Source of the DNA: Candidatus Nomurabacteria bacterium | GTDB taxonomy: Bacteria; Patescibacteriota; Dojkabacteria; SC72; JAHDCA01 | DNA length: 64,000 nt | NCBI GenBank assembly: GCA_020632395.1 | Contig: JACKFQ010000001.1 | Span: forward strand, 136,762-200,761 | Direction of reading: 5' to 3' | Shown: positions 1 to 64,000 of the stretch, piece after piece | Layout: every line of letters starts with the position of its first letter | Position numbering within the stretch: position 1 is the first letter of the stretch | Position numbers and translations under genes: made by a program | Notes under the pieces: model-generated | What the model saw: the letters and a program-made list of their open reading frames with translations, nothing else | What the model was told of the DNA's origin: nothing | Databases searched by the model: none

Positions 1-268
1 TAGGCTCTGATATTCTGTAGACTAATTTGTTTGCTATCAGGTATTCTTTATCTTGATATGTTGGATACATAGACAACCCATCAACTTGATGAGGGGTAAT
101 TAGTACAAGATAAAGTACTACTAGGATCGCGGAGAATATTACAAAATTTTGAAGGATAGAGAATGCACGAGAGGGTAGGGTTTGAAAGAAGTGGAGGACT
201 TTTTGTCCAAAAGTCTTAGGAGCTTCTTTTTTCAGATCATACATTCCGTTGTTATCTTCGGGATTCAT
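1..268 (-). CDS. lepB: Signal peptidase I paralog (partial, runs off the left edge); N-terminal region MNPEDNNGMYDL...VDGLSMYPTYQDKEYLIANKLVYRISE
   Basis: My translation of the minus strand of 1-268 gives a TM anchor followed by the S26 box SMxPT motif, closely parallel to the downstream paralog (VVGKSMDPSFKNGEYLIANKLAYRIGE). The ATG at 268-266 overlaps the TGA stop of the upstream lepB copy (ATGA). Confidence 0.6.
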   Translation of the reverse strand, partial: MNPEDNNGMYDLKKEAPKTFGQKVLHFFQTLPSRAFSILQNFVIFSAILVVLYLVLITPHQVDGLSMYPTYQDKEYLIANKLVYRISEP

Positions 269-882
269 TTATCTTGTATATAAGTTTGATGTTCTATCAA
301 TCTGAATTGGTTGAATGGGAAGTATACGATCCAAGCTTTACCTTTGATGTCGGTTTTCTCAATAGATCCGAAGGTTCTTGAATCAGAGCTATGGGGCCTG
401 TTGTCTCCTGCGACAAAATATTCTCCTTCGGGTACAACAAATGTCTCACCCTCCTTGAGTACTGCACCTCCATTTGTGTAAACAGCTGGGTCAAGATATG
501 CTGTCTCATCTAGCAATAGGCCATTTACATAAAATCTTCCATCTTTTAGACTGATCTCATCTCCAGAGAGACCAATTATCCTTTTGATGTAATCTTGTGT
601 GGCTGAGTGTCTAAAGATAATCACATCGCCACGTTGTGGCTCTCCTATCCTGTATGCCAATTTATTGGCGATAAGGTATTCGCCATTCTTGAACGAAGGA
701 TCCATTGATTTTCCAACTACCTCGTGTGGAGTTATGAGAAATAGGTACAGCACAGTGCAAACAGCTAAGGCTACAATTATGGCCTCAATGCTTTCTAGCA
801 CAAATGACACCAATCCCCCGATCAAGGAAGTTTCTTTTTCGATCTTTCTTAGATCTGCAATATCTGTAGTTACGCTTTCCAT
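265..882 (-). CDS. lepB: Signal peptidase I (S26 family)
   Basis: The ORF-track protein has an N-terminal TM segment, the GKSMDPSF (SMxP box B) motif and GDNRPHSSDSRTFG (GDNRxxSxDSR box E). Confidence 0.8.
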   Translation of the reverse strand: MESVTTDIADLRKIEKETSLIGGLVSFVLESIEAIIVALAVCTVLYLFLITPHEVVGKSMDPSFKNGEYLIANKLAYRIGEPQRGDVIIFRHSATQDYIKRIIGLSGDEISLKDGRFYVNGLLLDETAYLDPAVYTNGGAVLKEGETFVVPEGEYFVAGDNRPHSSDSRTFGSIEKTDIKGKAWIVYFPFNQFRLIEHQTYIQDK

Positions 883-907
883 TCAGTTAGGCAGTTAGAT
901 TATGCCG

Positions 908-982
908 TGGTACCGCCACGGGGGATCGAACCCCGATTGCCGGGATGAAAACCCGGTGTCCTAACCATTAGACGATGGCGGC
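908..982 (-). tRNA. tRNA-Glu (anticodon TTC)
   Basis: The reverse complement reads GCCGCCATCGTCTAATGGTTAGGACACCGGGTTTTCATCCCGG...GGTTCGATCCCC...GGCGGTACCA. It has a cloverleaf with a TTC anticodon in a 7-nt loop, a GGTTCGATCC T-arm and an encoded CCA. Confidence 0.7.
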
Positions 983-1006
983 ATCTCGAGTATTTTACTT
1001 CTTTAT

Positions 1007-1228
1007 TTACCTATTGTTAAGATACTCTCTCTCTTCATCAAAAGTCGCTCTTTTGTAAGTGTTTGTATCCAGATCAATAACATATCTTCGCTTACACTTA
1101 CACTGTAGCATTGCTTTGTTAGTTCTAAATTGATGGCGATCGCACTTATCCAATGGATGAGTACAACCAGGACACAACCTCCTTCGTAATAGAACTATTT
1201 GAAATGGCAATGTTATTTTTTTTATCAT
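1007..1228 (-). CDS. Small zinc-ribbon protein (CPGC...CDRH, CKCK) between two tRNA genes
   Basis: 73-aa ORF with CxxC and a second Cys pair. It sits in an otherwise tRNA-only spacer. No family was recognised. Confidence 0.3.
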   Translation of the reverse strand: MIKKITLPFQIVLLRRRLCPGCTHPLDKCDRHQFRTNKAMLQCKCKRRYVIDLDTNTYKRATFDEEREYLNNR

Positions 1229-1244
1229 TTTCTATATTTCTAAT

Positions 1245-1331
1245 TGGTGCCGAGGAGAGGACTCGAACCTCCACAGGATATACTCCCACATGGTCCTAAG
1301 CCATGCGCGTCTGCCAGTTCCGCCACCTCGG
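1245..1331 (-). tRNA. tRNA-Leu (anticodon TAG), long variable arm, CCA encoded
   Basis: The reverse complement reads GCCGAGGTGGCGGAACTGGCAGACGCGCATGGCTTAGGACCATG...GGTTCGAGTCCTCTCCTCGGCACCA. Anticodon loop CTTAGGA, 87 nt including the extra arm. Confidence 0.7.
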
Positions 1332-1336
1332 CAAGT

Positions 1337-2398
1337 TCATTCAAAGGTCAAAGTATTATACAACATATAATCGGTTTTTGGCTTCTTGTTAAGAGAGAAC
1401 CATTCGACCATGAATTTCTCTGTATACCATACATGATATAACTCTGCAGGTGTAGCTCCAAAATGATTAATGAATTTTTGTATGAAGGAGAAACGTTTAT
1501 CTTGGTCAAGCATTAGATCAGATAGATCCTCCTCACTCTTTAGCTGTACCAATTCCTCGATGAAAGAGTGGGCTACTACATATGCAGAAAGAGCTTGATC
1601 GAGATCTGAAGAATGTAACGCCTTGTCAACATCCTCCAATGTATTGAGGTTTGATGTCGATCTAAAGAGAGTTGGATCATAATGTAGGGACTGGGAAGAA
1701 TAGTATTCAGCTGTACCTTCTGTAAACCAGAGAGGTGAGGATAAAACGATAGATTGTTCTGAGTCGAACTGATAAGCATGAACCAGTTCATGGGTAATTA
1801 GGCGAACTAGATCTGCTTTATCATAATCCCTCTCAGGAGAGATCAAGATCATTATCATCCCAAGTTTTGTCAACCCAGCGTATTGTAGTTGAGAATCATA
1901 AAGAAAACCGAGTTCTAACTCATATTTTGATTGATCATCTGTGAGTATAAAGCTGATCGGATCTTCTAATTCTTTACGGAAGCGTATACTTAATCTTTCA
2001 TACTGATATTGGGTGTTCGCTAGGAGAAAGTTTTTTTCATAACCATACAACGAACCATTGGTATTATCATCAAAACTGAATTGAAAAGTTCTCTTTGAGG
2101 ATTCAAGGAATTGTGCAGTAAGTTCCTCGTCCGTATATGGATCAATAATGATATCGCCTAGATCAAGTGTGCTCTGTGGATCAAAGGTTTCTGTAATAAC
2201 TCGTTCAACATTTTGGCTAGGTGGATTAATTGGTTGTTCAGAAGAAAGTGGAAGAGAAAATGCTGTGATCATGAATAATGCACAGGAAGTGAAACATAGA
2301 AAAATCGGGATTATCGCAAGAAATAACGCAATCAATAGTGTTGTATCTATTGATCCGCCACTACCGGCAATATTAGTTGGGGCAGGTTCAGGAGTCAT
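1337..2398 (-). CDS. Membrane-anchored putative zinc metallopeptidase (HExxH motif: ITHELVHAYQF)
   Basis: 353-aa ORF with an N-terminal hydrophobic anchor and a single HELVH motif. No further family assignment is possible from sequence alone. Confidence 0.45.
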   Translation of the reverse strand: MTPEPAPTNIAGSGGSIDTTLLIALFLAIIPIFLCFTSCALFMITAFSLPLSSEQPINPPSQNVERVITETFDPQSTLDLGDIIIDPYTDEELTAQFLESSKRTFQFSFDDNTNGSLYGYEKNFLLANTQYQYERLSIRFRKELEDPISFILTDDQSKYELELGFLYDSQLQYAGLTKLGMIMILISPERDYDKADLVRLITHELVHAYQFDSEQSIVLSSPLWFTEGTAEYYSSQSLHYDPTLFRSTSNLNTLEDVDKALHSSDLDQALSAYVVAHSFIEELVQLKSEEDLSDLMLDQDKRFSFIQKFINHFGATPAELYHVWYTEKFMVEWFSLNKKPKTDYMLYNTLTFE

Positions 2399-2408
2399 AC
2401 TAACTAGA

Positions 2409-3518
2409 TTAATCTAAGTCACTAAATACCTCAAGCTTCTCCTTGTCTGTGTTCTTATCTTCCATCTCCTCATCTGGTGATCCTTTTATTAGGTAGTGTG
2501 TGCCTCTACCGACCCCCATCTGTTCGATAAAACCCTGTTTAAGAAGATCCTGTAGATCCCTGTAGGCTGTCATGAATGAGACACCCATCATCTTAGAATA
2601 CTCTTCTCTTGTGACACTTTTTGTGTGTTCTAGATGATCAAGAGCCTTTATCTGCCGATTGTTCAGTTTATCCTTCAAGTCCCCGTGTTTCTTCACCTTG
2701 TTTTCAAGGGTGTTTGTATAGATATCTTCCTGTTCTCGTATCTGGATCGACATAGCGTATAAGAACGCCTCTATAAAAGGTGTCACATCCCTTCTGGATT
2801 TTGATAGCTTGTACGCTTCAACGATCTCCTTTGATATGAATTGTATAGCTTTCACAATAGGGAAAGTGGCATATTGATCGAATTCCTTCTCTTTTGATAA
2901 GGTGACCAGAAGTGCTATAGAAGTAAGCTGATTGGCTATTAATAAAGGTGCTTTATCGATAATCTCATATAAGATCAGGGCGTATCGGATCGTTGGTTGT
3001 ATCCTGTTAGGGCGATTGATCAGTAGATCTAACAGCTCATCAAAATACTGTTCAAAATTCACGGATGTATAGTAATCTCTCAATTTGTACCAATCATCAT
3101 AGAAAGGCACAGGCTTTTCTGAGAAATTTCTGAATCTCCCAGACTCCCAATCTTCACTTAATCTATTACTTACTAATTTATTTAGATGTAATATCAATTC
3201 TGATGACGGTCGTACAAAGTGCCTAGGATCATAATTCTTCGCAAACTCCAACGCATTGCGATAATTACTATACAGTAAATGCTTAGATCGAGCAGACGGC
3301 AAAACCTTACCCAGATAGACTCTTTCAGCTTCATCCAGACCTATCGGCTCTCCCACTAGCATAGATAAGTGCATGATCTCGCTGATATGTAGATCTTGTA
3401 CAACTTTCTCATGATAATTTTTAGGAAGTTTTGTATGTCTGATCCGATCCAGCGAAAGCTCTATCTTGATCAGATACTGGATCATCAGATTTGTATTGGT
3501 GTACTTTGGGAGTGTCAT
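2409..3518 (-). CDS. Hypothetical protein with a C-terminal winged-helix DNA-binding domain
   Basis: 369-aa ORF. The C-terminus ...TREEYSKMMGVSFMTAYRDLQDLLKQGFIEQMGVGRGTHY is a wHTH-like pattern. No Fic HPFxxGNGR motif was found. Confidence 0.4.
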   Translation of the reverse strand: MTLPKYTNTNLMIQYLIKIELSLDRIRHTKLPKNYHEKVVQDLHISEIMHLSMLVGEPIGLDEAERVYLGKVLPSARSKHLLYSNYRNALEFAKNYDPRHFVRPSSELILHLNKLVSNRLSEDWESGRFRNFSEKPVPFYDDWYKLRDYYTSVNFEQYFDELLDLLINRPNRIQPTIRYALILYEIIDKAPLLIANQLTSIALLVTLSKEKEFDQYATFPIVKAIQFISKEIVEAYKLSKSRRDVTPFIEAFLYAMSIQIREQEDIYTNTLENKVKKHGDLKDKLNNRQIKALDHLEHTKSVTREEYSKMMGVSFMTAYRDLQDLLKQGFIEQMGVGRGTHYLIKGSPDEEMEDKNTDKEKLEVFSDLD

Positions 3519-3729
3519 TTGCGTAACAATAGTATAACAGGAGAGGGTGGTTGTCTAGAGCTACGCCACTATAAGTGGTATTTAGTTTGATGTGATAGAT
3601 TTTATTGATATCGGAACTGGGTTGACCGGTGTACTCTATGTTCACGACGGACCATAGAACGGGAGATCCTCACTGGTGGAATGTTCTGTGGATCATACTC
3701 TCCCTCCCTCCGCACTATAAGTTAGCGGG

Positions 3730-3805
3730 ATGGAGCTGGCGGTGTGATTCGAACACACGACCTAATCTTTACGAAAGATTTGCTCTACCAACTGAGCTAC
3801 GCCAG
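3730..3805 (-). tRNA. tRNA-Thr (anticodon CGT), CCA encoded
   Basis: The reverse complement reads GCTGGCGTAGCTCAGTTGGTAGAGCAAATCTTTCGTAAAGATTAGGTCGTGTGTTCGAATCACACCGCCAGCTCCA. Anticodon loop TTCGTAA. Confidence 0.75.
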
Positions 3806-3887
3806 CATACCGCCGTATATTATCACAATCGATAGATAGCTACTAGACAGCACTTTATATCATCACCACATCATGATAGATTGAAGT

Positions 3888-5456
3888 ATGACAGTATCTC
3901 AATATATCGCATCTTGGCTGATCAAGAGAGGAGTAAAAACAGTATATGGACTACCAGGAGAAGAAGATCTACATCTACTGGATGCCATCCGTGAAGCTAA
4001 GATCGAATTCATAAGAGTAGATCATGAAGCAACAGCAGGATTCATGGCAGCCGCAGAAGCACGGATCACAGGAGATATTGCTGTCGTACTAACAACCCTA
4101 GGACCCGGTGCAACCAACGTTCTTACCTCTATCGCTCATAGTCAACTAGCTGGAATACCTATACTTTTGATAACCGCTGATAAGGCGTTTAACGTACCAC
4201 ACTCAAGTTTTCAACAAATCGACGCTGTGTCACTTTTTAAACCAGTTTCAAATTTCTCAGAACGCCTTGAAAGAGCTGATCGTATACCATCAATGCTCGA
4301 AAGTGCATATCAATATGCCCTATATTCGACTAAACCCGGTGTTTCTCACATACAGATCCCGTACGATATATCCAAAAGCACAATAAGGATCGATAATATC
4401 GAGATAGGAAGCTACAGTAAGTCTATAGCCTCTGACGATACTATCAGTAGGGCGAAAGAATATATTATTAATTCAAAACATCCGTTGATCATTTCAGCAG
4501 GAGGTTCTCAGGATCGAAAAATATCACAGGTTCTGAACAAAATTGTTACTAAGTACAAGATACCACATATAAGTACGGCGATGGGTAAGGGTAGTATCGA
4601 TGAGATGGGTGAAAATTATCTCGGTACAATAGTCTCAGAATTTGATGATCCGTTGAACAAAGCGATAAATTTCTCTGATCTTATAATCACAGTAGGGTAT
4701 CAATCACATGAACGACCTTTCTCTTTGAATACAAATGGAGAAAAGAAAGTACTCTCCTTTAGCACACATTTTCTGGATCTTGATCCGTTATTTATGCCTG
4801 ATGTACAGCTTGTCGGCGATATTCCAGCTAATGTTGCTAAGGTATTTAGTGAAATTGAGGTCGAGTATGAAGAAGTTGACTTCTATTCTTCACTTAACAG
4901 ATTTGTGCAAGGGGTCGATATCGATCAGTATGAGATCTATCTTCGTTCAATGATCGAAGGTTTGAATTCTATACTCTCACCGGAAGATACCGTTGTGTTA
5001 GATAATGGCTCATACAAATGGGCATTTTCAAGATATTTCAGATGTAGAAGGACTGACCAAATCATATTAGATAATGCATTAGCAACTATGGGCGGTGGAA
5101 TTGCGATGGGAGCATCTATTTCGCGACTAATCCCTAAGAATAAAGTTGTAACTATAGTAGGCGATGGGGGATTCTTGATGTCTTCTTATGACCTTGGAAC
5201 CGTTCGGAGATTTGCAAATGATCAGTGCATAATTATGATACGAAATGAAAGATATGAGATGATAGCTCGTAAACAGAAAAAAGAAGGTCTTGAGGAGTTT
5301 GGGGTTGATCTTGATCTACCTGATGTTGGCAAGATAGTAGAAGGTTATGGTATCCCTTATAGTTGGATGCATATACGCGAGATCGAGCAGCTCCTGAAAG
5401 AGGTGAGTAGGGAGGGGTGTAGATTCATCCAGCTAACTTATAGTGAGAGTTATTAG
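3888..5456 (+). CDS. Thiamine-pyrophosphate-dependent enzyme (acetolactate synthase large-subunit-like)
   Basis: 522 aa. The N-terminal TPP-PYR region (GLPGEEDLHLLDA...GPGATN) and a C-terminal GDGGF TPP-binding motif are visible. Confidence 0.65.
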   Translation: MTVSQYIASWLIKRGVKTVYGLPGEEDLHLLDAIREAKIEFIRVDHEATAGFMAAAEARITGDIAVVLTTLGPGATNVLTSIAHSQLAGIPILLITADKAFNVPHSSFQQIDAVSLFKPVSNFSERLERADRIPSMLESAYQYALYSTKPGVSHIQIPYDISKSTIRIDNIEIGSYSKSIASDDTISRAKEYIINSKHPLIISAGGSQDRKISQVLNKIVTKYKIPHISTAMGKGSIDEMGENYLGTIVSEFDDPLNKAINFSDLIITVGYQSHERPFSLNTNGEKKVLSFSTHFLDLDPLFMPDVQLVGDIPANVAKVFSEIEVEYEEVDFYSSLNRFVQGVDIDQYEIYLRSMIEGLNSILSPEDTVVLDNGSYKWAFSRYFRCRRTDQIILDNALATMGGGIAMGASISRLIPKNKVVTIVGDGGFLMSSYDLGTVRRFANDQCIIMIRNERYEMIARKQKKEGLEEFGVDLDLPDVGKIVEGYGIPYSWMHIREIEQLLKEVSREGCRFIQLTYSESY

Positions 5457-5558
5457 CCTACAATCGGAAAGTAGTAATAACGATACCCATTTGTTCATAT
5501 CTGCTAGTAATTACTATACTTCAAATTTCGCAGACGACTGATAATAGCTAATTGTGAA

Positions 5559-6923
5559 CTACTCTATCCAGACGCTTTTAAGGTTGACAAACTCGTGTAT
5601 ACCAAATGAACCTAATTCCCTTCCATATCCTGATCTTTTGACACCACCAAAAGGAAGACGCGGATCCGATCTGACCATCTGATTTATAAAAACATTACCC
5701 GCTTCTATTTGAGGGATCAGCTGCTCAGCCCTTTCATGATCTTTAGTCCAGATAGATGCACCTAGTCCATATTCTGTATCATTTGCGATCTGTATAGCTT
5801 CATAATCTTGTGAAAAGGTCTGTATCGCTGCTACAGGACCAAATGTCTCTTCTCCCATGACGGGCATATCAGGTGTGACATCAACGATTACAGTAGGTGA
5901 ATAGTAGTTACCTGGTTTTTCGATCCTTGTGCTTCCAATTACTACTCTACCACCCATTTTGATACTTTGTTGGATCTGTAGGTCAATGCTTTCAAGGATC
6001 GATGCTGTAGCAAGTGGACCTAAGTCAGTATCTTCTTTTAAGGGATCCCCGACCTTCAATCTGTTCAATTCATCTAGAAAAGCATCAAGAAATCTCTGGT
6101 ATGCTTTCTCCTGGATTAGAAATCTTTTTGCAGCAATGCAACTTTGCCCGTTATTGATCATCCTTGATCTTACAGCTACCTCTGCAGCTTTACGGATATC
6201 TGCATCAGGAAATACAATGAACGGATCACTTCCACCCAGCTCCATAACACTCTTCTTTTGTACACTTCCAGCTATACTTCCAATAGCTGAACCTGCCTTA
6301 GTACCGCCTGTGACAGAAACACCTTTGATATAGTGGTTGTGTAACATCTGCTCAACGCCGACTCTATCTGTAAGCACATTTAGATAGAGATCTTCAGGAA
6401 ATTCTGATCGGGTGAATAGCAATTCAAGAAATTGACTGAATTGTGGGATATTTGAGGCATGCTTTATTACGATACTATTCCCAGCAAGTAGAGTAGGTAT
6501 AGCAAATCTCACAACCTGCCATAGTGGGAAGTTCCAAGGCATAACACCTAAGATCACACCTAAGGGTTCTTTTGTAACATAGGTACGAAAAGCCTCTGTA
6601 TCGATCCGTTCAATAGAGAGTAGCCCAGAAGCCCTTTCTGCATAATACTCAATACACCAGATGGATTTGTCGATCTCAGCAAAAGATTCTTTGATCGGTT
6701 TGCCCATTTCTAGACTGATCAATTCTGCGATCCCTTGTTTGTTATCAGATAGCACCTTAGAGAATTTTAATAGAAGATCCGATCGTGTTTTGATATTTTC
6801 TTTTTTCCATTTACCTTGTGCAAGTTGAGAGCGATCAAGTATCTGATCTATTTCTGAAGATGTGTGGGTCGGATATTCGCCTAATAACTCGTTATTATGT
6901 GGGTTAATACTTTTTTGTGTCAT
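5559..6923 (-). CDS. NAD(P)+-dependent aldehyde dehydrogenase
   Basis: 454 aa. It has the ELGGSDP motif, the catalytic Cys in NNGQSCIAAKRF and a Rossmann GxxxxG segment. Confidence 0.8.
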   Translation of the reverse strand: MTQKSINPHNNELLGEYPTHTSSEIDQILDRSQLAQGKWKKENIKTRSDLLLKFSKVLSDNKQGIAELISLEMGKPIKESFAEIDKSIWCIEYYAERASGLLSIERIDTEAFRTYVTKEPLGVILGVMPWNFPLWQVVRFAIPTLLAGNSIVIKHASNIPQFSQFLELLFTRSEFPEDLYLNVLTDRVGVEQMLHNHYIKGVSVTGGTKAGSAIGSIAGSVQKKSVMELGGSDPFIVFPDADIRKAAEVAVRSRMINNGQSCIAAKRFLIQEKAYQRFLDAFLDELNRLKVGDPLKEDTDLGPLATASILESIDLQIQQSIKMGGRVVIGSTRIEKPGNYYSPTVIVDVTPDMPVMGEETFGPVAAIQTFSQDYEAIQIANDTEYGLGASIWTKDHERAEQLIPQIEAGNVFINQMVRSDPRLPFGGVKRSGYGRELGSFGIHEFVNLKSVWIE

Positions 6924-7321
6924 AGTTCATTATACAACAGATAATTTAGATCTCACCTTTATGGAATAAGAATATTCAAATATTTGAGTGTATGGATTGG
7001 TTCTGTTTTATAAGGCAGTATGTAAATATAACTTAGTTGATTCGAAAAATAACGTAGAAACATCACCGCCAAATCAATTTGTAGTTGTTCTTAAACTGAT
7101 AGCAACTGTTTGAAATATTTAAGATACATTTGTAATCTACCACTAAATAGGTATTTGATAAAAATCAATGTTCTATATCCAATATTATTCATTATCAAAA
7201 CTTGATTTATTATTCAGCCTTTAAAATGCTACTTGCTCTGTTTATATCGAAATGTTGTATACGATCTATAACCCACAGTACAGATAAACAAAATCCACCT
7301 AAGGGTGGATCTAATTTCTCA

Positions 7322-7395
7322 TGGAGCGGGATACGAGAATCGAACTCGTATCTCTACCTTGGGAAGGTGGCATTTTACCATTAAACTAATCCCGC
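7322..7395 (-). tRNA. tRNA-Gly (anticodon CCC), discriminator U, CCA encoded
   Basis: The reverse complement reads GCGGGATTAGTTTAATGGTAAAATGCCACCTTCCCAAGGTAGAGATACGAGTTCGATTCTCGTATCCCGCTCCA. Confidence 0.7.
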
Positions 7396-7431
7396 ATTGT
7401 AGCTGTATATTGTTACAGCTACAAAGATTTA

Positions 7432-7794
7432 TTATGCCTGTAAGGCATCCTTTATCTTATTCCAATCTGCTTTAAGTTGAACTCCTAATTTCTTAGATGC
7501 TTCAGAAGTGATCTCTTTGTTGTTTTTCAGTTCAGCCAGAACACCATCGACTAACTCTTCGTATTTAACCTTGTCGATCTTCGTACCGAGCTTCTTTACT
7601 TCTGCAACCTTCTTGTCAAGAGACATTTTAGCCTTCTTGTAGACATCCTCAGCTTGAGTTTTTAGCTCTTGAGCTTTTTTCTTGATGTCATTGCGTGTTT
7701 CTTTTCCTGATTTAGGGGCAAATAATACGCCTGCGACAGTCCCAGCGATGGCACCTGCAACTGCACCTTTTACAAATGAAGTTCCTTTACTCAT
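7432..7794 (-). CDS. YtxH/DUF948-like small protein (N-terminal Gly/Ala-rich TM segment plus Lys-rich coiled coil)
   Basis: ORF 7432-7839. The likely start is the internal MSKGTSFVKGAVAGAIAG... Confidence 0.45.
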   Translation of the reverse strand: MSKGTSFVKGAVAGAIAGTVAGVLFAPKSGKETRNDIKKKAQELKTQAEDVYKKAKMSLDKKVAEVKKLGTKIDKVKYEELVDGVLAELKNNKEITSEASKKLGVQLKADWNKIKDALQA

Positions 7795-7920
7795 TGTGTA
7801 GTTTAGTTTCAATTTAATGTTCAATATTACTATGAACATAACTACTTTACCAGTAGAACATTACACCTTACTGATTAAGGTTGGATCATAAACTCATTCA
7901 TCAGATAAATTGCATTGAGT

Positions 7921-8571
7921 CTATAATTGGAGTTTTTTGATCATTAGATAACCGATAAACAGAAATGTTCCAATTGATAATATGATTATTAACAGCTGAA
8001 AGGCACTTACTTCCGGGCGTTCGTATGTATTCTTTTCTTCATCGAGAACTTCAGACAGTCTGATAGGCTCTTCATCTGATGTGGTCGCATTATCGGTGGT
8101 GGTATTTTCCTCGTTGGATGTGTCTAGCTTGGTCGAATCAGGCAGGTTCTCAGAATCATTGGGTTGCTCGGTATCGTTAGGGTCTTGCACCTCTGTTGGC
8201 TCGTCTAGTGGAAGAGCGATACCTGCATTCGCAAAAAGTAACCTCTCAATATCACTTGCTCCTTGATAACAAGTGGAATCAACTACAAGGGTTGGTACTA
8301 TCTGATCATTGTCATTACAAGTCTCAAGATCATTAAGTAGTAATTGTTTGTTTTCGTCTGGAGTAACCTCGATTACTGTGACGTCTAGGATTTCCAATAC
8401 CCCAGAGGGTTCAGCCTCTTCTAATAACTTTTGACAATGCGGACAGCTGTCTAGGACATAAAGGGTATACTTTGAATTCAGATTGTCTTGCGCATATATT
8501 CTTGCGTTGGTCAGGAAAAGAATTCCGTAGAGTGATATTATTATTAATAATGTTTTGATGACTGACTTCAT
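7921..8571 (-). CDS. Membrane-anchored thioredoxin/glutaredoxin-like protein (CPHC motif) with an acidic C-terminal tail and a C-terminal TM segment
   Basis: 216 aa with an N-terminal signal/TM segment, a DSCPHCQKL CxxC motif, an Asp/Glu/Thr-rich tail and a hydrophobic C-terminal segment. Confidence 0.5.
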   Translation of the reverse strand: MKSVIKTLLIIISLYGILFLTNARIYAQDNLNSKYTLYVLDSCPHCQKLLEEAEPSGVLEILDVTVIEVTPDENKQLLLNDLETCNDNDQIVPTLVVDSTCYQGASDIERLLFANAGIALPLDEPTEVQDPNDTEQPNDSENLPDSTKLDTSNEENTTTDNATTSDEEPIRLSEVLDEEKNTYERPEVSAFQLLIIILSIGTFLFIGYLMIKKLQL

Positions 8572-8609
8572 ATATTTTTCAGCTTCTCTAAATATAATTA
8601 TCTTATTAT

Positions 8610-9257
8610 ATGATAAATACAGATATACAACTAGAAAAGAAGCTTTGGGATGAGGGGTTTAAATATATTGTCGGCTTAGATGAGGCTGGACGCGGACCTT
8701 GGGCTGGTCCTGTCGTAGCAGGTGCAGTATTAGTACTTCAGGATCACATACCAGATATTGCTGTAACTGATAGTAAGAAGATGACAGAAGCAAGAAGGCT
8801 CATCGCCTATGAAAAGATCATTAACTCGTCCTATCATAAATGGGGTGTGGGTGTTGTAGAGCCGTCTGTTATTGATACTCTAGGAATAAATGCAGCAATT
8901 CGTATAGCAATGGAGTCAGCAGTAAAGGGTATAGAAACTGAGATCAATAAGCTTGTAGAATATCTACTGATAGATGGTCAGAATGTACAGAGTATTCCTT
9001 TGTATAAGCAATACAAAGTCAATAAAGGTGATGGTTTGCATTATTCCATCGCTGCTGCATCAATCATTGCAAAAGTCACTCGAGATCGAATAATGGAAGA
9101 GTATACGCAGAAATACCCAGAATTCAGATTTGATAAACATAAAGGTTATGGCACAAAACAGCATCAAGAGGAGCTAAAACAACATGGGGTCACAGCAATA
9201 CATAGAAAGACATATGCACCGATTTCAGATATCCTCAAGCATCAGGACTCACAATAA
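8610..9257 (+). CDS. rnhB: Ribonuclease HII
   Basis: 215 aa. The VGLDEAGRGPWAGPVV catalytic-site motif is typical of RNase HII. Confidence 0.85.
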   Translation: MINTDIQLEKKLWDEGFKYIVGLDEAGRGPWAGPVVAGAVLVLQDHIPDIAVTDSKKMTEARRLIAYEKIINSSYHKWGVGVVEPSVIDTLGINAAIRIAMESAVKGIETEINKLVEYLLIDGQNVQSIPLYKQYKVNKGDGLHYSIAAASIIAKVTRDRIMEEYTQKYPEFRFDKHKGYGTKQHQEELKQHGVTAIHRKTYAPISDILKHQDSQ

Positions 9258-9606
9258 GTCTACCTCCACAAAAGGGAAGGTATTTGAAGATATTGTAGAA
9301 AAAGTGTTATGTGATAAGGGATGGAAAGTTCTCGTAAGAAATTTCCATTCGCATCAGGGTGAGATCGACAGATTATTCCAGATGAATGATGAATACATTA
9401 TCGTCGAGGTCAAAGGTGTTTCAGCTAATATCCATTCGTACATAGAAAGCTCTTTCGATATTCGGAAGATCAGAAGAATATTAGGAACTTACGATTATTG
9501 GTGTTACAAAAATGGGGTCTTTGATAAGGATGCTAGATTGGTTTTAGCAATTGTCACAAAGAAAGATGGACTTTTTATTGTAAAACTCCTAAACATTAGA
9601 GTATAA
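9184..9606 (+). CDS. yraN: YraN-family (UPF0102) endonuclease-like protein
   Basis: FEDIVEKVLCDKGWKVLVRNFHSHQGEIDRLF...IIVEVKG matches the UPF0102 pattern. It overlaps the rnhB 3' end, and the true start may be the internal Met at 9214. Confidence 0.55.
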   Translation: MGSQQYIERHMHRFQISSSIRTHNKSTSTKGKVFEDIVEKVLCDKGWKVLVRNFHSHQGEIDRLFQMNDEYIIVEVKGVSANIHSYIESSFDIRKIRRILGTYDYWCYKNGVFDKDARLVLAIVTKKDGLFIVKLLNIRV

Positions 9607-9618
9607 TCTCGCAGTTCT

Positions 9619-9694
9619 GGGCCGCTAGCTCAATTGGCAGAGCATCGGGCTTTTAACCCGCAGGTTCAGGGTTCGACTCCCTGGCGGCTCACCA
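9619..9694 (+). tRNA. tRNA-Lys (anticodon TTT), CCA encoded
   Basis: GGGCCGCTAGCTCAATTGGCAGAGCATCGGGCTTTTAACCCGCAGGTTCAGGGTTCGACTCCCTGGCGGCTCACCA. Confidence 0.8.
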
Positions 9695-10393
9695 TATCCA
9701 TTTCACTATACATTAATCCTTGTTTACTCCTGAATAATTTAGATTGAATACTAATTTTAACGATATAATTACCATGAAAGATTTTTGGAAAGGTGCGTCA
9801 ATTGTATTGAATCTCTTTGGATTTTTAAGTCTTGTGATGCTGTTAATTCTATTCGCAGAAACTAACACTTATCTAGATAGTCCATATTGGGCTGTACATG
9901 CAGCATCAGCGTTCATACTTTTTTCATAAGCATTTTTTCGTTAGTTCTTGCGGCAAATTTACGACGGTTATCAGTCCCAGAAAAACTATTAGAGAAGTTA
10001 AAGAGTGAAGGAGTGGAAATTGAGGAGTAGATTAATTCTCAAACTAAGAGAGTTTTGTTCCTAATTCTTCACATAAATACGTTAGATTGATATGTTATTG
10101 TTTGCAGATAAAGTTTTTCGTCCTATCTACGCCAGATTTATCACAAATATTTGTTCCATTTGTGTAACTGCTACAACTCAAACACCGCTTCCTTCTTTAA
10201 ATATCATTCCAATGTTCCAATTAGTGCAATTCGTTATTGATATTTATCTAAGAATGCTACGGTTTTCTATTCTTGATGCAATGTCTGCAAATCGAGTAGC
10301 TTTCGAATTCATCAACTCAACTCTGAAAATCATTCATCACATCTATCAGATAATGTATAATCGTACATATCTAAGTTTTTCGTTTTATTAGTT

Positions 10394-11221
10394 GTGGAAT
10401 TATTTATTCTATCCTGTTTCGGTTTACCATCGTTTATTCTGCTTATCATGCTACTTACAAATATCAGGCAGATCAATGAATATCAAAGAGGAATACTATT
10501 TGTGATGGGTAAATATAAAAGAGTAGTAAATAGTGGTTGGACATTCATTATTCCAATATTTCAATCTATGAAGATCGTTGATGTTCGTACCAAAACTATT
10601 GATCTTGCTGATCAGGGTGGTATGACTGCAGATAATGTTTCTGTAAAGATTGGTGCCGTAGTATTCTTTAAAATTGTTGATGCCTCTAGAGCTGTTCTAG
10701 AAGTAGAGAATTATCAGTGGGCTATCTCACAGTTGGCTGAGACCACAATGCGAACAGCTGTTGGTGAGGTTGAATTGAACAAACTTTTAAGTGGAAGAGA
10801 TGAAGTTGCAAATAATATTGAAGCTATAATCGAATCAAAGGCTACAGACTGGGGATTACATATTATTGGAGTAGAATTAAAAGATATAGTTCTTCCTGAT
10901 GATATGAAGCGAACAATGGCTAAGCAGGCAGAAGCTGAAAGAGAAAAATTATCTGTCATAACAAAAGCAGAAGGTGAGTTGATAGCAGCAGAGAATCTCT
11001 CAAAGGCTGCAGAAATGATGTCGAAGTCACCAGGAGCACTACATCTTAGAACCTTGAGTACTTTGAACGACCTATCTTCTGACCAATCGAACACAGTGAT
11101 ATTTGCTATCCCGATCGAAGTATTACGGGCTTTTGAGAAGGTTGGAAGTGGTAGCAATCTATCTCTGGATGATATGGCAACTAAGATATCCGGTATGATC
11201 AAAGGAGCGACAAACAAGTAG
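10394..11221 (+). CDS. SPFH/band-7 (stomatin/HflC-like) membrane protein
   Basis: 275 aa. It has an N-terminal TM segment, an SPFH core (YQRGILFVMGKY...VDVRT...) and a C-terminal coiled coil with an AEAEREK repeat. Confidence 0.75.
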   Translation: MELFILSCFGLPSFILLIMLLTNIRQINEYQRGILFVMGKYKRVVNSGWTFIIPIFQSMKIVDVRTKTIDLADQGGMTADNVSVKIGAVVFFKIVDASRAVLEVENYQWAISQLAETTMRTAVGEVELNKLLSGRDEVANNIEAIIESKATDWGLHIIGVELKDIVLPDDMKRTMAKQAEAEREKLSVITKAEGELIAAENLSKAAEMMSKSPGALHLRTLSTLNDLSSDQSNTVIFAIPIEVLRAFEKVGSGSNLSLDDMATKISGMIKGATNK

Positions 11222-11334
11222 TCACATTCTTAGTGCATCAGTAAGGAGCATACTGCATCTTTTGATAAGATCAGCTATCGATAGGTGGCTGATCTGTCAT
11301 TTTGTATGCAGAAACATAACTAAACATATTTTTT

Positions 11335-12297
11335 ATGAAATTCACTAAAGAACAGAAACGAATTGTTAAGAAGATCCTTGAGTATTCGATCTATGCGATT
11401 GTTGGATATTTCATATACTCAAAGTTGGGTGGTAATCTAGAGCAGATCAGAAACGTAGAGATAGATTATCCTTATTTATTAGCTGCAACACTTCTATTTT
11501 CTACTCATAATATATGGAATGGTCTGAATTGGGATTATCTGATCGAACGATCTGGCGAGCAGACAAAATTAGATCAGCAAATGAGGGTTTATCTGAAATC
11601 TTATCTGATGCGATATGTTCCCGGAAATGTCGTAGGAATAATGGGAAGGGCGATCCTCAATAAGCCTTACGGAATACCAATGTTTAAGAGTTTATGGGGA
11701 TGGTTCTTTGAGAATATCGTATATCTAGCATTAGGGATCTTCATTGGGAGTTATGCCGTACTAAAAACACAATTTGCTTCATATAGCGTACTGGGATTGA
11801 TGGTCGTGGCTTTTGTTGTTGGTTTGTTCATACTTCTGAGGAACGATCTTTTAGAAAGAGTATTCGAAGGCAAAATTGCCAAAAAGCTACCTGAGGCAGC
11901 TAAAAAGGAAGCCACACCGTTGAGACTCTCTCCAAAGGTCCGTATAGAAATGCTTGGCAGATATACTCTCTCCTGGATCATATACTCCTTGAGTTTTGTA
12001 CTGGTAGTAAGTTCTGTAATTGATCTAAACGCCTTGAACATACCGAGTCTGATCTCTGTAAATGCACTCGCATATTCTGCTGGATACCTTGCAATTGTCA
12101 CTCCAAGTGGAGCTGGTGTACGAGAGAGTGTTATGGTATTTGCTTTAACTAATGCATTAGGTTATTCAATAGAAAATGCCGTAGTGATAGCCTTAGCGGC
12201 TCGAATAGTATTCATACTGGGTGAATTGACCGGCTTTGTAGGGTATTATTTGTATTATTTCTTAATGAAACGAAATGGAGAAGAATTATCAATATGA
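11335..12297 (+). CDS. UPF0104/LPG-synthase-TM-like polytopic membrane protein (flippase candidate)
   Basis: 320 aa with multiple TM helices. It overlaps the GT2 gene by 23 nt. Confidence 0.45.
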   Translation: MKFTKEQKRIVKKILEYSIYAIVGYFIYSKLGGNLEQIRNVEIDYPYLLAATLLFSTHNIWNGLNWDYLIERSGEQTKLDQQMRVYLKSYLMRYVPGNVVGIMGRAILNKPYGIPMFKSLWGWFFENIVYLALGIFIGSYAVLKTQFASYSVLGLMVVAFVVGLFILLRNDLLERVFEGKIAKKLPEAAKKEATPLRLSPKVRIEMLGRYTLSWIIYSLSFVLVVSSVIDLNALNIPSLISVNALAYSAGYLAIVTPSGAGVRESVMVFALTNALGYSIENAVVIALAARIVFILGELTGFVGYYLYYFLMKRNGEELSI

Positions 12298-13243
12298 TGT
12301 AAGTATTATACTTCCGAGTCTTAATGAAGGCGAATCTGTAAAAGTCCTTCTTGAGGAGATATACAATGAAATGCGTAAACTCAATAAGAGTTTTGAGATA
12401 ATTGCGATCGATACTCCTTCTGATAATCCCAGCTATCCAGTTTATGTTGAGTATGCCAAGAAGTATGATAATTTCACAGGGATCAGGCTATCTGATAGAC
12501 GAGTAGCCGGAAGTGGCAAGACAGTTCAGTATATGATCGGTTTTCATAGAGCAAAGGGAAGATACATAATCCAGATGGATTCTGATTATCAGGATAACCC
12601 CGCCGATATTCATAAATTCATCCAAAAGCTTGATGAAGGTTACGATCTGGTAGTCGGACATAAACAGAAGAGAAAGGATGGTGCATTTTATGTTCTCCAA
12701 TCATATGTAGGCAATGCATTTACAAGATTGATCACAGGTACAGATGTTCATGATATGAATTGTGGGTTTAAGGGTTATCAGTCTTATGTCGCAAAACGAT
12801 TGAATTTAAAAGGTAGGTGGTACAGATATATTCCTTCATTGTTACAAGCAAAAGGTTATAAGATCACAGAAGTTCCTATCGAAAATCGTAAAAGGATCTT
12901 TGGTAAGAGTAATTTCAATTTGAAAAATCGCATACAAGCTGGCTTATTTGATATGTCAGTTGTTGCACTGTATAACTTCTTCTCTGAAACACCGGTTTAC
13001 CTATTTGGATGGATCAGTATCATAAGTCTTTCATTAGCTTTTGTTACAGCAATTTGTACTCTGATCTTTTGGGGTGGAGAGCTATCGATCTTACTGGGAG
13101 TTGCAACCTTGATGTTAGGCTTTTTTGCAGGGGTATCGTTACTGTTTGGAGTAATGATCGAATTTATTCGCATGAGCTCTCGTACCGAAATTACAGAATA
13201 CGGTATACGCGACATTGTTACCGGTCAACAGGCCGATCGTTGA
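12275..13243 (+). CDS. GT2 polyprenyl-phosphate glycosyltransferase (DPM1/ArnC-like) with a C-terminal TM pair
   Basis: VSIILPSLNEGESV, the DxD region DSDYQD, and two C-terminal TM helices. Confidence 0.75.
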   Translation: MEKNYQYDVSIILPSLNEGESVKVLLEEIYNEMRKLNKSFEIIAIDTPSDNPSYPVYVEYAKKYDNFTGIRLSDRRVAGSGKTVQYMIGFHRAKGRYIIQMDSDYQDNPADIHKFIQKLDEGYDLVVGHKQKRKDGAFYVLQSYVGNAFTRLITGTDVHDMNCGFKGYQSYVAKRLNLKGRWYRYIPSLLQAKGYKITEVPIENRKRIFGKSNFNLKNRIQAGLFDMSVVALYNFFSETPVYLFGWISIISLSLAFVTAICTLIFWGGELSILLGVATLMLGFFAGVSLLFGVMIEFIRMSSRTEITEYGIRDIVTGQQADR

Positions 13244-14978
13244 AGATGACCAGGTGTGTTCTCCCGATCTTTACACTGTCATTACCTATCTCATACAGTC
13301 TTTGAAGTTCTAGGATCTCACTATTTACTTTAGATGGCTTGGGATAAAGATCTTCTTTTGATATGACTATTGCATCAGAGTAGATGAAATTCATAGGATC
13401 CCTCGTGATGATAAGATCAGGGTTATCTGTTATGTATCGTTGAATGCGGATCTCATTCTGTTCCCAATCGAAATTGCTATCTCGCACGAATCTATATCCT
13501 TCTCCGGGTTCTCCTGTGATCACGTTGAAATATTCAAGATAATAAGGATACTGCCTTGCTAGGGCGATGATATTTCCTGTGATTAGTATGATGATAATGA
13601 TATTGAATAGCTTTGGGTTAAGTTGGCCAGAAAGCCATATCAAAACACCTAAGAATAAAAATGGATATACCGGTAAGAAATGTCTGATCCCTAAATTTAT
13701 CGAACTAGATAGAGACAAGAAGGCTAACAGGATCGGTACTGCTACCATTACTGTTTTTCTGTTTATGATAGAGTTCTTATGTGAATTTCTTGATCTACTC
13801 AGATATTTGTAGAGGTATGTAATTAGTCCTGTCAGTACAACAATAACTACACCTATATACTCTTTTACAATGAAAGTGACTGGGAAATAGTATACCCACC
13901 CCCGTTTACTGAATTGACCAAGCAGAAATGAGTCATGACCGAAGATATTGTGTTTAAAGACGTTCTCATAGAAACCATTGATGTACTGAGGGAATGGTAG
14001 GGGAATATGGTAGAAGAGGAATTTCAACGGCCTTTCTAGAAAAGGAAGTACCTGATAAAAGATCCTAAATCCATCGACATTCGCAAATACTTTTGCCTGA
14101 TTTCCGTAGGTCATGTCAAACATACTACCGATCTGAAACGAGTATGCAGTAAATATCAACAGAAAGATTGGAAATAGTAGTCCATAGAGATGTTTGACCG
14201 TCAGAGATATCTTTTTTTTGAAACCACCTTTCGTAACTCTCCAATTTTTTAACAAAAATATGATCAGTATCAAAGAAACAGAGAAAACAGCGGTATATTT
14301 CGTTAGAAGTGCTGTAGTAAGAACTGATACGAGAAGAACTGTTTTTGTACGATCCCATTTATTTGGAAAATCTTTTATCAACTCGGCTGAAACAAGTGTT
14401 GAAATAAAGATCATATACATTGCGGGGGCGTCTGTTGTCACAAGTGCCGAATGAGCAATGACTGTAGGGCTTAATGATAGGAATGCCAATAGTATAAGAG
14501 AGATCTTATATCCATACGATCTTTCGACTAATCGAAAAATCACATAAAGCAAGAATGCAGAGGTCATAATTGCTAGTGCTCTGGGTCCGAACAGTACATT
14601 TTGTGAAAAAAGTACCTTGCCACCGTTCATTTTCACTAGCTCATCAGAGATAGAATCTTTTTGAGCGTTGACCCATAAAGGGTCTGTTTCAGAAGGAATT
14701 ACTAGGTCGTCGTCAAATAATGTAGGAATTGCATAGTAAGTGTTGAATAACATAGGGTGGTGCTGATTGATCCTTGGATCTCCTGTGTTTAGATACATGA
14801 TACCTCGGGTTAGATGGTACTTTTCATCTGTGGTCCCTGACATATCAGTTATCATTGATAAACCGAGAAATATGAAGACACCAATAAATAGAACTGCGGG
14901 TAATGACCTGCGTGTTCTATATGTTATCCACTGCTTGAACTTTACTTGTAGCTCTAAAGCTGTTTTAATTCTGTTCAT
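13218..14978 (-). CDS. GT-C fold membrane glycosyltransferase (ArnT/PMT family-like)
   Basis: 586 aa with at least 10 TM helices. The first-loop DEKYH signature (DExxH/Y) is present. It overlaps the GT2 3' end. Confidence 0.6.
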   Translation of the reverse strand: MNRIKTALELQVKFKQWITYRTRRSLPAVLFIGVFIFLGLSMITDMSGTTDEKYHLTRGIMYLNTGDPRINQHHPMLFNTYYAIPTLFDDDLVIPSETDPLWVNAQKDSISDELVKMNGGKVLFSQNVLFGPRALAIMTSAFLLYVIFRLVERSYGYKISLILLAFLSLSPTVIAHSALVTTDAPAMYMIFISTLVSAELIKDFPNKWDRTKTVLLVSVLTTALLTKYTAVFSVSLILIIFLLKNWRVTKGGFKKKISLTVKHLYGLLFPIFLLIFTAYSFQIGSMFDMTYGNQAKVFANVDGFRIFYQVLPFLERPLKFLFYHIPLPFPQYINGFYENVFKHNIFGHDSFLLGQFSKRGWVYYFPVTFIVKEYIGVVIVVLTGLITYLYKYLSRSRNSHKNSIINRKTVMVAVPILLAFLSLSSSINLGIRHFLPVYPFLFLGVLIWLSGQLNPKLFNIIIIILITGNIIALARQYPYYLEYFNVITGEPGEGYRFVRDSNFDWEQNEIRIQRYITDNPDLIITRDPMNFIYSDAIVISKEDLYPKPSKVNSEILELQRLYEIGNDSVKIGRTHLVIFNDRPVDR

Positions 14979-14995
14979 AAGATAATAATCATATC

Positions 14996-15673
14996 ATGAA
15001 TATCGCAATACTAGACTATGATAATACTCTTTCAGAAGGTTATTCAAGATACGAGCTTGGTTTTCTGATGGAAGAGAAGGGTTTGATCGAGCACGGTTTG
15101 AGAGAAGAGATCGAAGAAGTACAAGGAAATTATGAACAAGGATACATAGATTACAATACGAAGTTCCGAGATGATAAGAAGATTTTTGGAAGATATTATG
15201 AAGGGTTAAAAAGGACGGATATAGTGAGATTTGTTCGAGAGGAATTTGATATGACGAAACTTCTTTTCCCCTGGTCAAAGAAATTTATAAGTATTCTAAA
15301 GGATAATGGATATCTGACGATCGTTGTATCTGGGTGTTGGGATTTCTTGCTTGAAGAAGCACAGGACTTGTTGGACTTTGACTCATTCTTTGGTACTGAG
15401 TTTCATTTTGATGAGAATATAGCTACAGGCGATTTTACGACAATAATTGATGAGAACAAAAAGAGATCAGTCACAAAAAGCTTATTGCAAACTACTGAAA
15501 AAACATTTGGAATGGGAGATAGTGTTGCAGATTTTGAGATACTGGATCAAGTCGATATCTCCTTCCTTTATGAGCCCAAATATGATGCGGAGGAGTTGGC
15601 GAAAAAGAGGAATTACCTGATAGTAAATAGAGATAACGTTCTCGATAGATTAAACGAAGCTTTAGCTGATTGA
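14996..15673 (+). CDS. HAD-superfamily hydrolase (subfamily IB, SerB-like)
   Basis: IAILDYDNTL motif I (DxDxT) and GDSVADFE motif IV. Confidence 0.6.
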   Translation: MNIAILDYDNTLSEGYSRYELGFLMEEKGLIEHGLREEIEEVQGNYEQGYIDYNTKFRDDKKIFGRYYEGLKRTDIVRFVREEFDMTKLLFPWSKKFISILKDNGYLTIVVSGCWDFLLEEAQDLLDFDSFFGTEFHFDENIATGDFTTIIDENKKRSVTKSLLQTTEKTFGMGDSVADFEILDQVDISFLYEPKYDAEELAKKRNYLIVNRDNVLDRLNEALAD

Positions 15674-17890
15674 ATCCAGAAACCTGCTGACACCGGACTT
15701 TGGTGCAATTATGCGTAATCTGTGCAAGGCTCTTGTGAAAGATACGTATAGTAAACGAGCTTCTTCTTCGTTATCATAAAATTCCTTTGCTAGATCGACT
15801 ACGATAACAGACGAGAATTCTAATCCCTTAGCCATGCGCACAGGAAGTACCTGTATACCATCATGAAAATTTTCCATCTGATGAGAATATACCTGCAATC
15901 CGAGATCTTCTTGTGAAATGAGAGAATATAGAAGATCAGAATGTATGTCATCTCTACATATAACCGCTACAGAGGGAGCTTTTGTTTCTATCTCTTCTTT
16001 GATAGCTTTGAGAAGCGACTTAAAAGCCTCTGGATCATTCTTTATGATATCATCAGTTCTATCAATGATAACATCGTCACCGGTACGCAGGACAGCTTCA
16101 GGAAGCTTGTATGTTTTAGGGAATTCTGAAGCTAATATCTTAGTTGAAAATTCGATGATCTGCTGTGTTGAACGATAACTCTTATTTAGGTCATGGTATT
16201 GCACTTCTAGCCCGGCAATATTCGAAAGGAATTCGATCAAACCCGACCACTCTTTGTAGTGGAAAGGAGGAATGATAGATTGTGCGGTGTCACCAGCTAT
16301 CGTGACATTACCCTTTTTCGCATGAACAACTAATGTAGCTATTTGAAACGGACTGAGATCCTGAGCCTCATCGATGAGTATGTGATCGTACATATCATTG
16401 AGAGTACCAAATAGAAAATCCCGTATCATAACAAGTGGTGCAAGGTCAGATGTTGCATAACCCATAAAACCTTTGTTCTTTCGTGTTGTTTGGGTCGAAG
16501 CTCGGGTTATCAACATCCATTGTTCATTGGTAAGTGGTGTGTTGTTAGGATGTTTATCCTTGAAAGATGCGAGATAGATGTTATATACGTTCAAATTCGA
16601 ACGAATATAATCCTTTATATGTTTCTCACGTTCTTTATCCGCTCCTGATCTGGATAGTGACTCTGAAAAGGATCGGTTGAGAGTTCTAGTTGAAAATACT
16701 GATTCTACAGCGAGATCAACAAGTTCCTTAAATGGTAATTCCGGATGTTTTTCCCTGATCTCATAAAAAGATTCTTCCACATAAGGTGCAGCTGTCGTAG
16801 GCATATTTGCAAAGAATTTCTCAATGAATTGCTCAAGATAAGACTTGATATGTTCATAGTAAAGTATTGAACCTTTGATGCTTTTAACTTCTATCGGTTC
16901 TGTATCATCTATGACATGCTTGTCACTTAAAGCAACTAGCTCCCTTGACCAGAAAAGATATGTATTTTGTTGCATTCCTTTCACACCAAGACTCGGAAGG
17001 ACATCAGAAATATAATCAATGAAAAGCTTGTTTGGTGCTATCACTAAGGACCTCTTAGGTAATATCTTTTCAGGATAGGCATACATAAGATAGGCCATCC
17101 TATGAAGTATGATCGTGGTCTTTCCTGATCCTGCTACTCCCTGTATAAGTAACGGTGAGTCAATATCTGCTCGGATTATGTTGTTCTGTTGTGCCTGTAT
17201 GGTTGAAACTATCTCCTTGAGCTTTTCGCCGGATCTCTGCTTAAGTTCTTTTAATAAAAATTCATCTACAGCAATGTTTCCACTTTCTGTTTTGTAGATC
17301 TCTCGAATACGACCCATGGATACATCAAATTGCAGTTTTTCAGTCAGATCCCCATGCTGAGTTCCAACAGGACTAACAAAAGAGACACCTTTTTGAGGAC
17401 CGGAATTATTGTAGTAGAGATTTGCAATAGGCGAACGCCAGTCTGATATAAGCGCTTTGCCCGTTGATTTATCGAAATAGCCAAACTTGCCAATATATGC
17501 AGGCATAGTTGTCTTTGAGAACCCCTCACCGGCTTTTCGTTCAAAGATCACCTTACCGAAATAGGGTGTATCGAGAATATCAAACAAGCGATTTAATCTA
17601 TCGACTAGATCCTGCATCTGTTGTATAAGCTTGTTGTAAAGACCTATAGCTTCAGTCTTATCATCTCCTGTCTCATTATCGATAACCCAGATCATATGCT
17701 CTATCTGTTCCGATAGGTTATCAATATGAGATACACCAGCCTTTAGATCCTCAGCCAAGGGCAATATAACATCCTTTAGGTATTCAAATTCAACTTTTTC
17801 TAAAGGATTTTTTGGAGAAAGGTCAGAAGTATCGGATATCCTCTCCAGAGAGGAGTGGATCGGGTTCAGATATTGATAAAAGTCTTGCAT
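15662..17890 (-). CDS. UvrD-like superfamily 1 helicase with an N-terminal extension (HelD / helicase IV-like)
   Basis: Walker A in IQGVAGSGKTTIILHRMAY, plus DEAQD and downstream helicase motifs. ORF 15662-17947. The probable start is MQDFYQ at 17890. Confidence 0.7.
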   Translation of the reverse strand: MQDFYQYLNPIHSSLERISDTSDLSPKNPLEKVEFEYLKDVILPLAEDLKAGVSHIDNLSEQIEHMIWVIDNETGDDKTEAIGLYNKLIQQMQDLVDRLNRLFDILDTPYFGKVIFERKAGEGFSKTTMPAYIGKFGYFDKSTGKALISDWRSPIANLYYNNSGPQKGVSFVSPVGTQHGDLTEKLQFDVSMGRIREIYKTESGNIAVDEFLLKELKQRSGEKLKEIVSTIQAQQNNIIRADIDSPLLIQGVAGSGKTTIILHRMAYLMYAYPEKILPKRSLVIAPNKLFIDYISDVLPSLGVKGMQQNTYLFWSRELVALSDKHVIDDTEPIEVKSIKGSILYYEHIKSYLEQFIEKFFANMPTTAAPYVEESFYEIREKHPELPFKELVDLAVESVFSTRTLNRSFSESLSRSGADKEREKHIKDYIRSNLNVYNIYLASFKDKHPNNTPLTNEQWMLITRASTQTTRKNKGFMGYATSDLAPLVMIRDFLFGTLNDMYDHILIDEAQDLSPFQIATLVVHAKKGNVTIAGDTAQSIIPPFHYKEWSGLIEFLSNIAGLEVQYHDLNKSYRSTQQIIEFSTKILASEFPKTYKLPEAVLRTGDDVIIDRTDDIIKNDPEAFKSLLKAIKEEIETKAPSVAVICRDDIHSDLLYSLISQEDLGLQVYSHQMENFHDGIQVLPVRMAKGLEFSSVIVVDLAKEFYDNEEEARLLYVSFTRALHRLRIIAPKSGVSRFLDSIS

Positions 17891-17930
17891 ATGGACATTA
17901 TGCGAAGTAACAAAGCGAAATATACTACAT

Positions 17931-18998
17931 CTAAACGATCTTGGCAAGTCCTAAACACTCATTGCTACAATAAAAAACGACACTTTGACCAGGTGCAGGT
18001 GCCCATTGAGCATCTGAAAATGTCAGTAGATATCGCCCGTTGTTCTCAGCTAAGGGAGATATCTCCGTTCGACTTAGTTTTCCTCGATATCTTATCATCG
18101 CCTCAAGATCTTGTATCTTGGTCAGATCTGTACTAGTACTGATAGTATGGACTTCCTCTACGATTATCTGTTTCTGCCATAGAGTAGGGTGATCTCTGCC
18201 CATACCTACATAAAGGGTATTTGTTTTGACATCTTTGCCTACTACAAAGTACGGTTGCGATGTACCTCCGATCCCGATACCTCTCCGTTGACCCAATGTG
18301 TAAAACCACACTCCGTCATGTTCTCCAACTACATGTCCTGTATCAATATCCACGATATCGCCTTGTTTAACGGTTAGATTCATTGACAGGAATTGCTTGA
18401 TATCAACTTCACCAATAAAACAGATACCTTGGCTATCAGGTCGATCTGCTGAGGCTAGGTCGTTCTCATGTGCAATTTGACGCACCTCCTTTTTGGTCAG
18501 ATCTCCCAATGGGAATATAGTACTTGATAGCTGAATAGAATTAAGTGCAGATAAGAAATATGTCTGATCCTTTGTTGTATCGACAGCTTTGAACAATCGT
18601 CCCAGATCTGTTTTTGAGTAGTGACCTGTGGCGATCATATCGGCACCGTCATCTAGAGCTTTGTTTAGAAAAGCTTCAAATTTAATATATTTATTACAAA
18701 GAATATCGGGATTTGGGGTGTTGCCTAAACGATACTGCTCAAAGAAATCTTCGATGACAGCCTCCCTATACTCTCGCTCAAAGTTGTAGATCTTAAGCTT
18801 AATTTGTAATTTCTCGCATACAGCTGTGACAAATTGAATATCTTCCTCCCACGGGCAGTTGTCCTCAAGGCCATAACCTTCTCCTGACCAGTTCTTCATA
18901 TAGACACCGATAACCTCATAACCTTGTTTTAATAAGAGATATGCAGCAACAGAACTATCTACACCGCCTGACATCCCTACGTATACTTTCTTTTTCAT
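17931..18998 (-). CDS. mnmA: tRNA-specific 2-thiouridylase MnmA
   Basis: PP-loop SGGVDSSVAAYLL, together with length and architecture. Confidence 0.85.
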   Translation of the reverse strand: MKKKVYVGMSGGVDSSVAAYLLLKQGYEVIGVYMKNWSGEGYGLEDNCPWEEDIQFVTAVCEKLQIKLKIYNFEREYREAVIEDFFEQYRLGNTPNPDILCNKYIKFEAFLNKALDDGADMIATGHYSKTDLGRLFKAVDTTKDQTYFLSALNSIQLSSTIFPLGDLTKKEVRQIAHENDLASADRPDSQGICFIGEVDIKQFLSMNLTVKQGDIVDIDTGHVVGEHDGVWFYTLGQRRGIGIGGTSQPYFVVGKDVKTNTLYVGMGRDHPTLWQKQIIVEEVHTISTSTDLTKIQDLEAMIRYRGKLSRTEISPLAENNGRYLLTFSDAQWAPAPGQSVVFYCSNECLGLAKIV

Positions 18999-19025
18999 TG
19001 ATATGATTATATCATCAGTTCAATC

Positions 19026-19538
19026 ATGAAAAGCAGTACATTTATAAAGCTCCTGTTTGTTGTAACTGTAGTTTTCATAATTTCTCTATTAGTACTTATC
19101 TACTCGAAACAGCAGAGTAGGGTAGTCAACCCTGAGGTTATAAGTAGTATAGATATAGTCACAATAAGAACAGCAGATAAGGATCTTGATGTGAATGTCG
19201 AGATCGCTAGAACAGATGCCCAACGTCAGAAAGGATTGATGGGCGTTACTGATTTATCTACTGATGAAGGTATGTTCTTCATATTTGAGAGTGATATTCG
19301 ACACGGATTTTGGATGAAGAACACGCTAATACCTTTGGATATGATCTTTATCGACCAGAATTTAAGGATCGTAGATATAAATAAGAATGCACAACCGTGT
19401 GAGCCGACAATCCAATGTACTTCCTATGTACCACCCATGCATTATCGATATGTTTTAGAGTTGAACGGAGGGCTATCTGATCTTTGGGGAATAAAAATAG
19501 GGGACAGTTTGAATGTCCCTTTTGTACTATCAGACTAA
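19026..19538 (+). CDS. DUF192-family secreted/membrane-anchored protein
   Basis: N-terminal TM segment plus the IPLDMIFIDQN signature. Confidence 0.5.
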   Translation: MKSSTFIKLLFVVTVVFIISLLVLIYSKQQSRVVNPEVISSIDIVTIRTADKDLDVNVEIARTDAQRQKGLMGVTDLSTDEGMFFIFESDIRHGFWMKNTLIPLDMIFIDQNLRIVDINKNAQPCEPTIQCTSYVPPMHYRYVLELNGGLSDLWGIKIGDSLNVPFVLSD

Positions 19539-19551
19539 TGCTTATGGTAAT

Positions 19552-20163
19552 TTACATTGAATCTATTGCATTCATAACACCTTGTACTTTTTCTCCCCAT
19601 GTAGGACATTGATAACAGTAGTATTTTTCGATCTCTTCAGGTGTGTCAGCCCCTTTATCAAAATATCCAGCTCTTAAGAATGTAGCATGAAATTCTATCG
19701 CTTCATCATAATTCGCAAAAGATTTTGCATTTCCTTGACCGCCCATCCCTGCATAATTGTAGGGTCTGTAGTTATATTTCCCACCACTAGACTCAATTAT
19801 TGAGATAGCTGGCATGAGGTTATAAGGTAGATCGTACTTCTTAGCCATTCGTACAAATGTTTCAGCATGAGCAGATAAAGGAGCACCTCTTTTTTCAAGA
19901 TAGGCTCTGATCTTTTCGACCTGTACTTTGTTCAGGTCGATATCTCTCAAACGTAGTTCGATCTCAGCAGAGTTCTTGGTCTCGTAAGCCACCTTATATT
20001 CTTCTAGCGCTATAGTTGCCTCGTAGGCATCGATAGCATACACAGGTTGTGATGAGTAGAACCTATTATTCTGTGGATTTTCTATACCTAAGGAGGCAAA
20101 GTTACCAAGTATCAGTGTACCTGCAGTGATTGATAATATTCTCTTTTTTAGTGATAATGTCAT
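19552..20163 (-). CDS. Secreted glucosaminidase/lysozyme-like cell-wall hydrolase (paralog of 30605-31267)
   Basis: Signal peptide. The ISIIESSGGKYNY...TPEEIEKYYCYQCPTWGEKV block aligns with 30605-31267. Confidence 0.4.
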   Translation of the reverse strand: MTLSLKKRILSITAGTLILGNFASLGIENPQNNRFYSSQPVYAIDAYEATIALEEYKVAYETKNSAEIELRLRDIDLNKVQVEKIRAYLEKRGAPLSAHAETFVRMAKKYDLPYNLMPAISIIESSGGKYNYRPYNYAGMGGQGNAKSFANYDEAIEFHATFLRAGYFDKGADTPEEIEKYYCYQCPTWGEKVQGVMNAIDSM

Positions 20164-20269
20164 CGTTGGATCTCTTACAAAAGTAATATACCAACTTCAT
20201 ATTATAGCATACTATGGGTTATCTGTCACCTGCTATATAATTCAAAAATACTTTAATAACGATATAATT

Positions 20270-21193
20270 ATGAGAAATTTCTTGAACGGCTTTCTTATGG
20301 GTGCAGCTGAGATACTTCCGGCTATCAATGGTTCGATTGTCGCATTGCTTTTAGGAGTATACGAGAAGAGGATCGAACAGATCGCGGTGATAATGAATTC
20401 GTTTAAGAAGATCCTTTCTGATCTACGAAAAGGAAAGATAACAAAATTATCCGAAATCATTAAAGGATGGGACATCACATTCATAGGAGCTGCTACTGTG
20501 GGACTTGTTATCGGTACGATCGCGCTTACATTTGTGGTTATGGGAATCTTTGAGAATACCCCGCACTATGCACTAGCGTTCATCATGGGGCTTGTGGTAG
20601 CGGTTATTCCTATTCCGATACATTACATTGATAAAAAATACGTTTTGTATCTTTTTACTGCTGTTTTTGCAGTATTGTCGTGGTACTTATTAGGTATGCA
20701 AAATGTTGATATATCACAGCCAAGTCCAATATACTTAGCTTTCGCCGGGTTTACAGCTCTTTCCGGGATGATCGTACCCGGACTCAGCGGGTCGTTTATT
20801 CTTTTGGTACTTGGGGTCTATTACAGCGTGATATCCAATATCAAAGACATCATTACTTTCAATTTCGACCTACAAATAATTATCAATATCACAGCTTTTT
20901 CACTAGGTTCTATAAGCGGATTAGCAATATCCTCAAAATTGATCAAGCACCTCATGGATAATCATATAGCAGTTTTCATGTCTGTGATATTGGGATTGGT
21001 GATCGGATCGTTCAGAGAGGTATACCCGTTTGTGATAAATACAGCTCAAGATGGCTTGGAATTAGAAAAAGTAGCAATCAATTCATTTGATAGTAAGCAA
21101 TTGGTATTCATGGCGATCTTATTTCTGATCCCTGCTGTTTCTCTCGGATATTCCAATATAAAGAAGATACGTTCTGGTGAATTTAATGTCTAA
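20270..21193 (+). CDS. DUF368-family polytopic membrane protein (polyprenyl-phosphate transporter-like)
   Basis: ORF 20126-21193. The likely start is the internal MRNFLNGFLMGAAEILPAINGS... Multiple TM helices. Confidence 0.5.
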   Translation: MRNFLNGFLMGAAEILPAINGSIVALLLGVYEKRIEQIAVIMNSFKKILSDLRKGKITKLSEIIKGWDITFIGAATVGLVIGTIALTFVVMGIFENTPHYALAFIMGLVVAVIPIPIHYIDKKYVLYLFTAVFAVLSWYLLGMQNVDISQPSPIYLAFAGFTALSGMIVPGLSGSFILLVLGVYYSVISNIKDIITFNFDLQIIINITAFSLGSISGLAISSKLIKHLMDNHIAVFMSVILGLVIGSFREVYPFVINTAQDGLELEKVAINSFDSKQLVFMAILFLIPAVSLGYSNIKKIRSGEFNV

Positions 21194-21386
21194 TGAACAC
21201 TATTTCAGATATAAAGCTCACGCATGGGGTTGGAAATCCAAACCAATTCCAGAGATCAGCATCTTCTCTTCTATAACCGTAGGATCCATCTAAAAATACT
21301 ATTAAAGATCCATTAATAACTAATCAGCTTTAGTTAAGAAATTGAAAAACCTTATTAGGGAAAGAGTAACTGAAAACTCCTACCGA

Positions 21387-22955
21387 CTATAAGTTAGCTG
21401 GTAGGAGGGATCGCCCCATCATCTCATCTGGTTTCCTGATATTCATAAGATCCAATATCGTAGGAGCAATATCTGATAATTGACCGTATGGGAGGTTGTC
21501 CTTCTTCAAAGAGCTATTTATGATCATAAACGGTACGGGATTGAGTGAATGCTCAGTATCGATATCATTTGTACCAACTTTGATCACCTCCTCCACATTC
21601 CCATGATCAGCTGTTAAGATAACAGTGCCACCAAGTGAGGTGAACTGCTTTACGAGCTGATCGACGACATGATCCACGACTTGTACGCTTCTGATGCACG
21701 CTTGAAGATTTCCTGTGTGTCCGACCATATCAGTATTTGCTAGATTTAGGACAACAAAATCATAGATGTTCAGATTCAGTCGTTGTTTAAGGATCGTAAG
21801 GATCTCCATAGCACTCATCTCGGGTTTTCGATCGTAAGTAGGTACATTTGGTGATGGTACCTCGATCCTATCTTCACCGGAATACTTGATAGAAAGACCA
21901 CCATTGAAGAAATAAGTCACATGTGGGAACTTTTCGGATTCGGCGATACGTAGTTGTCTCATTCCATTCTCAGAAATGATCCTACCTAATGAAAGATTTA
22001 CATATTCTTTTGGCATGATCACATGATTTGGATAATCTTTTCGGTATGAGACCATAGATGCAAAGAAGATATTTTGTAATGCTTTTGTCTGGAATGAATC
22101 AAATCTTTCAGATAAGAACGCCTCAGTTAATTGTAATGCCCTATCAGCACGATAGTTCAAGAAAAGAATAACGTCATTACTTGTGATGACAGGCACATTT
22201 TGGTCTTTTTTGATAATTGAGGGCTTGATATATTCGTCTGTAAAACCTTTGAGATATGAATTATTAAGAGCATCTTCCCAATTGTTGAACAATTCTCCTT
22301 TACCAAGAGTGAGTAGGTCATATGCTAATTTTGTTCTATCCCAATTGTTATTTCGATCCATAGCATATGCTCTCCCTATTATCGAAGCAATATGTCCAAA
22401 TCCCGTATCATTGATCTGCTTGTTAAGGATCTGGAAGAATCTTCGTGCTTCTTTTGGAGGGCTATCTCGTCCATCAGTAAAGCAGTGGAAATATATGGGG
22501 TTTTTTACTGCTCTTTGTACAAAGAATTTGTGAGTAGCTAAAAAGTGATCTATATGGGAATGTACTCCACCGTCGCTGAAACATCCTATGATATGTATGT
22601 TCGAACCATTTGTTTGGGCGTGTTGTAGTGCTGAAAGAAGTGTTGTATTGGAATAATATGCCCCAGTCTCGATAGCGCGATTTATCTTGGGTAAGTTTTG
22701 TAATATGACCTTTCCTGCACCGATGTTAAGATGGCCAACCTCACTATTGCCGTATATTCCCTCCGGTAATCCTACAGCTGGCCCGGAGGCTTGAAGATAT
22801 GTATGTGGATACGAATCCCAGTATCTTATGAGATTTTCAGGTCTGGCAAGAGTCACCGCATTCCCTTTATCTACAGGGGCAGCACCTAATCCGTCCATAA
22901 TTATTAGCATCACTTTTTGGGAAAGTAGACCTTCATTCATATAGCATTCCGACAA
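21387..22955 (-). CDS. gpmI: 2,3-bisphosphoglycerate-independent phosphoglycerate mutase
   Basis: 522 aa with LIIMDGLG, GNSEVGHLNIGAGK and ADHGN motifs. Confidence 0.85.
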   Translation of the reverse strand: MSECYMNEGLLSQKVMLIIMDGLGAAPVDKGNAVTLARPENLIRYWDSYPHTYLQASGPAVGLPEGIYGNSEVGHLNIGAGKVILQNLPKINRAIETGAYYSNTTLLSALQHAQTNGSNIHIIGCFSDGGVHSHIDHFLATHKFFVQRAVKNPIYFHCFTDGRDSPPKEARRFFQILNKQINDTGFGHIASIIGRAYAMDRNNNWDRTKLAYDLLTLGKGELFNNWEDALNNSYLKGFTDEYIKPSIIKKDQNVPVITSNDVILFLNYRADRALQLTEAFLSERFDSFQTKALQNIFFASMVSYRKDYPNHVIMPKEYVNLSLGRIISENGMRQLRIAESEKFPHVTYFFNGGLSIKYSGEDRIEVPSPNVPTYDRKPEMSAMEILTILKQRLNLNIYDFVVLNLANTDMVGHTGNLQACIRSVQVVDHVVDQLVKQFTSLGGTVILTADHGNVEEVIKVGTNDIDTEHSLNPVPFMIINSSLKKDNLPYGQLSDIAPTILDLMNIRKPDEMMGRSLLPANL

Positions 22956-23040
22956 TAGTTAAATTCATTGTGGCACATTTCTGTAAATTATTCTATAATC
23001 TCCCCAATCCGTTAGTAGATAAGATATTTCCAGAAAGATA

Positions 23041-23532
23041 ATGAACACAGATATCATTAATACAGTTCAAAAAACTCAACTGCAAGATCGTCCTGATATG
23101 CAAGTAGGCGATACAGTGAAACTTCATATGAGGATCACAGAAGGTGAAAAATCCAGGATCCAGATTTTTGAAGGGATCGTATTAGCTATAAAAGGTAGTG
23201 GGATGGATCAGACAGTGACAGTTCGAAAGATTTCTTTTGGTGTAGGTGTGGAAAAAATAGTCCCTGTTCATTCTCCAACATTAGAAAAGATCGAGGTAGT
23301 TAAGCGTGGTAAAGTAAGACAATCAAAGATCTACTATATGAGAGATCGTATCGGTAGAAAAGCAATGAAGATAAAAGGTTCAGAGCTTATGCCTATAGAT
23401 GACCAGAAAATTGTCGAAAAAGAACAAGAACTATCAGATCAGACAGAAGCTCAAGATCAAGCAGAAGTTGTTGCAGAAGAAGTCGGATCTACATCCGATA
23501 CATCTTCACAAGAACCTGTCAGTGAAGAATAA
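23041..23532 (+). CDS. rplS: Ribosomal protein L19 with an ~45-aa acidic/Ser-Thr-rich C-terminal extension
   Basis: The L19 core (GDTVKLHMRITEGEKSRIQIFEGIVLAIKG...) is followed by QTEAQDQAEVVAEEVGSTSDTSSQEPVSEE. Confidence 0.85.
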   Translation: MNTDIINTVQKTQLQDRPDMQVGDTVKLHMRITEGEKSRIQIFEGIVLAIKGSGMDQTVTVRKISFGVGVEKIVPVHSPTLEKIEVVKRGKVRQSKIYYMRDRIGRKAMKIKGSELMPIDDQKIVEKEQELSDQTEAQDQAEVVAEEVGSTSDTSSQEPVSEE

Positions 23533-23550
23533 TCGCAGGATCGATAATAT

Positions 23551-23624
23551 GCGGGAGTAGTTCAATTGGCTAGAATGTCTCCCTTCCAAGGAGAAGGTTG
23601 CGGGTTCGACCCCCGTCTCCCGCT
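23551..23624 (+). tRNA. tRNA-Gly (anticodon TCC)
   Basis: GCGGGAGTAGTTCAATTGGCTAGAATGTCTCCCTTCCAAGGAGAAGGTTGCGGGTTCGACCCCCGTCTCCCGCT. Confidence 0.8.
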
Positions 23625-23747
23625 TTTTGAGAATTTTTACTCTAAAGATTTTCAAAATGAAATGAGACCTATCAGTGGGATCTTGGTGGAATTGTTGATG
23701 CGGTCTGCAACTTAAGAGCTTAGTAATTTAATTCTTAATAATCTAAT

Positions 23748-24242
23748 ATGAATAAAAATACTATTATGTTTGGGATCTCAGTTATCGGTCTTACAGGACT
23801 TGTCTTCTACCTACTTCTAAATACAAATATCCAAACTCCTGCACAACAAGGTACGAATGTCGACAATACAACAGATTCAACTAGGTCTACTACTGATACA
23901 CCTCAAGGCGAGGATGTAGAAGAACTACTTACAGAAATCATAACAGAGGGTAATGGAGAAGAAGCAAAAGAGGGTGACACAGTAACAGTTCACTATACTG
24001 GTACTTTGCTCAATGGCTCAAAATTTGATAGCTCTCTGGATAGAGATCAACCTTTTTCATTCACATTGGGATCTGGTCAAGTGATCCAAGGTTGGGAACA
24101 AGGTGTATTGGGTATGAAAGTAGGAGAAGTAAGGAAGATCACTATACCTTCTGAACTTGGTTATGGTCCCGAGGGTAGACCTCCTGCAATTCCTGGAGGA
24201 TCTGCACTTGTGTTCGAAATAGAGCTACTTTCTGTAGAGTAA
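23748..24242 (+). CDS. FKBP-type peptidyl-prolyl cis-trans isomerase with an N-terminal TM anchor
   Basis: [21 protein letters not shown]...[26 protein letters not shown]. Confidence 0.8.
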
Positions 24243-24305
24243 GTATAATCCTGTATCTTAGAGCCATTTTTTGCTATAATAAAGTACTAAATATTAGTAC
24301 TTGTT

Positions 24306-25829
24306 ATGAAAGATATAAAACTTCCTACAGTTACTAAGAAAGCAAACTCATCTGATGATTTTGCCACAAATGTCACTATCCAAAATAGTAGTAATACTCC
24401 TTTGAGAACAGTTAAGCCACCTTCAATTACCGGCAAAACTAACGATGATCCTTCACAAAATGTTCCCAAATCTCCTACTGTATCGATCTCAACAAAAAAA
24501 AGTTCCGCTCTAGTAGATGATGCACGACCAAAAAAGGGCGGAACCTCTTCAAAGATCCAATCCGAAGAAAAAAATACTGCTGAATTTCAGAATGACCAAG
24601 CCTCAGTTGCCGACAATAATAATGATACCAATCACCTGAATATTATTACTGATCTACAAAATCCAGATACCAACTCTTCTCACCAAGTCTCAAGTAGTGA
24701 TGATCAGCAACAAGACGCTATACAGCCAAAAACTAATGCCCAACAAAATACCTCTACACAACAACAAACCAACCCACAGGCCACTCCACAGCAACAGATA
24801 GATCAACAACCAGTCTCTAACCACCAGCAAACCGCTACCCAGAAAGCCCCCAATCAGCAAGTACACAATCAGCAAGTAAACAATCAGCAAAACCAAAGTC
24901 AGCAACAACGATCAAGTGGTGCACAGATGCAACAAGGTACTGTAGGGAATATGGGTCTTGGAGGGTTTGGTGGAGGATTGGGTGGAGGATTGGGTGCAGG
25001 ATTTGGTGGAGGCAATACAGGAGGTTTTAGAAATGATCTCGGCGGAGGTGGATTTGGTTCCAATTCCATAGGTGCAGATCCGTGGGCAGATCCGTGGTCT
25101 GACCCTTGGAGCGCAGATCCCCGAGGAGGTCAGCAAAATTGGGGTAATCCTAATGCAAATCAACCACCAAAACAGCTGACACCTGCTGAAAGGGTTGAAA
25201 TGATCGAAAAAGTATATCAGGATGTGTTAAATAGAAAGCCAGATACTCGTGATATTAACTACTATAAATACAGCACACTTGGAGAGAATGAGATCATAGC
25301 TCAACTACTGGTAGGTAAAGAGCACGTCCAATTATTGCAGGATGGGAAGGATTATAAAAAGATGAAGGATAGAGCGGAACAAGCTGAGACTAGAGTGAAA
25401 ATGCTAGAGGGACAAATAAAAGATCAGCTAGAAGAATTCAGTAGTCTCGCAGATCTTCTTGAGGAAAAGAATCGATTAATACAACAGTTACGTAGAGATC
25501 AAAACAATCCATACAGCTTCCAAAGCCCCAAATCCTCAATACCACAGTTTATAGAGAATCATGATACTGGTAAAAAGCTCGATGTTGAGTCAACAACAAA
25601 CGACCAATACGAATCACTCCCGACTGATGATTCTAATACAACGACTCTTGATCCGGATAATCGATCTGGTTCAGATCCAGTTGGTCTACATACAGAAAAG
25701 GAGGTTGACACTTCATCAGTAGCCGGTTTCTCAGTTCCGATGTTTTCTGACAGTATTGGGAGTTCAGCGATTAAAAAACGAACAAAAAGCTTGAAAGACA
25801 AGATAATAGAACTTTTCTCTGTGCAGTGA
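24306..25829 (+). CDS. Low-complexity protein (Q/N-rich, Gly-rich GLGGFGGG tract, DPW repeats) with a DUF4214-like domain and a coiled coil
   Basis: 507 aa. Residues ~130-210 are Q/N/T-rich. A G/F/L-rich tract comes next, then DPWADPWSDPWSADP, then IEKVYQDVLNRKPDTRDINYYKY (DUF4214-like). Confidence 0.5.
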   Translation: MKDIKLPTVTKKANSSDDFATNVTIQNSSNTPLRTVKPPSITGKTNDDPSQNVPKSPTVSISTKKSSALVDDARPKKGGTSSKIQSEEKNTAEFQNDQASVADNNNDTNHLNIITDLQNPDTNSSHQVSSSDDQQQDAIQPKTNAQQNTSTQQQTNPQATPQQQIDQQPVSNHQQTATQKAPNQQVHNQQVNNQQNQSQQQRSSGAQMQQGTVGNMGLGGFGGGLGGGLGAGFGGGNTGGFRNDLGGGGFGSNSIGADPWADPWSDPWSADPRGGQQNWGNPNANQPPKQLTPAERVEMIEKVYQDVLNRKPDTRDINYYKYSTLGENEIIAQLLVGKEHVQLLQDGKDYKKMKDRAEQAETRVKMLEGQIKDQLEEFSSLADLLEEKNRLIQQLRRDQNNPYSFQSPKSSIPQFIENHDTGKKLDVESTTNDQYESLPTDDSNTTTLDPDNRSGSDPVGLHTEKEVDTSSVAGFSVPMFSDSIGSSAIKKRTKSLKDKIIELFSVQ

Positions 25830-25851
25830 TTAAGTTAATGGTATCGGTTGG

Positions 25852-26160
25852 ATGGAAATTCATATCGGCGAAAAAATAAAAGAATATAGGGAAAAAGCTG
25901 GAGTATCACAAAAGAAATTGGGTATGTCTCTTGGATTATCTGATAAAGCTATAAGCGCATATGAAAGCGGAAGAACACTTCCACCACTCGAAACCCTTAA
26001 TCGTATTGCTGTAGAACTTAAACGGCCCTTATCCTTCTTCTTATCTGACAGCAACAATATACGCTTAGACGAGAGATTAGAAAGTATCGAGAATACACTA
26101 AAAAAGCTTACAAAGGAGATAAACAAGCTGAAAAAGGAATTGCGATACCCCGAAGAATGA
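25852..26160 (+). CDS. XRE-family HTH transcriptional regulator with a C-terminal coiled coil
   Basis: QKKLGMSLGLSDKAISAYESGRTLP is a canonical HTH_XRE. Confidence 0.6.
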   Translation: MEIHIGEKIKEYREKAGVSQKKLGMSLGLSDKAISAYESGRTLPPLETLNRIAVELKRPLSFFLSDSNNIRLDERLESIENTLKKLTKEINKLKKELRYPEE

Positions 26161-26163
26161 GCA

Positions 26164-26991
26164 TCATTCTGTACCGTTTGTGAAAGAGTCGAGTTCAGCA
26201 GAGGACAACGGCTCTTTTTCTTGTCTTTGAGTGGTTATACTGTCGATCTCCGTTCGTAACTGATTGGCTTTGGCTTCATCCTGAGCTTCAATTGCAGAGT
26301 ATAATTGCACATTTGTATCCCAGTATGATCTGATAAGCTGTAAATACTCCCTTGTGACAGTTAAATGTGCACTATATGGTTCAATGATCAGACGCGCATC
26401 ATCTAAAAGTCTATGGCATTTAGTGACTTCTGATGAGATGATCGCCGAAGTTTCTTTAAGATCGATACCATCATAACAGGTAAGTGCGCTCTGATAGGAA
26501 TTGTTGAAATCGATCGTAAACCTCTCCCTATCTATCCGTTCAAGAGTTATACGGTATTTTTCTGTGGCACTATCAAGTCGTATCAATTGATTTTCAGCAT
26601 CAAATATATACTCATCAGCTAGATCTAGAGTGGCGATCTGCTCGTATTCATAATATATCTGTTCGTTTATCAGGATGGCTTGAGTATAAAGCGCAGAAAG
26701 ATCAGCCAGTAAGTTCTTTCTCTCATCAAGATCAGATGCTGAAACAAGGGTCTCGTTCAAAGAGGTGATATTGTCATCGATCAGATTAAGCTTTTCATTT
26801 CCATCTGATATCTGTGAGGAAAGCTGTTCGTAAGTTTCCACATCAACCGTGATAAGTCCATCCTGACGATCTATGACCCATACAATTAGTGCGATCACAA
26901 AGGCTGTAAATATCAGAGTCGTGAGATAAATTACAACCATCAATCTTCGATTCATTATATTTGGGGTGGTTTGAGCCAGATCTTGAGCCAT
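26164..26991 (-). CDS. Membrane-anchored coiled-coil protein (operon gene 5)
   Basis: 275 aa. N-terminal TM (LMVVIYLTTLIFTAFVIALIVWVI) followed by a long helical region. It overlaps the upstream gene by 37 nt. Confidence 0.4.
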   Translation of the reverse strand: MAQDLAQTTPNIMNRRLMVVIYLTTLIFTAFVIALIVWVIDRQDGLITVDVETYEQLSSQISDGNEKLNLIDDNITSLNETLVSASDLDERKNLLADLSALYTQAILINEQIYYEYEQIATLDLADEYIFDAENQLIRLDSATEKYRITLERIDRERFTIDFNNSYQSALTCYDGIDLKETSAIISSEVTKCHRLLDDARLIIEPYSAHLTVTREYLQLIRSYWDTNVQLYSAIEAQDEAKANQLRTEIDSITTQRQEKEPLSSAELDSFTNGTE

Positions 26992-27644
26992 GTTAAGAAC
27001 TTTTTCCCTAAGAAATAGATAATAACGAGAAAAACTATGGCAAGTAATATCAACACGATAACTCGAATGATCACCAACATAACTCTATTGGGATGACTTG
27101 GAGTGACTAAGAGGTTCTCATCTATGTCGATACGTACAGTGTCTGTTGAGGAATAGTTTCTACCATAGCCCCAATCTGTCACGTTGACCGTTATGGTATA
27201 TGGACCTGATTGAGCTGGTTTGAGGTAACCCGTGACTGTGGTCTCTGTATCTTTTGGTAGTGGGAAGAAATTCTTATACTTTGTATCGTCTATACTCACC
27301 CCATATCCATATTCCCATGTTACCTCTGTCCTGCTAGCGTCGATCTTTGAACGGATCGTTACTGTCAAAGGAACTTTTCCATTCCATGGTGATTGTGGAC
27401 CAACAGATATATCAACAAAAAATGGGTCTAGGATCTTACCATTCTCGTCTGTGGTTGTATCAATACTATCCATCTGTTCTGGAATATCAGGTGAATTATC
27501 GTAGACATTTTGATCTTGAAGAATTTCTTCCGCACCATCAGGTGGCGTATCATCTTTCTGTGCGGAAACAATAGAAGGATCAAACACCGTATTGAGCAAG
27601 ACTAAAAGTATCGGTATCGCTAACAGTAGAGACAAATTTTTCAT
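26955..27644 (-). CDS. Secreted PKD/Ig-like domain protein with a C-terminal TM anchor (operon gene 4)
   Basis: Signal peptide, PKD-like WEYGYG...TITVNVTDWGYG, and C-terminal TM VMLVIIRVIVLILLAIVFLVIIYFL. Confidence 0.45.
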   Translation of the reverse strand: MKNLSLLLAIPILLVLLNTVFDPSIVSAQKDDTPPDGAEEILQDQNVYDNSPDIPEQMDSIDTTTDENGKILDPFFVDISVGPQSPWNGKVPLTVTIRSKIDASRTEVTWEYGYGVSIDDTKYKNFFPLPKDTETTVTGYLKPAQSGPYTITVNVTDWGYGRNYSSTDTVRIDIDENLLVTPSHPNRVMLVIIRVIVLILLAIVFLVIIYFLGKKFLTWLKIWLKPPQI

Positions 27645-27654
27645 AACTATTTTC

Positions 27655-28077
27655 TTATAATAACTTACCTACAGCTTTTGCAAATGTATAAAGTAGTTCC
27701 GAAACTTCGCTTTTATTAGGTGCGTACTGCTCATGTACTACCTTGTTTCGTATCTTGTGAGCATCCCATATCTTATTATACTCGATAGAAGTGAATAAGT
27801 ACTTTGCTTTTTTTAGATTATCTCCAAAAGTACCTGAATTTCCGAAATATGAATGAAAAGAATCAGCAGTTATATTATCCGCTCTTATTACAAGATCTCT
27901 TAACTCAGCTTCTGAAGTAGCATTGATAGAAGATAGGGCGCGTAGCATATCTAGCTTATCGAGTATGAGCCTCTTTTTGGGAGAAGCTTTTTTCATAATG
28001 AAACCCAGAAATACTCCACCACCAACTATTACTAAAAGTAGTATAAGGATTACATTATTTACGAGTAAGCCGTCCAT
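27655..28077 (-). CDS. Small membrane-anchored protein with a C-terminal HEPN/DUF4145-like Rx4H motif (IRNKVVHE) (operon gene 3)
   Basis: 140 aa. N-terminal TM, then a soluble helical domain containing KIRNKVVHEQY. Confidence 0.35.
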   Translation of the reverse strand: MDGLLVNNVILILLLVIVGGGVFLGFIMKKASPKKRLILDKLDMLRALSSINATSEAELRDLVIRADNITADSFHSYFGNSGTFGDNLKKAKYLFTSIEYNKIWDAHKIRNKVVHEQYAPNKSEVSELLYTFAKAVGKLL

Positions 28078-29902
28078 AGATCTTCTCGGAGAATAATTGA
28101 ATTAAAAATATCATTCCTACAAATAGTATCAGATTGATAATATTTATCATATGACCCCACCACCATGGAAATGAGATCTGAGGTGTCACAGAAACAAAGT
28201 CTTGTAATGTTGTACCGCGATCACTTACAGTATTCACCTGGATGTCTAGATCTTCAGGAGCTTTTGTAGAAATGGGTATACTATGTGTGAAAGTCTGACC
28301 GGGTAGGATGATAAGATCCGGTAGCGTCTCTTTCAGAACCCCATCTATAAGGATATTTGCAGATCTGACTATTGTGCTTCCATTATTCAATATCTCAATA
28401 GTAAATGATGAATTTGTATCAAATATGCTTGCTTCTTGGGTATAAGCGGATAATCCTATCGAATCGATAGGGGAAAAGGGTTGGTTCAATGGTGTTAACG
28501 AAAGCTCCTTAATGGTGTAGCTGTTGAATTGTGGATATGTAGGATCCAAACCTCTATACATCAGGTTGATCCTACTTAGTACAAAGTCATTGCTTTTGTT
28601 ATTACCATAAAGCTCAGCTTCATAAGTATCTAACTGCATCCATCCTGTGAGAGGATCCCAATACTCGACCCAAGTATGAGTAGTGCCAGGAGTTTTGTCA
28701 TCCATGATATCAAGTGTGTAACCAATCACTTGTCGTGAAGGAACTTTATTTTCGCGAAGGAGGCTTAGAGTGAGATCGACATAATCTTGTGGAGTAGCCT
28801 CAGTATTTCCTTTCAAGAGAACATCTCCACCCAAGCGATAAGTAAGCTCAGTTGATCTCGAAATGTCTAAGGACTCTGTCACCTTTGAGTTCACAGAATC
28901 GATAAATCTACTCCTCTCACCCTGCGTACTTTCACCCCAGTTCGTGATCGTAGGGAGATCTTCAATGTTAGGATCGGTTATTGACCAATAACCAGTTTCT
29001 ATGCTGTATAAAGGATTCAAGAACGGATTTGATAGTAGAGGTTCTGAGATGATCTTTTTAGTAATATTACCCAAAATAGATACTGATACTGTAGAAGAAG
29101 GCTGTAGAGTATACATCAGATCGAGATTACCCTCGCTATCTTCGTTTGATGAATCAGGAAGGGGGGTTATCTGCGTGATCGACAATAATTGTGATCTGTC
29201 TGACGGAGGAAGTGATATATGAAAACTTTTAGAAATACTGTCTGGATTGGTCAGTTCATGCGTTAATATGAATTTATACGGAATACTTTCGCCAGTCAGT
29301 AGATAGATATTCCATCTCGGTTCCTCGATGAAGTATTTTGTATAGTCAGTACGTGAGGATCTATCAGAGTAAGGACTGAGTAGATGAAGCTCGGTAGGCT
29401 CGGGGATCAATATCTCAGCTGAGGAGATCGAAGTACCTCCGAAATTAGTTGGAAGAGTGATCATTGTATCTTGTGGATCGTCCTTACTACTAAATTCATA
29501 GGTTGTTTGGATCAGTATGGGATCATTCTTTCGTGCGATCTCATTATTTAGATCGATCGTCACCTCAGTACCACTTGTGATCGGTTTAAGTTTTGTTTCT
29601 AAATATTTTGAAGATCTTCTCACCAAAATCTTAGATGGGGATGTGGTAGGCAACGTGATGGTTATGGTACGTATTGGAATTGGTGAATCACTACTATTTG
29701 AGACCACAGTTAGAAGAGTTCCATCGACTGTACCTCCAGGATCCCTTAGGTCATAGGTTAATGAGGATGAGATCGTCACACTATCTTCTACAGCAACTAC
29801 TTGTTGTGGAAGGATGTAAAAGAGTATTAAAAACAGAACGGAAAGACCTTTAGATCTCAATAGTGATCCCAGAATTTGCATATAACCATTCAAATTTTTC
29901 AT
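28055..29902 (-). CDS. Cysteine-free transglutaminase-like-domain surface protein with a C-terminal TM anchor (operon gene 2)
   Basis: 615 aa, no Cys anywhere. The HTWVEYWDPLTGWMQLDT block matches the TGase-core His/Asp region. N-terminal signal, C-terminal PWWWGHMINIINLILFVGMIFLI. Confidence 0.45.
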   Translation of the reverse strand: MKNLNGYMQILGSLLRSKGLSVLFLILFYILPQQVVAVEDSVTISSSLTYDLRDPGGTVDGTLLTVVSNSSDSPIPIRTITITLPTTSPSKILVRRSSKYLETKLKPITSGTEVTIDLNNEIARKNDPILIQTTYEFSSKDDPQDTMITLPTNFGGTSISSAEILIPEPTELHLLSPYSDRSSRTDYTKYFIEEPRWNIYLLTGESIPYKFILTHELTNPDSISKSFHISLPPSDRSQLLSITQITPLPDSSNEDSEGNLDLMYTLQPSSTVSVSILGNITKKIISEPLLSNPFLNPLYSIETGYWSITDPNIEDLPTITNWGESTQGERSRFIDSVNSKVTESLDISRSTELTYRLGGDVLLKGNTEATPQDYVDLTLSLLRENKVPSRQVIGYTLDIMDDKTPGTTHTWVEYWDPLTGWMQLDTYEAELYGNNKSNDFVLSRINLMYRGLDPTYPQFNSYTIKELSLTPLNQPFSPIDSIGLSAYTQEASIFDTNSSFTIEILNNGSTIVRSANILIDGVLKETLPDLIILPGQTFTHSIPISTKAPEDLDIQVNTVSDRGTTLQDFVSVTPQISFPWWWGHMINIINLILFVGMIFLIQLFSEKIYGRLTRK

Positions 29903-30581
29903 GCTTACGTAGTATCTGTTTTATTAAGGGGGTTTTCAACGTGATCCCGTAATTTTGTACTATTTTTTCCCAAACAACTTTCCTATAACTAACAACATCT
30001 TTGTATAACGGATTTCGTACAACTTCCTGTTTTGCATTCTTTCTGATTACATAATATGCCATACCATTCATCTCGTCTAGAACTGGTGTAAGTTTCGCAT
30101 CCATAGGTATAACCTCTGAGATGATGAAAGATGATTGTCGTGTGTTTATAAGTGATACAGCATAACCCTTTGGTATGAGGATCTTCTGATCACGTTTGAC
30201 CTTAGAAACGATAACATCATTCTCTCCTTTAATGTAATTCTGGACAATGATCGTACCTCCTCCAGAAAGAACCTCCATGATCCTAGGAGTATCTGCGCGA
30301 AGTGCTCGTGTTTTGATGAATTCGATGCCTGCTAGATTTTGTGGGATTACATATATGTTTACTTTGAATCCCTTCTCCTCAAACACCCCCTCATGATCTA
30401 ATGAGTAAAATTTCGTATAACAGTGCTCGGGATAAGAAAGCTCTCGATTTAGAAGTTGTTCTCGAATATCGTCGATCGAGAACATTTTAGATCTTTTCAC
30501 AGTGAGGTCTTGAGATATCAACGAGCCCTGATCATATACTAGGTCAAAACCTGCAGACTTTTTAAGGTCTATTTTAGCCAT
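29850..30581 (-). CDS. Hypothetical protein (possibly cupin-like), first gene of the five-gene minus-strand operon
   Basis: 243 aa, overlaps the next gene by 53 nt. No diagnostic motif. Confidence 0.35.
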   Translation of the reverse strand: MAKIDLKKSAGFDLVYDQGSLISQDLTVKRSKMFSIDDIREQLLNRELSYPEHCYTKFYSLDHEGVFEEKGFKVNIYVIPQNLAGIEFIKTRALRADTPRIMEVLSGGGTIIVQNYIKGENDVIVSKVKRDQKILIPKGYAVSLINTRQSSFIISEVIPMDAKLTPVLDEMNGMAYYVIRKNAKQEVVRNPLYKDVVSYRKVVWEKIVQNYGITLKTPLIKQILRKHEKFEWLYANSGITIEI

Positions 30582-30604
30582 GTGTGTATTATATCACAAT
30601 GGGA

Positions 30605-31267
30605 CTATAGGTCTTTTGTATATGAGTCAAGTTCGATCATGAAATTGTTGACACCGTTAGCCCAAGCATGTGCTGGATTTAGGCCACATGGAGGACAGTA
30701 TGTTGCTTCAATATCAAAAGGTGTTAGATCTGTCCCGTATCCTATGGCTAAACGCTGTGTGACAGTCGTGATACCTTGTCGCCAACTAGTGAAATAGCTC
30801 CAATCCCGCGTAGGATCGCCTTTCCACCCCCATGCATTGTTAGATCTATATGGAATGAGATTGCCAAATGCTGATTCAACACCTGAAATAGCAGCTACCA
30901 ATCGCCAATCCAATCCAACCTTATCTGCTTCAGTGACAAATACATCTGCATAAGGATACATAGGGCTTTGATAATCTATAAGGAAGTTTCTCATTGCAAT
31001 GATCCGTGGATCTGTTGTAATTATTTGAGGAAGGTCGTTAGGATCTACTGCTTGACGATTTGTGATCCCAGCTACTGCTTCTGCAGAATTTTCACGATCT
31101 GCGATAGCAGATAGGTACTGAGTAGATGTCGACCTTTTTTCTGAAGCTAGAGTTATCAGGACTGATTCGATCCGTGGTTTGAGATTTGGAGACCAAAATT
31201 GAACGAATGTTATGATAAGGATAAATATCAGTATGAAGTTTTTTGCTATTGCGACTATCCTACGCAC
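30605..31267 (-). CDS. Secreted glucosaminidase/lysozyme-like cell-wall hydrolase (paralog of 19552-20163)
   Basis: N-terminal TM/signal. ISGVESAFGNLIPY...TPFDIEATYCPPCGLNPAHAWANGV aligns with 19552-20163. Confidence 0.4.
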   Translation of the reverse strand: MRRIVAIAKNFILIFILIITFVQFWSPNLKPRIESVLITLASEKRSTSTQYLSAIADRENSAEAVAGITNRQAVDPNDLPQIITTDPRIIAMRNFLIDYQSPMYPYADVFVTEADKVGLDWRLVAAISGVESAFGNLIPYRSNNAWGWKGDPTRDWSYFTSWRQGITTVTQRLAIGYGTDLTPFDIEATYCPPCGLNPAHAWANGVNNFMIELDSYTKDL

Positions 31268-31337
31268 AGTAGAGTCAGGGTCATTTTAAATTGAGTGGTA
31301 TATTATCACTTTTGTATGCATAGTATAACAGAATGGT

Positions 31338-34300
31338 TTGACTCTTATTCAATATCAGTATAATGAATTATACGAATTTATGAAATTTACACATCTACAT
31401 CTACATACAGAATATTCTTTGCTTGATGGGACGATAAAGATCCCTGCATTGATCGAGAAACTTAAAGCCTCAGGTATGGATGCTTGTGCTATCACGGACC
31501 ATGGTGTGATGTATGGAGCCTACAAGTTTTACAAGATGATGAAGGAAGCGGGTCTAAAACCGATCATAGGTTGTGAGATATATGTCGCCCCTAGAGATCA
31601 TCATATGAAAGAAGCCGGAATAGACAATAAGTACAACCATATGGTTTTACTTGCAAAGGATCTCGAGGGTTATAAGAACCTTATAAAGATACTCTCTATT
31701 TCTCATTTGGAAGGCTTCTATTACAAACCTCGAATAGATGTAGAGCATCTCCGAAAGTATTCGAAAGGATTAATTGCCACATCTGCATGTCTTGGAGGTG
31801 TTGTTGCCAAAGATCTATTGAACGGACAGTACGATAAGGCTAAGAACAATGCCATTATGTACAAGGAGATGTTTCCCGATAGATTCTATATCGAGATCCA
31901 GCGAAACGGTCTAAAAGAACAAGATGATGTGAATCCACAGTTACTTCAAGTAGCGGAGGAACTTTCACTTCCTATTGTTGCCACCTGTGATGCTCACTAT
32001 CTGGATAGGGATGATTCAATGATCCAGGAGATACTATGGTGTATTGCTGACGGAAAAACATTAGATGACCCGACACGTAGAAGTTATGGAACTCAGGAAC
32101 TGTATCTAAAAACTTCAGAGGAGATGGAAGAGCTTTTCTCAGATCTTCCTGAAGCCTTAGAAAATACTCAAAAGATAAAAGAGCAGATAGAAGAATTTGA
32201 TATCACCTTCGGTAGGGTAGAACCGATATTTGATGAATTACCAGAAGGAGAGAACTCTGAGACTTTCTTGCGTAAGCTAACATACGAAGGAGCAGAGAAG
32301 AAATACGGCAAGATAACTCGAGAGTTGCAAGAAAGGATAGATTTTGAGCTATCTGTAATCAATGACAAAGGATATAACGATTATTTCTTAGTAACGAGGA
32401 TGTTCGTGAAATTCTGCAGGGATAATGGAATTGTTGTCGGAATGCGAGGCTCAGGATGTGGATCTGTTGTTGCTTACTGTACTGATATTACCCATCTTGA
32501 GCCGATATCGTGGGAGCTATACTTCGAGAGATTCTTAAATCCTGAGAGAAACTCACCACCAGATTTTGACCTTGACATTGCTGATGCAAGACGCGACGAA
32601 GTGATCCAATTTGCGATCGATCATTTTGGAGAAGAGAATGTAAAACAGATAGGTACATTCAGTAAATTACAGACAAGACAAGCTATCCGTGATGTATCTC
32701 GAGTATTAGGGATAGATCTTAAGGTCGCCGATCAGCTAAGTAAAATGGTAGAGATCCTTTTCGGTAAGGCTAGGAGCATCGATTATATGATCGAGAACAA
32801 CATTGAGTTTGCAGATCTTATCAATTCATCACCTGAACTTCAAAGAATGGCTGAAATAGTTCGGAAGATCGCTGGACTATGCAGAGGTGTGTCCACTCAT
32901 GCTTGTGGTGTTGTTATTACTCCCACACCAGTATCTGACTACGTACCTCTACAGAGAGATTCAAAGAACGAAGGTATCGGAATGACACAATATGAGATGT
33001 TCGACCTTGAACCTGTTGGTCTGATGAAGTTTGACTTCTTAGGATTGAGGAATTTAGCTGTAATTGGTGAAGCATTAGAAAAAATTAAAGATACCAGAGG
33101 TATTGATGTAGACCTAATGAGTGTTGACCCAAATGACGAAGATACGTTCAAGATAATTCAACGAGGACATACGGTAGGTATTTTCCAACTTGAGAGTGAA
33201 GGTATGAGAAAAACTATAAAAGGTTTGAAACCAGCTACTCAGGAAGAGATCTGTTACCTCCTTGCGGCATATCGACCAGGTCCAATGCAATTTATCCCAG
33301 AGTACATCTCTGTAAAGGATGGAGATAAGGAAGCCGAATATCTAATGCCTGAACTAGAGCCGATCTTGAGGATCACAAACGGAGTTATCACGTATCAGGA
33401 ACAGGTCATCAGAATAGCGGTAGATATTGCAGGATATTCGATGGGTGCTGCCGATATGCTTAGAAAAGCTATGGGTAAAAAATTGATGGATGTAATGGAG
33501 AAGGAAAAGCCGAAGTTTATATCAGGAGCGGTTGAAAAAGGTTTTAATCAAGCAAGTGTTGATGCTCTTTGGGAAAGACTTTTACAATTTGCAAATTATG
33601 GTTTTAATAAAGCTCATAGTGCATCTTATGCCTTGGTTTCGTATTGGACAGGTTACCTTAAAGCACACTATCCGCTAGAGTTCATGGCCGCACTACTAGA
33701 AGGGGATCTGGACAATTTCGATCGTGTTGTGATCGATCTGCAGGAGTGTGAGAGATTGGGAATCGCTGTTTTACCACCGGATATAAACTTGAGTGATGCA
33801 AAATTCACTATCGAAGATGAAGAGAACATTAGATTTGGAATGGCAGCGATAAAAAATGTCGGAGAGGACGTTATTCACCAGATCGTTAAAGAAAGAAAGC
33901 AGAACGGACCATTTCTCAACTTTGATGACTTCTTGTTCCGTATAGTCAAAAAACGTATCCAGAAGCGAACAATCGAATATCTTATACAAGCCGGTACAAT
34001 GGATACCCTTGGTGATCGCAATCAACTGATCTTTAATCTGAGTAATTTGTATGAAAGATATAAGTCAGAATATCAAGACGCTGAGCGAGGTCAGTTCGAT
34101 CTTTTTGGTAATGGTGAAATAAAGACACATATCGAAACCCCTACAGTTCTGCAAGAAGCGGAGCCAACGACTGTTCATCAACGTTTAGAATGGGAGAAAG
34201 AACTTCTCGGGCTGTATCTTACTAGTCACCCTCTTGATGATCTGCATGATTTTTTCGAATCAAAAGGTGTTATCCAGATCTCGAGGTTGATACACGAACC

Positions 34301-34781
34301 ACCCTCAAGGAAGATTTATATAGTAGGGGGTATCGTAGCAAATATAAAGCGAATAACCACAAAGAAAGGCGACTATATGGCTTTTCTTACAGTTGAAGAC
34401 AAAACAGGTAGTATAGAGATGGTCGTATTCCCATCCTCTTATGACGAATTACAAGATGAACTTCAGCCCAATAAACCAACTTTATTTGCCGGTCGATTGA
34501 ATCAGAGAGATAATAATGAGATAAGTTTTGTACTTGAGAAGGCAAAAGTTGTTGATGAAGAGAAACACGGGACCAATTTTCAAGGCATCACATTCAAAGT
34601 GACGAGTAAGCATTCTGTTGAGGAAATTAATGAATTAAAGCAGTACATTCGCGAACATCCGGGTGATGTTCCTGTTAAGATCACTATAGTTGATGAGGAT
34701 AGTAGTGAAAGATCGGTGTATCTTGACCGTCCAGTACAGGTCGATGAGCAGACTGAAGCTTATCTTAAAAAATTCTCTTAG
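31338..34781 (+). CDS. dnaE: DNA polymerase III alpha subunit (DnaE). The start may instead be the ATG at 31380 (MKFTHLHLHTEYS)
   Basis: PHP domain HLHLHTEYSLLDG, polymerase core, and a C-terminal OB fold. 1147 aa. Confidence 0.9.
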   Translation: MTLIQYQYNELYEFMKFTHLHLHTEYSLLDGTIKIPALIEKLKASGMDACAITDHGVMYGAYKFYKMMKEAGLKPIIGCEIYVAPRDHHMKEAGIDNKYNHMVLLAKDLEGYKNLIKILSISHLEGFYYKPRIDVEHLRKYSKGLIATSACLGGVVAKDLLNGQYDKAKNNAIMYKEMFPDRFYIEIQRNGLKEQDDVNPQLLQVAEELSLPIVATCDAHYLDRDDSMIQEILWCIADGKTLDDPTRRSYGTQELYLKTSEEMEELFSDLPEALENTQKIKEQIEEFDITFGRVEPIFDELPEGENSETFLRKLTYEGAEKKYGKITRELQERIDFELSVINDKGYNDYFLVTRMFVKFCRDNGIVVGMRGSGCGSVVAYCTDITHLEPISWELYFERFLNPERNSPPDFDLDIADARRDEVIQFAIDHFGEENVKQIGTFSKLQTRQAIRDVSRVLGIDLKVADQLSKMVEILFGKARSIDYMIENNIEFADLINSSPELQRMAEIVRKIAGLCRGVSTHACGVVITPTPVSDYVPLQRDSKNEGIGMTQYEMFDLEPVGLMKFDFLGLRNLAVIGEALEKIKDTRGIDVDLMSVDPNDEDTFKIIQRGHTVGIFQLESEGMRKTIKGLKPATQEEICYLLAAYRPGPMQFIPEYISVKDGDKEAEYLMPELEPILRITNGVITYQEQVIRIAVDIAGYSMGAADMLRKAMGKKLMDVMEKEKPKFISGAVEKGFNQASVDALWERLLQFANYGFNKAHSASYALVSYWTGYLKAHYPLEFMAALLEGDLDNFDRVVIDLQECERLGIAVLPPDINLSDAKFTIEDEENIRFGMAAIKNVGEDVIHQIVKERKQNGPFLNFDDFLFRIVKKRIQKRTIEYLIQAGTMDTLGDRNQLIFNLSNLYERYKSEYQDAERGQFDLFGNGEIKTHIETPTVLQEAEPTTVHQRLEWEKELLGLYLTSHPLDDLHDFFESKGVIQISRLIHEPPSRKIYIVGGIVANIKRITTKKGDYMAFLTVEDKTGSIEMVVFPSSYDELQDELQPNKPTLFAGRLNQRDNNEISFVLEKAKVVDEEKHGTNFQGITFKVTSKHSVEEINELKQYIREHPGDVPVKITIVDEDSSERSVYLDRPVQVDEQTEAYLKKFS

Positions 34782-36286
34782 TGGCAAAATTATCTATCGA
34801 AAGGCAACTAGACAAGATCCCCAACACATCAGGGATATACAAATTCATAGATAAGTCAGGAAAACTTCTGTATGTAGGAAAGGCAAACAATCTCAGAACT
34901 CGAGTGAGATCATATTTCACCCAGATCCATGATGATCGACCTCATATCATTCCGATGATCGAACAGATCGAAAAGATCGAAGTAACTGAGACAGAAAATG
35001 AGATAGAGGCATTAGTTTTAGAGAGTGCATTGATCAAAGAAAATCAGCCTCACTACAATATCATGCTGAAAGATGACAAATCTTACGCATGGATATACAT
35101 AAACACAAGAGATGAACTACCAACAGTGTCTATCCTCAGATCAATAAATCTCAAAGATTATAAAAAGGGTAGATTATTTGGACCATACCCAAATAGTCGA
35201 GCTACCCGACAGATATTCAGATATATTCGTCAGATCCATCCTTTCTGTACATGTGATTCTCCGAGTGAACCGTGTTTGTATTATCGAATGAAATTATGCA
35301 ATAACCCCAAATTTGGAGACCATACCTTGTCTCAATACCAGCAGAGTATAGAAGGAGTCATTAAGTTCCTTGAGGGTAGTAAGCGTAATCATATAAAAGA
35401 ATTAAGGAAACAGATGGATCAGCTAAGTCAGGATCGTGATTATGAAAATGCAGCGATACTAAGGGATAAGATATATGACCTTGAGCATCTTGGAGAGGAC
35501 ATTCCTTACTATCAGAGTGAATCAGATTTCATAATTCAAAAGAAGACACAGAATCATAAGATCATTCAGAAATATCAGAAAGATTTTGCTATCCCACTTC
35601 CTGAACGCATCGAATGTTATGACATATCAAATCTACAAGGAGATCACGCCTATGGCTCCATGACAGTAGCTATTGATGGGGAGCTTAGACCAGATCAATA
35701 TCGAGTATTTAAAATACGCAAGGGGAAAACTCCAGACGATTTCGAAATGCTCAATGAGGTGATATCAAGGCGGATAAAACATCTTTCGATATCCGATGAC
35801 GTCTCACTATCCAATAAACCAAACTTGATACTGATCGATGGTGGGAAAGGACAGATATCTGCAGTTGCAGAGGAGATACCGACTGAGATAACGCTTATGG
35901 GAATAAGCAAGGGAAGGAGTCTAAGAAAACGCGGTAAAAGGAGAAAAGATATGTTCTGGTTACATCGGGAAGATAGTACAGAACAGGTATTTACTAAAGA
36001 GCCAAGACTTCTAGTGGTACTACGTGATGAGGCGCATCGTTTTGCTCTGAAGCACCACAGGATCGCTAGGGCAAAAGGGATGAAAGGCTCGCTACTAGAT
36101 AGGGTTGAAGGTGTTGGGCCTAAGATCAAGAAAAAGCTTATGAAAAAGTTTGGATCAGTAGCTAATATGCATGGTCTGAGTATTGATGAGTTGAATGAAG
36201 TTGTTTCTAACAGATCAACATCATTGAAATTACATGATGCCCTTAAAGATTCAACAAATACAAAGAAGCAAAGCAAGACAAAGTAA
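34781..36286 (+). CDS. uvrC: Excinuclease ABC subunit C (compact form)
   Basis: GIY-YIG motif SGIYKFIDKSGKLLYVGKANNLRTRVRSYF, a UvrBC-interaction motif and a C-terminal HhH. The start overlaps the dnaE stop. Confidence 0.8.
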   Translation: MAKLSIERQLDKIPNTSGIYKFIDKSGKLLYVGKANNLRTRVRSYFTQIHDDRPHIIPMIEQIEKIEVTETENEIEALVLESALIKENQPHYNIMLKDDKSYAWIYINTRDELPTVSILRSINLKDYKKGRLFGPYPNSRATRQIFRYIRQIHPFCTCDSPSEPCLYYRMKLCNNPKFGDHTLSQYQQSIEGVIKFLEGSKRNHIKELRKQMDQLSQDRDYENAAILRDKIYDLEHLGEDIPYYQSESDFIIQKKTQNHKIIQKYQKDFAIPLPERIECYDISNLQGDHAYGSMTVAIDGELRPDQYRVFKIRKGKTPDDFEMLNEVISRRIKHLSISDDVSLSNKPNLILIDGGKGQISAVAEEIPTEITLMGISKGRSLRKRGKRRKDMFWLHREDSTEQVFTKEPRLLVVLRDEAHRFALKHHRIARAKGMKGSLLDRVEGVGPKIKKKLMKKFGSVANMHGLSIDELNEVVSNRSTSLKLHDALKDSTNTKKQSKTK

Positions 36287-36297
36287 CCTCAACATTA

Positions 36298-37443
36298 TCA
36301 TTCCAGAGCTCCTATGCTATTATCTTTCTGCCTTAGATTATTCCTAAGGAAATCAAAGAAAGTATCGTTCTCACTATCATAATAAAGTCCATAATAGTAG
36401 GAAGAACGCTCATTTGCGAGTATTGCTATGGAAGAAATCTTTCCACCGTTTACAACTGTTGCCTCCAACTCTCCGTTCTCATTATATACACTGTTGAGGA
36501 TGGCGTACTTCCCACCATTCTCACTTCTACTATTTAGGATGTCGACAAACAGCTCTAGTGCCTTGTCAGGATAACTATTTTCCAAAGGGGCTATCGGTTC
36601 AAGGATATACTCACGACTATCTGTGATCGAAGATATTTTCAATGCCTGTAATTCTCCCTCATCAGTGGCATAGTATGATGTCACATACTCTACAGGAACT
36701 TTCAAAGTCCAAGGAAAATCTGGCAATAAATCTGTACCTTCAGATGATGCCAGAACCAATTCTCTTTCTATCTCCTGTTTTGCAAGACGACTTAGCCCTT
36801 GTTTAGCATCTGATATTGATAATCGCTCATACCAGATATCGTTAACCCTTTCATATATCCTCAAACCGAGATCTTTACTTGGATTTTCCCAATAATCTCC
36901 ATACATCTCATCCTTTTGTGTTCTGGGAACAAATTTGATGTGGTTCCATCCTCGTTCTGGTAATTCAATCTTGTAATAATCGTATACTGATTGTATATCT
37001 GTACCTAGAGGTATCCTATAGATCGATCGGCCAGATGAAACAAACGTTTCTACTATGGCCTCATCAGAACTATTCGAGAATACATATTCACTAGTCGGGA
37101 ATACAGGTACTGAGTCAAAACCTATAACTGACGTAAGATCCTGTTCGACTACCCCTTTTGATGCTCGCAAACTAATTACCCAGTTGATAGCAGTGTATGA
37201 AGAAACTAATAATCCTAGAACCAACGATAGGTATAAGAAAATTTTCAGTATGCTTCTAAAATATTGACGAAATATACCTCCTCTATAGATCTTTTTCTTA
37301 CCCCTCGTTTTATTTGACCTAGTTAGGATCGATCGACGTCTAGTTTTATAGCTTCCATTTGACTGTTTTTTGGAAAACATAACACTTCGGTCTCGATCAT
37401 CACCTTTTCTTTGTTGTTTTTTTTCTAATTTGAATAATTGCAT
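36298..37443 (-). CDS. Membrane protein with a strongly basic N-terminal tail and an extracytoplasmic domain
   Basis: 381 aa. The N-terminal tail is K/R-rich, followed by a single TM segment (IFLYLSLVLGLLVSSYTAINWVI). Confidence 0.4.
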   Translation of the reverse strand: MQLFKLEKKQQRKGDDRDRSVMFSKKQSNGSYKTRRRSILTRSNKTRGKKKIYRGGIFRQYFRSILKIFLYLSLVLGLLVSSYTAINWVISLRASKGVVEQDLTSVIGFDSVPVFPTSEYVFSNSSDEAIVETFVSSGRSIYRIPLGTDIQSVYDYYKIELPERGWNHIKFVPRTQKDEMYGDYWENPSKDLGLRIYERVNDIWYERLSISDAKQGLSRLAKQEIERELVLASSEGTDLLPDFPWTLKVPVEYVTSYYATDEGELQALKISSITDSREYILEPIAPLENSYPDKALELFVDILNSRSENGGKYAILNSVYNENGELEATVVNGGKISSIAILANERSSYYYGLYYDSENDTFFDFLRNNLRQKDNSIGALE

Positions 37444-37519
37444 GATATAAGAACATATTATAGAATATCATCGTCTTTGTGGAGTGTTTCTGATTTTTAT
37501 TAAAAATACCACTTAACAT

Positions 37520-37590
37520 TGCGGGATCGTCTAATGGTAGGACACCGGCCTTTGAAGCCGAGAATCGGGGTTCGAGTCCCTGTCCCGCAA
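37520..37590 (+). tRNA. tRNA-Gln (anticodon TTG), U1-A72 first pair, no encoded CCA
   Basis: TGCGGGATCGTCTAATGGTAGGACACCGGCCTTTGAAGCCGAGAATCGGGGTTCGAGTCCCTGTCCCGCAA. D-stem GTCT/GGAC, anticodon loop CTTTGAA, T-arm CGGGG-TTCGAGT-CCCTG. Confidence 0.65.
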
Positions 37591-37592
37591 GT

Positions 37593-37830
37593 TGATATCA
37601 TGTCCTATGGACATGATAAGCAACTTGCATACATAGAACGAAAACCCTCGAGCGAAGCTCGAGCAAGGTGAGCCAGTCCCGCACATCCGAAGGATGGCGG
37701 GGAGTCCCTGTCCCGCAAGTGTCCCAAGAGCGTAGCGATTGGCAGACACTCGTGGATCCCACAAGGCGAAGCGTCGCGGCGATCCCGAAACCAGGGTGTC
37801 CTGTACAAGCATAATGGTTGACCATCTATA
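37593..37830 (+). ncRNA. GC-rich (~58% versus ~37% background) hairpin-dense non-coding segment carrying an 18-nt direct repeat of the tRNA-Gln 3' end. Candidate structured RNA or att-site remnant. The strand is not established
   Basis: A perfect 9-bp hairpin sits at 37603-37623. GAA-triloop hairpins follow (CTCGAGC-GAA-GCTCGAG; CATCC-GAA-GGATG). The repeat AGTCCCTGTCCCGCAAGT occurs at 37575-37592 and again at 37703-37720. Three mutually overlapping minus-strand ORFs are probably artefacts. Confidence 0.35.
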
Positions 37831-38129
37831 ACATAGGTTCGAGCAATGCCAACTCCCCTTAAATGAAAATAGAATAAAATTCCATTTTAAAAATATCTGT
37901 TACGCAAATATAAATGCTTTTCAGCACTTTTATACTCACACATAGCTTTAAGCCCTTGATAAATAAGCATTTAATTATGATTTAGATAGGAATAATTTCC
38001 GATTAAAATAAGTAGTCCAGTTGAATGTTACCCTTGGTATACGTATACTTGTTAACGAATGGAGATGAAAATGTTAATCAGTACACAGGTTCAAGGTTAT
38101 ATCAAAGAAAATAGTAATACCTAAAATAT

Positions 38130-39356
38130 TTGGCGAAACCTCTGATGAACAATATGAAAGAGATCTACAAAGTCAATGTTGAAGGTACAAACATCACAGT
38201 ATGTGTTGAAACGTACGATAGATCATATCCTGTAATCTTGTTTATCGCTGGTACCAGTGGGAATTCACTATCTGACAGATTTGATGGACTATCAGAAATG
38301 CTTATAAACGAAAGATTCACATTTGTACGATTCAATTTTCGTGGGCATGAGGAAGGTAGAACAATAGATGAGTACTCACTTAATGACGAACTCAAAGATA
38401 TGAAAGAGGTGATCGAACTACTCGAACATGAAGGATACAATACTCAAAATCTCAGCATACTAGCTAAGAGTTTCGGAGCAGTCAAAGCATTTTGTCTCAA
38501 CAGAGAGTATGGCCTAATAGGTTTACTTTCACCAGCTGTTTTTTTCTCAGAGCGTGGAAATTTAGGACCTATCAGCTCAAAAGAATATAAGAATATAGCT
38601 AGTATTGAAGATATTAATATCCCACTAGATGTACTCCGTAACATTACTGCCCCTGTGTGTATTGTACATGGAGAAAATGACAGTACTATTCCGATAAGTA
38701 ACTCGTCAGAGATCTTCTCAAATTTAGCAACAGTTCATGAAAAAAAAGAACTACATAAAATTCCTGGAGCGAATCACTCGATGTTGGATAAAGCTCAATA
38801 TTCAGAAGCGTATAAACTGATCACAAGCTTCTTCAGAAAATATAGGGATTCGATCTGGTCATATCATTCAATTGTTTGGAAGTTTAAGGATAAAGAGTAT
38901 CTTTTCGATGTAATCACATCATCAAATTTTAAGAAGATAAAAAATATCAGACAAGTATATACCCTCATGTTAAGTAAAGATAAGGATAAAATTATGCTAG
39001 TACATAATACTCAAGGTATATGGATATTACCGGGAGGGGGAGTTGAGAGAGGAGAATCACACATCGATACGATTGTGCGAGAAGTGAGAGAAGAAACAAA
39101 TTGTGATATTGACCTGTCAACTGTAGAGCCGTTGTATTATCAATTGACATATGTTAAGAAACCGTCTGGTAGATGGGAATATCATTCTGCGCAGTTAAGA
39201 TATAAAGCTGTTGTGAAAAAGGAAAGAAAGTTTGTGGAAGACCCAGATAATGGAGATATTGATGAGGTTAGATGGGTTAGTATCGATGAAATTCATAGAT
39301 ATCTTGATTGGGGAAAAACTGTCGATATAATCAAGGAATTACTTCTGGAAAAATGA
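38130..39356 (+). CDS. Alpha/beta-hydrolase - NUDIX hydrolase fusion protein
   Basis: The N-terminal part is an abhydrolase (ILFIAGTSGNS..., HGENDSTIP). The C-terminal part has a canonical NUDIX box PGGGVERGESHIDTIVREVREETNCDI. Confidence 0.6.
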   Translation: MAKPLMNNMKEIYKVNVEGTNITVCVETYDRSYPVILFIAGTSGNSLSDRFDGLSEMLINERFTFVRFNFRGHEEGRTIDEYSLNDELKDMKEVIELLEHEGYNTQNLSILAKSFGAVKAFCLNREYGLIGLLSPAVFFSERGNLGPISSKEYKNIASIEDINIPLDVLRNITAPVCIVHGENDSTIPISNSSEIFSNLATVHEKKELHKIPGANHSMLDKAQYSEAYKLITSFFRKYRDSIWSYHSIVWKFKDKEYLFDVITSSNFKKIKNIRQVYTLMLSKDKDKIMLVHNTQGIWILPGGGVERGESHIDTIVREVREETNCDIDLSTVEPLYYQLTYVKKPSGRWEYHSAQLRYKAVVKKERKFVEDPDNGDIDEVRWVSIDEIHRYLDWGKTVDIIKELLLEK

Positions 39357-39455
39357 ATTTTTTAATCATCTATGATTTATTGTTCTGTACGATCTTATGA
39401 TATAAGACACTACAAATCCGAATATTCCAATGCCACAATTATGTCCCTCCATTCC

Positions 39456-40058
39456 TCACTTCCTACGAGTATAAAGAAAAAGGGTTAAAGAAGAACCAAT
39501 AAATATACCAAGAAGATTTAATACAAAGATAATTATGTACTGCAATGCGAGAGTATAATTATCTGTTGTCATTCCAGCAGTAAAATATGCTATCGGCGGA
39601 ACCAGAGATATAGCTATAGCTACTCCTGCACTTGTATTAGAGGTCCTGTGCCATAACCAAAGAAGCGCACCAACGATTCCCATCAGTATGGCAACTCCTA
39701 GCACGTCAAAAATATTTGGATCTGGTTTAATGATCACATAATCCTTCAGCTGTCCAGCAATCCTCAAAAATGTCCAAAATCCAAAACTAACCAAAAAAGA
39801 TATCGATATCGCAATAAAAAGTGATCTAAACGCTTTCCTAAACCCTACAAGGTCTTTAGAAGTGATATACACAATAGTTGATATCAAAGGATCAAATAGG
39901 GGTGAGACAAGCATTGAACCGATAATGATGAAATCATTATTCATCTTGATCCCAAAAACCGCGAGTAGGCTTGCGACAACGGTGAGTATGATCAGGTCTT
40001 GATCTAACTTCGATTCATTTCTTGCTTTATCTACGAGATATTTTTGAGCCTCATTCAT
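39456..40058 (-). CDS. DUF389-like polytopic membrane protein
   Basis: 200 aa, 5-6 TM helices. The assignment is weak. Confidence 0.35.
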   Translation of the reverse strand: MNEAQKYLVDKARNESKLDQDLIILTVVASLLAVFGIKMNNDFIIIGSMLVSPLFDPLISTIVYITSKDLVGFRKAFRSLFIAISISFLVSFGFWTFLRIAGQLKDYVIIKPDPNIFDVLGVAILMGIVGALLWLWHRTSNTSAGVAIAISLVPPIAYFTAGMTTDNYTLALQYIIIFVLNLLGIFIGSSLTLFLYTRRK

Positions 40059-40186
40059 GTGTCTGATACTAAATTTAATTTAAATTAAAAGAACTTAAGC
40101 GTCGTAACAAATTGCGGTATCAAATTTCTGATATTTTCGAGTAATCTATTGTATTCATACCAAAAACCGCTTCAAAAGCACAACCG

Positions 40187-42172
40187 TTAGATCAGTTCCT
40201 TTAGATCGTCTATCTGGTCTCGTAGTTCAGCTGCCTTTTCAAACTGTAGGTTACCCGCAGCAACAAGCATCTTTTCTTCAAGATCTTTGATCAATCTTCT
40301 AATATCTTTCTCCGGAGGATGATTCTTCTCAACCCATTCTGTGTAATTATTGGTTGTTTCTGGCTTGTCAACTAGCTTTTCCCTGATCTCCTTTATGATA
40401 GTAGTTGGTTCGATCCCATGCTTAGTATTGTACTCCGCCTGATAATCCCGCCTCCTAGCCGTCTCGCTGATGGCGTATTTCATACTATCTGTCTGTTTAC
40501 TTGCATACATAATAACTCTACCTTCTACATGCCTTGAAGCTCGTCCGATCGTTTGTACCAAACTGGTTTTACTTCTTAGAAATCCTTCCTTGTCTGCATC
40601 TAGGATTATCACAAGTGATACCTCAGGAAGATCCAAACCTTCTCGGAGTAGATTTATCCCTACTACAACGTCATATACACCAAGTCTCAGATCTCTAAGA
40701 ACTTCTACTCTTTCAACTGTATCTTGATCAGAATGTAAATAATGAACTTTGACCCCATGATCCTTGAGAAATGTAGATAGATCCTCTGCCATTCGCTTAG
40801 TTAGTGTGGTGATAAGAACTCTCTGCTTTTTAGATAGAGTTTTTCGAACCTCATCGATAACGTCATCTATCTGATCCTCTGTTGGTCTGATCTCAACAAT
40901 CGGATCTAGTAGTCCTGTGGGACGTGTAAGAAGTTCGGTTACTTTTTTCTGACTATCATTCATCTCCCATTCATTTGGTGTTGCGGAAACATAGGTGGTG
41001 TATCCTTGCTTTGCTCTAAATTCTTCGAAATTTAGGGGACGATTGTCTAAAGCAGAATGTAGTCGGAATCCATAATCTATGAGTGTTTGTTTTCTGATAC
41101 GATCGCCATTGTACATCCCTCCAACCTGAGGGATAGTGATATGAGATTCGTCAATGAACATTAGGTAATTTGAGGGGAAATAATCTAGTAGTGAGTATGG
41201 AGGAGAACCAGGAGGTCTCCCCTCGAAGTATGCAGAATAATTCTCCATCCCTTTGCAGTAGCCGACCTCACGTAGCATTTCGATATCATAGATCGTTCGC
41301 TGTTCAAGTCTCTGTGCTTCCAACTCCCTGCCAAATCTCCTGAAGTAATCAAGTCTATCCTTGAGATCAATTTCCATCTGATCTGTAGCTTTCTGGATGA
41401 TGTCCTTATCAAAAATGAAGTTCTTTGCAGGAAAGATCTCCACCTCAGACACAGATCTTAACTTTTGTTTGGTAAGGGGATCTATCATGTGGATCTCCTC
41501 AAGTTCTTCACCCCACAAGATCAGACGATACGGAAAATCATTATAGGGAACAAATATATCAATAACATCGCCATTTATGCGAAACGATCCTGGTACAAGG
41601 TCAGTAAGATCCCTTTGGTATTGCATGAACACCAATTCTCGCGAGAGTTCTGAGATCCTAATGGTGTCACCAACCCTTAACTCAAATGCACGCTTCTCAT
41701 AATCATCTGGACTACCAATATTATAGATACAAGAAACTGAAGCAACGATGATCACATCATTTCGTGTGCGTATAGCGTTCATGGATGATAGTCTAAATCT
41801 TTCGATCTCTTTGTTGATATCAGCCTCTTTCTCTATATACATATCTTTCCCAGGAATATATGCCTCTGGTTGATAGTAATCGTAGTAAGACACAAAATAT
41901 CTAACAGCGTTTTCAGGGAAGAACTCCTTAAACTCCTCATATAATTGGGCTGCTAAAGTTTTATTATGAGAAAGAATTAGGGTAGGTCGATCTAGCTTCT
42001 CAATGATATTTGCCATAACATATGTCTTGCCAGAACCCGTAACCCCAAGGAGTACCTGCTTTTCGATACCACTCTCAATATTTGTTGAGATCGAATCAAT
42101 TGCGATACGTTGATCATCGCTAGGTGTATAGTTACTTACGAGTTTTAGCTTTTTTGAAGCCCTATCTATCAC
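40187..42172 (-). CDS. uvrB: Excinuclease ABC subunit B
   Basis: Walker A GVTGSGKT, helicase motifs, and a C-terminal UVR domain (NLQFEKAAELRDQIDDLK). Confidence 0.9.
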   Translation of the reverse strand: MIDRASKKLKLVSNYTPSDDQRIAIDSISTNIESGIEKQVLLGVTGSGKTYVMANIIEKLDRPTLILSHNKTLAAQLYEEFKEFFPENAVRYFVSYYDYYQPEAYIPGKDMYIEKEADINKEIERFRLSSMNAIRTRNDVIIVASVSCIYNIGSPDDYEKRAFELRVGDTIRISELSRELVFMQYQRDLTDLVPGSFRINGDVIDIFVPYNDFPYRLILWGEELEEIHMIDPLTKQKLRSVSEVEIFPAKNFIFDKDIIQKATDQMEIDLKDRLDYFRRFGRELEAQRLEQRTIYDIEMLREVGYCKGMENYSAYFEGRPPGSPPYSLLDYFPSNYLMFIDESHITIPQVGGMYNGDRIRKQTLIDYGFRLHSALDNRPLNFEEFRAKQGYTTYVSATPNEWEMNDSQKKVTELLTRPTGLLDPIVEIRPTEDQIDDVIDEVRKTLSKKQRVLITTLTKRMAEDLSTFLKDHGVKVHYLHSDQDTVERVEVLRDLRLGVYDVVVGINLLREGLDLPEVSLVIILDADKEGFLRSKTSLVQTIGRASRHVEGRVIMYASKQTDSMKYAISETARRRDYQAEYNTKHGIEPTTIIKEIREKLVDKPETTNNYTEWVEKNHPPEKDIRRLIKDLEEKMLVAAGNLQFEKAAELRDQIDDLKELI

Positions 42173-42246
42173 ATTGTGATTCTACCAGTTATCGTTCAGC
42201 TTTTCATCCGTAAATAGCACAACTTATGTGGTAAAATCACATACAT

Positions 42247-44094
42247 ATGAATCGAGAAATTATTCAATTACCACAGGAGATCATAAATAAAATAGCTGCA
42301 GGAGAGGTAGTAGAACGACCAGCTTCTGTGGTTAAGGAGTTGGTTGATAACAGTATCGATGCCGGATCGACGAGCATACAGATCTCGATCAAAGATGGAG
42401 GACAGAAACTGATCGAAGTTATCGATGATGGGATTGGTATTCCCGAGGATCAGATCTCTAATGCCTTTATTCCCCATGCTACTAGTAAGATCCGGGATTT
42501 TGAAGATCTAAATACATTGCTAACGCTGGGTTTCCGTGGGGAAGCATTATCAACTATTGCATCCGTTAGCCAGATTGAGGTGATCAGTAAGGTTCAAGAT
42601 GAGAAGCATGGGTATATAGCCCATATCTCTAATGGAAGTGTAACAGAGATTAAACCGAATCCTAGAGAGGTAGGGACTACTATCCGTGTACGAGATCTTT
42701 TTAAAAATATTCCTGCAAGGTCAAAATTCCTGAGAAAAGCTCAAACCGAATACAAATATATTTTAGCTATATTAATGCAGTATTTTCTAATCAATCCATC
42801 TATACGTTTCAAGCTATTTAATGAAGATAAGCTGATTTATGACCTACATCCCTCTGAATCAGAGGGTAGATTTTCAGATAAGAGGATAGATGATGTATTA
42901 CAAAGTGATTTCTCCCAAGAAATGATCGAGTTATTCTATGATGGTGCCGGAATTAACATTTCTGGATTTATCGCACACCCCAAGTACCATGTATCAAGAA
43001 CAACCCATACATACATATTTGTGAATGGTAGACCTGTAACGGATAGAGGGGTGATAAGATCTATAATTCAAGGGTGCGGTTCATTTATACCAAGAAGCGA
43101 AAAAGTTCCTTTTGTGATCAATATTGACATATCACCAAGTTCTGTAGATGTAAATGTCCATCCACGAAAGGAAGAGGTGCGTTTCCTAAATCCGTATAGA
43201 GTATATTCTGCTATCGAAAACGCTGTCAACAAAGCATATGAGCGTGAATTAGGAACTTCTCGATATATCGACAATGTAATGGATGCTCAAGACGCAGCCC
43301 TTGTAAGATTCCGTGATACTGAAACACCCGATCGTTCTACTATCAGTTCAGATGGTTTAGAACATCAAGAGTATCAAGCATCATTCACATCTGGATCATT
43401 AAATGGCGTTAATGGAACTGATCGGTCATCATTGTTTGGTAATCCAACAGACGTTCACATATCCCATCAAAATACCGCTATGGTTGAGATGGATCATGTT
43501 TCAGGAGCACTGCACGAACAACCTGTAAATGTTTTTCAAATATTTAAGAAATATTTAGTGTATGAATTCGAAAATGAATTATGGTTACTTGACCAGCATG
43601 CTGCCGCAGAGAGGATCACTTTTGAGCGGTTAAAGGCTAATCTGGAAGAAAGTACTAAAGAAGTGCAGGAGCTTCTGCTTCCTGAAGAGATCAAACTGAG
43701 CAAGAGTGAGATCGAATATCTTCGTGGAATATCCGAACAGTTGCTGGGTATGGGGTTTACATTCGAGCTAAAGGATGATTCTATACAAATTAGTGCAGTT
43801 CCTGCTGAACTAGCAACAACAGACCTAAAGGGATTGGTCAATGAGCTAATTGATGAACAATTATCGGATGATATTGATGATATAACCGTAAGAGAGAGAT
43901 CAGATTCTATCATTGCTACAGTTGCGTGTCATAATAGTATACGTACTGATCAATCCCTTCATAAAGAAGAGATCCTCTCAATATTAGCGCAATTATTCAA
44001 ATGCACGAACCCGTATAGCTGCCCACATGGACGACCAATTATATGGAAAAGTACCTTAGAACAGATAGATTCTAACTTTGAAAGGACATATTAG
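42247..44094 (+). CDS. mutL: DNA mismatch repair protein MutL (endonuclease-proficient type)
   Basis: GHKL ATPase N-terminus (ELVDNSIDAGS, GFRGEALSTIA). The C-terminus has DQHAAAERITFE (DQHAx2Ex4E) and a CPHGRP motif. Confidence 0.85.
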   Translation: MNREIIQLPQEIINKIAAGEVVERPASVVKELVDNSIDAGSTSIQISIKDGGQKLIEVIDDGIGIPEDQISNAFIPHATSKIRDFEDLNTLLTLGFRGEALSTIASVSQIEVISKVQDEKHGYIAHISNGSVTEIKPNPREVGTTIRVRDLFKNIPARSKFLRKAQTEYKYILAILMQYFLINPSIRFKLFNEDKLIYDLHPSESEGRFSDKRIDDVLQSDFSQEMIELFYDGAGINISGFIAHPKYHVSRTTHTYIFVNGRPVTDRGVIRSIIQGCGSFIPRSEKVPFVINIDISPSSVDVNVHPRKEEVRFLNPYRVYSAIENAVNKAYERELGTSRYIDNVMDAQDAALVRFRDTETPDRSTISSDGLEHQEYQASFTSGSLNGVNGTDRSSLFGNPTDVHISHQNTAMVEMDHVSGALHEQPVNVFQIFKKYLVYEFENELWLLDQHAAAERITFERLKANLEESTKEVQELLLPEEIKLSKSEIEYLRGISEQLLGMGFTFELKDDSIQISAVPAELATTDLKGLVNELIDEQLSDDIDDITVRERSDSIIATVACHNSIRTDQSLHKEEILSILAQLFKCTNPYSCPHGRPIIWKSTLEQIDSNFERTY

Positions 44095-44800
44095 ATTGAC
44101 GACACTTTATCTACTTCCAACACCAATGGGAGATATCGACACTGTTCTTTCTGACACCTATAGCAGTATCGGAAAGCTAGATTTTGATATACACATAATC
44201 GAGACAGAGAAGATCGCACGTACCCATCTAAGACTTCTCTATCCTAAAAAAGATATAAGAAATGTTAACAGGATCGAGCTGAATGAGCATTCCCGACCTG
44301 AGGATATGAAAGAACTACTCATTGCGATGAATGATAAGAAGTCTGTTCTAATGCCTGATGCGGGTGCTCCAGGTATCGCTGACCCAGGAACAGCGCTGAT
44401 CAGAGAATCACATCGAAAAAACTACATTATAAAGCCACTCCTCTTTTCATCCTCTGTCACTGCTGCAATTGCGTGTTCAGGTTTAAACGGTCAATCCTTC
44501 ACTTTTCACGGATATCTTCCAAAAGAGCAAAGCTCACGTCAAGATACAATAAGACTCTACGAACGAATATCAAAGAAAAACGGTTATACCCAAACATTTA
44601 TTGAAACTCCTTATAGGAACAAACATCTCTGGAGAGATCTAATTAGCGTTCTTGATGAAGCTACAGACCTTTCTATCTCAGTTGAATTATTTACTGAGTG
44701 TAGTATCATAAAGACCGCCTCAGTAAGTGATTGGAAGAAAATGAAGTGGCCAGATCTGAGCAACAAGAATGTAGTTTATTCATTAAATGCAAAGGTATGA
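44078..44800 (+). CDS. rsmI: 16S rRNA (cytidine1402-2'-O)-methyltransferase RsmI (tetrapyrrole-methylase fold)
   Basis: LYLLPTPMGDID...MPDAGAPGIADPG...GYLP. It overlaps the mutL stop by 17 nt. Confidence 0.7.
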   Translation: MKGHIRLTTLYLLPTPMGDIDTVLSDTYSSIGKLDFDIHIIETEKIARTHLRLLYPKKDIRNVNRIELNEHSRPEDMKELLIAMNDKKSVLMPDAGAPGIADPGTALIRESHRKNYIIKPLLFSSSVTAAIACSGLNGQSFTFHGYLPKEQSSRQDTIRLYERISKKNGYTQTFIETPYRNKHLWRDLISVLDEATDLSISVELFTECSIIKTASVSDWKKMKWPDLSNKNVVYSLNAKV

Positions 44801-45558
44801 GTAAGGAAAAGGTAATTACAGTTAAGAATCTGTTCAAGAAATATGGAGATTTTATCGCCGTTAATGGCATCTCATTTGATGTCTATAGAGGGGAGATCTT
44901 TGGACTTTTAGGTCCAAATGGAGCAGGTAAGACTACTACACTAGAGATAATTGAAACTCTGAGAGATGAAACATCAGGAGATATTGAAGTATTAGGTAAA
45001 TCAGTGAATAAGGATCCGCAGTACATTAAAGAAAGGATAGGTGTACAGTTGCAACAAGCGGGTTTTTATCCAAACACGAAAGTATGGGAGATAATCAGAC
45101 TTTTCGCAGAACTATACGATACAACAGCAGATGCAGAAGAACTATTAAAAAAAGTAGACCTTCTTGATAAGAAAGATTCAAAGGTAAAAGATCTCTCTGG
45201 AGGTCAGCGACAAAGATTCTCTATCGCTACTACACTGATAAATCAACCAGAGATCATTTTTCTGGATGAACCAACCACAGGACTTGATCCACAAGCTCGA
45301 AGGAATCTGTGGGATCTGATCCTAGATATCCGCAAAAGTGGTACTACAGTCGTATTAACTACGCACTACATGGATGAGGCCGAGTACCTCTGTGATAGAG
45401 TAGCGATCATGAATAATGGTCAGATCTCAGCTATCAATTCTCCCGACGGTTTGATCAACGAGCTACTATCTCGAGGCTTTAAGAAGGAGAAAGTCACAAA
45501 ACAAGCAAGTTTAGAGGATGTTTTCCTCGATCTGACAGGTACTAAATTGAGAGATTGA
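44797..45558 (+). CDS. ABC transporter ATP-binding protein
   Basis: Walker A GPNGAGKTT, signature LSGGQRQR, and Walker B IIFLDEPTTGLD. ORF 44731-45558. The start is probably MSKEKVIT at 44797, overlapping the rsmI stop. Confidence 0.8.
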   Translation: MSKEKVITVKNLFKKYGDFIAVNGISFDVYRGEIFGLLGPNGAGKTTTLEIIETLRDETSGDIEVLGKSVNKDPQYIKERIGVQLQQAGFYPNTKVWEIIRLFAELYDTTADAEELLKKVDLLDKKDSKVKDLSGGQRQRFSIATTLINQPEIIFLDEPTTGLDPQARRNLWDLILDIRKSGTTVVLTTHYMDEAEYLCDRVAIMNNGQISAINSPDGLINELLSRGFKKEKVTKQASLEDVFLDLTGTKLRD

Positions 45559-45562
45559 CCTC

Positions 45563-46654
45563 ATGAAAACTATACGACAAATACTCGCTATAACAATGAT
45601 AGATCTTAGAGCCACTTTCCGTCGGGGTGAGACAGTCTTTTTTGGATTACTTTTCCCTATGATATTTATATTTGTATTTGGATCATTAGGTCAGGGTAGT
45701 GCGACATATAATATCGCGGTACAGGACGGTTCCGATACAAATAATCCCCTGTATCAGGCAATTTCAGAGGTTAAATCATTCGAACTAGACGATACTCTTT
45801 CTAACGAAGAAATTACAAAGAAGCTAGAAAGAGGAGAATTAGAGGGATCCTTATATATTGAAAATACGACAGTAAATCAGATCCCTTCATACAACATAAC
45901 CCTAAGTACGAGTGCTGTGGATATTGAAGAGGGTGCGATAATCAAATCGGTTGTGACAGGCATAATAGATAAATTGAATCTTGCTATTTCAGGAGTAGAA
46001 TCACCACCCTTATCATTGAATTATAAAGAAATACAGGGTCGTGAGTTTAAGCAGATAGACTTCATATTACCAGGACAGTTGTCGTTTGCTTTGTTGAGTT
46101 CTGGAGTTTTCGGCACTTCGTTCTTGATAGTATCACTAAAAGAAACACTAGTTTTAAAGCGATTCTTTGCAACTCCGATGAGAAAACGATCGATAGTGCT
46201 AGGATTAGCTTTGAGCAAACTTGTGTTCGGTCTACTTCAGGCAACAGTTCTGATCTTAGCTGGAAAGTTCATTTTCGGCTTTACCTTGGTAAATGGTCTC
46301 TCTACATTCTTTGAGATCATGGTTCTTTCAACGTTTGCGTTATTTGTGTTCCTAGGATTTGGGCTTGTGATATCTAGTATCGCAAAGGATCAGAATTCTG
46401 TATCTCCTATAGCAAATATTGTCACATTACCACAATTCCTATTAGCTGGGACTTTCTTCCCAATAACACTCTTTCCAGACTGGCTCCAGCCTATTAGTAA
46501 GATACTTCCTCTCACCTATCTCAATGAAGCTCTACGATCTGTGGCATTTGACGGAGAATCTATCTTCTCTCAAACCAATGCCATCATTGCACTTATCATC
46601 TGGGGGATATTGGTCTACGGATTGACAGTGAAATATTTTTCATGGGATAACTAG
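45563..46654 (+). CDS. ABC-2 type transporter permease
   Basis: 363 aa, 6 TM helices. It has a large first extracytoplasmic loop and lies immediately downstream of the ATPase. Confidence 0.7.
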   Translation: MKTIRQILAITMIDLRATFRRGETVFFGLLFPMIFIFVFGSLGQGSATYNIAVQDGSDTNNPLYQAISEVKSFELDDTLSNEEITKKLERGELEGSLYIENTTVNQIPSYNITLSTSAVDIEEGAIIKSVVTGIIDKLNLAISGVESPPLSLNYKEIQGREFKQIDFILPGQLSFALLSSGVFGTSFLIVSLKETLVLKRFFATPMRKRSIVLGLALSKLVFGLLQATVLILAGKFIFGFTLVNGLSTFFEIMVLSTFALFVFLGFGLVISSIAKDQNSVSPIANIVTLPQFLLAGTFFPITLFPDWLQPISKILPLTYLNEALRSVAFDGESIFSQTNAIIALIIWGILVYGLTVKYFSWDN

Positions 46655-46702
46655 GTTCACCAATACCGTTGTTATTATACGATCACAGATCTTTCAGTTT
46701 GA

Positions 46703-47284
46703 TCAGGTACTTTTCAATCTTAGCGCAACGTCACTCCAATTAACGATATTCCAAAATGCTTCAATGTAATCTGCTCTTCTGTTCTGATAATCAAGATAGT
46801 ATGAGTGCTCCCACATATCCAGCACCAGAATAGGTGTTCCTGTCGGAGGGTGATTGAGATTCTGTTTTTCGGCCTGATAGATCACAAGGTTTCCGTCAAT
46901 TTTTGAAAGGATAGCCCACCCAGAGCCCTCTACAGAAGTAGCTATAGAGGTGAACTCACTCATAAATATCTTCAGAGAAGGGTAGGTAGGTTGGATCAAT
47001 TTTTCTACCTCTTCTTGGGCTGGTCGATCTGAACTTGGTGAAAGATTTTTCCAGAATATTGAATGAAGTTGGTGTCCTGAAACATTGAAACTAAGATCTC
47101 GTAAAACAGCTTTGTATGATGAGCGATCTTCGGAACTTCTCAATGACTCGATCTTTTTTAGAGCAGAGTTGGCACCATCTACATATGCCTGGTGATGTTT
47201 GGAATGGTGTAATTCCATTACTTGTCTTGAGAAGTACGGCTCTAACGATTCATAGGAGTAGTCTAACTTTGGTAATTCATACAT
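46703..47284 (-). CDS. sod: Fe/Mn superoxide dismutase
   Basis: LPKLDYSYESLEPYFS..., the HHSKHH metal ligands and DMWEHSYY. Confidence 0.85.
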   Translation of the reverse strand: MYELPKLDYSYESLEPYFSRQVMELHHSKHHQAYVDGANSALKKIESLRSSEDRSSYKAVLRDLSFNVSGHQLHSIFWKNLSPSSDRPAQEEVEKLIQPTYPSLKIFMSEFTSIATSVEGSGWAILSKIDGNLVIYQAEKQNLNHPPTGTPILVLDMWEHSYYLDYQNRRADYIEAFWNIVNWSDVALRLKST

Positions 47285-47413
47285 ATTTTAATAGAGTAAT
47301 ATCTTACTGTTCCATTTAACGAAATCTCATACAGAATGTAAAGGTATACCAATTCTGGTTATAGGTGTTTGACCTTTATCTGTCAGCTGTCTATTATTTA
47401 AAAGAACAAACTT

Positions 47414-47872
47414 ATGATCACAAATACTATCTCGATAATCTACGCATCATCTTCTGGGAACACTCTTTTCGTTTCTGAATTTGTTGCAGGTAAACTAGAT
47501 GAGCAGGGTTTTACAACAGACCTGATAAATGCAGATATTTTCGACCCTATGGATCTAAACAAGATGGATAATGTTCTATTTGCAACATCTACATGGGAAC
47601 ACGGTGAGATACATCCTTTCTTCCACAATACGATTAAAAGATTGGATCAAATTGATCTACAAGGTCGAAAAGTAGCCTTCATAGGTACTGGAGATAGACG
47701 ATATGAACCGATCCTTTTTTGCGGTGGTATGGAGATCTTAAGAAAAGAAGTTCTATCACGCGGAGCAGATGAGATATTATCCCCACTACGCCTTGATGGT
47801 GATCCAAGACCAAATGCAGATAGTACAGTAAGTAAATGGGTAGATAAACTTTTGACAGTACTGGAGGCATAA
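47414..47872 (+). CDS. Flavodoxin
   Basis: IIYASSSGNT, FMN-binding S/TxTGxT-like loop, 152 aa. Its stop (TAA) overlaps the ATG of the next gene (TAATG). Confidence 0.7.
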   Translation: MITNTISIIYASSSGNTLFVSEFVAGKLDEQGFTTDLINADIFDPMDLNKMDNVLFATSTWEHGEIHPFFHNTIKRLDQIDLQGRKVAFIGTGDRRYEPILFCGGMEILRKEVLSRGADEILSPLRLDGDPRPNADSTVSKWVDKLLTVLEA

Positions 47873-49602
47873 TGAGGTATACGTTACGAATAACAGGTGA
47901 ATCTGGGCAAGGGATAAATTCTATTGGAGAGATACTGACTAAGGCACTAAAGAACTCAGGTTACTATACTTTTGGTTATCGTGAATATCCCTCATTGATC
48001 AAAGGAGGGATTGCAATGTATCAACTCGAAATATCTGATGAGCCTGTGAATTCAACTACAACATATGCAGATCTGATGTTCTCCCTCAGTAGGTATTCTA
48101 TGCACCATTATGCAAGGACACTAAAACCCGGATCGCATATATTCCATACATTTTCAAGAAATATGTGGCCTAAGGAAGTCAGCGCGGATATTAAAAGTAT
48201 AGAGCCTAAGGTTTATGAATTGAATGCTGAAGAACAAACGATCCTTGCAGGAGGTACAAAGTTGATGGTAAATGTCTACATCATGGGATACATATGGGAT
48301 CTTTTAGGACAAGAATTGGAGAAACTTACCGAGCAAGTAATGATTCATTATGCAAAAAAACCTGAATTGATGGAGGCAAATATTTCTGTTCTAAACTCGG
48401 GATATTCTACAGAAAAAGAAACAGGAAGATATCAATTGACACCTTCCTCCGAAAGTACTGATAAATACGCTGTCATGACAGGTAATCAATCTGTCGCTTT
48501 AGGTGCATATTCAGCAGGGTGTAGAGCATTTTATGCTTATCCTATGACACCAGCCTCATCAGTTCTTACAACATTAGCAGAAATGTCACATGAGACAGGT
48601 ATGCTGATAAAACAAGCAGAGGATGAGATCACAGCTGCACAAATGATGTTGGGTTCGATGTATGTCGGTACGAGAGCAATGACAGGAACTAGTGGTGGAG
48701 GATTCGATTTGATGACCGAGTCTCTCTCATTAGCGGGAATGGCGGAGATACCTGCTGTATTTCTGCTCGCACAACGCCCTGGACCTGCTACAGGACTTCC
48801 TACATGGACATCGGCTTCAGACCTCGATCTAGCGATTTATTCTGGGCATGGAGAATTTCCCAGAGTCGTTTTAACACTCTCGGACACGAAAGATTCTTTT
48901 CATCTGACAAGAAAGGCTTTTGATATAGCTGAAAAGTACCAGTTGCCGGTCATTATTCTTACTGACAAACACCTTGCCGAATCTCTTTATCTAACTGATG
49001 AACTTCATGCCGATAGTGAAATTGAAAGAGGTTTAGAAGTAGACGTTCCAGAGAATTCTTACCGGTATGTCTTTACCAAAGACGGTATATCACCTAGATG
49101 GTTACCAGGTACATCCGAGCAGGTGTATGTCACAAATAGTGATGAACACACAATGGATGGTAGCAGTACTGAGGATATGGAAGTAGCTAAGGCTATGTAT
49201 GATAAACGACTTCTAAAGATCGAGGCAGTATTGGATGCGTTACCAGAACCGATATTCACAGGAGATGGATCATCTAAGTATCTGGTCATCAGTTATGGAA
49301 GTCCCGTGACTGTTGTTAGAGAAGTTATTGATAAGATCAATAAAAAAAATGGAAATAGAGACATTGCATTACTTCAATATGAATATCTTTACCCATTGCG
49401 TACAGAAAAACTTCACGAGATTTGTAAAAGTGGTGTGAAGGTGATCTTTGTTGAGCAGAATGCTACCGGACAGTTTGAGAGATTGGTACATACGAAATTA
49501 AATACAGAACCAAATTTCGAGATACTTGATAGTTTCCGTAAATATGATGGTAAACCAATTTTTTTCGATGAGATGTATAACTTTTTGAGTAAATACCGAT
49601 GA
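47872..49602 (+). CDS. 2-oxoacid:ferredoxin (flavodoxin) oxidoreductase, alpha subunit (fused gamma+alpha domains)
   Basis: 576 aa. The N-terminal part is a POR gamma-like domain, followed by the alpha core. It overlaps the beta-subunit gene by 4 nt. Confidence 0.8.
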   Translation: MRYTLRITGESGQGINSIGEILTKALKNSGYYTFGYREYPSLIKGGIAMYQLEISDEPVNSTTTYADLMFSLSRYSMHHYARTLKPGSHIFHTFSRNMWPKEVSADIKSIEPKVYELNAEEQTILAGGTKLMVNVYIMGYIWDLLGQELEKLTEQVMIHYAKKPELMEANISVLNSGYSTEKETGRYQLTPSSESTDKYAVMTGNQSVALGAYSAGCRAFYAYPMTPASSVLTTLAEMSHETGMLIKQAEDEITAAQMMLGSMYVGTRAMTGTSGGGFDLMTESLSLAGMAEIPAVFLLAQRPGPATGLPTWTSASDLDLAIYSGHGEFPRVVLTLSDTKDSFHLTRKAFDIAEKYQLPVIILTDKHLAESLYLTDELHADSEIERGLEVDVPENSYRYVFTKDGISPRWLPGTSEQVYVTNSDEHTMDGSSTEDMEVAKAMYDKRLLKIEAVLDALPEPIFTGDGSSKYLVISYGSPVTVVREVIDKINKKNGNRDIALLQYEYLYPLRTEKLHEICKSGVKVIFVEQNATGQFERLVHTKLNTEPNFEILDSFRKYDGKPIFFDEMYNFLSKYR

Positions 49603-50474
49603 GTGACTGTTCGCTTTTACATACTGGATATAACTCGGATAATTTATACACATGGTGTACTAATTGTGGTAATTACGGGATACATGGGTCATTAAAAACT
49701 GCACTTGCAGAACAGGATCTTTTGCCACACGAAGTCGTATTATGTTTTGATATCGGTTGTCATGGGAACGGCGCTGATAAGATCCATGCTAATACAGTAC
49801 ATGGTTTACATGGAAGGGTAATACCCTTCGCTGTAGGTATACAACTGGCAAACAGAAAGCTAAAGGTAGTTGCGTCTGGTGGTGATGGAGCTACACTAGG
49901 AGAGGGTATAAATCATTTTATCCATGCGATCAGGTCAGACTATGATATTACATTTCTCCTTCATAATAATTCAAATTACGGACTCACTACAGGACAGGCA
50001 TCACCAACTACAACAGAAGGGGTCCCGATGAACTCATCTCCTGATGGTGTTTCTGCCACTCCGATCCATGTCTTAGATCTCGTCTTTAGCTTGAAACCCA
50101 CCTTTGTAGCCAGAACATTTTCAGGTGATATCAAACAGATGACCAGAGTGATCAAAGCTGGTATGAAACACAAGGGTTTTAGTGTTATTGAAATATTGCA
50201 ACACTGCCCGACATACAATAAGGCAACTCCACACGAATGGTACAGAGAGAGAGTTTATGATGTGAACAAGATAATGAATTATGATACGAGTGACATCGGA
50301 AATGCACAAAGAGTTTCAAAAGATATTACTGACAAGATAGCAACCGGTGTCATCTATCAGAGAGAATCAATGGATTTCTATTCAAAACAGTTGAACAGGA
50401 AAGATCGTACAACTGAACTGGTAGAGGAGGTTAATAGCTACCCTGTAGATGATCTATATCGAAGATTTATCTAA
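49599..50474 (+). CDS. 2-oxoacid:ferredoxin oxidoreductase, beta subunit (TPP-binding)
   Basis: Cys pair WCTNCGNYG and a GDGA TPP-binding motif. 291 aa. Confidence 0.8.
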   Translation: MSDCSLLHTGYNSDNLYTWCTNCGNYGIHGSLKTALAEQDLLPHEVVLCFDIGCHGNGADKIHANTVHGLHGRVIPFAVGIQLANRKLKVVASGGDGATLGEGINHFIHAIRSDYDITFLLHNNSNYGLTTGQASPTTTEGVPMNSSPDGVSATPIHVLDLVFSLKPTFVARTFSGDIKQMTRVIKAGMKHKGFSVIEILQHCPTYNKATPHEWYRERVYDVNKIMNYDTSDIGNAQRVSKDITDKIATGVIYQRESMDFYSKQLNRKDRTTELVEEVNSYPVDDLYRRFI

Positions 50475-52555
50475 TTCACATAAATCTTCACATCTACGGC
50501 AACACATCTATTTATCGTCACCATGGCAGGATTGATATCGATGGATTTTATCTCCGGATACCTTAGGATCATTCTTTGTAATCCCTCAAGTGTTTTGACG
50601 ATCTTGTCGGTCGGGAGTTTCTCTAAACCTCTGGCACCATGTAACACCCTGGACACCCTTGTTTCATCGATCATCTCCTCAAGCTCTTCGTGACCGGCAT
50701 ATACTAATCTTGTAGATGTGTCATTGTAAACTTCTGTATAGATCCCTCCTTTACCAAAAAGGATGATGTGACCGAAATTCTCATCATAATTGATACCCAG
50801 TATGACCTCTTCTTTTGCAAAAACCTGCTCTTGTATCAAGACATTTGGTTTTTTGTTTCCTGAAACCTGTTTGATCGTTTCTACAAGACTACGATAGTTT
50901 CTCTCAAGATCTTTTTCCTTGAAAATATTGAGATAGATCATACTCTTTTCGGTCTTATGTGGTATATCCTCTGCTGTTGCCTTAATAACTACCGGGTATT
51001 TACCTTTCTTGAAGTATTCAAGCAAACCGTCAAATGAATCTGAAACTACTTCTAATGGCGTGTCGATCCCTGCTTCCTCGATGAGAGATTTGGTGAGATC
51101 TCCGGGAAGGCCTAACTGTCCGTCTTTATGTGCTCTGACTACCCGACCCTTGAATTTACCCTCATTTGATCTGGGCTGTCGGACAGCTTTTTTTGTCCTG
51201 ATACGAGTTGAGAAATCAACAAGGTTCTTTAGAGCGCCAATTGCCTCTTCATCATATTGAAAAGCTGGAATATGATTTTCCCATAATCGTTGTAATCCAG
51301 GTTCAACATACTTTTCTCCAATAAAGATAGGGATCAAAGGAAAATCGCTCTCTTTATAGAAATCGATTATGACTTTTGCTGTTTCTTCGATCTGAGTGAC
51401 TAACTGTGGAGTAAGTATGACTAATATCGAGTCAACTCCAGGATCTTTAGATATGATCTTGATAGCTTTATCATATCTATCCGCTAAAGCATCACCCAGT
51501 AGGTCTACCGGATTGTTTGTACTTGCTGTATTAGGTAGAAATTCCTCCAAAAATTTTTTACTTTCTTCGGATAGAGTCGCGAGTTTCAAACCAGCAGAAG
51601 AGAGTATATCCGTGATAATTATTCCGGGTCCACCAGCATTGGTGATTACAGCAACGCGGTCACCCTGTGGATACGGACACCACGAGAACATCATCAGATT
51701 ACTATACATCTTTTCTATACTATCCACCTGGATGATACCTGCTTGTCTTAATGCCGTTTTGACAGCTCTGGCACTTCCGGCTAATGAACCAGTATGTGAT
51801 TGAACCGCCCTTTTCCCTGCCTCGCTTATTCCGGAATTTAGAACGATCGCTGGTTTGTTGCGATTCTTGGTGGCGAGTTCAGCCAATTTCCTTCCATCAT
51901 CAAATTCCTCAATATATGCACCGATTACTTTGATCTCATCGTCCTTGTACCATTCTTCGAAAAGGTCGATCTCATTGATATTTGCTTTGTTTCCGAGAGA
52001 AACAAAGTAGTTAAAACCCAGCATTTTGTTCTCCGCCAGATCAAGCATGGCAGTATTGAATGCTCCGGATTGTGAAAGGAAACCGATGTTACCTTTGTCA
52101 GGATGCTGAGCTGCAAAGGATGCATTTAAGTCATTTGCTGTACATATTATTCCCAGACAGTTTGGTCCTATCAGTCGCATATCGTTCTTCTCAACTATTT
52201 CAATCAACTGATCCTCCAATTCTGCACCAGATGGACCAACTTCCTTGAAACCAGCTGTGATTATAACTAGATTCTTGACTCCAGCCCTTACACAATCTTT
52301 AACTGAAGCAATAACAAACTCAGTTGGGATAACAATAACGACAAGATCAGGTGGATGAGGTATGCTTTTGATGTCAGAATAGGCTTGGTATCCATAAAGC
52401 TCTGAATATTTGGGATTGACAGGATATACAAGACCTTGGTAGCCATTCTTGAGGATATTATTGAAAATGACTGATCCTAGCTTTTTTGGATCAGATGAAA
52501 CTCCAACAACAGCTACTGATCTAGGATAGAAGATATCTTTAATATTTGTGGGCAT
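50471..52555 (-). CDS. Acetyl-CoA synthetase (ADP-forming), fused alpha-beta (CoA-binding + succinyl-CoA-synthetase-like + ATP-grasp)
   Basis: 694 aa. N-terminal CoA-binding region (SVAVVGVS...GYQGLVYPVNPK), a middle ligase-CoA domain and a C-terminal ATP-grasp. It is convergent with the OFOR beta gene. Confidence 0.8.
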   Translation of the reverse strand: MPTNIKDIFYPRSVAVVGVSSDPKKLGSVIFNNILKNGYQGLVYPVNPKYSELYGYQAYSDIKSIPHPPDLVVIVIPTEFVIASVKDCVRAGVKNLVIITAGFKEVGPSGAELEDQLIEIVEKNDMRLIGPNCLGIICTANDLNASFAAQHPDKGNIGFLSQSGAFNTAMLDLAENKMLGFNYFVSLGNKANINEIDLFEEWYKDDEIKVIGAYIEEFDDGRKLAELATKNRNKPAIVLNSGISEAGKRAVQSHTGSLAGSARAVKTALRQAGIIQVDSIEKMYSNLMMFSWCPYPQGDRVAVITNAGGPGIIITDILSSAGLKLATLSEESKKFLEEFLPNTASTNNPVDLLGDALADRYDKAIKIISKDPGVDSILVILTPQLVTQIEETAKVIIDFYKESDFPLIPIFIGEKYVEPGLQRLWENHIPAFQYDEEAIGALKNLVDFSTRIRTKKAVRQPRSNEGKFKGRVVRAHKDGQLGLPGDLTKSLIEEAGIDTPLEVVSDSFDGLLEYFKKGKYPVVIKATAEDIPHKTEKSMIYLNIFKEKDLERNYRSLVETIKQVSGNKKPNVLIQEQVFAKEEVILGINYDENFGHIILFGKGGIYTEVYNDTSTRLVYAGHEELEEMIDETRVSRVLHGARGLEKLPTDKIVKTLEGLQRMILRYPEIKSIDINPAMVTINRCVAVDVKIYVN

Positions 52556-52651
52556 AGTTCAGAATACAAAAGATGTATCGGATGGTCAATTCAAATAGTG
52601 TCATGGGAGGTGTACAATGGACATTGAAAAATAATATTTCACCAAGTTACT

Positions 52652-53767
52652 ATGTTTCATTTGTTTATTTCACCTATATATCAAAACTTTCTTAAACCAT
52701 TTCTATTTAAGAAAGATCCTGAGGAGGTTCATGATAATTTCATAAGGATCGGTGCATTTCTGTCATCACATAGGATCACGAGAGCGTTTACAGCATTGTT
52801 ATTCAACTATCATCATCATATTTTAGAGAGTAATGTGGATGGCCTAAAATATCTGAACCCAATAGGACTATCCGCAGGGTTCGATAAAGATGCTAATTTG
52901 CATAACATCATGCCAAAAGTAGGGTTTGGTTTCGAAGAGGTTGGATCGGTAACACTACGACCATATGAAGGAAATCCAAAACCACGTCTGTATAGATTAT
53001 TCAATAGTAAGGGATTAGTTGTTTATTATGGTTTGAAGAATATTGGAGTCGACAAGATCGTAGAGAGAGTGAAAGTGAGATTAGATCCAAACTTCATCTT
53101 AGGGATCTCGGTAGCCAAGACAAATTCGAAGGATTGCAGCACAGACGTTGGCGGTATAGATGATTATGTCGGCTCTTTGAAGATCCTTGAGAAGGCAAAT
53201 GTCGGAGACTACTACACAATTAACATATCATGTCCAAATACCTACGGTGGAGAGCCATTTACAACACCAGAACGACTCGATCCGCTCCTAGCTACTATCG
53301 ATGAGCTCGATATACAAAAACCTGTATATATAAAAATGCCTATAAACCACAAATGGGAGGAGTTTGATAAGTTGCTTCAAGTAGTAGTTAAACATCGTAT
53401 CAATGGCGTGGTTATTGGTAATCTGAATAAAGACAGGAGTTCTGAGCTGATAAAAGACGAGATACCTGAACATATAAAGGGAGGGATCAGTGGAGTACCT
53501 ACGCGTCAGCTTTCAACAGAACTTATACGTAAAACATATATGAATTATGGGAATGATCTTACAATAATCGGAGTAGGGGGAATATTCACAGCAGAAGATG
53601 CCTATGAAAAGATACTCGCAGGAGCTTCTTTGTTACAGATGATCACCGGTATGATCTTTGGAGGTCCGCAGACTATCGGAGAGATCAATCGTGGTCTAGT
53701 ATCCTTCCTCAAGCGCGACGGGTATGCTACCCTATCAGAAGCAATAGGTAAGGGAGCTATCAAATGA
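52652..53767 (+). CDS. pyrD: Dihydroorotate dehydrogenase (class 2-like, with an N-terminal extension)
   Basis: GFDKDAN, NISCPNT and IIGVGGI motifs. 371 aa. Confidence 0.8.
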   Translation: MFHLFISPIYQNFLKPFLFKKDPEEVHDNFIRIGAFLSSHRITRAFTALLFNYHHHILESNVDGLKYLNPIGLSAGFDKDANLHNIMPKVGFGFEEVGSVTLRPYEGNPKPRLYRLFNSKGLVVYYGLKNIGVDKIVERVKVRLDPNFILGISVAKTNSKDCSTDVGGIDDYVGSLKILEKANVGDYYTINISCPNTYGGEPFTTPERLDPLLATIDELDIQKPVYIKMPINHKWEEFDKLLQVVVKHRINGVVIGNLNKDRSSELIKDEIPEHIKGGISGVPTRQLSTELIRKTYMNYGNDLTIIGVGGIFTAEDAYEKILAGASLLQMITGMIFGGPQTIGEINRGLVSFLKRDGYATLSEAIGKGAIK

Positions 53768-54597
53768 TCAAAAAGATACAAAAGATAGATGGCGTTGTTG
53801 AGGACTTCAACATCTCAAAACTTAAAAGATCTATAAGAAAGGCTGGTGCACCAGAAGAACTTGTTGACGGGATTGCTCGTGAGATTTCCAAAGATAAGAA
53901 GATCCACTCCACAAAAGATATTCATTCGAAGGTCTATCAGGCACTTGTCAAAAGTAAACCCTCAGCAGCAGCACGTTACAGCCTCAAAAAGGCGCTACAC
54001 AGTCTAGGTCCTACAGGTTACCCATTTGAGAAATACATAGCCTCTATCTATCACTACATGGGATATCAAACGAAAGTAAATATCACGCTTCAAGGCTCAT
54101 GTGTTACTCACGAGATGGATGTTATTGCACGCACTGCGTCAGATCTCTTATATGTAGAATGTAAATATCATCAAAGTCAATCAGCAAAAAGTAACGTAAA
54201 AATCCCTTTATATGTACAGGCAAGGGCTGAAGATCTCATAGAATATCAGAAGAATGTCGAGCCAGATGGCACCAAGTTCCATTTCTTCATTGCTACAAAT
54301 ACAAAATTTACTACCGATGCTGTTCAATACAGTCGATGTAAGGGTCTAAAACTGTTAAGTTGGGAGCAACCTGAGGAGGATCCACTTCCTCAAGTTATTG
54401 ATAGATATGGTCTACATCCAGTTTCTAGTCTCACCTGCCTTACTAGAGCTCAATCAGTTCGGCTGATCGAGAATGGAGTGGTGATGGTGAGAAATGTTCC
54501 AGAAATGTATCGCGAGATGTCCAAAGCGGGTCTACATCCTGACGTTATAAGGAATGCGATCAAGGAATCTGAAGATATCCTAGATATGATGTCTTAG
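53764..54597 (+). CDS. ATP-cone domain fused to an Mrr-like (PD-(D/E)xK) restriction-endonuclease domain
   Basis: N-terminal MIKKIQKIDGVVEDFNISKLKRSIRKAG...AAARY is an ATP-cone. The C-terminal FEKYIASIYHYMGYQ...HEMDVIA...LYVECKYHQ is an Mrr_cat-like D...ExK. ATGA overlap with pyrD. Confidence 0.6.
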   Translation: MIKKIQKIDGVVEDFNISKLKRSIRKAGAPEELVDGIAREISKDKKIHSTKDIHSKVYQALVKSKPSAAARYSLKKALHSLGPTGYPFEKYIASIYHYMGYQTKVNITLQGSCVTHEMDVIARTASDLLYVECKYHQSQSAKSNVKIPLYVQARAEDLIEYQKNVEPDGTKFHFFIATNTKFTTDAVQYSRCKGLKLLSWEQPEEDPLPQVIDRYGLHPVSSLTCLTRAQSVRLIENGVVMVRNVPEMYREMSKAGLHPDVIRNAIKESEDILDMMS

Positions 54598-54624
54598 CTT
54601 AATAATTACTTCTTCTCTACACAC

Positions 54625-57600
54625 ATGTTCTCAAAAAGAAGCAAGAATAAGTTCAAGGATATTAGATCTGATCATTCTAATTCAGCTAGTCGATCACCAA
54701 TCGCATCATTGGATCTCTCAGGTGGCAGTCTTGGACGCAGAAAGATCATGCGAAGTCTACCAAAAGCAATTTTTGGTTTAGTTCTTCTCTTAGGCGGTGT
54801 GATCATCATCAATGTATTATTGAATTACGACTTTGTGGGTTTAGGTGATTCAAAGGCATCAGGAGGAGCAGTTTCCGGAGATCTGGTTAAATGGCATACC
54901 GTCACTATTGATTTTCAAGGGCCTAATCTGTCTGAAGTCCAGAGTGATCCAAACCCATTCCTTGATTTTCGACTAAATGTACAATTCAAAGCCCCTTCAG
55001 GTAAAACTTACAATATACCTGGATTTTTTGCAGGTGATGGAAATGGAGGAGGAAGCGGAAAGGTCTGGAGGGCCAGATTTACTCCGGGCGAATCAGGGAA
55101 TTGGGAGTATACAGCATCATTTCGATCGGGTCCTCAAGTAGCAATTGATCTCTCTCCTACTGCAGGAGTATCTGACAGTTTTGATGGACAGACAGGTTCC
55201 TTTAATATCGCTCCCCTTGATACAAATGCCAAAGGATTCAGATCGATGGGCAGATTGGAATATGTCGGTTTATATTATTTGAAATTTGCAGATGGTCCAT
55301 ATTGGCTAAAAGGAGGTATTGATAGTCCAGAGAATTTCCTTGGGTATAAGGGATTTGACAATACAGTCGATCAAGGAGGTATCATTCCTAATTTCGTCCA
55401 TGAGTACTCCACCCATGTAGCTGATTTTCAACAAGGAGACCCTTTATTTACGAGTGCAGATACAGGATATGATTCAAAAGGTATCATTGGAGCCCTGAAC
55501 TATCTATCTTCGAAACATGTGAACTCTATATATTTCCTGCCTATGAACCTAGGAGGAGATGGACAAGAAACTTACCCCTTTGTTTCGCCCAATGATAAGA
55601 CTCATTACGATATTAGTAAACTAGATCAGTGGTACACAGTATTCGAACATGCTACAAGCAAGGAGATAGCACTACATTTTGTGTTAAATGAGCAAGAGGA
55701 GGGTAATAGGAATTGGTTAGACGGAGGAACTTTAGGGATTGAAAGAAAGCTGTACTATCGAGAGCTGATCGCTCGATTTGGACATAACTTAGCACTCAAG
55801 TGGAATATTTCCGAAGAAAATCGATTTGACACTAATACAACGATACAATTCGCTCAATATATAAATGATCTAGACGAGTATGATCATCCCATAGCTGCAC
55901 ATACTCACCCAAACGATTTTACGCAATACGAACAGCTAAAGGGGAACCCTAACTTCACTGCAACATCTATACAATACGATGTGAACCAAGCATCAAGTCA
56001 TGTTGAGTCATGGCGACAGAAATCCCTCGAATCAGGTCAAGTTTGGGTCATTGATATGGATGAAAATAATCCCGCAGGTGTTGGACTAACAAATCAGAAT
56101 GCATCTGAGCTGAGGAAGAGAGCTTTGTATGACATATATTTTTCAGGAGGAAATCTTGAGTGGTATTTTGGATATCATGACCTTCCTTTAGGCGGTGACA
56201 TGCGTACTGAAGATTTTCGTACTAGAGAAGAAATGTATAATTATATGTGGTATGCACGCAAGTTTATGCAGGATAATCTCCCTTTTTGGGAGATGGGACC
56301 TATCGATGGATTGGTTGATGGTGAGAATAATAGTGTCGGTAGTGCTCAAGTTCTAGCAAAACCAGGTTCGATCTATGCTGTGTATTTTCCTAGTAGTAAC
56401 GATGCAGATGATAGAACAAATGGTTTTCTTGATCTCTCTAATGCATCAGGCAACTTTACGTTGAAATGGTATAACCCTCGTACCGGAAACTTCGAAGGTA
56501 CTGAGTCAAGTATGACAGGAGGTTCTAAACAAACTATCCCCCCAGCCCCTTCAGATTTTGGTAATGACTGGGTTCTTTTGGTCACAGATGGTAGTTATAC
56601 ACCTGGACAGGGTATTGATCCTGTACCGACACCAGAACCAGGAGGTGATCCTGCATATATTGCAAATAACGGTCTTATTGTGATCGAGGTAGAGAAGTTG
56701 AACTATACTGACGGTTGGAATGAAGAAACTCTCATACCTGGATATACTGGTCAGGGTTATTTGCATTGGGTTGGTGGGGATTTCTTCAGTACACCCGGTA
56801 ATGGGATAATAGAGATCCCTATATGGATAGAAGAAGCTGGCACATATAATCTCAGACTAAGGAATTTTCATGATCACCCGGATGCTTCTGAGGAAAATGA
56901 TGTGTGGATAAAGATAGATGAAGGTAGATGGGTGAAAACATTTTCATCTGCAAAAGATGAGTGGACCTGGAATACTAGTTATGAATTCAGTGAGGATAAT
57001 AAAGTTCCTGCTTCCGATCAGTTGAGTGCAGGTAGACATGTAGTGTATTTCTCCGGTAGGGCAAATGGATTTAGGATAGATCGAATGCATATGTATCTTG
57101 ATTCAGTTCCTGATGCACTAAATCTCTCACTACCCGAATCCACGTTTGCAACTCCTGGTGGAGGAACAGGTCCTGCTGAGTGTAATATCACTGCACAACT
57201 TGAATGTAATTATGAATTAGATGATCCACCAGCTTTAAATGTCGCATGGAAGATCACCAATGATAATATTGAGTTCGGATCTGAACAAAACTCAGGTAAG
57301 ATCGTTGTAAGAATCAATAACATTGAGGATGGTTGGTTTACAGAGGGAAGTGATTATTGGTGGGCATCAAACTATCAAGAGTTTGCAAATACAGGAAAAG
57401 ACTTTAGAGACGCTGATTGGAACTATAATATACTCCCAGACACGATATATAGGGCATGGGTTTCAGTATATGCTAAAGACGACCCTGATAACATTGTTTG
57501 TGTGACAGATGAACTCCCTATAGCCTGTGAATCCCGGGACGATCCTGTTGACCCACCGGTAGATGATCCTCCTGATGATCCTATCGAACCACCGGATGTT

Positions 57601-57903
57601 CCAATCGACCCTCCAGTTGTCGTAGATGACCCTACAGGGAGTCCTGCTGATGATCCTACTGGTGACCCGAGTGTGACAGATTACCCATATCAAGATACAA
57701 CAAATAATAATACTTACTATGTAGATCCTACAACATACCAATATTATCAAACCTCAAATCTGCCAACTACTGCATTATCATCAGCGCAGAAACGGTTTGT
57801 GATCGGTTCAATAATGTTGATCTTGGGTAGTACGCTTTTCTTCTTCCCAAAGATCCGAAGTGTCATCTTCAAAAAGAACACAACCATGCGAGAAAGTGTC
57901 TAA
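54625..57903 (+). CDS. Large cell-surface protein: signal anchor, DUF5060-like Ig domain, DUF4038 (GH140-like) TIM barrel, malectin/CBM-like domain, Pro/Asp-rich stalk, C-terminal TM anchor
   Basis: 1092 aa. VTIDFQGPNLSEVQSDPNPFLDFRLNVQF...GFFAGDGNGG...WRARFTPGESGNWEY matches DUF5060. A Pro/Asp-rich linker sits near 57540-57660, and the C-terminus reads FVIGSIMLILGSTLFFF. Confidence 0.5.
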   Translation: MFSKRSKNKFKDIRSDHSNSASRSPIASLDLSGGSLGRRKIMRSLPKAIFGLVLLLGGVIIINVLLNYDFVGLGDSKASGGAVSGDLVKWHTVTIDFQGPNLSEVQSDPNPFLDFRLNVQFKAPSGKTYNIPGFFAGDGNGGGSGKVWRARFTPGESGNWEYTASFRSGPQVAIDLSPTAGVSDSFDGQTGSFNIAPLDTNAKGFRSMGRLEYVGLYYLKFADGPYWLKGGIDSPENFLGYKGFDNTVDQGGIIPNFVHEYSTHVADFQQGDPLFTSADTGYDSKGIIGALNYLSSKHVNSIYFLPMNLGGDGQETYPFVSPNDKTHYDISKLDQWYTVFEHATSKEIALHFVLNEQEEGNRNWLDGGTLGIERKLYYRELIARFGHNLALKWNISEENRFDTNTTIQFAQYINDLDEYDHPIAAHTHPNDFTQYEQLKGNPNFTATSIQYDVNQASSHVESWRQKSLESGQVWVIDMDENNPAGVGLTNQNASELRKRALYDIYFSGGNLEWYFGYHDLPLGGDMRTEDFRTREEMYNYMWYARKFMQDNLPFWEMGPIDGLVDGENNSVGSAQVLAKPGSIYAVYFPSSNDADDRTNGFLDLSNASGNFTLKWYNPRTGNFEGTESSMTGGSKQTIPPAPSDFGNDWVLLVTDGSYTPGQGIDPVPTPEPGGDPAYIANNGLIVIEVEKLNYTDGWNEETLIPGYTGQGYLHWVGGDFFSTPGNGIIEIPIWIEEAGTYNLRLRNFHDHPDASEENDVWIKIDEGRWVKTFSSAKDEWTWNTSYEFSEDNKVPASDQLSAGRHVVYFSGRANGFRIDRMHMYLDSVPDALNLSLPESTFATPGGGTGPAECNITAQLECNYELDDPPALNVAWKITNDNIEFGSEQNSGKIVVRINNIEDGWFTEGSDYWWASNYQEFANTGKDFRDADWNYNILPDTIYRAWVSVYAKDDPDNIVCVTDELPIACESRDDPVDPPVDDPPDDPIEPPDVPIDPPVVVDDPTGSPADDPTGDPSVTDYPYQDTTNNNTYYVDPTTYQYYQTSNLPTTALSSAQKRFVIGSIMLILGSTLFFFPKIRSVIFKKNTTMRESV

Positions 57904-57915
57904 GCAACTTAAAGA

Positions 57916-58716
57916 TCAGTTGATGTGATATTTGACGTTCCCTAGCGTTTTTAGTGGAACCCACCAATGTTTTCTTGTCAACCTAAAGTTGTCAAAGAAG
58001 ATTGAGTACTTTCTATCGACAGGTAGCTTTTCGTTCCAATCCAGATGATCTGTGTAATTGTTATCAATTACTTCGACCTTTGAAGTTATGTCGTGATCGA
58101 AAGGTATTGAACCCGAAATAAACTTTGATCTTCTTATAAGCGCTTGTGTATTTGGAAATATCGAGATCTGTCCACGAGGATATCCTGACATATTCCACAA
58201 GTTACTCTTATTACCAACAAATTGTGAGTCAGATACTTCTATTTTGGAATCAGGAACTAAATTATCAATAGCAGAACCTGTATGTCCTGCAGTATTATTT
58301 TCAAAATAGCATTTATCGAATATAACTACTTCTGTGGATTGATTTGAAACTGCTCCGCCACAGAAGACAGATGTATTGTTCGTAAAACGACAATTCTCAA
58401 ATATAACTGAGGATCTACCAGAAATAACAACTGCACCTCCATCAACTATTTCATATACGGTACCTTTCTTATAATGATAAGAAATATCTGTTCGTCTAAG
58501 AAATCTCAAAGACCCAGTATTACCACCAATGAAATGTAAATTTCTTATATGAAAATTCTCGCAGTTATGGATTGAAAGTAAATGAGTTACTTTATTATGA
58601 CCGTTGATGACAAAATTCTGACCATCAAATATTTGGTTATCACGATCTGATATAGAAAATGCATTGTATGAATAAGTATTTGCATGCCAATCAGAGGACA
58701 ATTTCATAGTAGTCAC
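57916..58716 (-). CDS. Right-handed parallel beta-helix repeat protein (pectate-lyase fold)
   Basis: 266 aa with repeating GG(N/A)... and NN(T/S) beta-helix rungs (FIGGNTGS, CGGAVSNQ, NNTAGHTGSAIDN). Confidence 0.45.
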   Translation of the reverse strand: MTTMKLSSDWHANTYSYNAFSISDRDNQIFDGQNFVINGHNKVTHLLSIHNCENFHIRNLHFIGGNTGSLRFLRRTDISYHYKKGTVYEIVDGGAVVISGRSSVIFENCRFTNNTSVFCGGAVSNQSTEVVIFDKCYFENNTAGHTGSAIDNLVPDSKIEVSDSQFVGNKSNLWNMSGYPRGQISIFPNTQALIRRSKFISGSIPFDHDITSKVEVIDNNYTDHLDWNEKLPVDRKYSIFFDNFRLTRKHWWVPLKTLGNVKYHIN

Positions 58717-59387
58717 TTATCAGTCAAATAAAGTAGTGACTTGATCGGAATAGGTATAAAACCGATTGTGATCTTGAATTCTTTAACGATAACCTTGTAG
58801 GCTTCAATATTTATACAGTTCATTAATGCTTGATGATCCAATGTACGTTTTTGTATATCATCTTTATATATTCGACCAAATGAATTATGAGTTAATTGTT
58901 TTACTGCATATAAAGATTCTGCTGATAGGCTATTGAATTTGATACCTAAAAGCTCTGTTTCGATCAACTCTTTTTCGGGAATTGATGCATAAAACTTCGG
59001 GAAGAGCTCTATCCTTAAACGACCTTTATCATATATGAATGGAGTAAATAAAATTTCTAGATCACATGAATCTTGCTTGAAGAAACGAGTATATCTGTTT
59101 GACGAATACCTAATTAAGATATTGGAGAAAGGCATGCTTCTACCTATAAATGTTGATCTGCTATAACCTCTTTCGATCAACTGATCCTCAATCTCGGATC
59201 TATATGCCATATCTGCAATGGTATCGATATCCTTGATCTTTCTATAGTAATTCACATTCTGGGTGTGAGATGTCAATCCAACCGATCCGAGTATGAGTAT
59301 ATTGGGTAAATTGGTTGTGATATTTGAAAAATCCTTAAGCGTTTGTAGCACTAATTCGTTCTGATCTTTGAAATCTTCTATATCCAT
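58713..59387 (-). CDS. Hypothetical protein, possibly nucleotidyltransferase-fold (GS...DID)
   Basis: 224 aa. ILILGSVGL...KDIDTIAD is weakly NTase-like. It overlaps the beta-helix gene by 4 nt and starts ~45 bp from the IS end. Confidence 0.3.
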   Translation of the reverse strand: MDIEDFKDQNELVLQTLKDFSNITTNLPNILILGSVGLTSHTQNVNYYRKIKDIDTIADMAYRSEIEDQLIERGYSRSTFIGRSMPFSNILIRYSSNRYTRFFKQDSCDLEILFTPFIYDKGRLRIELFPKFYASIPEKELIETELLGIKFNSLSAESLYAVKQLTHNSFGRIYKDDIQKRTLDHQALMNCINIEAYKVIVKEFKITIGFIPIPIKSLLYLTDK

Positions 59388-60259
59388 TGATATTTATTAT
59401 ACATCTGCTCCTTCTGTATACACAAATCGGGGTAACAAGACCCCCATTTTTTAGACAGTCCTAAATTTAGTTTTTGGAACTGTTTCCTAAACCCATAAGG
59501 GGAGGTTTTCAGAGAGGAATGTATCCGCTCCCTGTTGTAGTAGTTGATCGTGTGATCTATACCCTCGACAAAGGCTCCACTAGTAGGATACCTTTCAAAC
59601 TCTAACCCCAGATCAGTCTTGAAGTTTCCATAGAAACTTTCCTGATACCCATTCTCCCAAGGTGATGCCTTCTTAGCCATTGACACCTTGATCCCGAGTC
59701 CCTCAACTCGACCCAAATACTCCTGACTACAGTACTCTGCTCCCTGATCCGAATGTACAATATGTGGTACCTGAAACCCTGTGTTAAGAAATGTATCCAG
59801 AAAAGCCCCGATCACCAGATCTTTGGTATGCCTGTTTGATACATTCCAGCCTACAATCTCCCTCGTATACCGATCCATGAAGGTGGCCAGGTAGTAGAAC
59901 TTACTGTTGTATCTCACGTAGGTAAAATCTGATACGTAAGTATGACCCGGCATTACAGGACACCTGTCCTTGGTAAGGTTGGGGTATGGCATCTCTTTAC
60001 GTCTCTCGTCTCTGCGTTTTCTCCATCTGGCTTTACGCTTGTAGGCTTTGAGACCGTACTTCTTCATCACCCGCTGTGCTTTCTTCTTGTTGATCCCAAG
60101 TGCCAGGGCTACCCGTCTGTATCCGTACGCTGGATTGGAGGACATGACATCCACAATCTGCTCTCTCAGGGCTCCATCCTGAACTTCCTTCTTTCTCTTG
60201 TAGTACAGAGATGATCTGGACACACCCAGATCTCTTGCTAACTGGGTCTTACTCTCCAT
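59378..60259 (-). CDS. IS3-family transposase OrfB (DDE/rve integrase core). The ORF reads through the terminal IR into flanking DNA
   Basis: 293 aa with DDE residues (HSDQGAEY...ENGYQESF) and an rve-type core. Confidence 0.75.
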   Translation of the reverse strand: MESKTQLARDLGVSRSSLYYKRKKEVQDGALREQIVDVMSSNPAYGYRRVALALGINKKKAQRVMKKYGLKAYKRKARWRKRRDERRKEMPYPNLTKDRCPVMPGHTYVSDFTYVRYNSKFYYLATFMDRYTREIVGWNVSNRHTKDLVIGAFLDTFLNTGFQVPHIVHSDQGAEYCSQEYLGRVEGLGIKVSMAKKASPWENGYQESFYGNFKTDLGLEFERYPTSGAFVEGIDHTINYYNRERIHSSLKTSPYGFRKQFQKLNLGLSKKWGSCYPDLCIQKEQMYNKYQWI

Positions 60260-60620
60260 CTTCGGGGAAACTTGGTGGGCAAGACTACTTTTTTTTATGC
60301 TTGCTTAGTTCCATTGTGAGTACTCCTACCAGTTCCTTGAGCTGCTGGTTCTCACGTTTGAGACGGTTGTGCTCTGACTTGCTCACATCACTTACCTTTT
60401 CCTTGAGCCAACTGTAGATGGTTTGGATTGTCACTCCGTACTGATCTGCAACCTCCTGTACTCTGGCTCCCGATTTCTCCTTGCTCAGTATCTCCTCTTT
60501 TACCTCTTTTGCTATGGTTGCCATTTTCCCTGTATACTAAACTTAGATCGCAGGAACCTGTAGTCGACATTCTAATGCCGATTTACTAAAACTCCTACTG
60601 TCTAGTATATGGGGGTCACC
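59433..60620 (-). mobile_element. IS3-family insertion sequence (~1.2 kb) with imperfect ~35-40 bp terminal inverted repeats
   Basis: IR at 59436-59475 (CAAGACCCCCATTTTTTAGACAGTCCTAAATTTAG). Its partner at 60580-60619 is the reverse complement of GACCCCCATATACTAGACAGTAGGAGTTTTAGTAAAT. OrfA and OrfB overlap, with an A8G slippery run at ~60283-60292. Confidence 0.7.
60285..60524 (-). CDS. IS3-family transposase OrfA (HTH)
   Basis: 79 aa with an HTH (VQEVADQYGVTIQTIYSWLK) and a leucine-zipper-like tail. It is followed by the A8G frameshift site. Confidence 0.7.
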   Translation of the reverse strand: MATIAKEVKEEILSKEKSGARVQEVADQYGVTIQTIYSWLKEKVSDVSKSEHNRLKRENQQLKELVGVLTMELSKHKKK

Positions 60621-61001
60621 TCAATTCTCATCCATAAAAGATTTAAGTTCAGCTAAGTCTTTTTTGTCTTTATCATAATATAGCGTTGTAATCCCAACAG
60701 ATTTTGCACTTTCAACTGCTTCTGCATTATGTTCAAAGTAGACAACATCTTCTGCTCTGAGATCGTACTGTTTTAACATTAGTTTATAGTATTCTGGATC
60801 AGTCTTCTCAGGATCATGTTTCAATGTAAACACTTCATATGGCATTTTATCCAATCCAAACATTTTCATTTGTTCATCGTTTGCCCCCGTAAGAATAATT
60901 TTTCTATTTGGGTATGATTCGAGCAGATTGTGCATCTCTGTAAAAATACCTTCATCCTTTAAAACAAAAGCATTTATAGCATCAACTAATATAACTTTCA
61001 T
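60621..61001 (-). CDS. HAD-like small hydrolase (weak assignment)
   Basis: 126 aa with KVILVDAINAF...ILTGAND. Motif I is degenerate. Confidence 0.35.
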   Translation of the reverse strand: MKVILVDAINAFVLKDEGIFTEMHNLLESYPNRKIILTGANDEQMKMFGLDKMPYEVFTLKHDPEKTDPEYYKLMLKQYDLRAEDVVYFEHNAEAVESAKSVGITTLYYDKDKKDLAELKSFMDEN

Positions 61002-61021
61002 ATTATTTATAAATAAATTTA

Positions 61022-61677
61022 AATAATTCCCACAACTTTATTAAAAATTGCTTTACCCAATAATCCATGATTATCAGCATCTATATGAACACCATCAGAT
61101 CCAACTGTAACAAAATCGGAAGAAGATAAAAATTCACAACTGTTTCTTTTTGCAATATCCTTGTACATTACAGGTAAGTACTCGTTTAGTTCTTACGATC
61201 TGCTATATCTCTTTTGAGCATATTCCTTTGTAAGATCCAATATTGGTGGAGATATTAACAGCAGACTTGGAGTTTTATCTGAAAATTGGGATTCTCTATT
61301 CAGAATAATTTTAACATAATGGTTTTCAACTACTGAGGCAAATTGCTCATAGGTCGTTTGAAAAGAGTCCTTCAATTCATTTGTACCAAGCATAAGAATT
61401 ACTAAATCTACTGGATCATGTGTATCTAAGCAAGGTATTAAGTAGGTTGAGCCATTCCTTCCTTCTTTTCCTTCCTTTCCCTCTGGTCATCACTATTAAG
61501 AGTTCTGCTATTTAAGCCTTCTTCAATAACTTCATAGTTGTCTCCTAATTTTTGCTGTAATATACCTGTCCTTCTAGTATCAGCAGGGAATCGCTCATGC
61601 CCAGATGAGGGTATGTATCCCCATGTGTAGGAGTCACCGTAGCAAAGTATTCTTTTTAGGTTTGGTTTTGTGTTCAT
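61022..61677 (-). pseudogene. SGNH/GDSL hydrolase gene disrupted by two frameshifts (three ORF fragments)
   Basis: The fragment 61438-61677 carries LCYGDSYTWG (block I GDS). The fragment 61193-61393 is the middle part. My translation of 61022-61180 gives ...GSDGVHIDADNHGLLGKAIFNKVVGII (block V DGxH). A CT-rich slippery tract lies at 61450-61480. Confidence 0.55.
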
Positions 61678-62414
61678 TTTAAAGTATAACCCCCATCTAC
61701 ATAGATAATCTGCCCTGTCATTGCATCATTTTTAGCTAGAAAAACGAAAGCATCGGCAGTTTCTTCCAATGTAACCCATCTTTTAAGATATGTTCCGTTT
61801 AACCACTTTTCAATTTTTTCTTCTGGTTGATTATCATATACACGAGTCTTTACATAACCAGGTGCAACTGCATTTACTTGAATTTCGGGTGCAACGGACT
61901 TAGCTAATGTCCGTGTAAAACTATTAATTGCAGCTTTTGATACTGCATAGCCAACTGATCCACCTCCATACTCCCAACCCTTTATTGAAGATGTGTTTAT
62001 AATCTTTCCTGATTTTTGTTTCTTCATAACATCAATAGCATATTTAGAGCATAACATTGCATTGACGATATTTAGGTTGAATAAATCTAATATATCCTTT
62101 TGTTTCGCTTCAAAGTATGGAACTAACTCAGTTGGGGATGCACCGTTGTTGATTAAAATATCAACTGTGCCAAATTCCTTTACTACAGTTTCAAACAACT
62201 TTTTTATATCTTCTTCAACCGATAAATCTGCTTTTACGATTATCGACTCCACATTGTATTTTTTAATTTCTTGCTGAGTTTCTTTTGCTCCATCTTCATT
62301 TTCATGATAGTGAATGACAATCTTTGAACCTTCTTGTGCAAATCTTTTAGCTGTAGCTTGTCCAATCCCGCTAGAAGATCCTGTAATTAGTACAACTTTA
62401 TTTTTTAACTCCAT
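61674..62414 (-). CDS. Short-chain dehydrogenase/reductase (FabG-like)
   Basis: TGSSSGIGQATAKRF (TGxxxGxG), NNGA, and the S...YAVSKAA (YxxxK) catalytic motif. Confidence 0.8.
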   Translation of the reverse strand: MELKNKVVLITGSSSGIGQATAKRFAQEGSKIVIHYHENEDGAKETQQEIKKYNVESIIVKADLSVEEDIKKLFETVVKEFGTVDILINNGASPTELVPYFEAKQKDILDLFNLNIVNAMLCSKYAIDVMKKQKSGKIINTSSIKGWEYGGGSVGYAVSKAAINSFTRTLAKSVAPEIQVNAVAPGYVKTRVYDNQPEEKIEKWLNGTYLKRWVTLEETADAFVFLAKNDAMTGQIIYVDGGYTLK

Positions 62415-62433
62415 AATGTTTTTTGTTAATAAT

Positions 62434-63468
62434 TTATTTATCTAAAATTTCTGATTCAATAGCCTTATATTTTTCCTTAACCTCTTCACCACTATAAAAG
62501 TCCAGCAGATCCTTATCAGATAACTTCCCATCGGATAAAAATTTCTCTAGATATTCTTGATTAAACTGCATCAATAATAATGATTTTTCAAGTTGGTTTA
62601 AAATTTCATTGTTATTCCTAATATTTGTTTCAACGAGTGTCTTTATTGAGAAAAGAGTATCAATATCCTTTATTATTCTCTTTAATATAATTGTAAGAGT
62701 TTTATCATCAAAATCAACTTCCTTAGAGTTGAGAACAATGTCTCGAGCTAAATTATAGGCAATTGTTAGGTTAGAATAATCTCCCTTTTGAGAATCTACT
62801 ATCACAATAAATCCTACTCCTTGAATATATGCAACAGAATCTGTCAGCTTCAAAATACTGTTATCAACCAACGATATATCTAAAACTATAATTCCGACCT
62901 TTGCATTTCTATTAGCTTTGGCTTCAATTACTTGACTCCAAGCTGTATCGAATTTCTTTGTAAAAATATCTTTATCAGCAATGTCGCCAAGCTTTATTGA
63001 CTTATCAAACTTAGCCTCAATTGCAATCCTTTTATCTTCATTACCATCAACATAGCAAAGAATATCACCAGTCTTGTTCTTGTCGATCTCTCCTTGCATA
63101 GTACCAGTAGTTTCAGCTTTATCACCTAGTTTCTTTTCTTTGAAATAGTTATTTAAAAACTCAGTAATATCTTCCTCTGCCATCATTCCCTTAACTGTTG
63201 TTTTATAGAATATCTCCTTTTTCATTTCAAAGATCATTTTGAGGCTCTCTAGCTCTGTTCCTAACTCGTTTTGAGTCTTAGCAAGAAACGCTGATAACCT
63301 ATCCTCCATTTGAGCAAGTACTCCGATATATAGTGCTTGAAAGAATTTGTCATCTCTTTGTTCACTTGGTAATGAATCAAAGTAATTGAAGACAATCTCA
63401 TTATCAATTTCTGCTTTATTTATTTTCAGTTTTTTTAGTTTTTGATCAAGTGATACTAGATTTGCCAT
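62434..63468 (-). CDS. Hypothetical protein with a PD-(D/E)xK-like motif (ILCYVDG...RIAIEAKF), partner gene of the upstream OLD-family nuclease
   Basis: 344 aa, no Walker A. The D...ExK pattern sits in a predicted beta-strand context, flanked by coiled-coil-like N- and C-terminal regions. It starts 2 nt after the upstream gene's stop. Confidence 0.3.
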   Translation of the reverse strand: MANLVSLDQKLKKLKINKAEIDNEIVFNYFDSLPSEQRDDKFFQALYIGVLAQMEDRLSAFLAKTQNELGTELESLKMIFEMKKEIFYKTTVKGMMAEEDITEFLNNYFKEKKLGDKAETTGTMQGEIDKNKTGDILCYVDGNEDKRIAIEAKFDKSIKLGDIADKDIFTKKFDTAWSQVIEAKANRNAKVGIIVLDISLVDNSILKLTDSVAYIQGVGFIVIVDSQKGDYSNLTIAYNLARDIVLNSKEVDFDDKTLTIILKRIIKDIDTLFSIKTLVETNIRNNNEILNQLEKSLLLMQFNQEYLEKFLSDGKLSDKDLLDFYSGEEVKEKYKAIESEILDK

Positions 63469-63469
63469 G

Positions 63470-64000
63470 TTATTTGTAAATTAATTTAATTTTCTCTTTG
63501 AATGAATCGGTTAGTCTATAGTTCTCATTACTTACCTCTGTTAGAGCAATAAAAGGTTTATTCTTTTTATTTCCATCCGTGATACCAATTTCTTCTTCAA
63601 TATCATTTTCAAGAATAACTGTGCATCCTAAGCTACTATCTACAGAATCTTCAATTCTCTTTGAATCAGCATCAGCTTTACTCTTATCAGAATCTTTCTT
63701 ATTGCTTTGATGATCTTTATCATAAACCGCTACATAAGGGATTTTAAAGCTATTTAATAGGTGAATATATAGTGGAATACTACTTTTACCTCCACAGTCA
63801 ATTATTGTATATCCGTGTTTAAAAGCCTCAATTGATTTTGCCAAATACGGAATTATTGTCTTATCAGAAGGACCTTCAACTAAAATAGTTTTTTCTGAAA
63901 AGAATAGTTCTCCACGATCTGGGTTGATCCAGTAGGAGAGATTAAAGTGTTTTTTATCATCTATCTCACTAAATAAATCAGTTGTGCATTGGAAGCAGTC
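63470..64000 (-). CDS. OLD-family (overcoming lysogenization defect / GajA-like) ATPase-nuclease, C-terminal Toprim part only. The gene continues beyond the window edge
   Basis: My translation of the minus strand to the window end gives ...SEKTILVEGPSDKTIIPYLAKSIEAFKHGYTIIDCGGKSSIPLYIHLLNSFKIPYVAVYDKDH... This is a Toprim signature: EGxSD ... DxD. The ATPase N-terminus would lie outside the window. Confidence 0.55.
   Translation of the reverse strand, partial: DCFQCTTDLFSEIDDKKHFNLSYWINPDRGELFFSEKTILVEGPSDKTIIPYLAKSIEAFKHGYTIIDCGGKSSIPLYIHLLNSFKIPYVAVYDKDHQSNKKDSDKSKADADSKRIEDSVDSSLGCTVILENDIEEEIGITDGNKKNKPFIALTEVSNENYRLTDSFKEKIKLIYK

Follow-up and report, generated by a model that had tools for sequence, protein, structure and literature searches.

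The described proteins closest to the locus analysed here come from several families. Bacterial transglutaminase-like cysteine proteases and transglutaminases (PF01841) are represented by the periplasmic domain of TgpA from Pseudomonas aeruginosa (6g49) and by a protein from Cytophaga hutchinsonii (3isr), and the architecture of TgpA as a whole is presumably a multi-TM DUF3488/DUF4129 frame. Some MoxR operons also contain a transglutaminase-like protein. In erythrocyte protein 4.2 and in Rad4/XPC the transglutaminase fold is catalytically dead, having lost its Cys, and serves a binding or scaffold role. Further points of reference are the archaeal phosphoglucose isomerase cPGI (PF06560), the HEPN RNases and BatD of the Bacteroides aerotolerance (Bat)/MoxR-associated operons.

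Layout and conservation of the cassette

In the window, that is the whole analysed stretch of 64,000 nucleotides, the first-pass annotation had proposed one operon encoding a membrane/surface assembly. Its ORF coordinates, overlaps of 53, 23 and 37 nt and one 10-nt gap agree exactly with the ORF list:

29850 to 30581, minus strand: GPIL, first gene, cupin, ORF of 243 aa
28055 to 29902, minus strand: TGL, transglutaminase-like, ORF of 615 aa
27655 to 28077, minus strand: HEPNL, HEPN-like, ORF of 140 aa
26955 to 27644, minus strand: IgTM, Ig-like, ORF of 229 aa
26164 to 26991, minus strand: CC, accessory fifth gene, ORF of 275 aa
30588 to 30596, minus strand: extended -10 promoter box TGATATAAT, read from the sequence, ending 6 nt before the GPIL ATG

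With a probability of about 0.5, we propose that the products of this operon form a surface complex that binds or scaffolds without catalysis and has partners in the cytoplasm. A Kyte-Doolittle scan located the claimed membrane anchors in four of the five products, GPIL being the one without a TM segment, and the topology of the cassette products obeys the positive-inside rule. The encoded mass is mostly extracytoplasmic and membrane-anchored. As a description, surface assembly is incomplete, since two of the five products are cytoplasm-facing and one of these two has an RNase-type motif.

Among the relatives, 61 loci extend at least 3.3 kb past the cupin gene. All 61 contain the HEPN-like and Ig-like genes, and 59 of them contain TGL, the remaining two showing ambiguous bases in a TGL-sized gap. 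The gene order in the relatives is cupin, TGL, HEPN-like, Ig-like, with overlaps of 47 nt (66/69 loci), 8 nt (the mode) and 4 nt (57/65). About 60 independent metagenomic loci repeat this order and these overlaps, even though their 615-aa protein is only 22-26% identical to the window copy, and the arrangement is thus more than chance. TATAAT was found at most 20 nt upstream of the orthologous GPIL ATG in 56 of 64 distinct loci, and the promoter box is almost always TG(G/A)TATAAT at 6-7 nt from this ATG (consensus TGnTATAAT; distinct loci, n=64). Judged from the position of the box, from which the transcription start was deduced, the cassette mRNA probably has no leader or almost none. Altogether, the comparison shows a vertically inherited operon across the sampled, tiny-celled Dojkabacteria (WS6), the genes of which are translationally coupled by conserved overlaps. 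Since gene order is conserved in the relatives, the operon claim was not refuted, and the co-conserved unit has its own conserved promoter exactly at the upstream boundary that had been assigned to it.

A fixed set of five genes could not be upheld. A gap that could accommodate a fifth gene was found in only about 6/63 loci, with CC orthologues in L001, L002, L008/L015 and L011, and the HEPN-like gene is missing where TGL is fused to the Ig-like protein. This fusion of the TGL C-terminus to IgTM was observed in four 50%-identity cluster representatives (P0141, P0143, P0144 and P0154). The fusions occupy the same genomic slot, the cupin is kept there while the HEPN gene is absent, and the pattern of loop and TM puts both ectodomains outside. 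As the HEPN gene is missing from this fusion subclade, the invariant core consists of the cupin, TGL and the Ig-like protein. CC is confined to the window's subclade and showed no significant match in Pfam, NCBIfam or PADLOC. It comprises, with its N-terminus inside, one TM (residues 19-37) after RR and a helical ectodomain of about 235 aa that contains a YW(D/E)T motif and a conserved Cys...Cys pair.

Purifying selection acts on every gene, with a median dN/dS of 0.06-0.10 each, values which are rough since dS is near saturation (about 1.1-1.6), and the cassette proteins are not decaying. The mean pairwise identity is highest for the cytoplasmic cupin (0.59) and lowest for the ectodomain proteins (0.36-0.38), a gradient as expected for exposed surfaces.

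Since the whole neighbourhood is syntenic in the phylum (uvrC-dnaE ... XRE-DUF4214-L19-iPGM), gene order alone is weak evidence, and the case for the operon as a system is built on overlaps, promoter and gene fusion. With about 15 kb in synteny, including dnaE, uvrC, rplS and iPGM, and with the cupin labelled 'glucose-6-phosphate isomerase family protein' by NCBI, a genuine phosphoglucose isomerase and unrelated envelope genes might be adjacent only through Dojkabacteria genome collinearity. This explanation is extremely improbable in view of the invariant overlaps, the one conserved promoter, which lies at the first gene, the fusion of TGL and IgTM in one subclade, the lost metal ligands of the cupin and the reported absence of upper glycolysis in WS6.

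The transglutaminase-like protein and the cupin

A transglutaminase-core-like block (HTWVEYWDPLTGWMQLDT) without Cys had been noticed in the 615-aa product, and both observations proved right: Pfam Transglut_core matches with 37.3 bits (cutoff 23), and Pro371 occupies the canonical Cys position, with no Cys in 62 orthologues. The AF2 model (alignment of 90 sequences; pLDDT 91.5, pTM 0.84), the Kyte-Doolittle scan and the alignments place the following features on TGL:

Residues 1-30, minus strand: signal/anchor (AF2 model, Kyte-Doolittle)
29393 to 29779, minus strand: beta-sandwich 1, residues 42-170 (AF2 model)
29054 to 29389, minus strand: beta-sandwich 2, residues 172-283 (AF2 model)
28490 to 29014, minus strand: transglutaminase-like core, residues 297-471 (AF2 model, Pfam)
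28790 to 28792, minus strand: codon of Pro371, the nucleophile position (alignment to TgpA 6g49, column counts)
28676 to 28678, minus strand: His409, retained (alignment)
28628 to 28630, minus strand: Asp425, retained (alignment)
28187 to 28459, minus strand: beta-sandwich 3, residues 482-572 (AF2 model)
Residues 582-614, minus strand: C-terminal TM with K/R tail (Kyte-Doolittle)

A profile search of the PDB matched TGL to TgpA 6g49 (E = 7.5e-5), with Rad4 among the weak matches, and the best Foldseek match was the putative cysteine protease 3isr (E = 5e-9). Among the 62 orthologues, the Cys column comprises P, S, A, N, D, T or Q and never C, with Ser in 17/62, the His is kept in 55/62 (N or S in 7/62) and the Asp in 54/62 (Glu in 8/62). 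The larger family includes 492 cluster representatives that align with TGL over the full length at E <= 1e-30, and 74 of the best 150 distant relatives retain the motif A-x-C-x-E-[FY]-T-D-L-F and the Cys-His-Asp triad. According to these alignments, the nucleophilic Cys was lost in the Dojkabacteria branch, and more distant family members keep the triad.

The cupin GPIL matches Pfam GPI PF06560 with 33.8 bits (cutoff 20.7), and its AF2 model (pLDDT 91.6) is best matched in Foldseek by the cPGI of P. furiosus/T. litoralis (E = 1e-12, target-normalised TM 0.71-0.75). In the alignment with cPGI, the GHFH motif (His88, His90) is deleted, His136 is replaced by Val and Glu97 by Arg/Lys, and there is no invariant His among 26 orthologues. 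By its sequence, GPIL is a cytoplasmic cupin derived from an archaeal-type phosphoglucose isomerase with the metal ligands gone, a putative pseudo-PGI. At Tyr152, His158 and Tyr160, which we take to be the phosphate-binding positions of cPGI, the aligned GPIL residues are Ile, Leu and Pro. The model shows two extensions beyond cPGI, an N-terminal one of about 55 aa and a basic, helical C-terminal one of about 50 aa. The strongest conservation lies outside the barrel in the C-terminal hairpin and helices, which are basic and very conserved (YYVIRKNAKQE.V.NP.Y; T.KT..KQ..RK.EKF.W), and many polar residues are invariant (D62, E87, K90, K133, N146, Y176, Y177, R180 and others). The NCBI label of a glucose-6-phosphate isomerase, the one apparent housekeeping assignment in the cassette, fails as a functional description, with the metal ligands lost and upper glycolysis reported absent in WS6 in the literature.

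The absence of Cys in TGL and the loss of all His ligands in the cupin suggest that both are pseudoenzymes. Nonetheless, TGL may have residual or altered catalysis, with His409 and Asp425 largely conserved and Ser at the Cys column in 17/62 orthologues, and the cupin might work as an enzyme without metal. Metal-free cupin enzymes exist, and both proteins might still be active, GPIL as a metal-independent sugar(-phosphate) isomerase/epimerase and TGL with another nucleophile or with only His and Asp, for example in processing or glycosylating surface proteins. The many invariant polar cupin residues and the strong purifying selection would fit such activities. They are very doubtful all the same, since varying residues occupy the Cys position, His and Asp are exchanged in 7/62 and 8/62 orthologues, the residues aligned with the cPGI phosphate-binding positions differ, and cupin conservation does not peak on the barrel.

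The HEPN-like and Ig-like proteins and the flanking genes

The 140-aa product had been described as a membrane protein, and its TM anchor was found, while its identity can be refined to a predicted cytoplasmic HEPN domain that is tethered to the membrane and in which RNxxxH is invariant. According to the Kyte-Doolittle scan, the N-terminus is outside, followed by a single TM (residues 9-27), six K/R and a cytoplasmic helical domain that includes the following motif:

27733 to 27750, minus strand: RNKVVH of HEPNL, within the invariant motif W..HK.RN..VH

TM-trimmed orthologues match HepT-like (13/47), HEPN_RiboL-PSP (8), Swt1 (7) and Apea (6), more rarely DUF4145 (2), Csm6_HEPN (1) and pEK499_p136 (1), with isolated non-HEPN matches. 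No HEPN family was matched at the Pfam cutoff, and the prediction of a HEPN-like domain is based on the sub-threshold matches together with the motif.

The tethered HEPN domain would also suit an outside-in sensor-effector with a logic like that of Ire1 or an abortive-infection system, in which phage adsorption, host contact, wall damage or a similar envelope event is detected by the surface proteins, which then switch on a HEPN RNase, with the cupin as ligand-binding regulator. The polar residue after the Arg of the invariant RNxxxH is typical of catalytic HEPN domains, seven HEPN-clan Pfam families match, the domain is predicted to be cytoplasmic beside the tails, an XRE regulator adjoins the cassette, and the HEPN gene is coupled via the 8-nt and 4-nt overlaps. 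We nevertheless regard this as quite unlikely: the cupin, TGL and IgTM remain in the fusion subclade without the HEPN gene, the cassette has a constant position in the core genome of all relatives sampled, whereas defence islands are patchy, and the HEPN matches stay below the Pfam cutoff. PADLOC gave no match for the HEPN protein or three further products and only a marginal one for CC (E = 0.017), and NCBIfam profiles gave none for any of the five. Accordingly, NCBIfam, PADLOC and the literature yielded no characterised secretion, pilus, S-layer or defence system, in agreement with the first-pass annotation as regards the first three.

IgTM comprises a signal peptide, a beta-sandwich ectodomain, the C-terminal TM already annotated (191-209) and a cytoplasmic tail with a conserved end:

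26964 to 26978, minus strand: W-L-x-P-P at the tail end of IgTM, conserved across orthologues

Its assignment as a PKD-domain protein was rejected, as a weak PKD match occurred in 2/52 orthologues compared to BatD in 22/52. A BatD/DUF11-like beta-sandwich fits better, the BatD matches being weak and sub-threshold.

Three further genes flank the cassette:

30605 to 31267, minus strand: membrane-anchored lysozyme/glucosaminidase-like gene, upstream of GPIL on the strand of the cassette
25852 to 26160, plus strand: XRE-family HTH gene (HTH_3), convergent
24306 to 25829, plus strand: DUF4214-like protein with coiled coil, co-oriented with XRE, sub-cutoff Pfam match

The XRE regulator was identified as annotated (HTH_3, 49.7 bits); it occurs in 60/61 loci, its 3' end mostly abutting or overlapping the cassette end. 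The DUF4214 assignment applies to 8/8 orthologues tested, while the window copy is below the cutoff (15 bits). This copy shows a large Q/N/G-rich expansion, with 507 aa compared to 185-239 aa in 5/8 relatives examined. A lysozyme/glucosaminidase-like neighbour does lie upstream, while its description as a glucosaminidase paralog hangs on the paralog at 19552-20163 and its Pfam Glucosaminidase score of 29.3 bits (cutoff 30.2). Between this neighbour and GPIL, 71/75 related loci contain a YggT gene (YGGT 35.4 bits in L001), and the ORF list of the window contains none. Since the conserved promoter sits between the upstream gene and GPIL, the upstream gene may be a separate transcription unit.

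These same-strand neighbours raise the possibility of a cell-wall/division accessory or structural surface layer, in which the cassette, the lysozyme-like protein and YggT build or remodel the envelope, with TGL binding peptidoglycan stem peptides or with TGL and IgTM as an anchored surface lattice. The transglutaminase fold includes wall-peptide peptidases, and TGL is large, beta-sandwich-rich, C-terminally anchored and fast-evolving. We consider this unlikely, given the promoter between the cassette and these neighbours, the window without YggT at the site and the lack of LysM, SH3 or PG_binding domains in the cassette products (Pfam, NCBIfam). Furthermore, one would expect a lattice protein to be expressed from a strong signal of its own, yet the TGL start codon is buried 47 nt inside the cupin gene.

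Proposed function and comparison with known systems

Co-conservation, overlaps, promoter and TGL::IgTM fusion point to joint action of the cassette products. In the non-catalytic complex that we favour, the ectodomains of TGL and IgTM would cooperate on the outer membrane face as a binding or scaffold module, and the dead transglutaminase cleft of TGL would be a ligand pocket that accommodates, for instance, a peptide of the wall or a surface molecule of a partner or host. The cupin, with the HEPN protein where present, would hold or read the module from inside via the short conserved cytoplasmic tails. Most lineages add the tethered cytoplasmic HEPN protein with its intact RNxxxH, and the window's subclade also has the helical ectodomain protein.

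With cPGI, GPIL shares the cupin fold, whereas it lacks the metal ligands, adds the extensions and belongs to a phylum reported without the pathway. HEPNL shares Rx4H, the Asn after the Arg and a helical domain of about 95 aa with the HEPN RNases (HepT toxins, Swt1, RiboL-PSP, Apea, Csm6 HEPN), but differs by its N-terminal TM tether, by the absence of an MNT antitoxin, CARF or other usual partner and by its location in a core-genome envelope operon. IgTM has the signal peptide, DUF11-like beta-sandwich and C-terminal TM of BatD and is much smaller, and no MoxR ATPase, DUF58, VWA (BatA/B) or TPR (BatC/E) gene was found at any cassette locus examined.

TGL shares the alpha/beta core, the triad His and Asp and the extracytoplasmic location with the TgpA/3isr-type proteins. 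In contrast to these, it lacks the nucleophilic Cys in 62/62 orthologues and has no MoxR or DUF58 partners, and compared to TgpA it comprises two N-terminal and one C-terminal beta-sandwich with a single C-terminal anchor. TGL agrees with an uncharacterised family of anchored transglutaminase-like proteins of about 600 aa in domain order and in many structural residues that are invariant. Unlike TGL, these triad-keeping relatives are flanked by uvrA and uvrC and lack cupin, HEPN and Ig-like partners in the three loci examined. Protein 4.2 and Rad4/XPC are eukaryotic, cytoplasmic or nuclear and related to TGL by fold only, and they provide the analogy for its mode of action.

Gene order, overlaps and promoter of the cassette

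The first-pass annotation had read five minus-strand genes as one operon. ORF calling reproduced all five exactly, with overlaps of 53, 23 and 37 nt and one gap of 10 nt. The membrane segments listed below were predicted by a scan of hydrophobicity and charge.

Cassette features in the window
30596-30588 (-), extended -10 box TGATATAAT before the cupin ATG
30581-29850 (-), GPIL, a cupin resembling phosphoglucose isomerase, 243 aa, no TM segment
29902-28055 (-), TGL, transglutaminase-like surface protein, 615 aa, N-terminal signal or anchor, C-terminal TM segment followed by four K/R
28077-27655 (-), HEPNL, HEPN-like protein, 140 aa, single N-terminal TM segment followed by six K/R
27644-26955 (-), IgTM, Ig-like protein, 229 aa, signal peptide and C-terminal TM segment
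26991-26164 (-), fifth protein, 275 aa, RR followed by one TM segment

Since six K/R follow the N-terminal TM segment of HEPNL, its domain is placed in the cytoplasm, and since RR precedes the single TM segment of the fifth protein, the latter is predicted to be N-in with an ectodomain.

With the cupin product as bait, 80 metagenomic loci were collected; exact look-ups supplied further loci. The ORFs of the fetched loci were classified with jackhmmer. The cupin product is well conserved (159 clusters, 44-60% identity), and all labelled relatives found belong to Dojkabacteria/WS6. The gene order across the loci was near-invariant: uvrC< dnaE< / lysozyme-like> (YggT>) cupin> TGL> HEPN-like> Ig-like> / <XRE <DUF4214-like <rplS. 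For 61 loci the sequence extends 3.3 kb or more past the cupin gene. Every one of them carried the HEPN-like and Ig-like genes, and 59 carried TGL, the other two showing a TGL-sized gap with ambiguous bases. Since the whole region is collinear in Dojkabacteria, gene order alone proves little, and mere synteny without any system had to be considered.

The overlaps themselves are conserved, with -47 nt between cupin and TGL in 66 of 69 loci, mostly -8 nt between TGL and the HEPN-like gene among the related loci, and -4 nt between the HEPN-like and Ig-like genes in 57 of 65. In 56 of 64 distinct loci, an extended -10 box, TG(G/A)TATAAT, precedes the cupin ATG by 6-7 nt; as judged from its position, it marks the start of the transcription unit, which is probably leaderless. 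The transcript is predicted to begin with the A of this ATG and to reach the end of the Ig-like or the fifth gene. No clear Shine-Dalgarno motif was seen in the sequence upstream of the five cassette starts, so that coupling is argued from the overlaps alone. TATAAT boxes, some of them TG-extended, end 5-8 nt ahead of the window genes 5559-6923 (-), 17931-18998 (-) and 58713-59387 (-), and this short distance to the start codons points to frequent leaderless transcription in the genome of the window. TGnTATAAT directly ahead of an ATG offers a testable case of an operon expressed without a leader in a CPR lineage.

In four representatives of 50%-identity clusters (P0141, P0143, P0144, P0154), TGL and the Ig-like protein form a single polypeptide with three TM segments, in the order TGL, TM, basic loop, TM, Ig-like ectodomain, TM and WLKPP tail. 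In both fusion loci examined, the fusion gene occupies the genomic slot of the cassette, which lacks the HEPN-like gene there; the fusion loci represent one subclade.

TGL-Ig-like fusion genes
L096 4997-7609, encoding P0154
L097 5296-7776, encoding P0141

The fusion indicates that both ectodomains are extracellular and speaks for joint action of the two. The conserved overlaps, the -10 box and the fusion go beyond synteny and contradict the reading without a system, which was rejected. The operon assignment therefore stands, with conserved order, overlapping or abutting frames and a single conserved promoter. Altogether, these sequence features establish the cassette as a conserved, translationally coupled operon across the sampled Dojkabacteria, with anchored ectodomain proteins and cytoplasmic partners.

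Variable genes and neighbouring genes

The fifth gene was found in only about 6 of 63 loci. An upstream 95-aa gene of the YggT family (Pfam YGGT, 35.4 bits for the copy in the related locus L001) is present in 71 of 75 relatives and absent there in the window, where just 23 nt (30582-30604) separate the lysozyme-like and cupin genes. Since the fifth gene, the HEPN-like gene and YggT vary, the invariant core, as judged from gene content, is limited to the cupin, TGL and the Ig-like protein.

Copies of the fifth gene
window 26164-26991 (-)
L001 10808-11596
L002 8233-9024
L011 10623-11474

No family match was found for the fifth protein. Its predicted ectodomain carries a YW(D/E)T motif and a conserved Cys-x(20-21)-Cys pair, the latter consistent with an extracytoplasmic disulfide.

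The window holds two paralogous, membrane-anchored lysozyme/glucosaminidase-like genes with the motif DWRLVAAISGVES...NNAWGW. Only one of them, with a score of 29.3, approaches the cutoff of Pfam Glucosaminidase (30.2), and together they look like a lineage-specific family of wall hydrolases.

Lysozyme/glucosaminidase-like genes
window 19552-20163 (-)
window 30605-31267 (-)
L001 15487-16092

With lysozyme-like and YggT genes as neighbours, a role of the cassette in the wall, in division or in a surface layer could be proposed; this reading is weakened by the separate promoter of the cassette.

For dnaE in the window (31338-31380 (+)), the longest ORF begins at TTG 31338. Since the orthologue start MKFTHLHLH matches ATG 31380, the divergent spacer that separates dnaE from the lysozyme-like gene comprises about 112 nt, with promoter-like boxes for the lysozyme-like gene. 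The DUF4214-like/coiled-coil protein (24306-25829 (+)) has 507 aa compared to 185-239 aa in five of eight relatives examined; the extra length comes from a long low-complexity stretch, rich in Q/N and G, that is inserted into the N-terminal half, and the version in L011 has 445 aa. NCBI files the source genome under 'Candidatus Nomurabacteria bacterium', a label also carried by an entry identical to the 615-aa TGL, yet the 12-gene synteny and all labelled cupin relatives point to Dojkabacteria (WS6), and the label may be a misclassification.

Protein families and lost catalytic residues

TGL matched PF01841 with 37.3 bits (cutoff 23), and 6g49 was found as a PDB profile match. The AlphaFold2 model (pLDDT 91.5, pTM 0.84) predicts a signal or anchor followed by two beta-sandwich domains, the transglutaminase core (residues 297-471) and another beta-sandwich, and ends in a C-terminal TM helix. 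In Foldseek it came closest to 3isr, a putative cysteine protease from Cytophaga, with animal transglutaminases (TG2/TG3, FXIII) next; the beta-sandwiches gave generic matches to Ost1/ribophorin I and the N-domains of M1 aminopeptidases. By sequence and predicted fold, TGL belongs to the transglutaminase-like superfamily. The Cys-His-Asp triad of an active transglutaminase is incomplete: the nucleophile position is Pro371, in a column of P/S/A/N/D/T/Q with Cys in none of 62 orthologues, while His409 is retained in 55 and Asp425 in 54, with Glu in a further 8. A phage origin was rejected, since the structural matches in BFVD were generic beta-sandwiches alone with TM < 0.2. Homology of the Ig-like protein to the C-terminal beta-sandwich of TGL is unsupported (hhalign probability 30%, mostly in the TM region).

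An exhaustive profile search returned 492 full-length relatives of TGL at E <= 1e-30. Of these, the closest ~50 have no Cys, and in 74 more distant ones A-x-C-x-E-[FY]-T-D-L-F is retained along with the His and the Asp. Three Cys-bearing relatives sit between uvrA and uvrC without a cupin, HEPN or Ig-like partner, in the order LexA-UvrB-UvrA-TGL-UvrC-holin-like-SecG.

Cys-bearing TGL relatives, uvrA-uvrC interval
L092 675-2513
L093 6196-8133
L094 7001-8863
L095 3379-5241

Accordingly, in the sampled loci the Cys is missing where TGL sits with partners and present where it is alone. The family offers a case of pseudoenzyme evolution, with Cys-His-Asp kept in the lone uvrA-uvrC gene and the Cys lost in the lineage of the cupin/HEPN/Ig-like operon. 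In Dojkabacteria, uvrC is located just past dnaE, adjoining the cassette. This proximity may be a relic of synteny and gives no evident functional tie to excision repair; the fold of Rad4/XPC is that of a transglutaminase as well.

The cupin GPIL matched the Pfam family GPI (PF06560) with 33.8 bits at a gathering score of 20.7, and its AlphaFold2 model (pLDDT 91.6) was closest by Foldseek to the cupin phosphoglucose isomerase (PGI) of Pyrococcus/Thermococcus (1x7n, 1j3p and others; E = 1e-12, TM ~0.7). The alignment with P. furiosus PGI showed a deletion of the GHFH metal motif and the changes His136 to Val and Glu97 to Arg. His88, His90, Glu97 and His136 (P. furiosus numbering, positions from the alignment) are the metal ligands in this enzyme. 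GPIL therefore belongs to PF06560 by HMM and predicted fold and lacks the metal ligands of the family. Among 26 orthologues no His is invariant, and conservation peaks in the basic C-terminal hairpin and helices. [quoted passage not shown] 2016). Since the metal motif is lost, no His is invariant and the pathway is reported as absent, a true PGI was rejected and the label 'glucose-6-phosphate isomerase family protein' is very likely an over-annotation. GPIL is a repurposed cupin. Proteins of Dojkabacteria carrying this NCBI and IMG name, or 'phosphoglucose isomerase-like', are almost certainly not PGI, and metabolic reconstructions of Dojkabacteria should leave out GPIL as PGI.

Comparing sequences, two cassette proteins thus derive from enzymes and have lost catalytic residues. 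Residual enzymology of the cassette proteins is a less likely alternative reading. The median dN/dS was 0.06-0.10 across all seven families, both pseudoenzymes included, which is a rough value since dS is near saturation. Mean pairwise identity decreased from 0.59 for the cupin to 0.45 for HEPNL and 0.36-0.38 for the ectodomain proteins.

The cytoplasmic domain of HEPNL carries an invariant W..HK.RN..VH motif. Its RNKVVH (residues 110-115), with R, N and H invariant in 57 orthologues, agrees with the HEPN pattern Rx4-6H with a polar residue after the Arg. Without the TM segment, the orthologues (n=47) matched seven HEPN-clan Pfam families (HepT-like 13, RiboL-PSP 8, Swt1 7, Apea 6, DUF4145 2, Csm6_HEPN 1, pEK499_p136 1), with a best E of 7e-5 and all under the family cutoffs; non-HEPN matches were scattered. 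Sequence profile searches of the PDB with full-length and TM-trimmed HEPNL gave no match. A concatenated TGL-core and HEPN alignment used as query for both families gave one spurious match, with TM words probably dominating. HEPNL is probably a membrane-tethered HEPN domain with a catalytic-type motif. A sensor-effector centred on this domain would be an alternative reading of the cassette. It is made less likely by the fact that one subclade has lost the HEPN gene and that the cassette is distributed like core genome.

The 229-aa Ig-like protein had been called a PKD-domain protein. This assignment was rejected, since PF00801 did not match the window protein and matched only 2 of 52 orthologues at E >= 0.068. 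Weak matches to beta-sandwiches of the BatD/DUF11/MBG type were found instead, together with a conserved L..P....Y motif before the TM segment and a likewise conserved terminal, cytoplasmic W-L-x-P-P tail.

Proposed function and comparison with known systems

The ectodomains of TGL and the Ig-like protein would serve together in non-catalytic binding or as a scaffold, with conserved tails linking them to the cupin and, usually, to the HEPN protein; candidate roles are wall interaction, attachment to a host or partner, and signalling. A bolder and improbable reading, to which we give a probability of 0.12, is a new type of bacterial trans-membrane device universal in one CPR phylum. In this device, the dead transglutaminase and Ig-fold surface module would report extracellular binding (of a host cell, a wall fragment or a phage) via the short conserved tails to a ligand-binding pseudo-isomerase and a membrane-tethered HEPN RNase. 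If true, surface contact would be turned directly into RNA cleavage or RNA-level regulation in a cell with very few classical signalling systems. Genomes of Dojkabacteria comprise about 0.6-1.2 Mb, and their cell surface is almost uncharacterised. A cassette present in every sampled member, with mostly extracellular mass, is a concrete candidate for interaction with the wall or a host, and proteomics and cryo-ET could be directed at it.

The likeness to Bat/MoxR-associated envelope operons consists of the weak BatD matches, found in 22 of 52 Ig-like orthologues. Genes for MoxR AAA+, DUF58 and VWA (BatA/B) proteins were absent from every cassette locus examined, the fusion loci included, and with these partners missing such an operon was rejected. 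A search of PADLOC-DB v2 gave no match for the cupin, TGL, HEPN-like and Ig-like proteins, E = 0.017 only for the fifth, and generic HTH matches for the neighbouring XRE gene. Together with the unfitting core-like distribution, this speaks against a defence system, which was rejected. The earlier statement that no component matches a characterised secretion, pilus or S-layer system was upheld, and for the gene combination searches of Pfam/NCBIfam names, PADLOC and the literature found no described counterpart. All cassette proteins are divergent representatives of known superfamilies; what appears to be new here is an anchored transglutaminase-like surface protein that has turned into a pseudoenzyme and been joined to new partners.

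Follow-up and report, generated by a model that had tools for sequence, protein, structure and literature searches.

Results

Organisation of the tRNA-Gln locus

The window analysed here is a stretch of 64,000 nucleotides from a Candidatus Nomurabacteria bacterium. At position 37520 of the window a functional tRNA-Gln gene begins, and it is followed by a GC-rich segment with hairpins and with copies of the 3' end of the tRNA (Table 1). The identity of the gene as tRNA-Gln(TTG) had been given by the initial annotation and was found again with both ARAGORN and the Rfam tRNA model. The tRNA has a U1-A72 pair and A73 but does not encode CCA, GTTGA being the next bases. By contrast, the window has six further tRNA genes, and in five of these CCA is encoded.

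Table 1. Features of the tRNA-Gln locus, with positions in the window
Feature	Position	Strand	Description and basis
tRNA-Gln(UUG/TTG)	37520-37590	+	Functional gene; ARAGORN, Rfam tRNA model 62.3 bits
O1	37574-37592	+	Repeat copy 1; exact 19-nt direct repeat
H0	37587-37628	+	Two-part perfect hairpin with TAT loop, beginning within the tRNA-Gln 3' end
Hx	37647-37663	+	Hairpin CTCGAGC-GAA-GCTCGAG; sequence
U2	37654-37683	+	Degenerate copy of the tRNA-Gln 3' half, weak to moderate candidate, GAAGCTCGAGCAAGGTGAGCCAGTCCCGCA; local alignment
H1'	37678-37701	+	Hairpin CCCGC-A-CATCC-GAA-GGATG-GCGGG; fold, sequence
O2	37702-37720	+	Repeat copy 2; exact 19-nt duplicate of the tRNA-Gln 3' end
H3	37719-37749	+	Hairpin GUGUC-CCAA-GA-GC-GUA-GC-GA-UUGG-CA-GACAC, 31 bases; covariation, covariance model
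GC-rich tail	37754-37785	+	Possible GGATC...GATCC stem around GCGAAGC; predicted only
D	37783-37793	+	Displaced, decayed CCA-type tRNA-Gln 3' end, TCCCGAAACCA; contiguous with the L028 flank alignment
F	37794-37844	+	Flank homologous to the sequence after tRNA-Gln in L028; local alignment

The hairpin H0 had been described as a perfect hairpin of 9 bp immediately after the tRNA. The hairpin is present, but its arms are 10 nt long (TATCATGTCC / GGACATGATA, 37596-37605 and 37609-37618) and are nested in a perfect outer stem of 8 bp (GCAAGTTG / CAACTTGC, 37587-37594 and 37621-37628). After H0 comes AAGCAACTTGC, with no T-run, and a terminator scan of 37200-38200 gave no terminator-like site on the + strand that could serve as intrinsic terminator of tRNA-Gln. 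Two related lineages, L038 and L039, likewise have a two-part hairpin, starting from AAGT directly after their own tRNA. The hairpin in L038 is followed by TTTT and is terminator-like.

The 19-nt direct repeat, GAGTCCCTGTCCCGCAAGT, has its two copies 128 nt apart from start to start, with 109 nt between them. An exact repeat of the tRNA 3' end at this distance had already been reported, with a length of 18 nt; exactness and distance agree with our data and the length is 19 nt. The first copy spans the T-loop from G57, the 3' strands of the T and acceptor stems, A73 and two nucleotides of the trailer. The second copy is preceded by GGCGGG, in agreement with the bases previously described there, and the H3 stem begins in its last bases. 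About 5e-7 second exact copies of a given 19-mer are expected by chance in the window.

A further tRNA-like stretch, U2, aligns to the tRNA-Gln 3' half with z = 4.0-4.3, a level reached by at most 1% of shuffles, and the similarity is specific to tRNA-Gln among the ten tRNAs tested. With stricter scoring U2 reaches only about the 93rd percentile, and the evidence for U2 as a copy derived from tRNA-Gln may be regarded as weak to moderate. Both GAA-triloop hairpins named in the initial annotation, CTCGAGC-GAA-GCTCGAG and CATCC-GAA-GGATG, were located, the former as Hx and the latter as the inner part of H1' (37684-37696). On the minus strand Hx is terminator-like and is followed by GGTTTTCGTT (37663..37647; terminator scan). 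The inner part of H1' is nearly identical to the hairpin CAGTCC-GAA-GGACTG, found directly after the tRNA in L039. The two are probably homologous, as judged from near-identity over 13-15 nt in the same order (rough p ~0.01).

The segment has a GC content of 54-55% over 37592/37600-37830, compared with 38.6% in the whole window, and holds the 100-nt stretch with the highest GC in the window (maximum 0.65). The contrast is in the direction first described, but the values differ from the ~58% and ~37% given then. In the core, GC content rises to 62% (37637-37792) and 64% (37647-37792). Folding is better than for shuffled sequences on both strands (z = -3.7 on the + strand and -4.8 on the - strand), and the segment is single-copy within the window. 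For the GC-rich tail the minimum-energy and centroid folds differ, and the possible stem is not conserved in relatives. Elsewhere in the window, the fold of a GC-rich stretch after tRNA-Thr is no better than that of its shuffles, and a GC island at 25023-25170 lies inside an ORF of 507 amino acids.

Comparison with related lineages

The order of genes is held across lineages as dnaE-uvrC-X, tRNA-Gln ... uvrB-mutL, with a different set of genes in the tRNA-Gln-uvrB interval in each lineage. Presence or absence of the segment in related genomes had been proposed as a check, and L021, L025, L026, L028 and L040-L044 have no such segment after their orthologous tRNA-Gln; eight related lineages without it retain the same synteny and the tRNA.

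Downstream of the GC-rich core, 37783-37844 aligns to the sequence after tRNA-Gln in L028 with z = 9.6 (Gumbel p 1e-7 to 2e-5 with three scoring schemes), and nine other lineages are at noise level. The alignment includes D, whose counterpart in L028, L025, L039 and L043 is TCCCGCAACCA, a CCA-type end. It continues through flank F with TGTACAA, the hairpin ATGGT-TG-ACCAT at 37814-37825 and ACATAGGTTCGAGC at 37831-37844. At the position of the flank hairpin, L028 has ATAGTGT-CA-ACACTAT. Flank F is ~75% identical to L028, but the neighbouring protein is only ~35% identical, and the flank is missing in L025, a close sister of L028. The copies of the tRNA end are separated by two stubs, of 109 nt and 62 nt.

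Because a CCA-type end, displaced by ~190 nt, is found here together with an L028-type flank, and the functional end is CCA-less, the alignments indicate that ~190 nt have been inserted and that the insertion rebuilt the 3' end of tRNA-Gln, as in tRNA-targeted integration.

The conserved hairpin H3

H3 consists of an outer stem, a 2-nt bulge on the 3' side (CA or AA), an inner stem CCAN/NUGG and an apex with tandem G.A mismatches and a small stem-loop. An extension of the stem to 37713-37755 is possible in this genome. The same architecture recurs downstream of tRNA-Gln in L038 and L039, and the minimum-energy fold gives the H3 structure in each of the three sequences. None of the three lacks any of the 11 pairs, five of which have changes on both sides, and this level of pairing and compensation is reached by 1 of 500 shuffles. 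A leave-one-out covariance model built from the relatives only finds 37719-37749 with 32.5 bits (E ~1e-6) as the sole significant match on both strands of the 64 kb, the next best match having 14 bits. Scanned with a descriptor, 143 kb of sequence yielded these three instances of H3 and no others, compared with 0.2 expected by chance.

The conservation rests on three lineages, and the contigs of L038 and L039 reach only 150-190 nt past the tRNA. The three H3-bearing lineages (the window, L038 and L039) fall in one clade when the neighbouring protein, which evolves fast, is placed in a rough neighbour-joining tree. Whether RNA or DNA parameters are used, the + strand of H3 folds slightly more stably than the minus strand in each of the three sequences. 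The helices of the segment, whose delimitation is biased, have no G-U pairs, which would also fit palindromes at the DNA level.

H3 is not derived from tRNA-Gln, as 37721-37782 is at noise level when compared with this tRNA (z about -0.1 to -0.7). The 19-nt repeat is not conserved with H3: downstream of the tRNA, neither L038 nor L039 has a significant copy of its own tRNA, and short tRNA-like strings in the flanks of the relatives (GGTTCGAG and similar) are not significant. A part of the insert is probably functional, since two distant relatives have kept H3 in this position while its bases changed in a compensating manner.

Searches for known RNA families and mobile elements

An Rfam scan of the window gave its seven tRNAs only. 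At the locus, with E up to 10, the matches besides the tRNA are chance-level ones to mascRNA and mir-62 overlapping the tRNA and H0, and in L037-L039 only tRNA was found, at gathering score as well as at E up to 10. The Rfam search that the initial annotation had suggested for the locus thus gives no family besides tRNA that matches the segment. No second tRNA was found in 37300-38050 with the Rfam tRNA model (E up to 10) or ARAGORN.

A whole decayed tRNA-Gln pseudogene at 37721-37792 was considered and rejected, the part corresponding to the tRNA body being at noise level against tRNA-Gln; the same stretch is better matched by tRNA-Gly(TCC) and tRNA-Leu, in a part that reaches from the 3' half of H3 into the tail. 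For 37732-37786 and tRNA-Gly(TCC), one of ~60 tests gave z = 5.7. No foldable cloverleaf goes with this similarity, and it is not taken as evidence for a pseudo-tRNA. Group I or group II intron fragments, SRP RNA, 6S RNA, tmRNA and retrons, as well as IS110 bridge RNA, TnpB/IscB guide RNA and TIGR arrays, were rejected because they had neither an Rfam match nor a partner gene nearby.

Pfam analysis of the neighbouring genes found no integrase, recombinase, excisionase or transposase within ~10 kb, and no HUH transposase or TnpB gene among the genes within 10 kb. Translation of a long minus-strand open frame across the element, which could have revealed further copies annotated as spurious ORFs, matched nothing in the protein collection. 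Sequence collections of viruses, phages, plasmids and genomes, which are incomplete for this lineage, were also searched. None of the viral contigs contains the 19-mer. Among species-representative genomes one match is real, lying in a plain tRNA-Gln of a Ca. Dojkabacteria MAG, and three are due to chance; the eight matches in JGI metagenomes are also due to chance and fall in coding regions of GC-rich organisms that are unrelated. With blastn the segment matches nothing in phage records and has one 30-nt chance match in plasmid records. No full-length element with the module was found in viral contigs or in phage or plasmid records. The exact H3 strings have no match, and the 37 matches of a degenerate H3 pattern in viral contigs are chance matches because none combines the inner pair with the outer stem.

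No other copies of the module were found in the 64-kb window, from a genome of at least 1.09 Mb, or in 107 kb from relatives. In Logan k=31 assemblies of the same species, contigs from five samples end at 37672 and contigs from two samples start at 37731, which would fit either a repeated block at ~37643-37760 or strain polymorphism.

Discussion

The segment downstream of tRNA-Gln is, in the reading that we favour with about even confidence, a non-coding residue of DNA inserted at the 3' end of the tRNA gene and carrying a self-folding module under selection. A decayed or miniature integrative element with a structured module transcribed together with tRNA-Gln is the most likely form of such a residue. 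The initial annotation had offered an att-like duplication as one of two readings. The empty sites in relatives, the displaced CCA-type end and the variable genes between tRNA-Gln and uvrB agree with it in kind, but no integrase was found within ~10 kb and the exact repeats enclose only 109 nt; the locus is a scar or a miniature element and not an island. The other reading, a structured RNA sharing sequence with the tRNA, is borne out as far as H3 is conserved with compensatory changes, but the tRNA-like 19-mer is not conserved. The argument that retained GC-richness speaks for function is weak by itself, since tRNA-like sequence contributes some of the GC and the exact repeat probably arose recently; the case for function is carried by the comparisons with relatives.

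Integrating elements reportedly use sublocations within tRNA genes, according to work by Williams in Nucleic Acids Research in 2002. Several traits of the locus resemble the attL/attR sites of islands and prophages with tyrosine integrases: a directly repeated tRNA 3' part whose identity starts inside the T-loop, a tRNA 3' end replaced by a foreign version (CCA-less for CCA-encoding) with the old end and flank displaced, empty sites in relatives and a variable gene interval beside the tRNA. Unlike such islands, the locus has no integrase and no cargo genes between the repeats, the stubs being 109 and 62 nt, and it has several nested copies of the tRNA end within 210 nt and a conserved folded module that has been retained. 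CIMEs are cis-mobilisable, att-flanked elements that have been described in Streptococcus thermophilus. Like CIMEs and MITE-like derivatives, the locus is flanked by att-type repeats, lacks recombination genes and lies in a tRNA-linked hot spot, but known CIMEs are kilobases long and the locus is ~100-200 nt.

Site-specific recombination between the tRNA gene and the 3' part of a tRNA carried by an element (attP x attB) would have caused the insertion or insertions. Each integration would have rebuilt the tRNA and pushed the previous 3' end downstream, and the coding part would later have been lost by deletions. Alternatively, the element may always have been miniature, a passenger without integrase that was mobilised in trans. 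Against a simple series of integrations is the order of the copies, with the degenerate U2 nearer the tRNA than the exact O2. The retained module (H1' and H3) would be transcribed as the 3' trailer of tRNA-Gln and act as a structured RNA.

Such a location in the trailer is most likely because the module is on the strand of the tRNA and there is no terminator between them in this genome; on the same sequence evidence, a structured RNA in the tRNA-Gln 3' trailer is the most likely identity of the H1'/H3 module. In E. coli, 3'ETS-leuZ is a small RNA released from the 3' external transcribed spacer of a tRNA. Like it, the module is structured, follows a tRNA gene directly and shares its strand, and in this genome the two are not separated by a terminator. 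The module differs from RNAs of the 3'ETS type in having no similarity to them in sequence or structure, and in L038 the terminator-like hairpin separates the tRNA from H3. H3 in L038 may not be co-transcribed with the tRNA because of this hairpin.

A different account, which we regard as rather unlikely, is that H1' and H3 form a resident small RNA or structured 3' trailer, inherited vertically since the ancestor of the window lineage, L038 and L039, and that the additional copies of the tRNA end are secondary (slippage, gene conversion or later integration) and unrelated to the arrival of the module. It agrees with the presence of H3 in all three lineages of the clade with downstream sequence and its absence from all lineages of the other clade, as well as with the lack of a significant tRNA-derived repeat in L038 and L039. 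H3 is 61% identical between the window and L039 and every variable stem position is compensated, which fits long-term purifying selection. However, the clade comes from the rough single-protein tree and the relatives' contigs stop shortly after the tRNA, and the module sits between the tRNA and flank F, which resembles L028 at ~75% and is absent in its sister L025. If flank F is recent, the module came later still, unless F was integrated at a secondary site downstream. That the locus is a dead scar of decayed tRNA-Gln fragments and leftovers of an element, functionless and with its GC-richness and hairpins stemming from tRNA-derived sequence, would account for the exact 19-nt repeat, the degenerate tRNA-like pieces U2 and D, the absence of recombination genes and the lack of the segment in most relatives. 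It does not account for H3, which lacks similarity to tRNA-Gln and has compensatory changes though the flanking protein is only 33-35% identical; neutral decay would not preserve pairing at 100%. Given the covariation and the leave-one-out match, this explanation is disfavoured and appears improbable.

The hairpins could also be recognised as DNA. Folded hairpins of single-stranded DNA are used by the ends of IS200/IS605, by REP/RAYT units and by integron attC sites, and Hirao and colleagues are said to have found that d(GCGAAGC) and GNA triloops form extraordinarily stable DNA mini-hairpins. The segment has such traits, with recurring C-GAA-G and C-GTA-G triloops (GAA three times, GTA once), literal GCGAAGC twice and helices that are all Watson-Crick as delimited. 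A non-autonomous relative of IS200/IS605, a REP-like unit or the integrated origin of a single-stranded DNA replicon would agree also with ACATAG at 37631-37636, just upstream of the GC block, and with a further ACATAG in flank F (37831-37836), ~40 nt beyond the block, and the ends of the Logan contigs are as expected of a repeated block. Unlike these systems, however, the module is single-copy in the sequence seen, both in the window and in the 107 kb from relatives, and has no family-specific end motifs and no HUH enzyme, TnpB gene or integron integrase nearby. The right ACATAG belongs to flank F and is present in L028 without the insert, and strain polymorphism explains the contig ends equally well; we consider an element of this kind very improbable. 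The hairpins may instead be palindromes in duplex DNA bound by a recombinase or regulator, where covariation means that half-sites change jointly as the protein evolves. Perfect palindromes without G-U pairs next to an att-type repeat, with half-sites CCAN and NTGG conserved in sequence, speak for such sites. On the other hand, the outer stems differ in sequence between lineages and yet always pair, and the asymmetric tandem GA..GA, the 2-nt bulge in one arm and the better fold of the + strand are what one expects of a single strand that folds, as opposed to a symmetric duplex site. The genes nearby encode no candidate binding protein, and binding sites of this type are likewise very improbable.

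A more speculative reading, less likely than not, is that the module of ~118 nt at 37643-37760 (Hx, H1', the tRNA-end copy and H3) is a new kind of miniature mobile or selfish element without ORFs, specific to the tRNA-Gln 3' end in a CPR-type clade with small genomes. H3 with its tandem G.A pairs might then be the functional core, either as a tRNA-Gln 3'-trailer RNA or as a folded strand recognised at insertion.

Conclusions

Very little has been charted of the non-coding RNAs and the mobile DNA of small-genome, uncultivated CPR-type bacteria. The locus shows a tRNA 3' end that has been overwritten, from CCA-encoding to CCA-less, with layers of earlier ends still legible. H3 is a concrete new covarying hairpin motif that can be searched for in all CPR-type genomes. 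If it is limited to these three lineages it would be a local curiosity; if the motif is widespread it would represent either a new small RNA linked to a tRNA or a miniature integrative element of a new type.

Results

The segment is GC-rich non-coding DNA 3' of tRNA-Gln(UUG), separated from it by a two-part hairpin (H0) and a short AT-rich spacer. Positions 37637-37792 form the GC maximum of the window, with 62-64% GC vs 38.6% overall. The initial annotation had described the tRNA, the hairpins, the repeat and the GC-richness, and the sequence bears this out with two lengths corrected: the hairpin after the tRNA is present with arms of 10 nt and not 9, and the exact repeat of the tRNA 3' end comprises 19 nt and not 18. 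Given this 19-mer and this window, the chance expectation of a second exact copy is about 5e-7. Folding of the segment beats shuffled sequences on the plus and minus strands alike, and the Rfam scan proposed earlier matched no family but tRNA, even at E = 10.

Features in and around the segment (window positions)
Feature	Position	Strand	Remark
X, 381 aa, no Pfam family	36298-37443	-	divergent from tRNA-Gln
tRNA-Gln(UUG)	37520-37590	+	ARAGORN, Rfam tRNA model
Open frame, 93 aa	37531-37812	-	ATG-initiated
H0 outer stem, 8 bp, perfect	37587-37594 / 37621-37628	+	begins within acceptor 3' strand
H0 inner stem, 10 bp, perfect, TAT loop	37596-37605 / 37609-37618	+	enclosed by outer stem
Hairpin CTCGAGC-GAA-GCTCGAG	37647-37663	+	inside GC-rich stretch
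Hairpin CCCGC-A-CATCC-GAA-GGATG-GCGGG	37678-37701	+	inside GC-rich stretch
Exact 19-nt copy of tRNA 3' end	37702-37720	+	identical to 37574-37592
H3 hairpin	37719-37749	+	followed by GC-rich tail
Fusion gene	38145-39356	+	403 aa as called in MAG
GC-rich stretch, ~110 nt	3620-3730	-	between tRNA-Thr(CGU) and next gene
Six other tRNA genes	908-982, 1245-1332, 3731-3806, 7322-7395, 9619-9694, 23551-23624

The minus-strand open frame crosses the GC-rich segment and reaches into the tRNA. Pfam has no match to it, the protein collection contains no homologue, the MAG annotation does not call it, and the GC-rich composition almost certainly accounts for it. The stretch beside tRNA-Thr(CGU), at 53-56% GC, is no more stable in folding than its shuffled versions (z = +0.75), and the tRNA-Thr 3' end does not recur in it.

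Other tRNA-like pieces are found within the segment. Positions 37654-37683 resemble the tRNA-Gln 3' half, starting at the anticodon loop (z ~4); of ten tRNAs tested only tRNA-Gln gives this match, which is marginal under strict scoring. Positions 37721-37782 have no resemblance to tRNA-Gln and score z = 5.7 against the window's tRNA-Gly(TCC); the local match (37732-37786, plus strand, score 35) covers the D-arm to the T-arm and overlaps the 3' half of H3, and the same positions show a shorter match to tRNA-Leu. With no cloverleaf to be drawn from these positions and no hit by the tRNA model, the tRNA-Gly(TCC) match is left unexplained.

In five samples, drawn from three projects, same-species Logan contigs (k=31) stop at 37672, and those on the other side begin at 37731 (two samples), 37825 (one) and 37913 (four). 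Because de Bruijn contigs of this k run 30 nt into a repeat, the ends would fit a repeated block at ~37643-37760, or else a strain polymorphism beginning at 37673. One same-species contig (L006) has three extra A in the A-run at ~37640.

The flanking genes occur with identical sequence in the MAGs GCA_020632435.1 (on a 1.09-Mb contig) and GCA_020429305.1, and dnaE, uvrC, uvrB and mutL are among the neighbours, which marks the source as bacterial. The protein X has a Lys/Arg-rich N-terminus followed by a hydrophobic stretch, and its homologues are few (32-40% identity; 15 matching clusters in 5.8 billion proteins). The order dnaE-uvrC-X and then tRNA-Gln(UUG), 60-80 nt upstream of X, is kept on every fetched contig but L037, which stops inside the tRNA. 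The presence/absence comparison suggested in the initial annotation identifies the segment as inserted DNA that most relatives lack: in L021, L025, L026, L028 and L040-L044 it is missing and the tRNA is directly followed by an AT-rich spacer or the next gene. Among the named relatives, the tRNA-Gln 3' end of the window is shared with one Candidatus Dojkabacteria MAG only, so that the source is probably a small-genome bacterium of the CPR/Patescibacteria type.

Gene content between tRNA-Gln and uvrB (37593-40186 in the window) differs in each lineage when the window, L021, L025, L026, L028 and L040 are compared. The window has an alpha/beta-hydrolase-NUDIX fusion and DUF389, L025 and L028 have DHH, a short-chain dehydrogenase, a kinase and others, L026 has Bro-N, DUF218, dUTPase and patatins, and L021 has no genes. 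The alpha/beta-hydrolase part of the fusion is peptidase S9-like.

Structured sequence also follows tRNA-Gln on two Logan contigs, L038 and L039, whose X proteins are 33-34% identical to that of the window. Each holds a hairpin of the same architecture as H3.

Elements of the H3 hairpin in three lineages, 5' to 3'
Source	Outer	Inner	Tandem	Apex	Tandem	Inner	Bulge	Outer
Window	GUGUC	CCAA	GA	GCGUAGC	GA	UUGG	CA	GACAC
L039	ACUUC	CCAC	GA	ACGAAGU	GA	GUGG	AA	GAAGU
L038	GACUC	CCAC	GA	AUAUAU	GA	GUGG	CA	GAGUC

In the three-sequence alignment all 11 of 11 pairs form in each sequence and five have changed on both sides; column shuffles reach this pairing in 1/500, and sliding the partners abolishes the signal. 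A structural descriptor, composed after sight of the three instances, finds these alone in 143 kb on both strands, vs 0.2 expected from shuffles. The unbiased homology test used a covariance model derived from L038 and L039 without the window sequence and applied, unfiltered, to the entire window: its sole significant match is H3 (32.5 bits, E ~1e-6), the next-best reaching 14 bits. With the three-sequence model, the 171 kb of window and relatives gave no additional copy. The segment thus holds a hairpin kept by compensatory evolution on the tRNA strand, carried by three lineages only, and the L038 and L039 contigs end 150-190 nt past the tRNA. In addition, the first post-tRNA hairpin of L039 (CAGTCC-GAA-GGACTG) has a near-identical counterpart in the inner part of a window hairpin, CATCC-GAA-GGATG, and the order is shared, which suggests that the GAA-loop hairpin preceding H3 is a second shared element (rough p ~0.01).

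Discussion

Positions 37783-37844, which read TCCCGAAACCA-GGGTGT..TGTACAA..hairpin..ACATAGGTTCGAGC, have their counterpart in L028, where the alignment takes in the final 9 nt of the tRNA, the encoded CCA and 52 nt beyond it (three scoring schemes, Gumbel p 1e-7 to 2e-5). For the downstream regions of nine other lineages the scores stay at noise level. The small hairpin of the flank (F, 37794-37844) keeps its position with changed sequence (ATGGT-TG-ACCAT in the window, ATAGTGT-CA-ACACTAT in L028). The functional gene ends ...GCAAGTTGA without encoded CCA, as in L021, L026, L038, L040-L042 and L044; the remnant is of the CCA-encoding type found in L025, L028, L039 and L043. Within the window, CCA is encoded in 5/6 other tRNA genes, tRNA-Gly(TCC) being the exception. 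Because the CCA-type remnant and its L028-like flank are displaced and the functional gene lacks CCA, the present 3' end is a replacement, with the earlier end and flank now ~190 nt downstream; the insertion overwrote the tRNA-Gln 3' end, of which older versions persist downstream. Exactly such an arrangement is known to arise when DNA integrates site-specifically into a tRNA gene, and a recombination of this kind probably took place at tRNA-Gln. F is probably the end of a horizontally moving island, since it is absent from L025, a close sister of L028 with identical tRNA, and keeps ~75% identity between lineages that share only ~35% in their X proteins.

The initial annotation offered two readings, and each holds in part. 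The att-like duplication agrees with the insertion and the displaced tRNA end, with no integrase, transposase or other mobility gene found within ~10 kb of the segment. The novel structured RNA agrees with H3; the tRNA-like 19-mer as part of it does not stand, because neither L038 nor L039 significantly repeats its own tRNA in the downstream sequence, and the repeat is a peculiarity of the window lineage outside the conserved module. A composite, in which an insertion targeted to tRNA-Gln brought a conserved module probably lying in the tRNA 3' trailer, has in our judgement about an even chance of being right. The main rival, possible but of lower probability, is a tRNA-linked small RNA passed on vertically, the duplications in the window being secondary; a rough neighbour-joining tree of X places the window together with L037, L038 and L039 in one clade and all module-less lineages in the other, and the displaced L028-like end and flank have to be set beside this. 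That the segment is purely a dead scar is unlikely, being disfavoured by the conservation of H3.

The conserved asymmetric features of H3 (tandem GA..GA, 2-nt bulge in the 3' arm, C-GNA-G triloops) are all favourable on the plus strand, that of the tRNA, and in each of the three sequences the plus fold has a slight stability advantage over the minus, whether RNA or DNA parameters are used. On the window plus strand no terminator lies between tRNA and module; in L038, by contrast, TTTT follows the first hairpin. The helices are all Watson-Crick (104 pairs, 0 G-U, with helix delimitation biased towards perfect runs), and GNA triloops are known as extra-stable DNA mini-hairpins. These helices and the recurrent triloops leave room for a DNA-level reading; a single-stranded DNA hairpin element and duplex protein-binding sites are possible explanations of low probability, the latter marginally the lower. 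On the minus strand, the CTCGAGC hairpin with GGTTTTCGTT after it (37647-37637) scores as the sole terminator-like site in 37200-38200, and a minus-strand transcript may end there.

For the composite reading, DNA integrating at tRNA-Gln would have caused the insertion or insertions, and would either have been reduced by deletion to ~190 nt or have been a miniature passenger from the outset. Expression of the conserved module would most likely occur within the 3' trailer of tRNA-Gln. The differing gene content up to uvrB gives this interval the pattern of a tRNA-linked hot spot for foreign DNA and gene turnover.

Follow-up and report, generated by a model that had tools for sequence, protein, structure and literature searches.

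Gene organization at the pyrD–nuclease locus

The window that we analyzed (the whole stretch of 64,000 nucleotides) carries two overlapping genes on the forward strand: pyrD (positions 52652-53767), which encodes a class 2 (quinone-type) dihydroorotate dehydrogenase (Pfam DHO_dh, E=1.1e-64; NCBIfam NF003652, 300.9 bits vs. a cut-off of 267), and an open reading frame at 53764-54597 whose 277-aa product combines an ATP-cone, a PD-(D/E)xK nuclease and an AF1548-like C-terminal domain. At the junction of the two genes (53750-53767, + strand), a Shine–Dalgarno (SD)-like AAGGGAG (53750-53756) lies 7 nt 5' of the nuclease ATG (53764-53766), and the pyrD stop codon TGA (53765-53767) overlaps that start to give ATGA, as an earlier, sequence-only reading of this DNA had pointed out. 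The N-terminal alignment of homologs backs the start codon. We found the 277-aa protein in identical form on 7 metagenomic contigs, and its AlphaFold2 model has a mean pLDDT of 94.6 and a pTM of 0.88.

GC content stays at 0.40-0.41 over the nuclease gene and its flanks, and we rejected recent acquisition or a compositional anomaly in the window on this ground. Promoter and terminator scans gave counts not above those of shuffled sequences. We note in passing that the sole terminator-like hairpin lies inside a coding region.

An ATP-cone at the N-terminus

Residues 4-79 (positions 53773-54000, + strand) match the ATP-cone profile PF03477 along nearly all of its length (positions 2-86 of 88), scoring 34.8 bits (E=2.5e-8; the curated cut-off is 25.8). 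In the AlphaFold2 model this region forms an N-terminal beta-hairpin followed by helices (strands 4-6 and 12-14; helices 17-26, 31-43, 50-64 and 66-72) at pLDDT above 90, and it superposes on the ATP-cones of NrdR, NrdB and NrdD with an rmsd of 2.1-2.9 Å over 81 aa (Foldseek). The nucleotide-sensing domain that the sequence-only reading had proposed here is thus borne out by both profile and fold. Profile–profile alignment with the cone of E. coli NrdA gives a probability of 86% (hhalign). Sequence searches against the PDB were far less telling: with the family profile, hmmsearch matched characterized ATP-cones at E=0.1-0.8 in a result dominated by spurious designed helical-repeat proteins, and a single-sequence phmmer search with the cone returned nothing relevant. 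Because these searches were weak, the cone assignment rests on Pfam, hhalign and fold together.

K7, K19, Y72 and K75 are conserved to 90% or more in the family. To read the nucleotide site we relied on E. coli NrdA, in which K9, R10, E15, K21, T55 and H59 are the nucleotide-contact residues (the Lys and Arg of the KR motif, the Glu, the Lys of the first helix, and the Thr and His of the third helix). hhalign pairs K7, E13, K19, T50 and H54 of our protein with NrdA K9, E15, K21, T55 and H59, H54 being Tyr in the family consensus. The counterpart of NrdA R10 is I8 in our protein and Ala in the family, by alignment as well as by hhalign; since this position is occupied by Ile or Ala, the cone could have a ligand other than ATP or dATP.

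A nuclease core with a conserved catalytic set

The cone is followed by a linker and first active-site motif, G82-P-T-G-Y-P-F-E89 (positions 54007-54030, + strand; delimited from homolog alignments), and by a PD-(D/E)xK core at residues 85-199 (54016-54360, + strand) that matches Mrr_cat (PF04471) with 26.8 bits vs. a cut-off of 21 (E=5.9e-6) and is also supported by PDB entry 1Y88 and the AlphaFold model. The modeled core has the topology alpha-beta-beta-beta-alpha-beta (helix 88-98; strands 102-110, 115-123 and 127-134; helix 146-162; strand 171-178). The Mrr-like core claimed from the letters alone is therefore sound in both profile and fold, and the motifs quoted for it are correct: HEMDVIA contains D119 (codon 54118-54120, + strand), and LYVECKYHQ contains E132-C-K134 (E132 codon 54157-54159; K134 codon 54163-54165).

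Conservation of the D/E/K residues in homologs, on which the sequence-only reading was to stand or fall, is borne out. E89, D119, E132 and K134 are invariant both in 56 homologs and in 150 representatives of separate 50%-identity clusters (the best 150 of at least 812), and E117, R154, D157 and N179 are likewise invariant across those best 150. In the family at large the G82-E89 motif takes the form GPxGxPFE, in which F88 and E89 are invariant. Because the catalytic set is invariant even though the mean column identity among the 150 representatives is just 26%, retained catalysis is favored, and these alignments argue for a catalytically intact nuclease. We also considered a Cys/His metal site formed by C113, H116, C133 and C192, all four of which are invariant in the 56 close homologs; this candidate is weakened by the 150 representatives, in which C133 falls below 90%, and by AF1548, which has Gln at the position of His116.

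A third domain resembling that of AF1548

Residues ~200-272 (positions 54361-54579, + strand; placed by the 1Y88 alignment and by fold search) form a helical domain that the sequence-only reading had missed. PDB entry 1Y88, the structure of AF1548 from Archaeoglobus fulgidus, aligns with residues 79-272 at E=7.7e-22 (phmmer), is matched by fold as well (Foldseek E=7e-14), and is the sole match when the C-terminal family profile is searched against PDB sequences (E=2.5e-13). Modeled in isolation, the C-terminal domain has a pLDDT of 92.3 and matches 1Y88 with a TM score of 0.75 (Foldseek). The next fold matches are the N-terminal domain of RadA/Rad51, BAF and NusA, at a TM score of ~0.6 and an rmsd of ~2 Å, with weak E-values of 0.2-1. 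From these we regard the domain as probably a helix-hairpin-helix (HhH)-like, non-specific DNA-binding module, an assignment that comes from the fold search alone. Among the best 150 family representatives, 91 match PF22357 (AF1548-like_C) and 2 match HHH_5; the C-terminus of our own protein gives no PF22357 match at E<=10 and no relaxed Pfam hit.

A widespread and catalogued family

At E<=1e-3 the family comprises at least 812 representatives of 50%-identity clusters, some 600 of which stay in at E<=1e-10, and its range takes in Bacteroidota, Nitrospirota, Gammaproteobacteria, Babeliales and several CPR phyla. Mrr_cat (PF04471) matches 149 of the 150 best representatives; other Pfam matches among them are UPF0102 (20), Card1_endonuc (13), Hjc (12) and, weakly, NA-iREase1 (10). 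The arrangement had been described as unusual, but an ATP-cone is present in 126 of the 150 best-matching representatives, and public sources already label members "ATP cone domain-containing protein" or "restriction endonuclease". The protein is an ordinary member of a catalogued, uncharacterized bacterial family, and the distribution of domains across sequences indicates that the cone–nuclease fusion is the dominant, ancient and stable architecture of that family. In the searchable literature on ATP-cones combined with a nuclease, restriction endonuclease or defence, we found no paper on the fusion nor, apart from ribonucleotide reductases (RNRs) and NrdR, any protein whose ATP-cone has been shown to regulate.

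Genomic context of the family gene

Linkage to pyrD had been put forward as meaningful, with profiling across related genomes as the way to find out. By tblastn of pyrD, adjacency recurs in 1 of 53 homologous loci, that of a single diverged relative (L001; 55% identity in the nuclease, 58% in pyrD). The block is syntenic, at 44-57% identity, in Saccharibacteria relatives, where the pyrD slot is empty at one locus (L060) and holds a tRNA U5-methyltransferase at another (L062). We therefore rejected pyrD as a functional partner of the nuclease. These comparisons show no sign of a functional link, and the overlap is a local accident with no special meaning; co-transcription of the two genes here would reflect no more than how tightly genes lie on a compact chromosome of the Saccharibacteria type. 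In Saccharibacteria the nuclease gene is divergent to an ADP-forming acetyl-CoA synthetase (ACS) gene next to POR. The context in our window is likewise one of housekeeping genes (MutL, SOD, flavodoxin/POR and ACS), with MutL ~10 kb from the nuclease gene and unlinked to it. No further pyr gene was found among the window neighbors scanned, and no DNA methyltransferase that would mark a Type II restriction–modification system was found among those window neighbors or in the 25 most frequent of the 170 Pfam families matched by 143 neighbor genes at 41 loci.

Elsewhere in the family, several neighbors recur. A beta-CASP/RMMBL hydrolase gene lies directly 3' of the family gene, often overlapping it, in 11 of 51 loci; a pair of thymidine-phosphorylase-like (TP-like) and PRPP-synthetase-like (Prs-like) genes occurs in 6 of the 51, and tandem USP genes in 14. 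The full beta-CASP/TP-like/Prs-like operon is found at eight Bacteroidota loci and one Legionella locus, and in Roseivirga and Cyclobacterium the order is family gene, beta-CASP, TP-like, Prs-like, adjoining PPK2, PFK, PFOR and PPDK. Largely limited to Bacteroidota and one Legionella locus, the association is missing from the loci of CPR and Nitrospirota, this window included. In Bradyrhizobium (B. diazoefficiens), three genes that resemble these neighbors by annotation, bll3115-3117, are induced by microoxia at both transcript and protein level (PMC6515984). The recurrent operon partners, USP included, are suggestive of a pathway for nucleotide salvage at low oxygen or under energy stress; in the searchable literature we did not find them described together with the cone–nuclease family. 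In marine Flavobacteriaceae, the family gene sits on a 16-kb, recently mobile island, with 97-99.8% identity between genera and a cargo of genes for metal resistance and stress rather than defence.

A tentative model and its alternatives

The 277-aa product has three domains and belongs to a bacterial family that is widespread and vertically maintained. In the best explanation that we can offer, to which as a whole we give slightly less than an even chance, it would be a soluble, adenine-nucleotide-gated, sequence-nonspecific DNA endonuclease for turnover and salvage under energy or oxygen limitation. Judged by analogy, gating of the nuclease by adenine-nucleotide levels is the most plausible molecular mechanism. 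As in RNRs and NrdR, ATP, dATP or another adenine nucleotide would bind the cone, and binding would alter the oligomeric state and so switch the nuclease on or off, tying cleavage to the energy or (d)NTP status of the cell; the C-terminal HhH-like module would grip duplex DNA whatever its sequence. We infer nucleotide binding, DNA as the substrate, the direction of regulation and the physiological role alike, and that role would be one in nucleic-acid turnover or nucleotide salvage when energy or oxygen is limiting.

The sequence-only reading had suggested a switch for defence or DNA degradation, and the defensive form of that idea, a stand-alone anti-phage nuclease (Type IV-like or abortive-infection) in which the cone would sense a change that infection brings about in the (d)NTP pool and unleash non-specific DNA cleavage, draws on the Mrr type of the nuclease domain and on nearest structural relatives that include MspJI, McrC and the ligand-gated Can2, Card1 and Cdn1 (Foldseek). 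PADLOC-DB v2 adds domain-level matches, one to the nuclease region of ZorD (E=2.4e-6) and another to a candidate system, PDC-S02 (E=5e-4), as well as matches to CARF-PDDEXK and Csx1 that span the nuclease region only (E=0.003-0.01), but it gives no full-length match; among the 143 neighbor genes at 41 loci no defence partner recurs, the hits there being scattered, single and to generic domains. The mobile island of the Flavobacteriaceae would fit an accessory or defence role, but its cargo points elsewhere, and the absence of an adjacent (cognate) methyltransferase and of Mrr_N, the conserved syntenic position among housekeeping genes in the reduced genomes of Saccharibacteria and the native GC content all weigh against defence, which we consider unlikely. 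A role in energy-stress turnover and salvage is probably the better reading of the two. We rate as similarly improbable a structure-specific nuclease of DNA repair or recombination (NucS/EndoMS-, Hjc- or YraN-like), coupled to dNTP supply through the cone. Such an enzyme would be in keeping with Foldseek matches to EndoMS/NucS (rmsd 3.2-3.3 Å over ~117 aa), with the Hjc and UPF0102 matches in 12 and 20 of the 150 representatives, with the RadA/Rad51-like HhH fold of the C-terminal domain and with a chromosomal gene that is vertically inherited in small genomes. The Hjc and NucS likeness, however, lies at the generic superfamily level and is weaker than the matches to Mrr_cat and AF1548, the recurrent neighbors include no gene of repair or recombination, and MutL in the window is distant and unlinked.

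Two further alternatives fare considerably worse. The protein could be a non-catalytic, NrdR-like DNA-binding regulator, with a nuclease fold and HhH domain that serve for binding alone and a cone that controls occupancy, for example at the divergent energy-metabolism genes: NrdR is a precedent for an ATP-cone joined to a DNA-binding domain, the gene is indeed divergent to that for ADP-forming acetyl-CoA synthetase beside POR in Saccharibacteria, and inactive REase domains exist, NA-iREase1 being a weak match in 10 of the 150 representatives. The invariance of E89/D119/E132/K134 together with E117/R154/D157/N179 would be unexpected for an inactivated fold, however, and Pfam finds no Zn-ribbon or HTH domain in the 277-aa protein, so that we regard this as very improbable. 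Least probable of all is a functional, pyrimidine-linked module of pyrD and nuclease, for which the ATGA overlap and the SD sequence internal to pyrD, implying co-transcription here, and the repeated adjacency in one diverged relative can be cited; with the linkage missing in 52 of 53 loci, the syntenic slot empty or otherwise filled, and no other pyr gene nearby, the comparison of loci largely refutes it.

Since it pairs the cone with an intact nuclease in a single polypeptide, the family lends itself to a clean test of whether DNA cleavage can be gated by nucleotides. A bolder version, for which we see a rather slim chance, would make it the first enzyme known to be regulated by an ATP-cone apart from those of ribonucleotide reduction: an energy-charge-gated, sequence-nonspecific DNase that starts nucleic-acid breakdown at low ATP and feeds a conserved salvage operon. 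Were that true, the DNase would act, for example, when oxygen or nutrients run short (hypoxia, starvation) or in episymbiont dormancy. The beta-CASP hydrolase, an AMP/nucleoside phosphorylase and the PRPP synthetase of the operon would process what it releases, and it would help nucleotide-auxotrophic Saccharibacteria to turn DNA into nucleotides.

Comparison with known systems

Among the closest known systems is AF1548 itself, a structural-genomics protein and predicted restriction endonuclease, whose homology to our protein spans both the nuclease core and the helical domain at the C-terminus. The D/E/K residues of AF1548 that match those here were predicted to be catalytic in a paper on Global Ocean Sampling (PMC1821046); among the 15 of 22 AF1548 literature matches listed, all others are accession-number strings in unrelated papers. 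The crystallized chain differs in having no ATP-cone, in starting past GPxGxPFE (tag residues align at that motif) and in the Gln that replaces the family's His116. Type IV enzymes of the Mrr family share the Mrr_cat domain, here above its gathering threshold, and a complete E...D...ExK set, whereas the 277-aa protein has no Pfam match to Mrr_N, the winged-helix reader of modified DNA, and instead carries an N-terminal ATP-cone and an HhH-like C-terminus outside any defence-island context.

Can2, Card1 and Cdn1, which belong to type III CRISPR and CBASS-like defence, are CARF-domain PD-(D/E)xK nucleases activated by cyclic oligoadenylates, and resemble our protein in joining a nucleotide sensor to a PD-(D/E)xK effector of similar structure. 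In our family, however, the sensor is an ATP-cone rather than CARF or SAVED, no cyclase or CRISPR locus accompanies the gene, and the neighbors are metabolic and stress genes. The cones of RNRs (NrdA, NrdD and the NrdB of Leeuwenhoekiella) share domain family and fold with ours, and most of the positions aligned with NrdA K9, E15, K21, T55 and H59 appear to be kept; here, though, the enzyme under control would be a nuclease instead of a reductase, and the R10 position is Ile or Ala. NrdR, like our protein, joins an ATP-cone to a nucleic-acid-binding module. It consists of an N-terminal Zn-ribbon and a C-terminal cone with no catalytic domain, whereas the 277-aa protein has its cone at the extreme N-terminus, an intact nuclease and no Zn-ribbon, and the sequence similarity between the two cones is weak (E about 0.5). 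Even so, the nucleotide-controlled oligomerization by which NrdR gates its interaction with DNA provides the best available mechanistic model for how the cone of this family may act.

Domain organization and fold of the nuclease

The nuclease gene (53764-54597, plus strand) is a 277-aa ORF whose start ATG overlaps the TGA stop of pyrD in an ATGA junction, with an SD-like AAGGGAG lying within the pyrD 3' end, 7 nt 5' of the ATG. The upstream gene (52652-53767) encodes a quinone-type (class 2) dihydroorotate dehydrogenase (Pfam DHO_dh, E=1e-64; NCBIfam equivalog NF003652 for the quinone type, 300.9 bits, cut-off 267). Two Pfam domains score above their gathering thresholds in the nuclease, ATP-cone over aa 4-79 (34.8 bits, threshold 25.8) and Mrr_cat over aa 85-199 (26.8 bits, threshold 21). 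The sequence-only reading had described just such a fusion overlapping pyrD; with the ORF, the identity of pyrD, the overlap, and both domains confirmed, its factual elements are all correct. The domain count is three rather than two, the additional one being an AF1548-like C-terminal domain.

Residues 79-272 match PDB 1Y88 (E=7.7e-22), the structural-genomics protein AF1548 of Archaeoglobus fulgidus, whose function is unknown, and Pfam PF22357 ("AF1548-like, C-terminal") is present in many homologs. In a confident AlphaFold2 model built with 56 homologs (mean pLDDT 94.6, pTM 0.88), aa 4-79 fold into a beta-hairpin and a helical bundle, aa 88-198 form the canonical alpha-beta-beta-beta-alpha-beta core of the nuclease, and five helices make up the C-terminal domain. 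The model's top Foldseek match in the PDB is again 1Y88 (E=7e-14), followed by the PD-(D/E)xK folds of MspJI, EndoMS/NucS, McrC, R2 endonuclease, and Can2/Card1/Cdn1, while the N-terminus matches the ATP-cones of NrdD, NrdB, and NrdR (rmsd 2.1-2.9 A over 81 residues). Modelled in isolation (pLDDT 92.3), the C-terminal domain resembles 1Y88 (TM 0.75) and also the helix-hairpin-helix modules of the RadA/Rad51 N-terminal domain, BAF, and NusA (TM ~0.6, rmsd ~2 A, with E-values of just 0.2-1); two of 150 family representatives scanned match Pfam HHH_5. With modest confidence, we consider this predicted domain a probable non-specific duplex-DNA-binding module.

The AF1548 chain in 1Y88 (chain A, compared with aa 79-95 of our protein) begins past the family-invariant GPxGxPFE motif, which includes the active-site E89, and His-tag and TEV residues align opposite that motif. 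The deposited AF1548 gene model may be truncated at its N-terminus, without some of the active site and possibly without a cone.

Conservation of the active site and of the ATP-cone

Across the 56 homologs and 150 representatives of separate 50%-identity clusters (mean column identity 26%), F88, E89, G111, E117, D119, E132, K134, R154, D157, N179, and P219 are invariant. These include the classical PD-(D/E)xK set of E89, D119, and E132-x-K134; the counterparts of D119, E132, and K134 are the residues predicted to be catalytic in AF1548 by the Global Ocean Sampling paper (PMC1821046). Because these residues are invariant at such low overall identity, their conservation argues strongly that members of the family would retain catalysis. 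C113, H116, C133, and C192 are likewise invariant in the 56 close homologs; among the 150 diverse representatives C113, H116, and C192 are conserved at 90% or above and C133 falls below that level, and AF1548 has Gln in place of H116. Their role could be structural or metal-binding, or they could make up a redox-sensitive cluster.

The cone is divergent, the family profile matching solved ATP-cones at E=0.1-0.8 and no better. In an hhalign comparison with the E. coli NrdA cone (86% probability), NrdA K9, E15, K21, and T55 align with family K7, E13, K19, and T50, and H59 aligns with H54 of our protein, where the family consensus is Tyr; all five NrdA residues are ATP or dATP contacts. NrdA R10 aligns with Ile (Ala in the family consensus). 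With the contact positions mostly aligned but R10 replaced, the predicted cone may plausibly bind a nucleotide, though one that could differ somewhat from ATP or dATP.

Family size and distribution

A word-indexed search recovered 1,802 clusters of homologs (90% identity), almost all ~275-290 aa long; their sources label some of them "ATP cone domain-containing protein," "restriction endonuclease," or "ATPase." Exhaustive phmmer of 1.84 billion cluster representatives, using only the nuclease and C-terminal part as query, gave 812 matches at E<=1e-3, of which 597 reach E<=1e-10. The best 150 of the 812 carry Mrr_cat in 149 cases, ATP-cone in 126, and the AF1548-like C-terminal domain in 91, and just 14 are short forms without the N-terminal extension. 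The fusion, earlier thought unusual, is thus commonplace within its family, and because cones are so frequent and short forms so few, three domains are the norm and the ancestral state. Members occur in Bacteroidota, Nitrospirota, Gammaproteobacteria (Legionella, Pseudomonadales MAGs), Babeliales, and several CPR groups. We found no characterization of any member in the accessible literature; within this catalogued but functionally uncharacterized family, our protein is an ordinary member.

The pyrD linkage and local surroundings

The closest genomic relative, locus L001 from a Candidatus Saccharibacteria MAG, shares the pyrD-nuclease adjacency (identity 55% for the nuclease, 58% for pyrD); tblastn with pyrD found the gene missing from the remaining 52 of 53 homologous loci. 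Related contigs keep the order flavodoxin, POR-alpha, POR-beta, ADP-forming acetyl-CoA synthetase (ACS; minus strand), variable slot, nuclease. That slot holds pyrD in the window and L001, is empty in L060 (51% identity), and holds a tRNA U5-methyltransferase in L062 (44% identity). Since pyrD occurs in 1 of 53 loci and the slot varies among relatives, its overlap with the nuclease reflects lineage-specific gene packing in a compact genome and is not a conserved functional coupling, and the earlier weight placed on the linkage was over-interpretation.

The surroundings are otherwise housekeeping (MutL, ABC transporter, SOD, flavodoxin/POR, ACS), with GC flat at 0.40-0.41 around the nuclease. 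The flavodoxin/POR/ACS block (47414-52555), a fermentative ATP-generating module with ACS divergent from the nuclease side, also occurs in L054, L060, and L062, and is syntenic with the nuclease in relatives at 44-57% identity; in Cyclobacterium (L065) ~2.6 kb with three small ORFs separates the homolog from a large PFOR gene upstream. Among the flanking genes scanned (~42-63 kb of the window), pyrD is solitary, with no further pyrimidine-biosynthesis gene. The genome appears Saccharibacteria-type, a lineage generally regarded as nucleotide-auxotrophic, where a lone class 2 pyrD is odd. Downstream, 54625-57903 encodes a 1,092-aa protein whose N-terminus is a signal or membrane segment. It carries DUF5060 and a "collagen-binding" domain, as glycoside-hydrolase-like surface proteins typically do, along with a Pro/Asp-rich stalk, and its C-terminal LPTTA motif, hydrophobic helix, and basic tail resemble a sortase sorting signal. 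The sole mobile-element signature near the nuclease, ~5 kb downstream, is a minus-strand transposase gene of IS type at 59381-60259, with an rve integrase core and HTH, beside a low-GC patch (58000-60259; 0.33 vs 0.40).

Recurrent neighbours of the family

ORFs of 53 genome loci and the window were clustered and the clusters annotated with Pfam; the neighbour census covered 143 genes at most 2 positions from a homolog at 41 non-redundant loci. A beta-CASP/RMMBL metallo-hydrolase lies directly 3' of the nuclease, often overlapping it, at 11 of the 51 loci with a nuclease ORF called, and a pair of thymidine-phosphorylase-family (TP-like) and PRPP-synthetase-like (Prs-like) genes lies nearby at 6. 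Roseivirga and Cyclobacterium have the full order nuclease, beta-CASP, TP-like, Prs-like, adjoining PPK2, PFK, PFOR, and PPDK genes; in Legionella steigerwaltii the order is beta-CASP, TP-like, Prs-like, nuclease. Genes of this conserved operon flank the homolog in L013, L020, L023, L043, L064, and L065, and in the last two an unannotated ~225-aa ORF follows the operon. We found no description of the combined unit in the literature; matching by annotation alone, three adjacent Bradyrhizobium diazoefficiens genes, bll3115-3117, carry exactly the beta-CASP/TP-like/Prs-like annotations and rise in both transcript and protein abundance under 0.5% O2 (PMC6515984). P-type ATPases and Hsp20 also recur, as does tandem USP (14 loci, a count inflated by near-identical islands), and the neighbours in CPR, Nitrospirota, and Babeliales loci are assorted housekeeping genes.

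In L003, L004, L006, and L007 (loci of 8-16 kb, homolog at ~8001-8816), a block 97-99.8% identical in DNA is shared across the Flavobacteriaceae genera Arenibacter, Gelatiniphilus, Maribacter, and Tenacibaculum. Its genes include tandem USP (gap of 1 nt upstream), one AAA_28 and one P-type ATPase, and, as read by eye, HMA-domain and AraC-type genes; the block is a recently mobile metal/stress island. Adenylate kinase, MazG, a putative inorganic pyrophosphatase (by eye), and PPK2 adjoin homologs in unrelated lineages; loci with such nucleotide- or phosphoryl-metabolism neighbours are L063 (1118-2185), L066 (5577-5918), L050 (7468-7998), and L064 (11352-12083). These examples, picked by eye, suggest an adenylate/nucleotide theme.

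Candidate functions

We tentatively favour an adenine-nucleotide-gated, sequence-nonspecific DNA endonuclease, a reading that we hold to be quite possible. Both the recurrent neighbours and the microoxia data suggest that it would act in nucleotide salvage or nucleic-acid turnover when energy or oxygen is limiting. That the protein might instead be a solitary anti-phage nuclease sensing nucleotide-pool perturbation seems unlikely: the nuclease itself gives PADLOC matches at domain level only, the scan of the 143 neighbour genes at 41 loci returned no recurrent defence partner, and no methyltransferase accompanies the nuclease among the window neighbours scanned or the Pfam matches listed in the locus census. 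We give a repair or recombination nuclease coupled to dNTP supply the same low weight; the C-terminal likeness to RadA/Rad51 would sit with it. A non-catalytic, NrdR-like regulator shares the cone fold and would have to accommodate an invariant active site, making it very improbable, and a genuine pyrD-linked module, for which the overlap and L001 speak, is more improbable still given the variable slot.

The operon context of the family suggests a testable physiological role. Under the gated-endonuclease reading, a nucleotide bound at the cone would change the oligomeric state, and this in turn would gate the nuclease, by analogy with RNR and NrdR. The family is a reasonable experimental target, as a single-chain system for ATP-cone control of an enzyme other than RNR.
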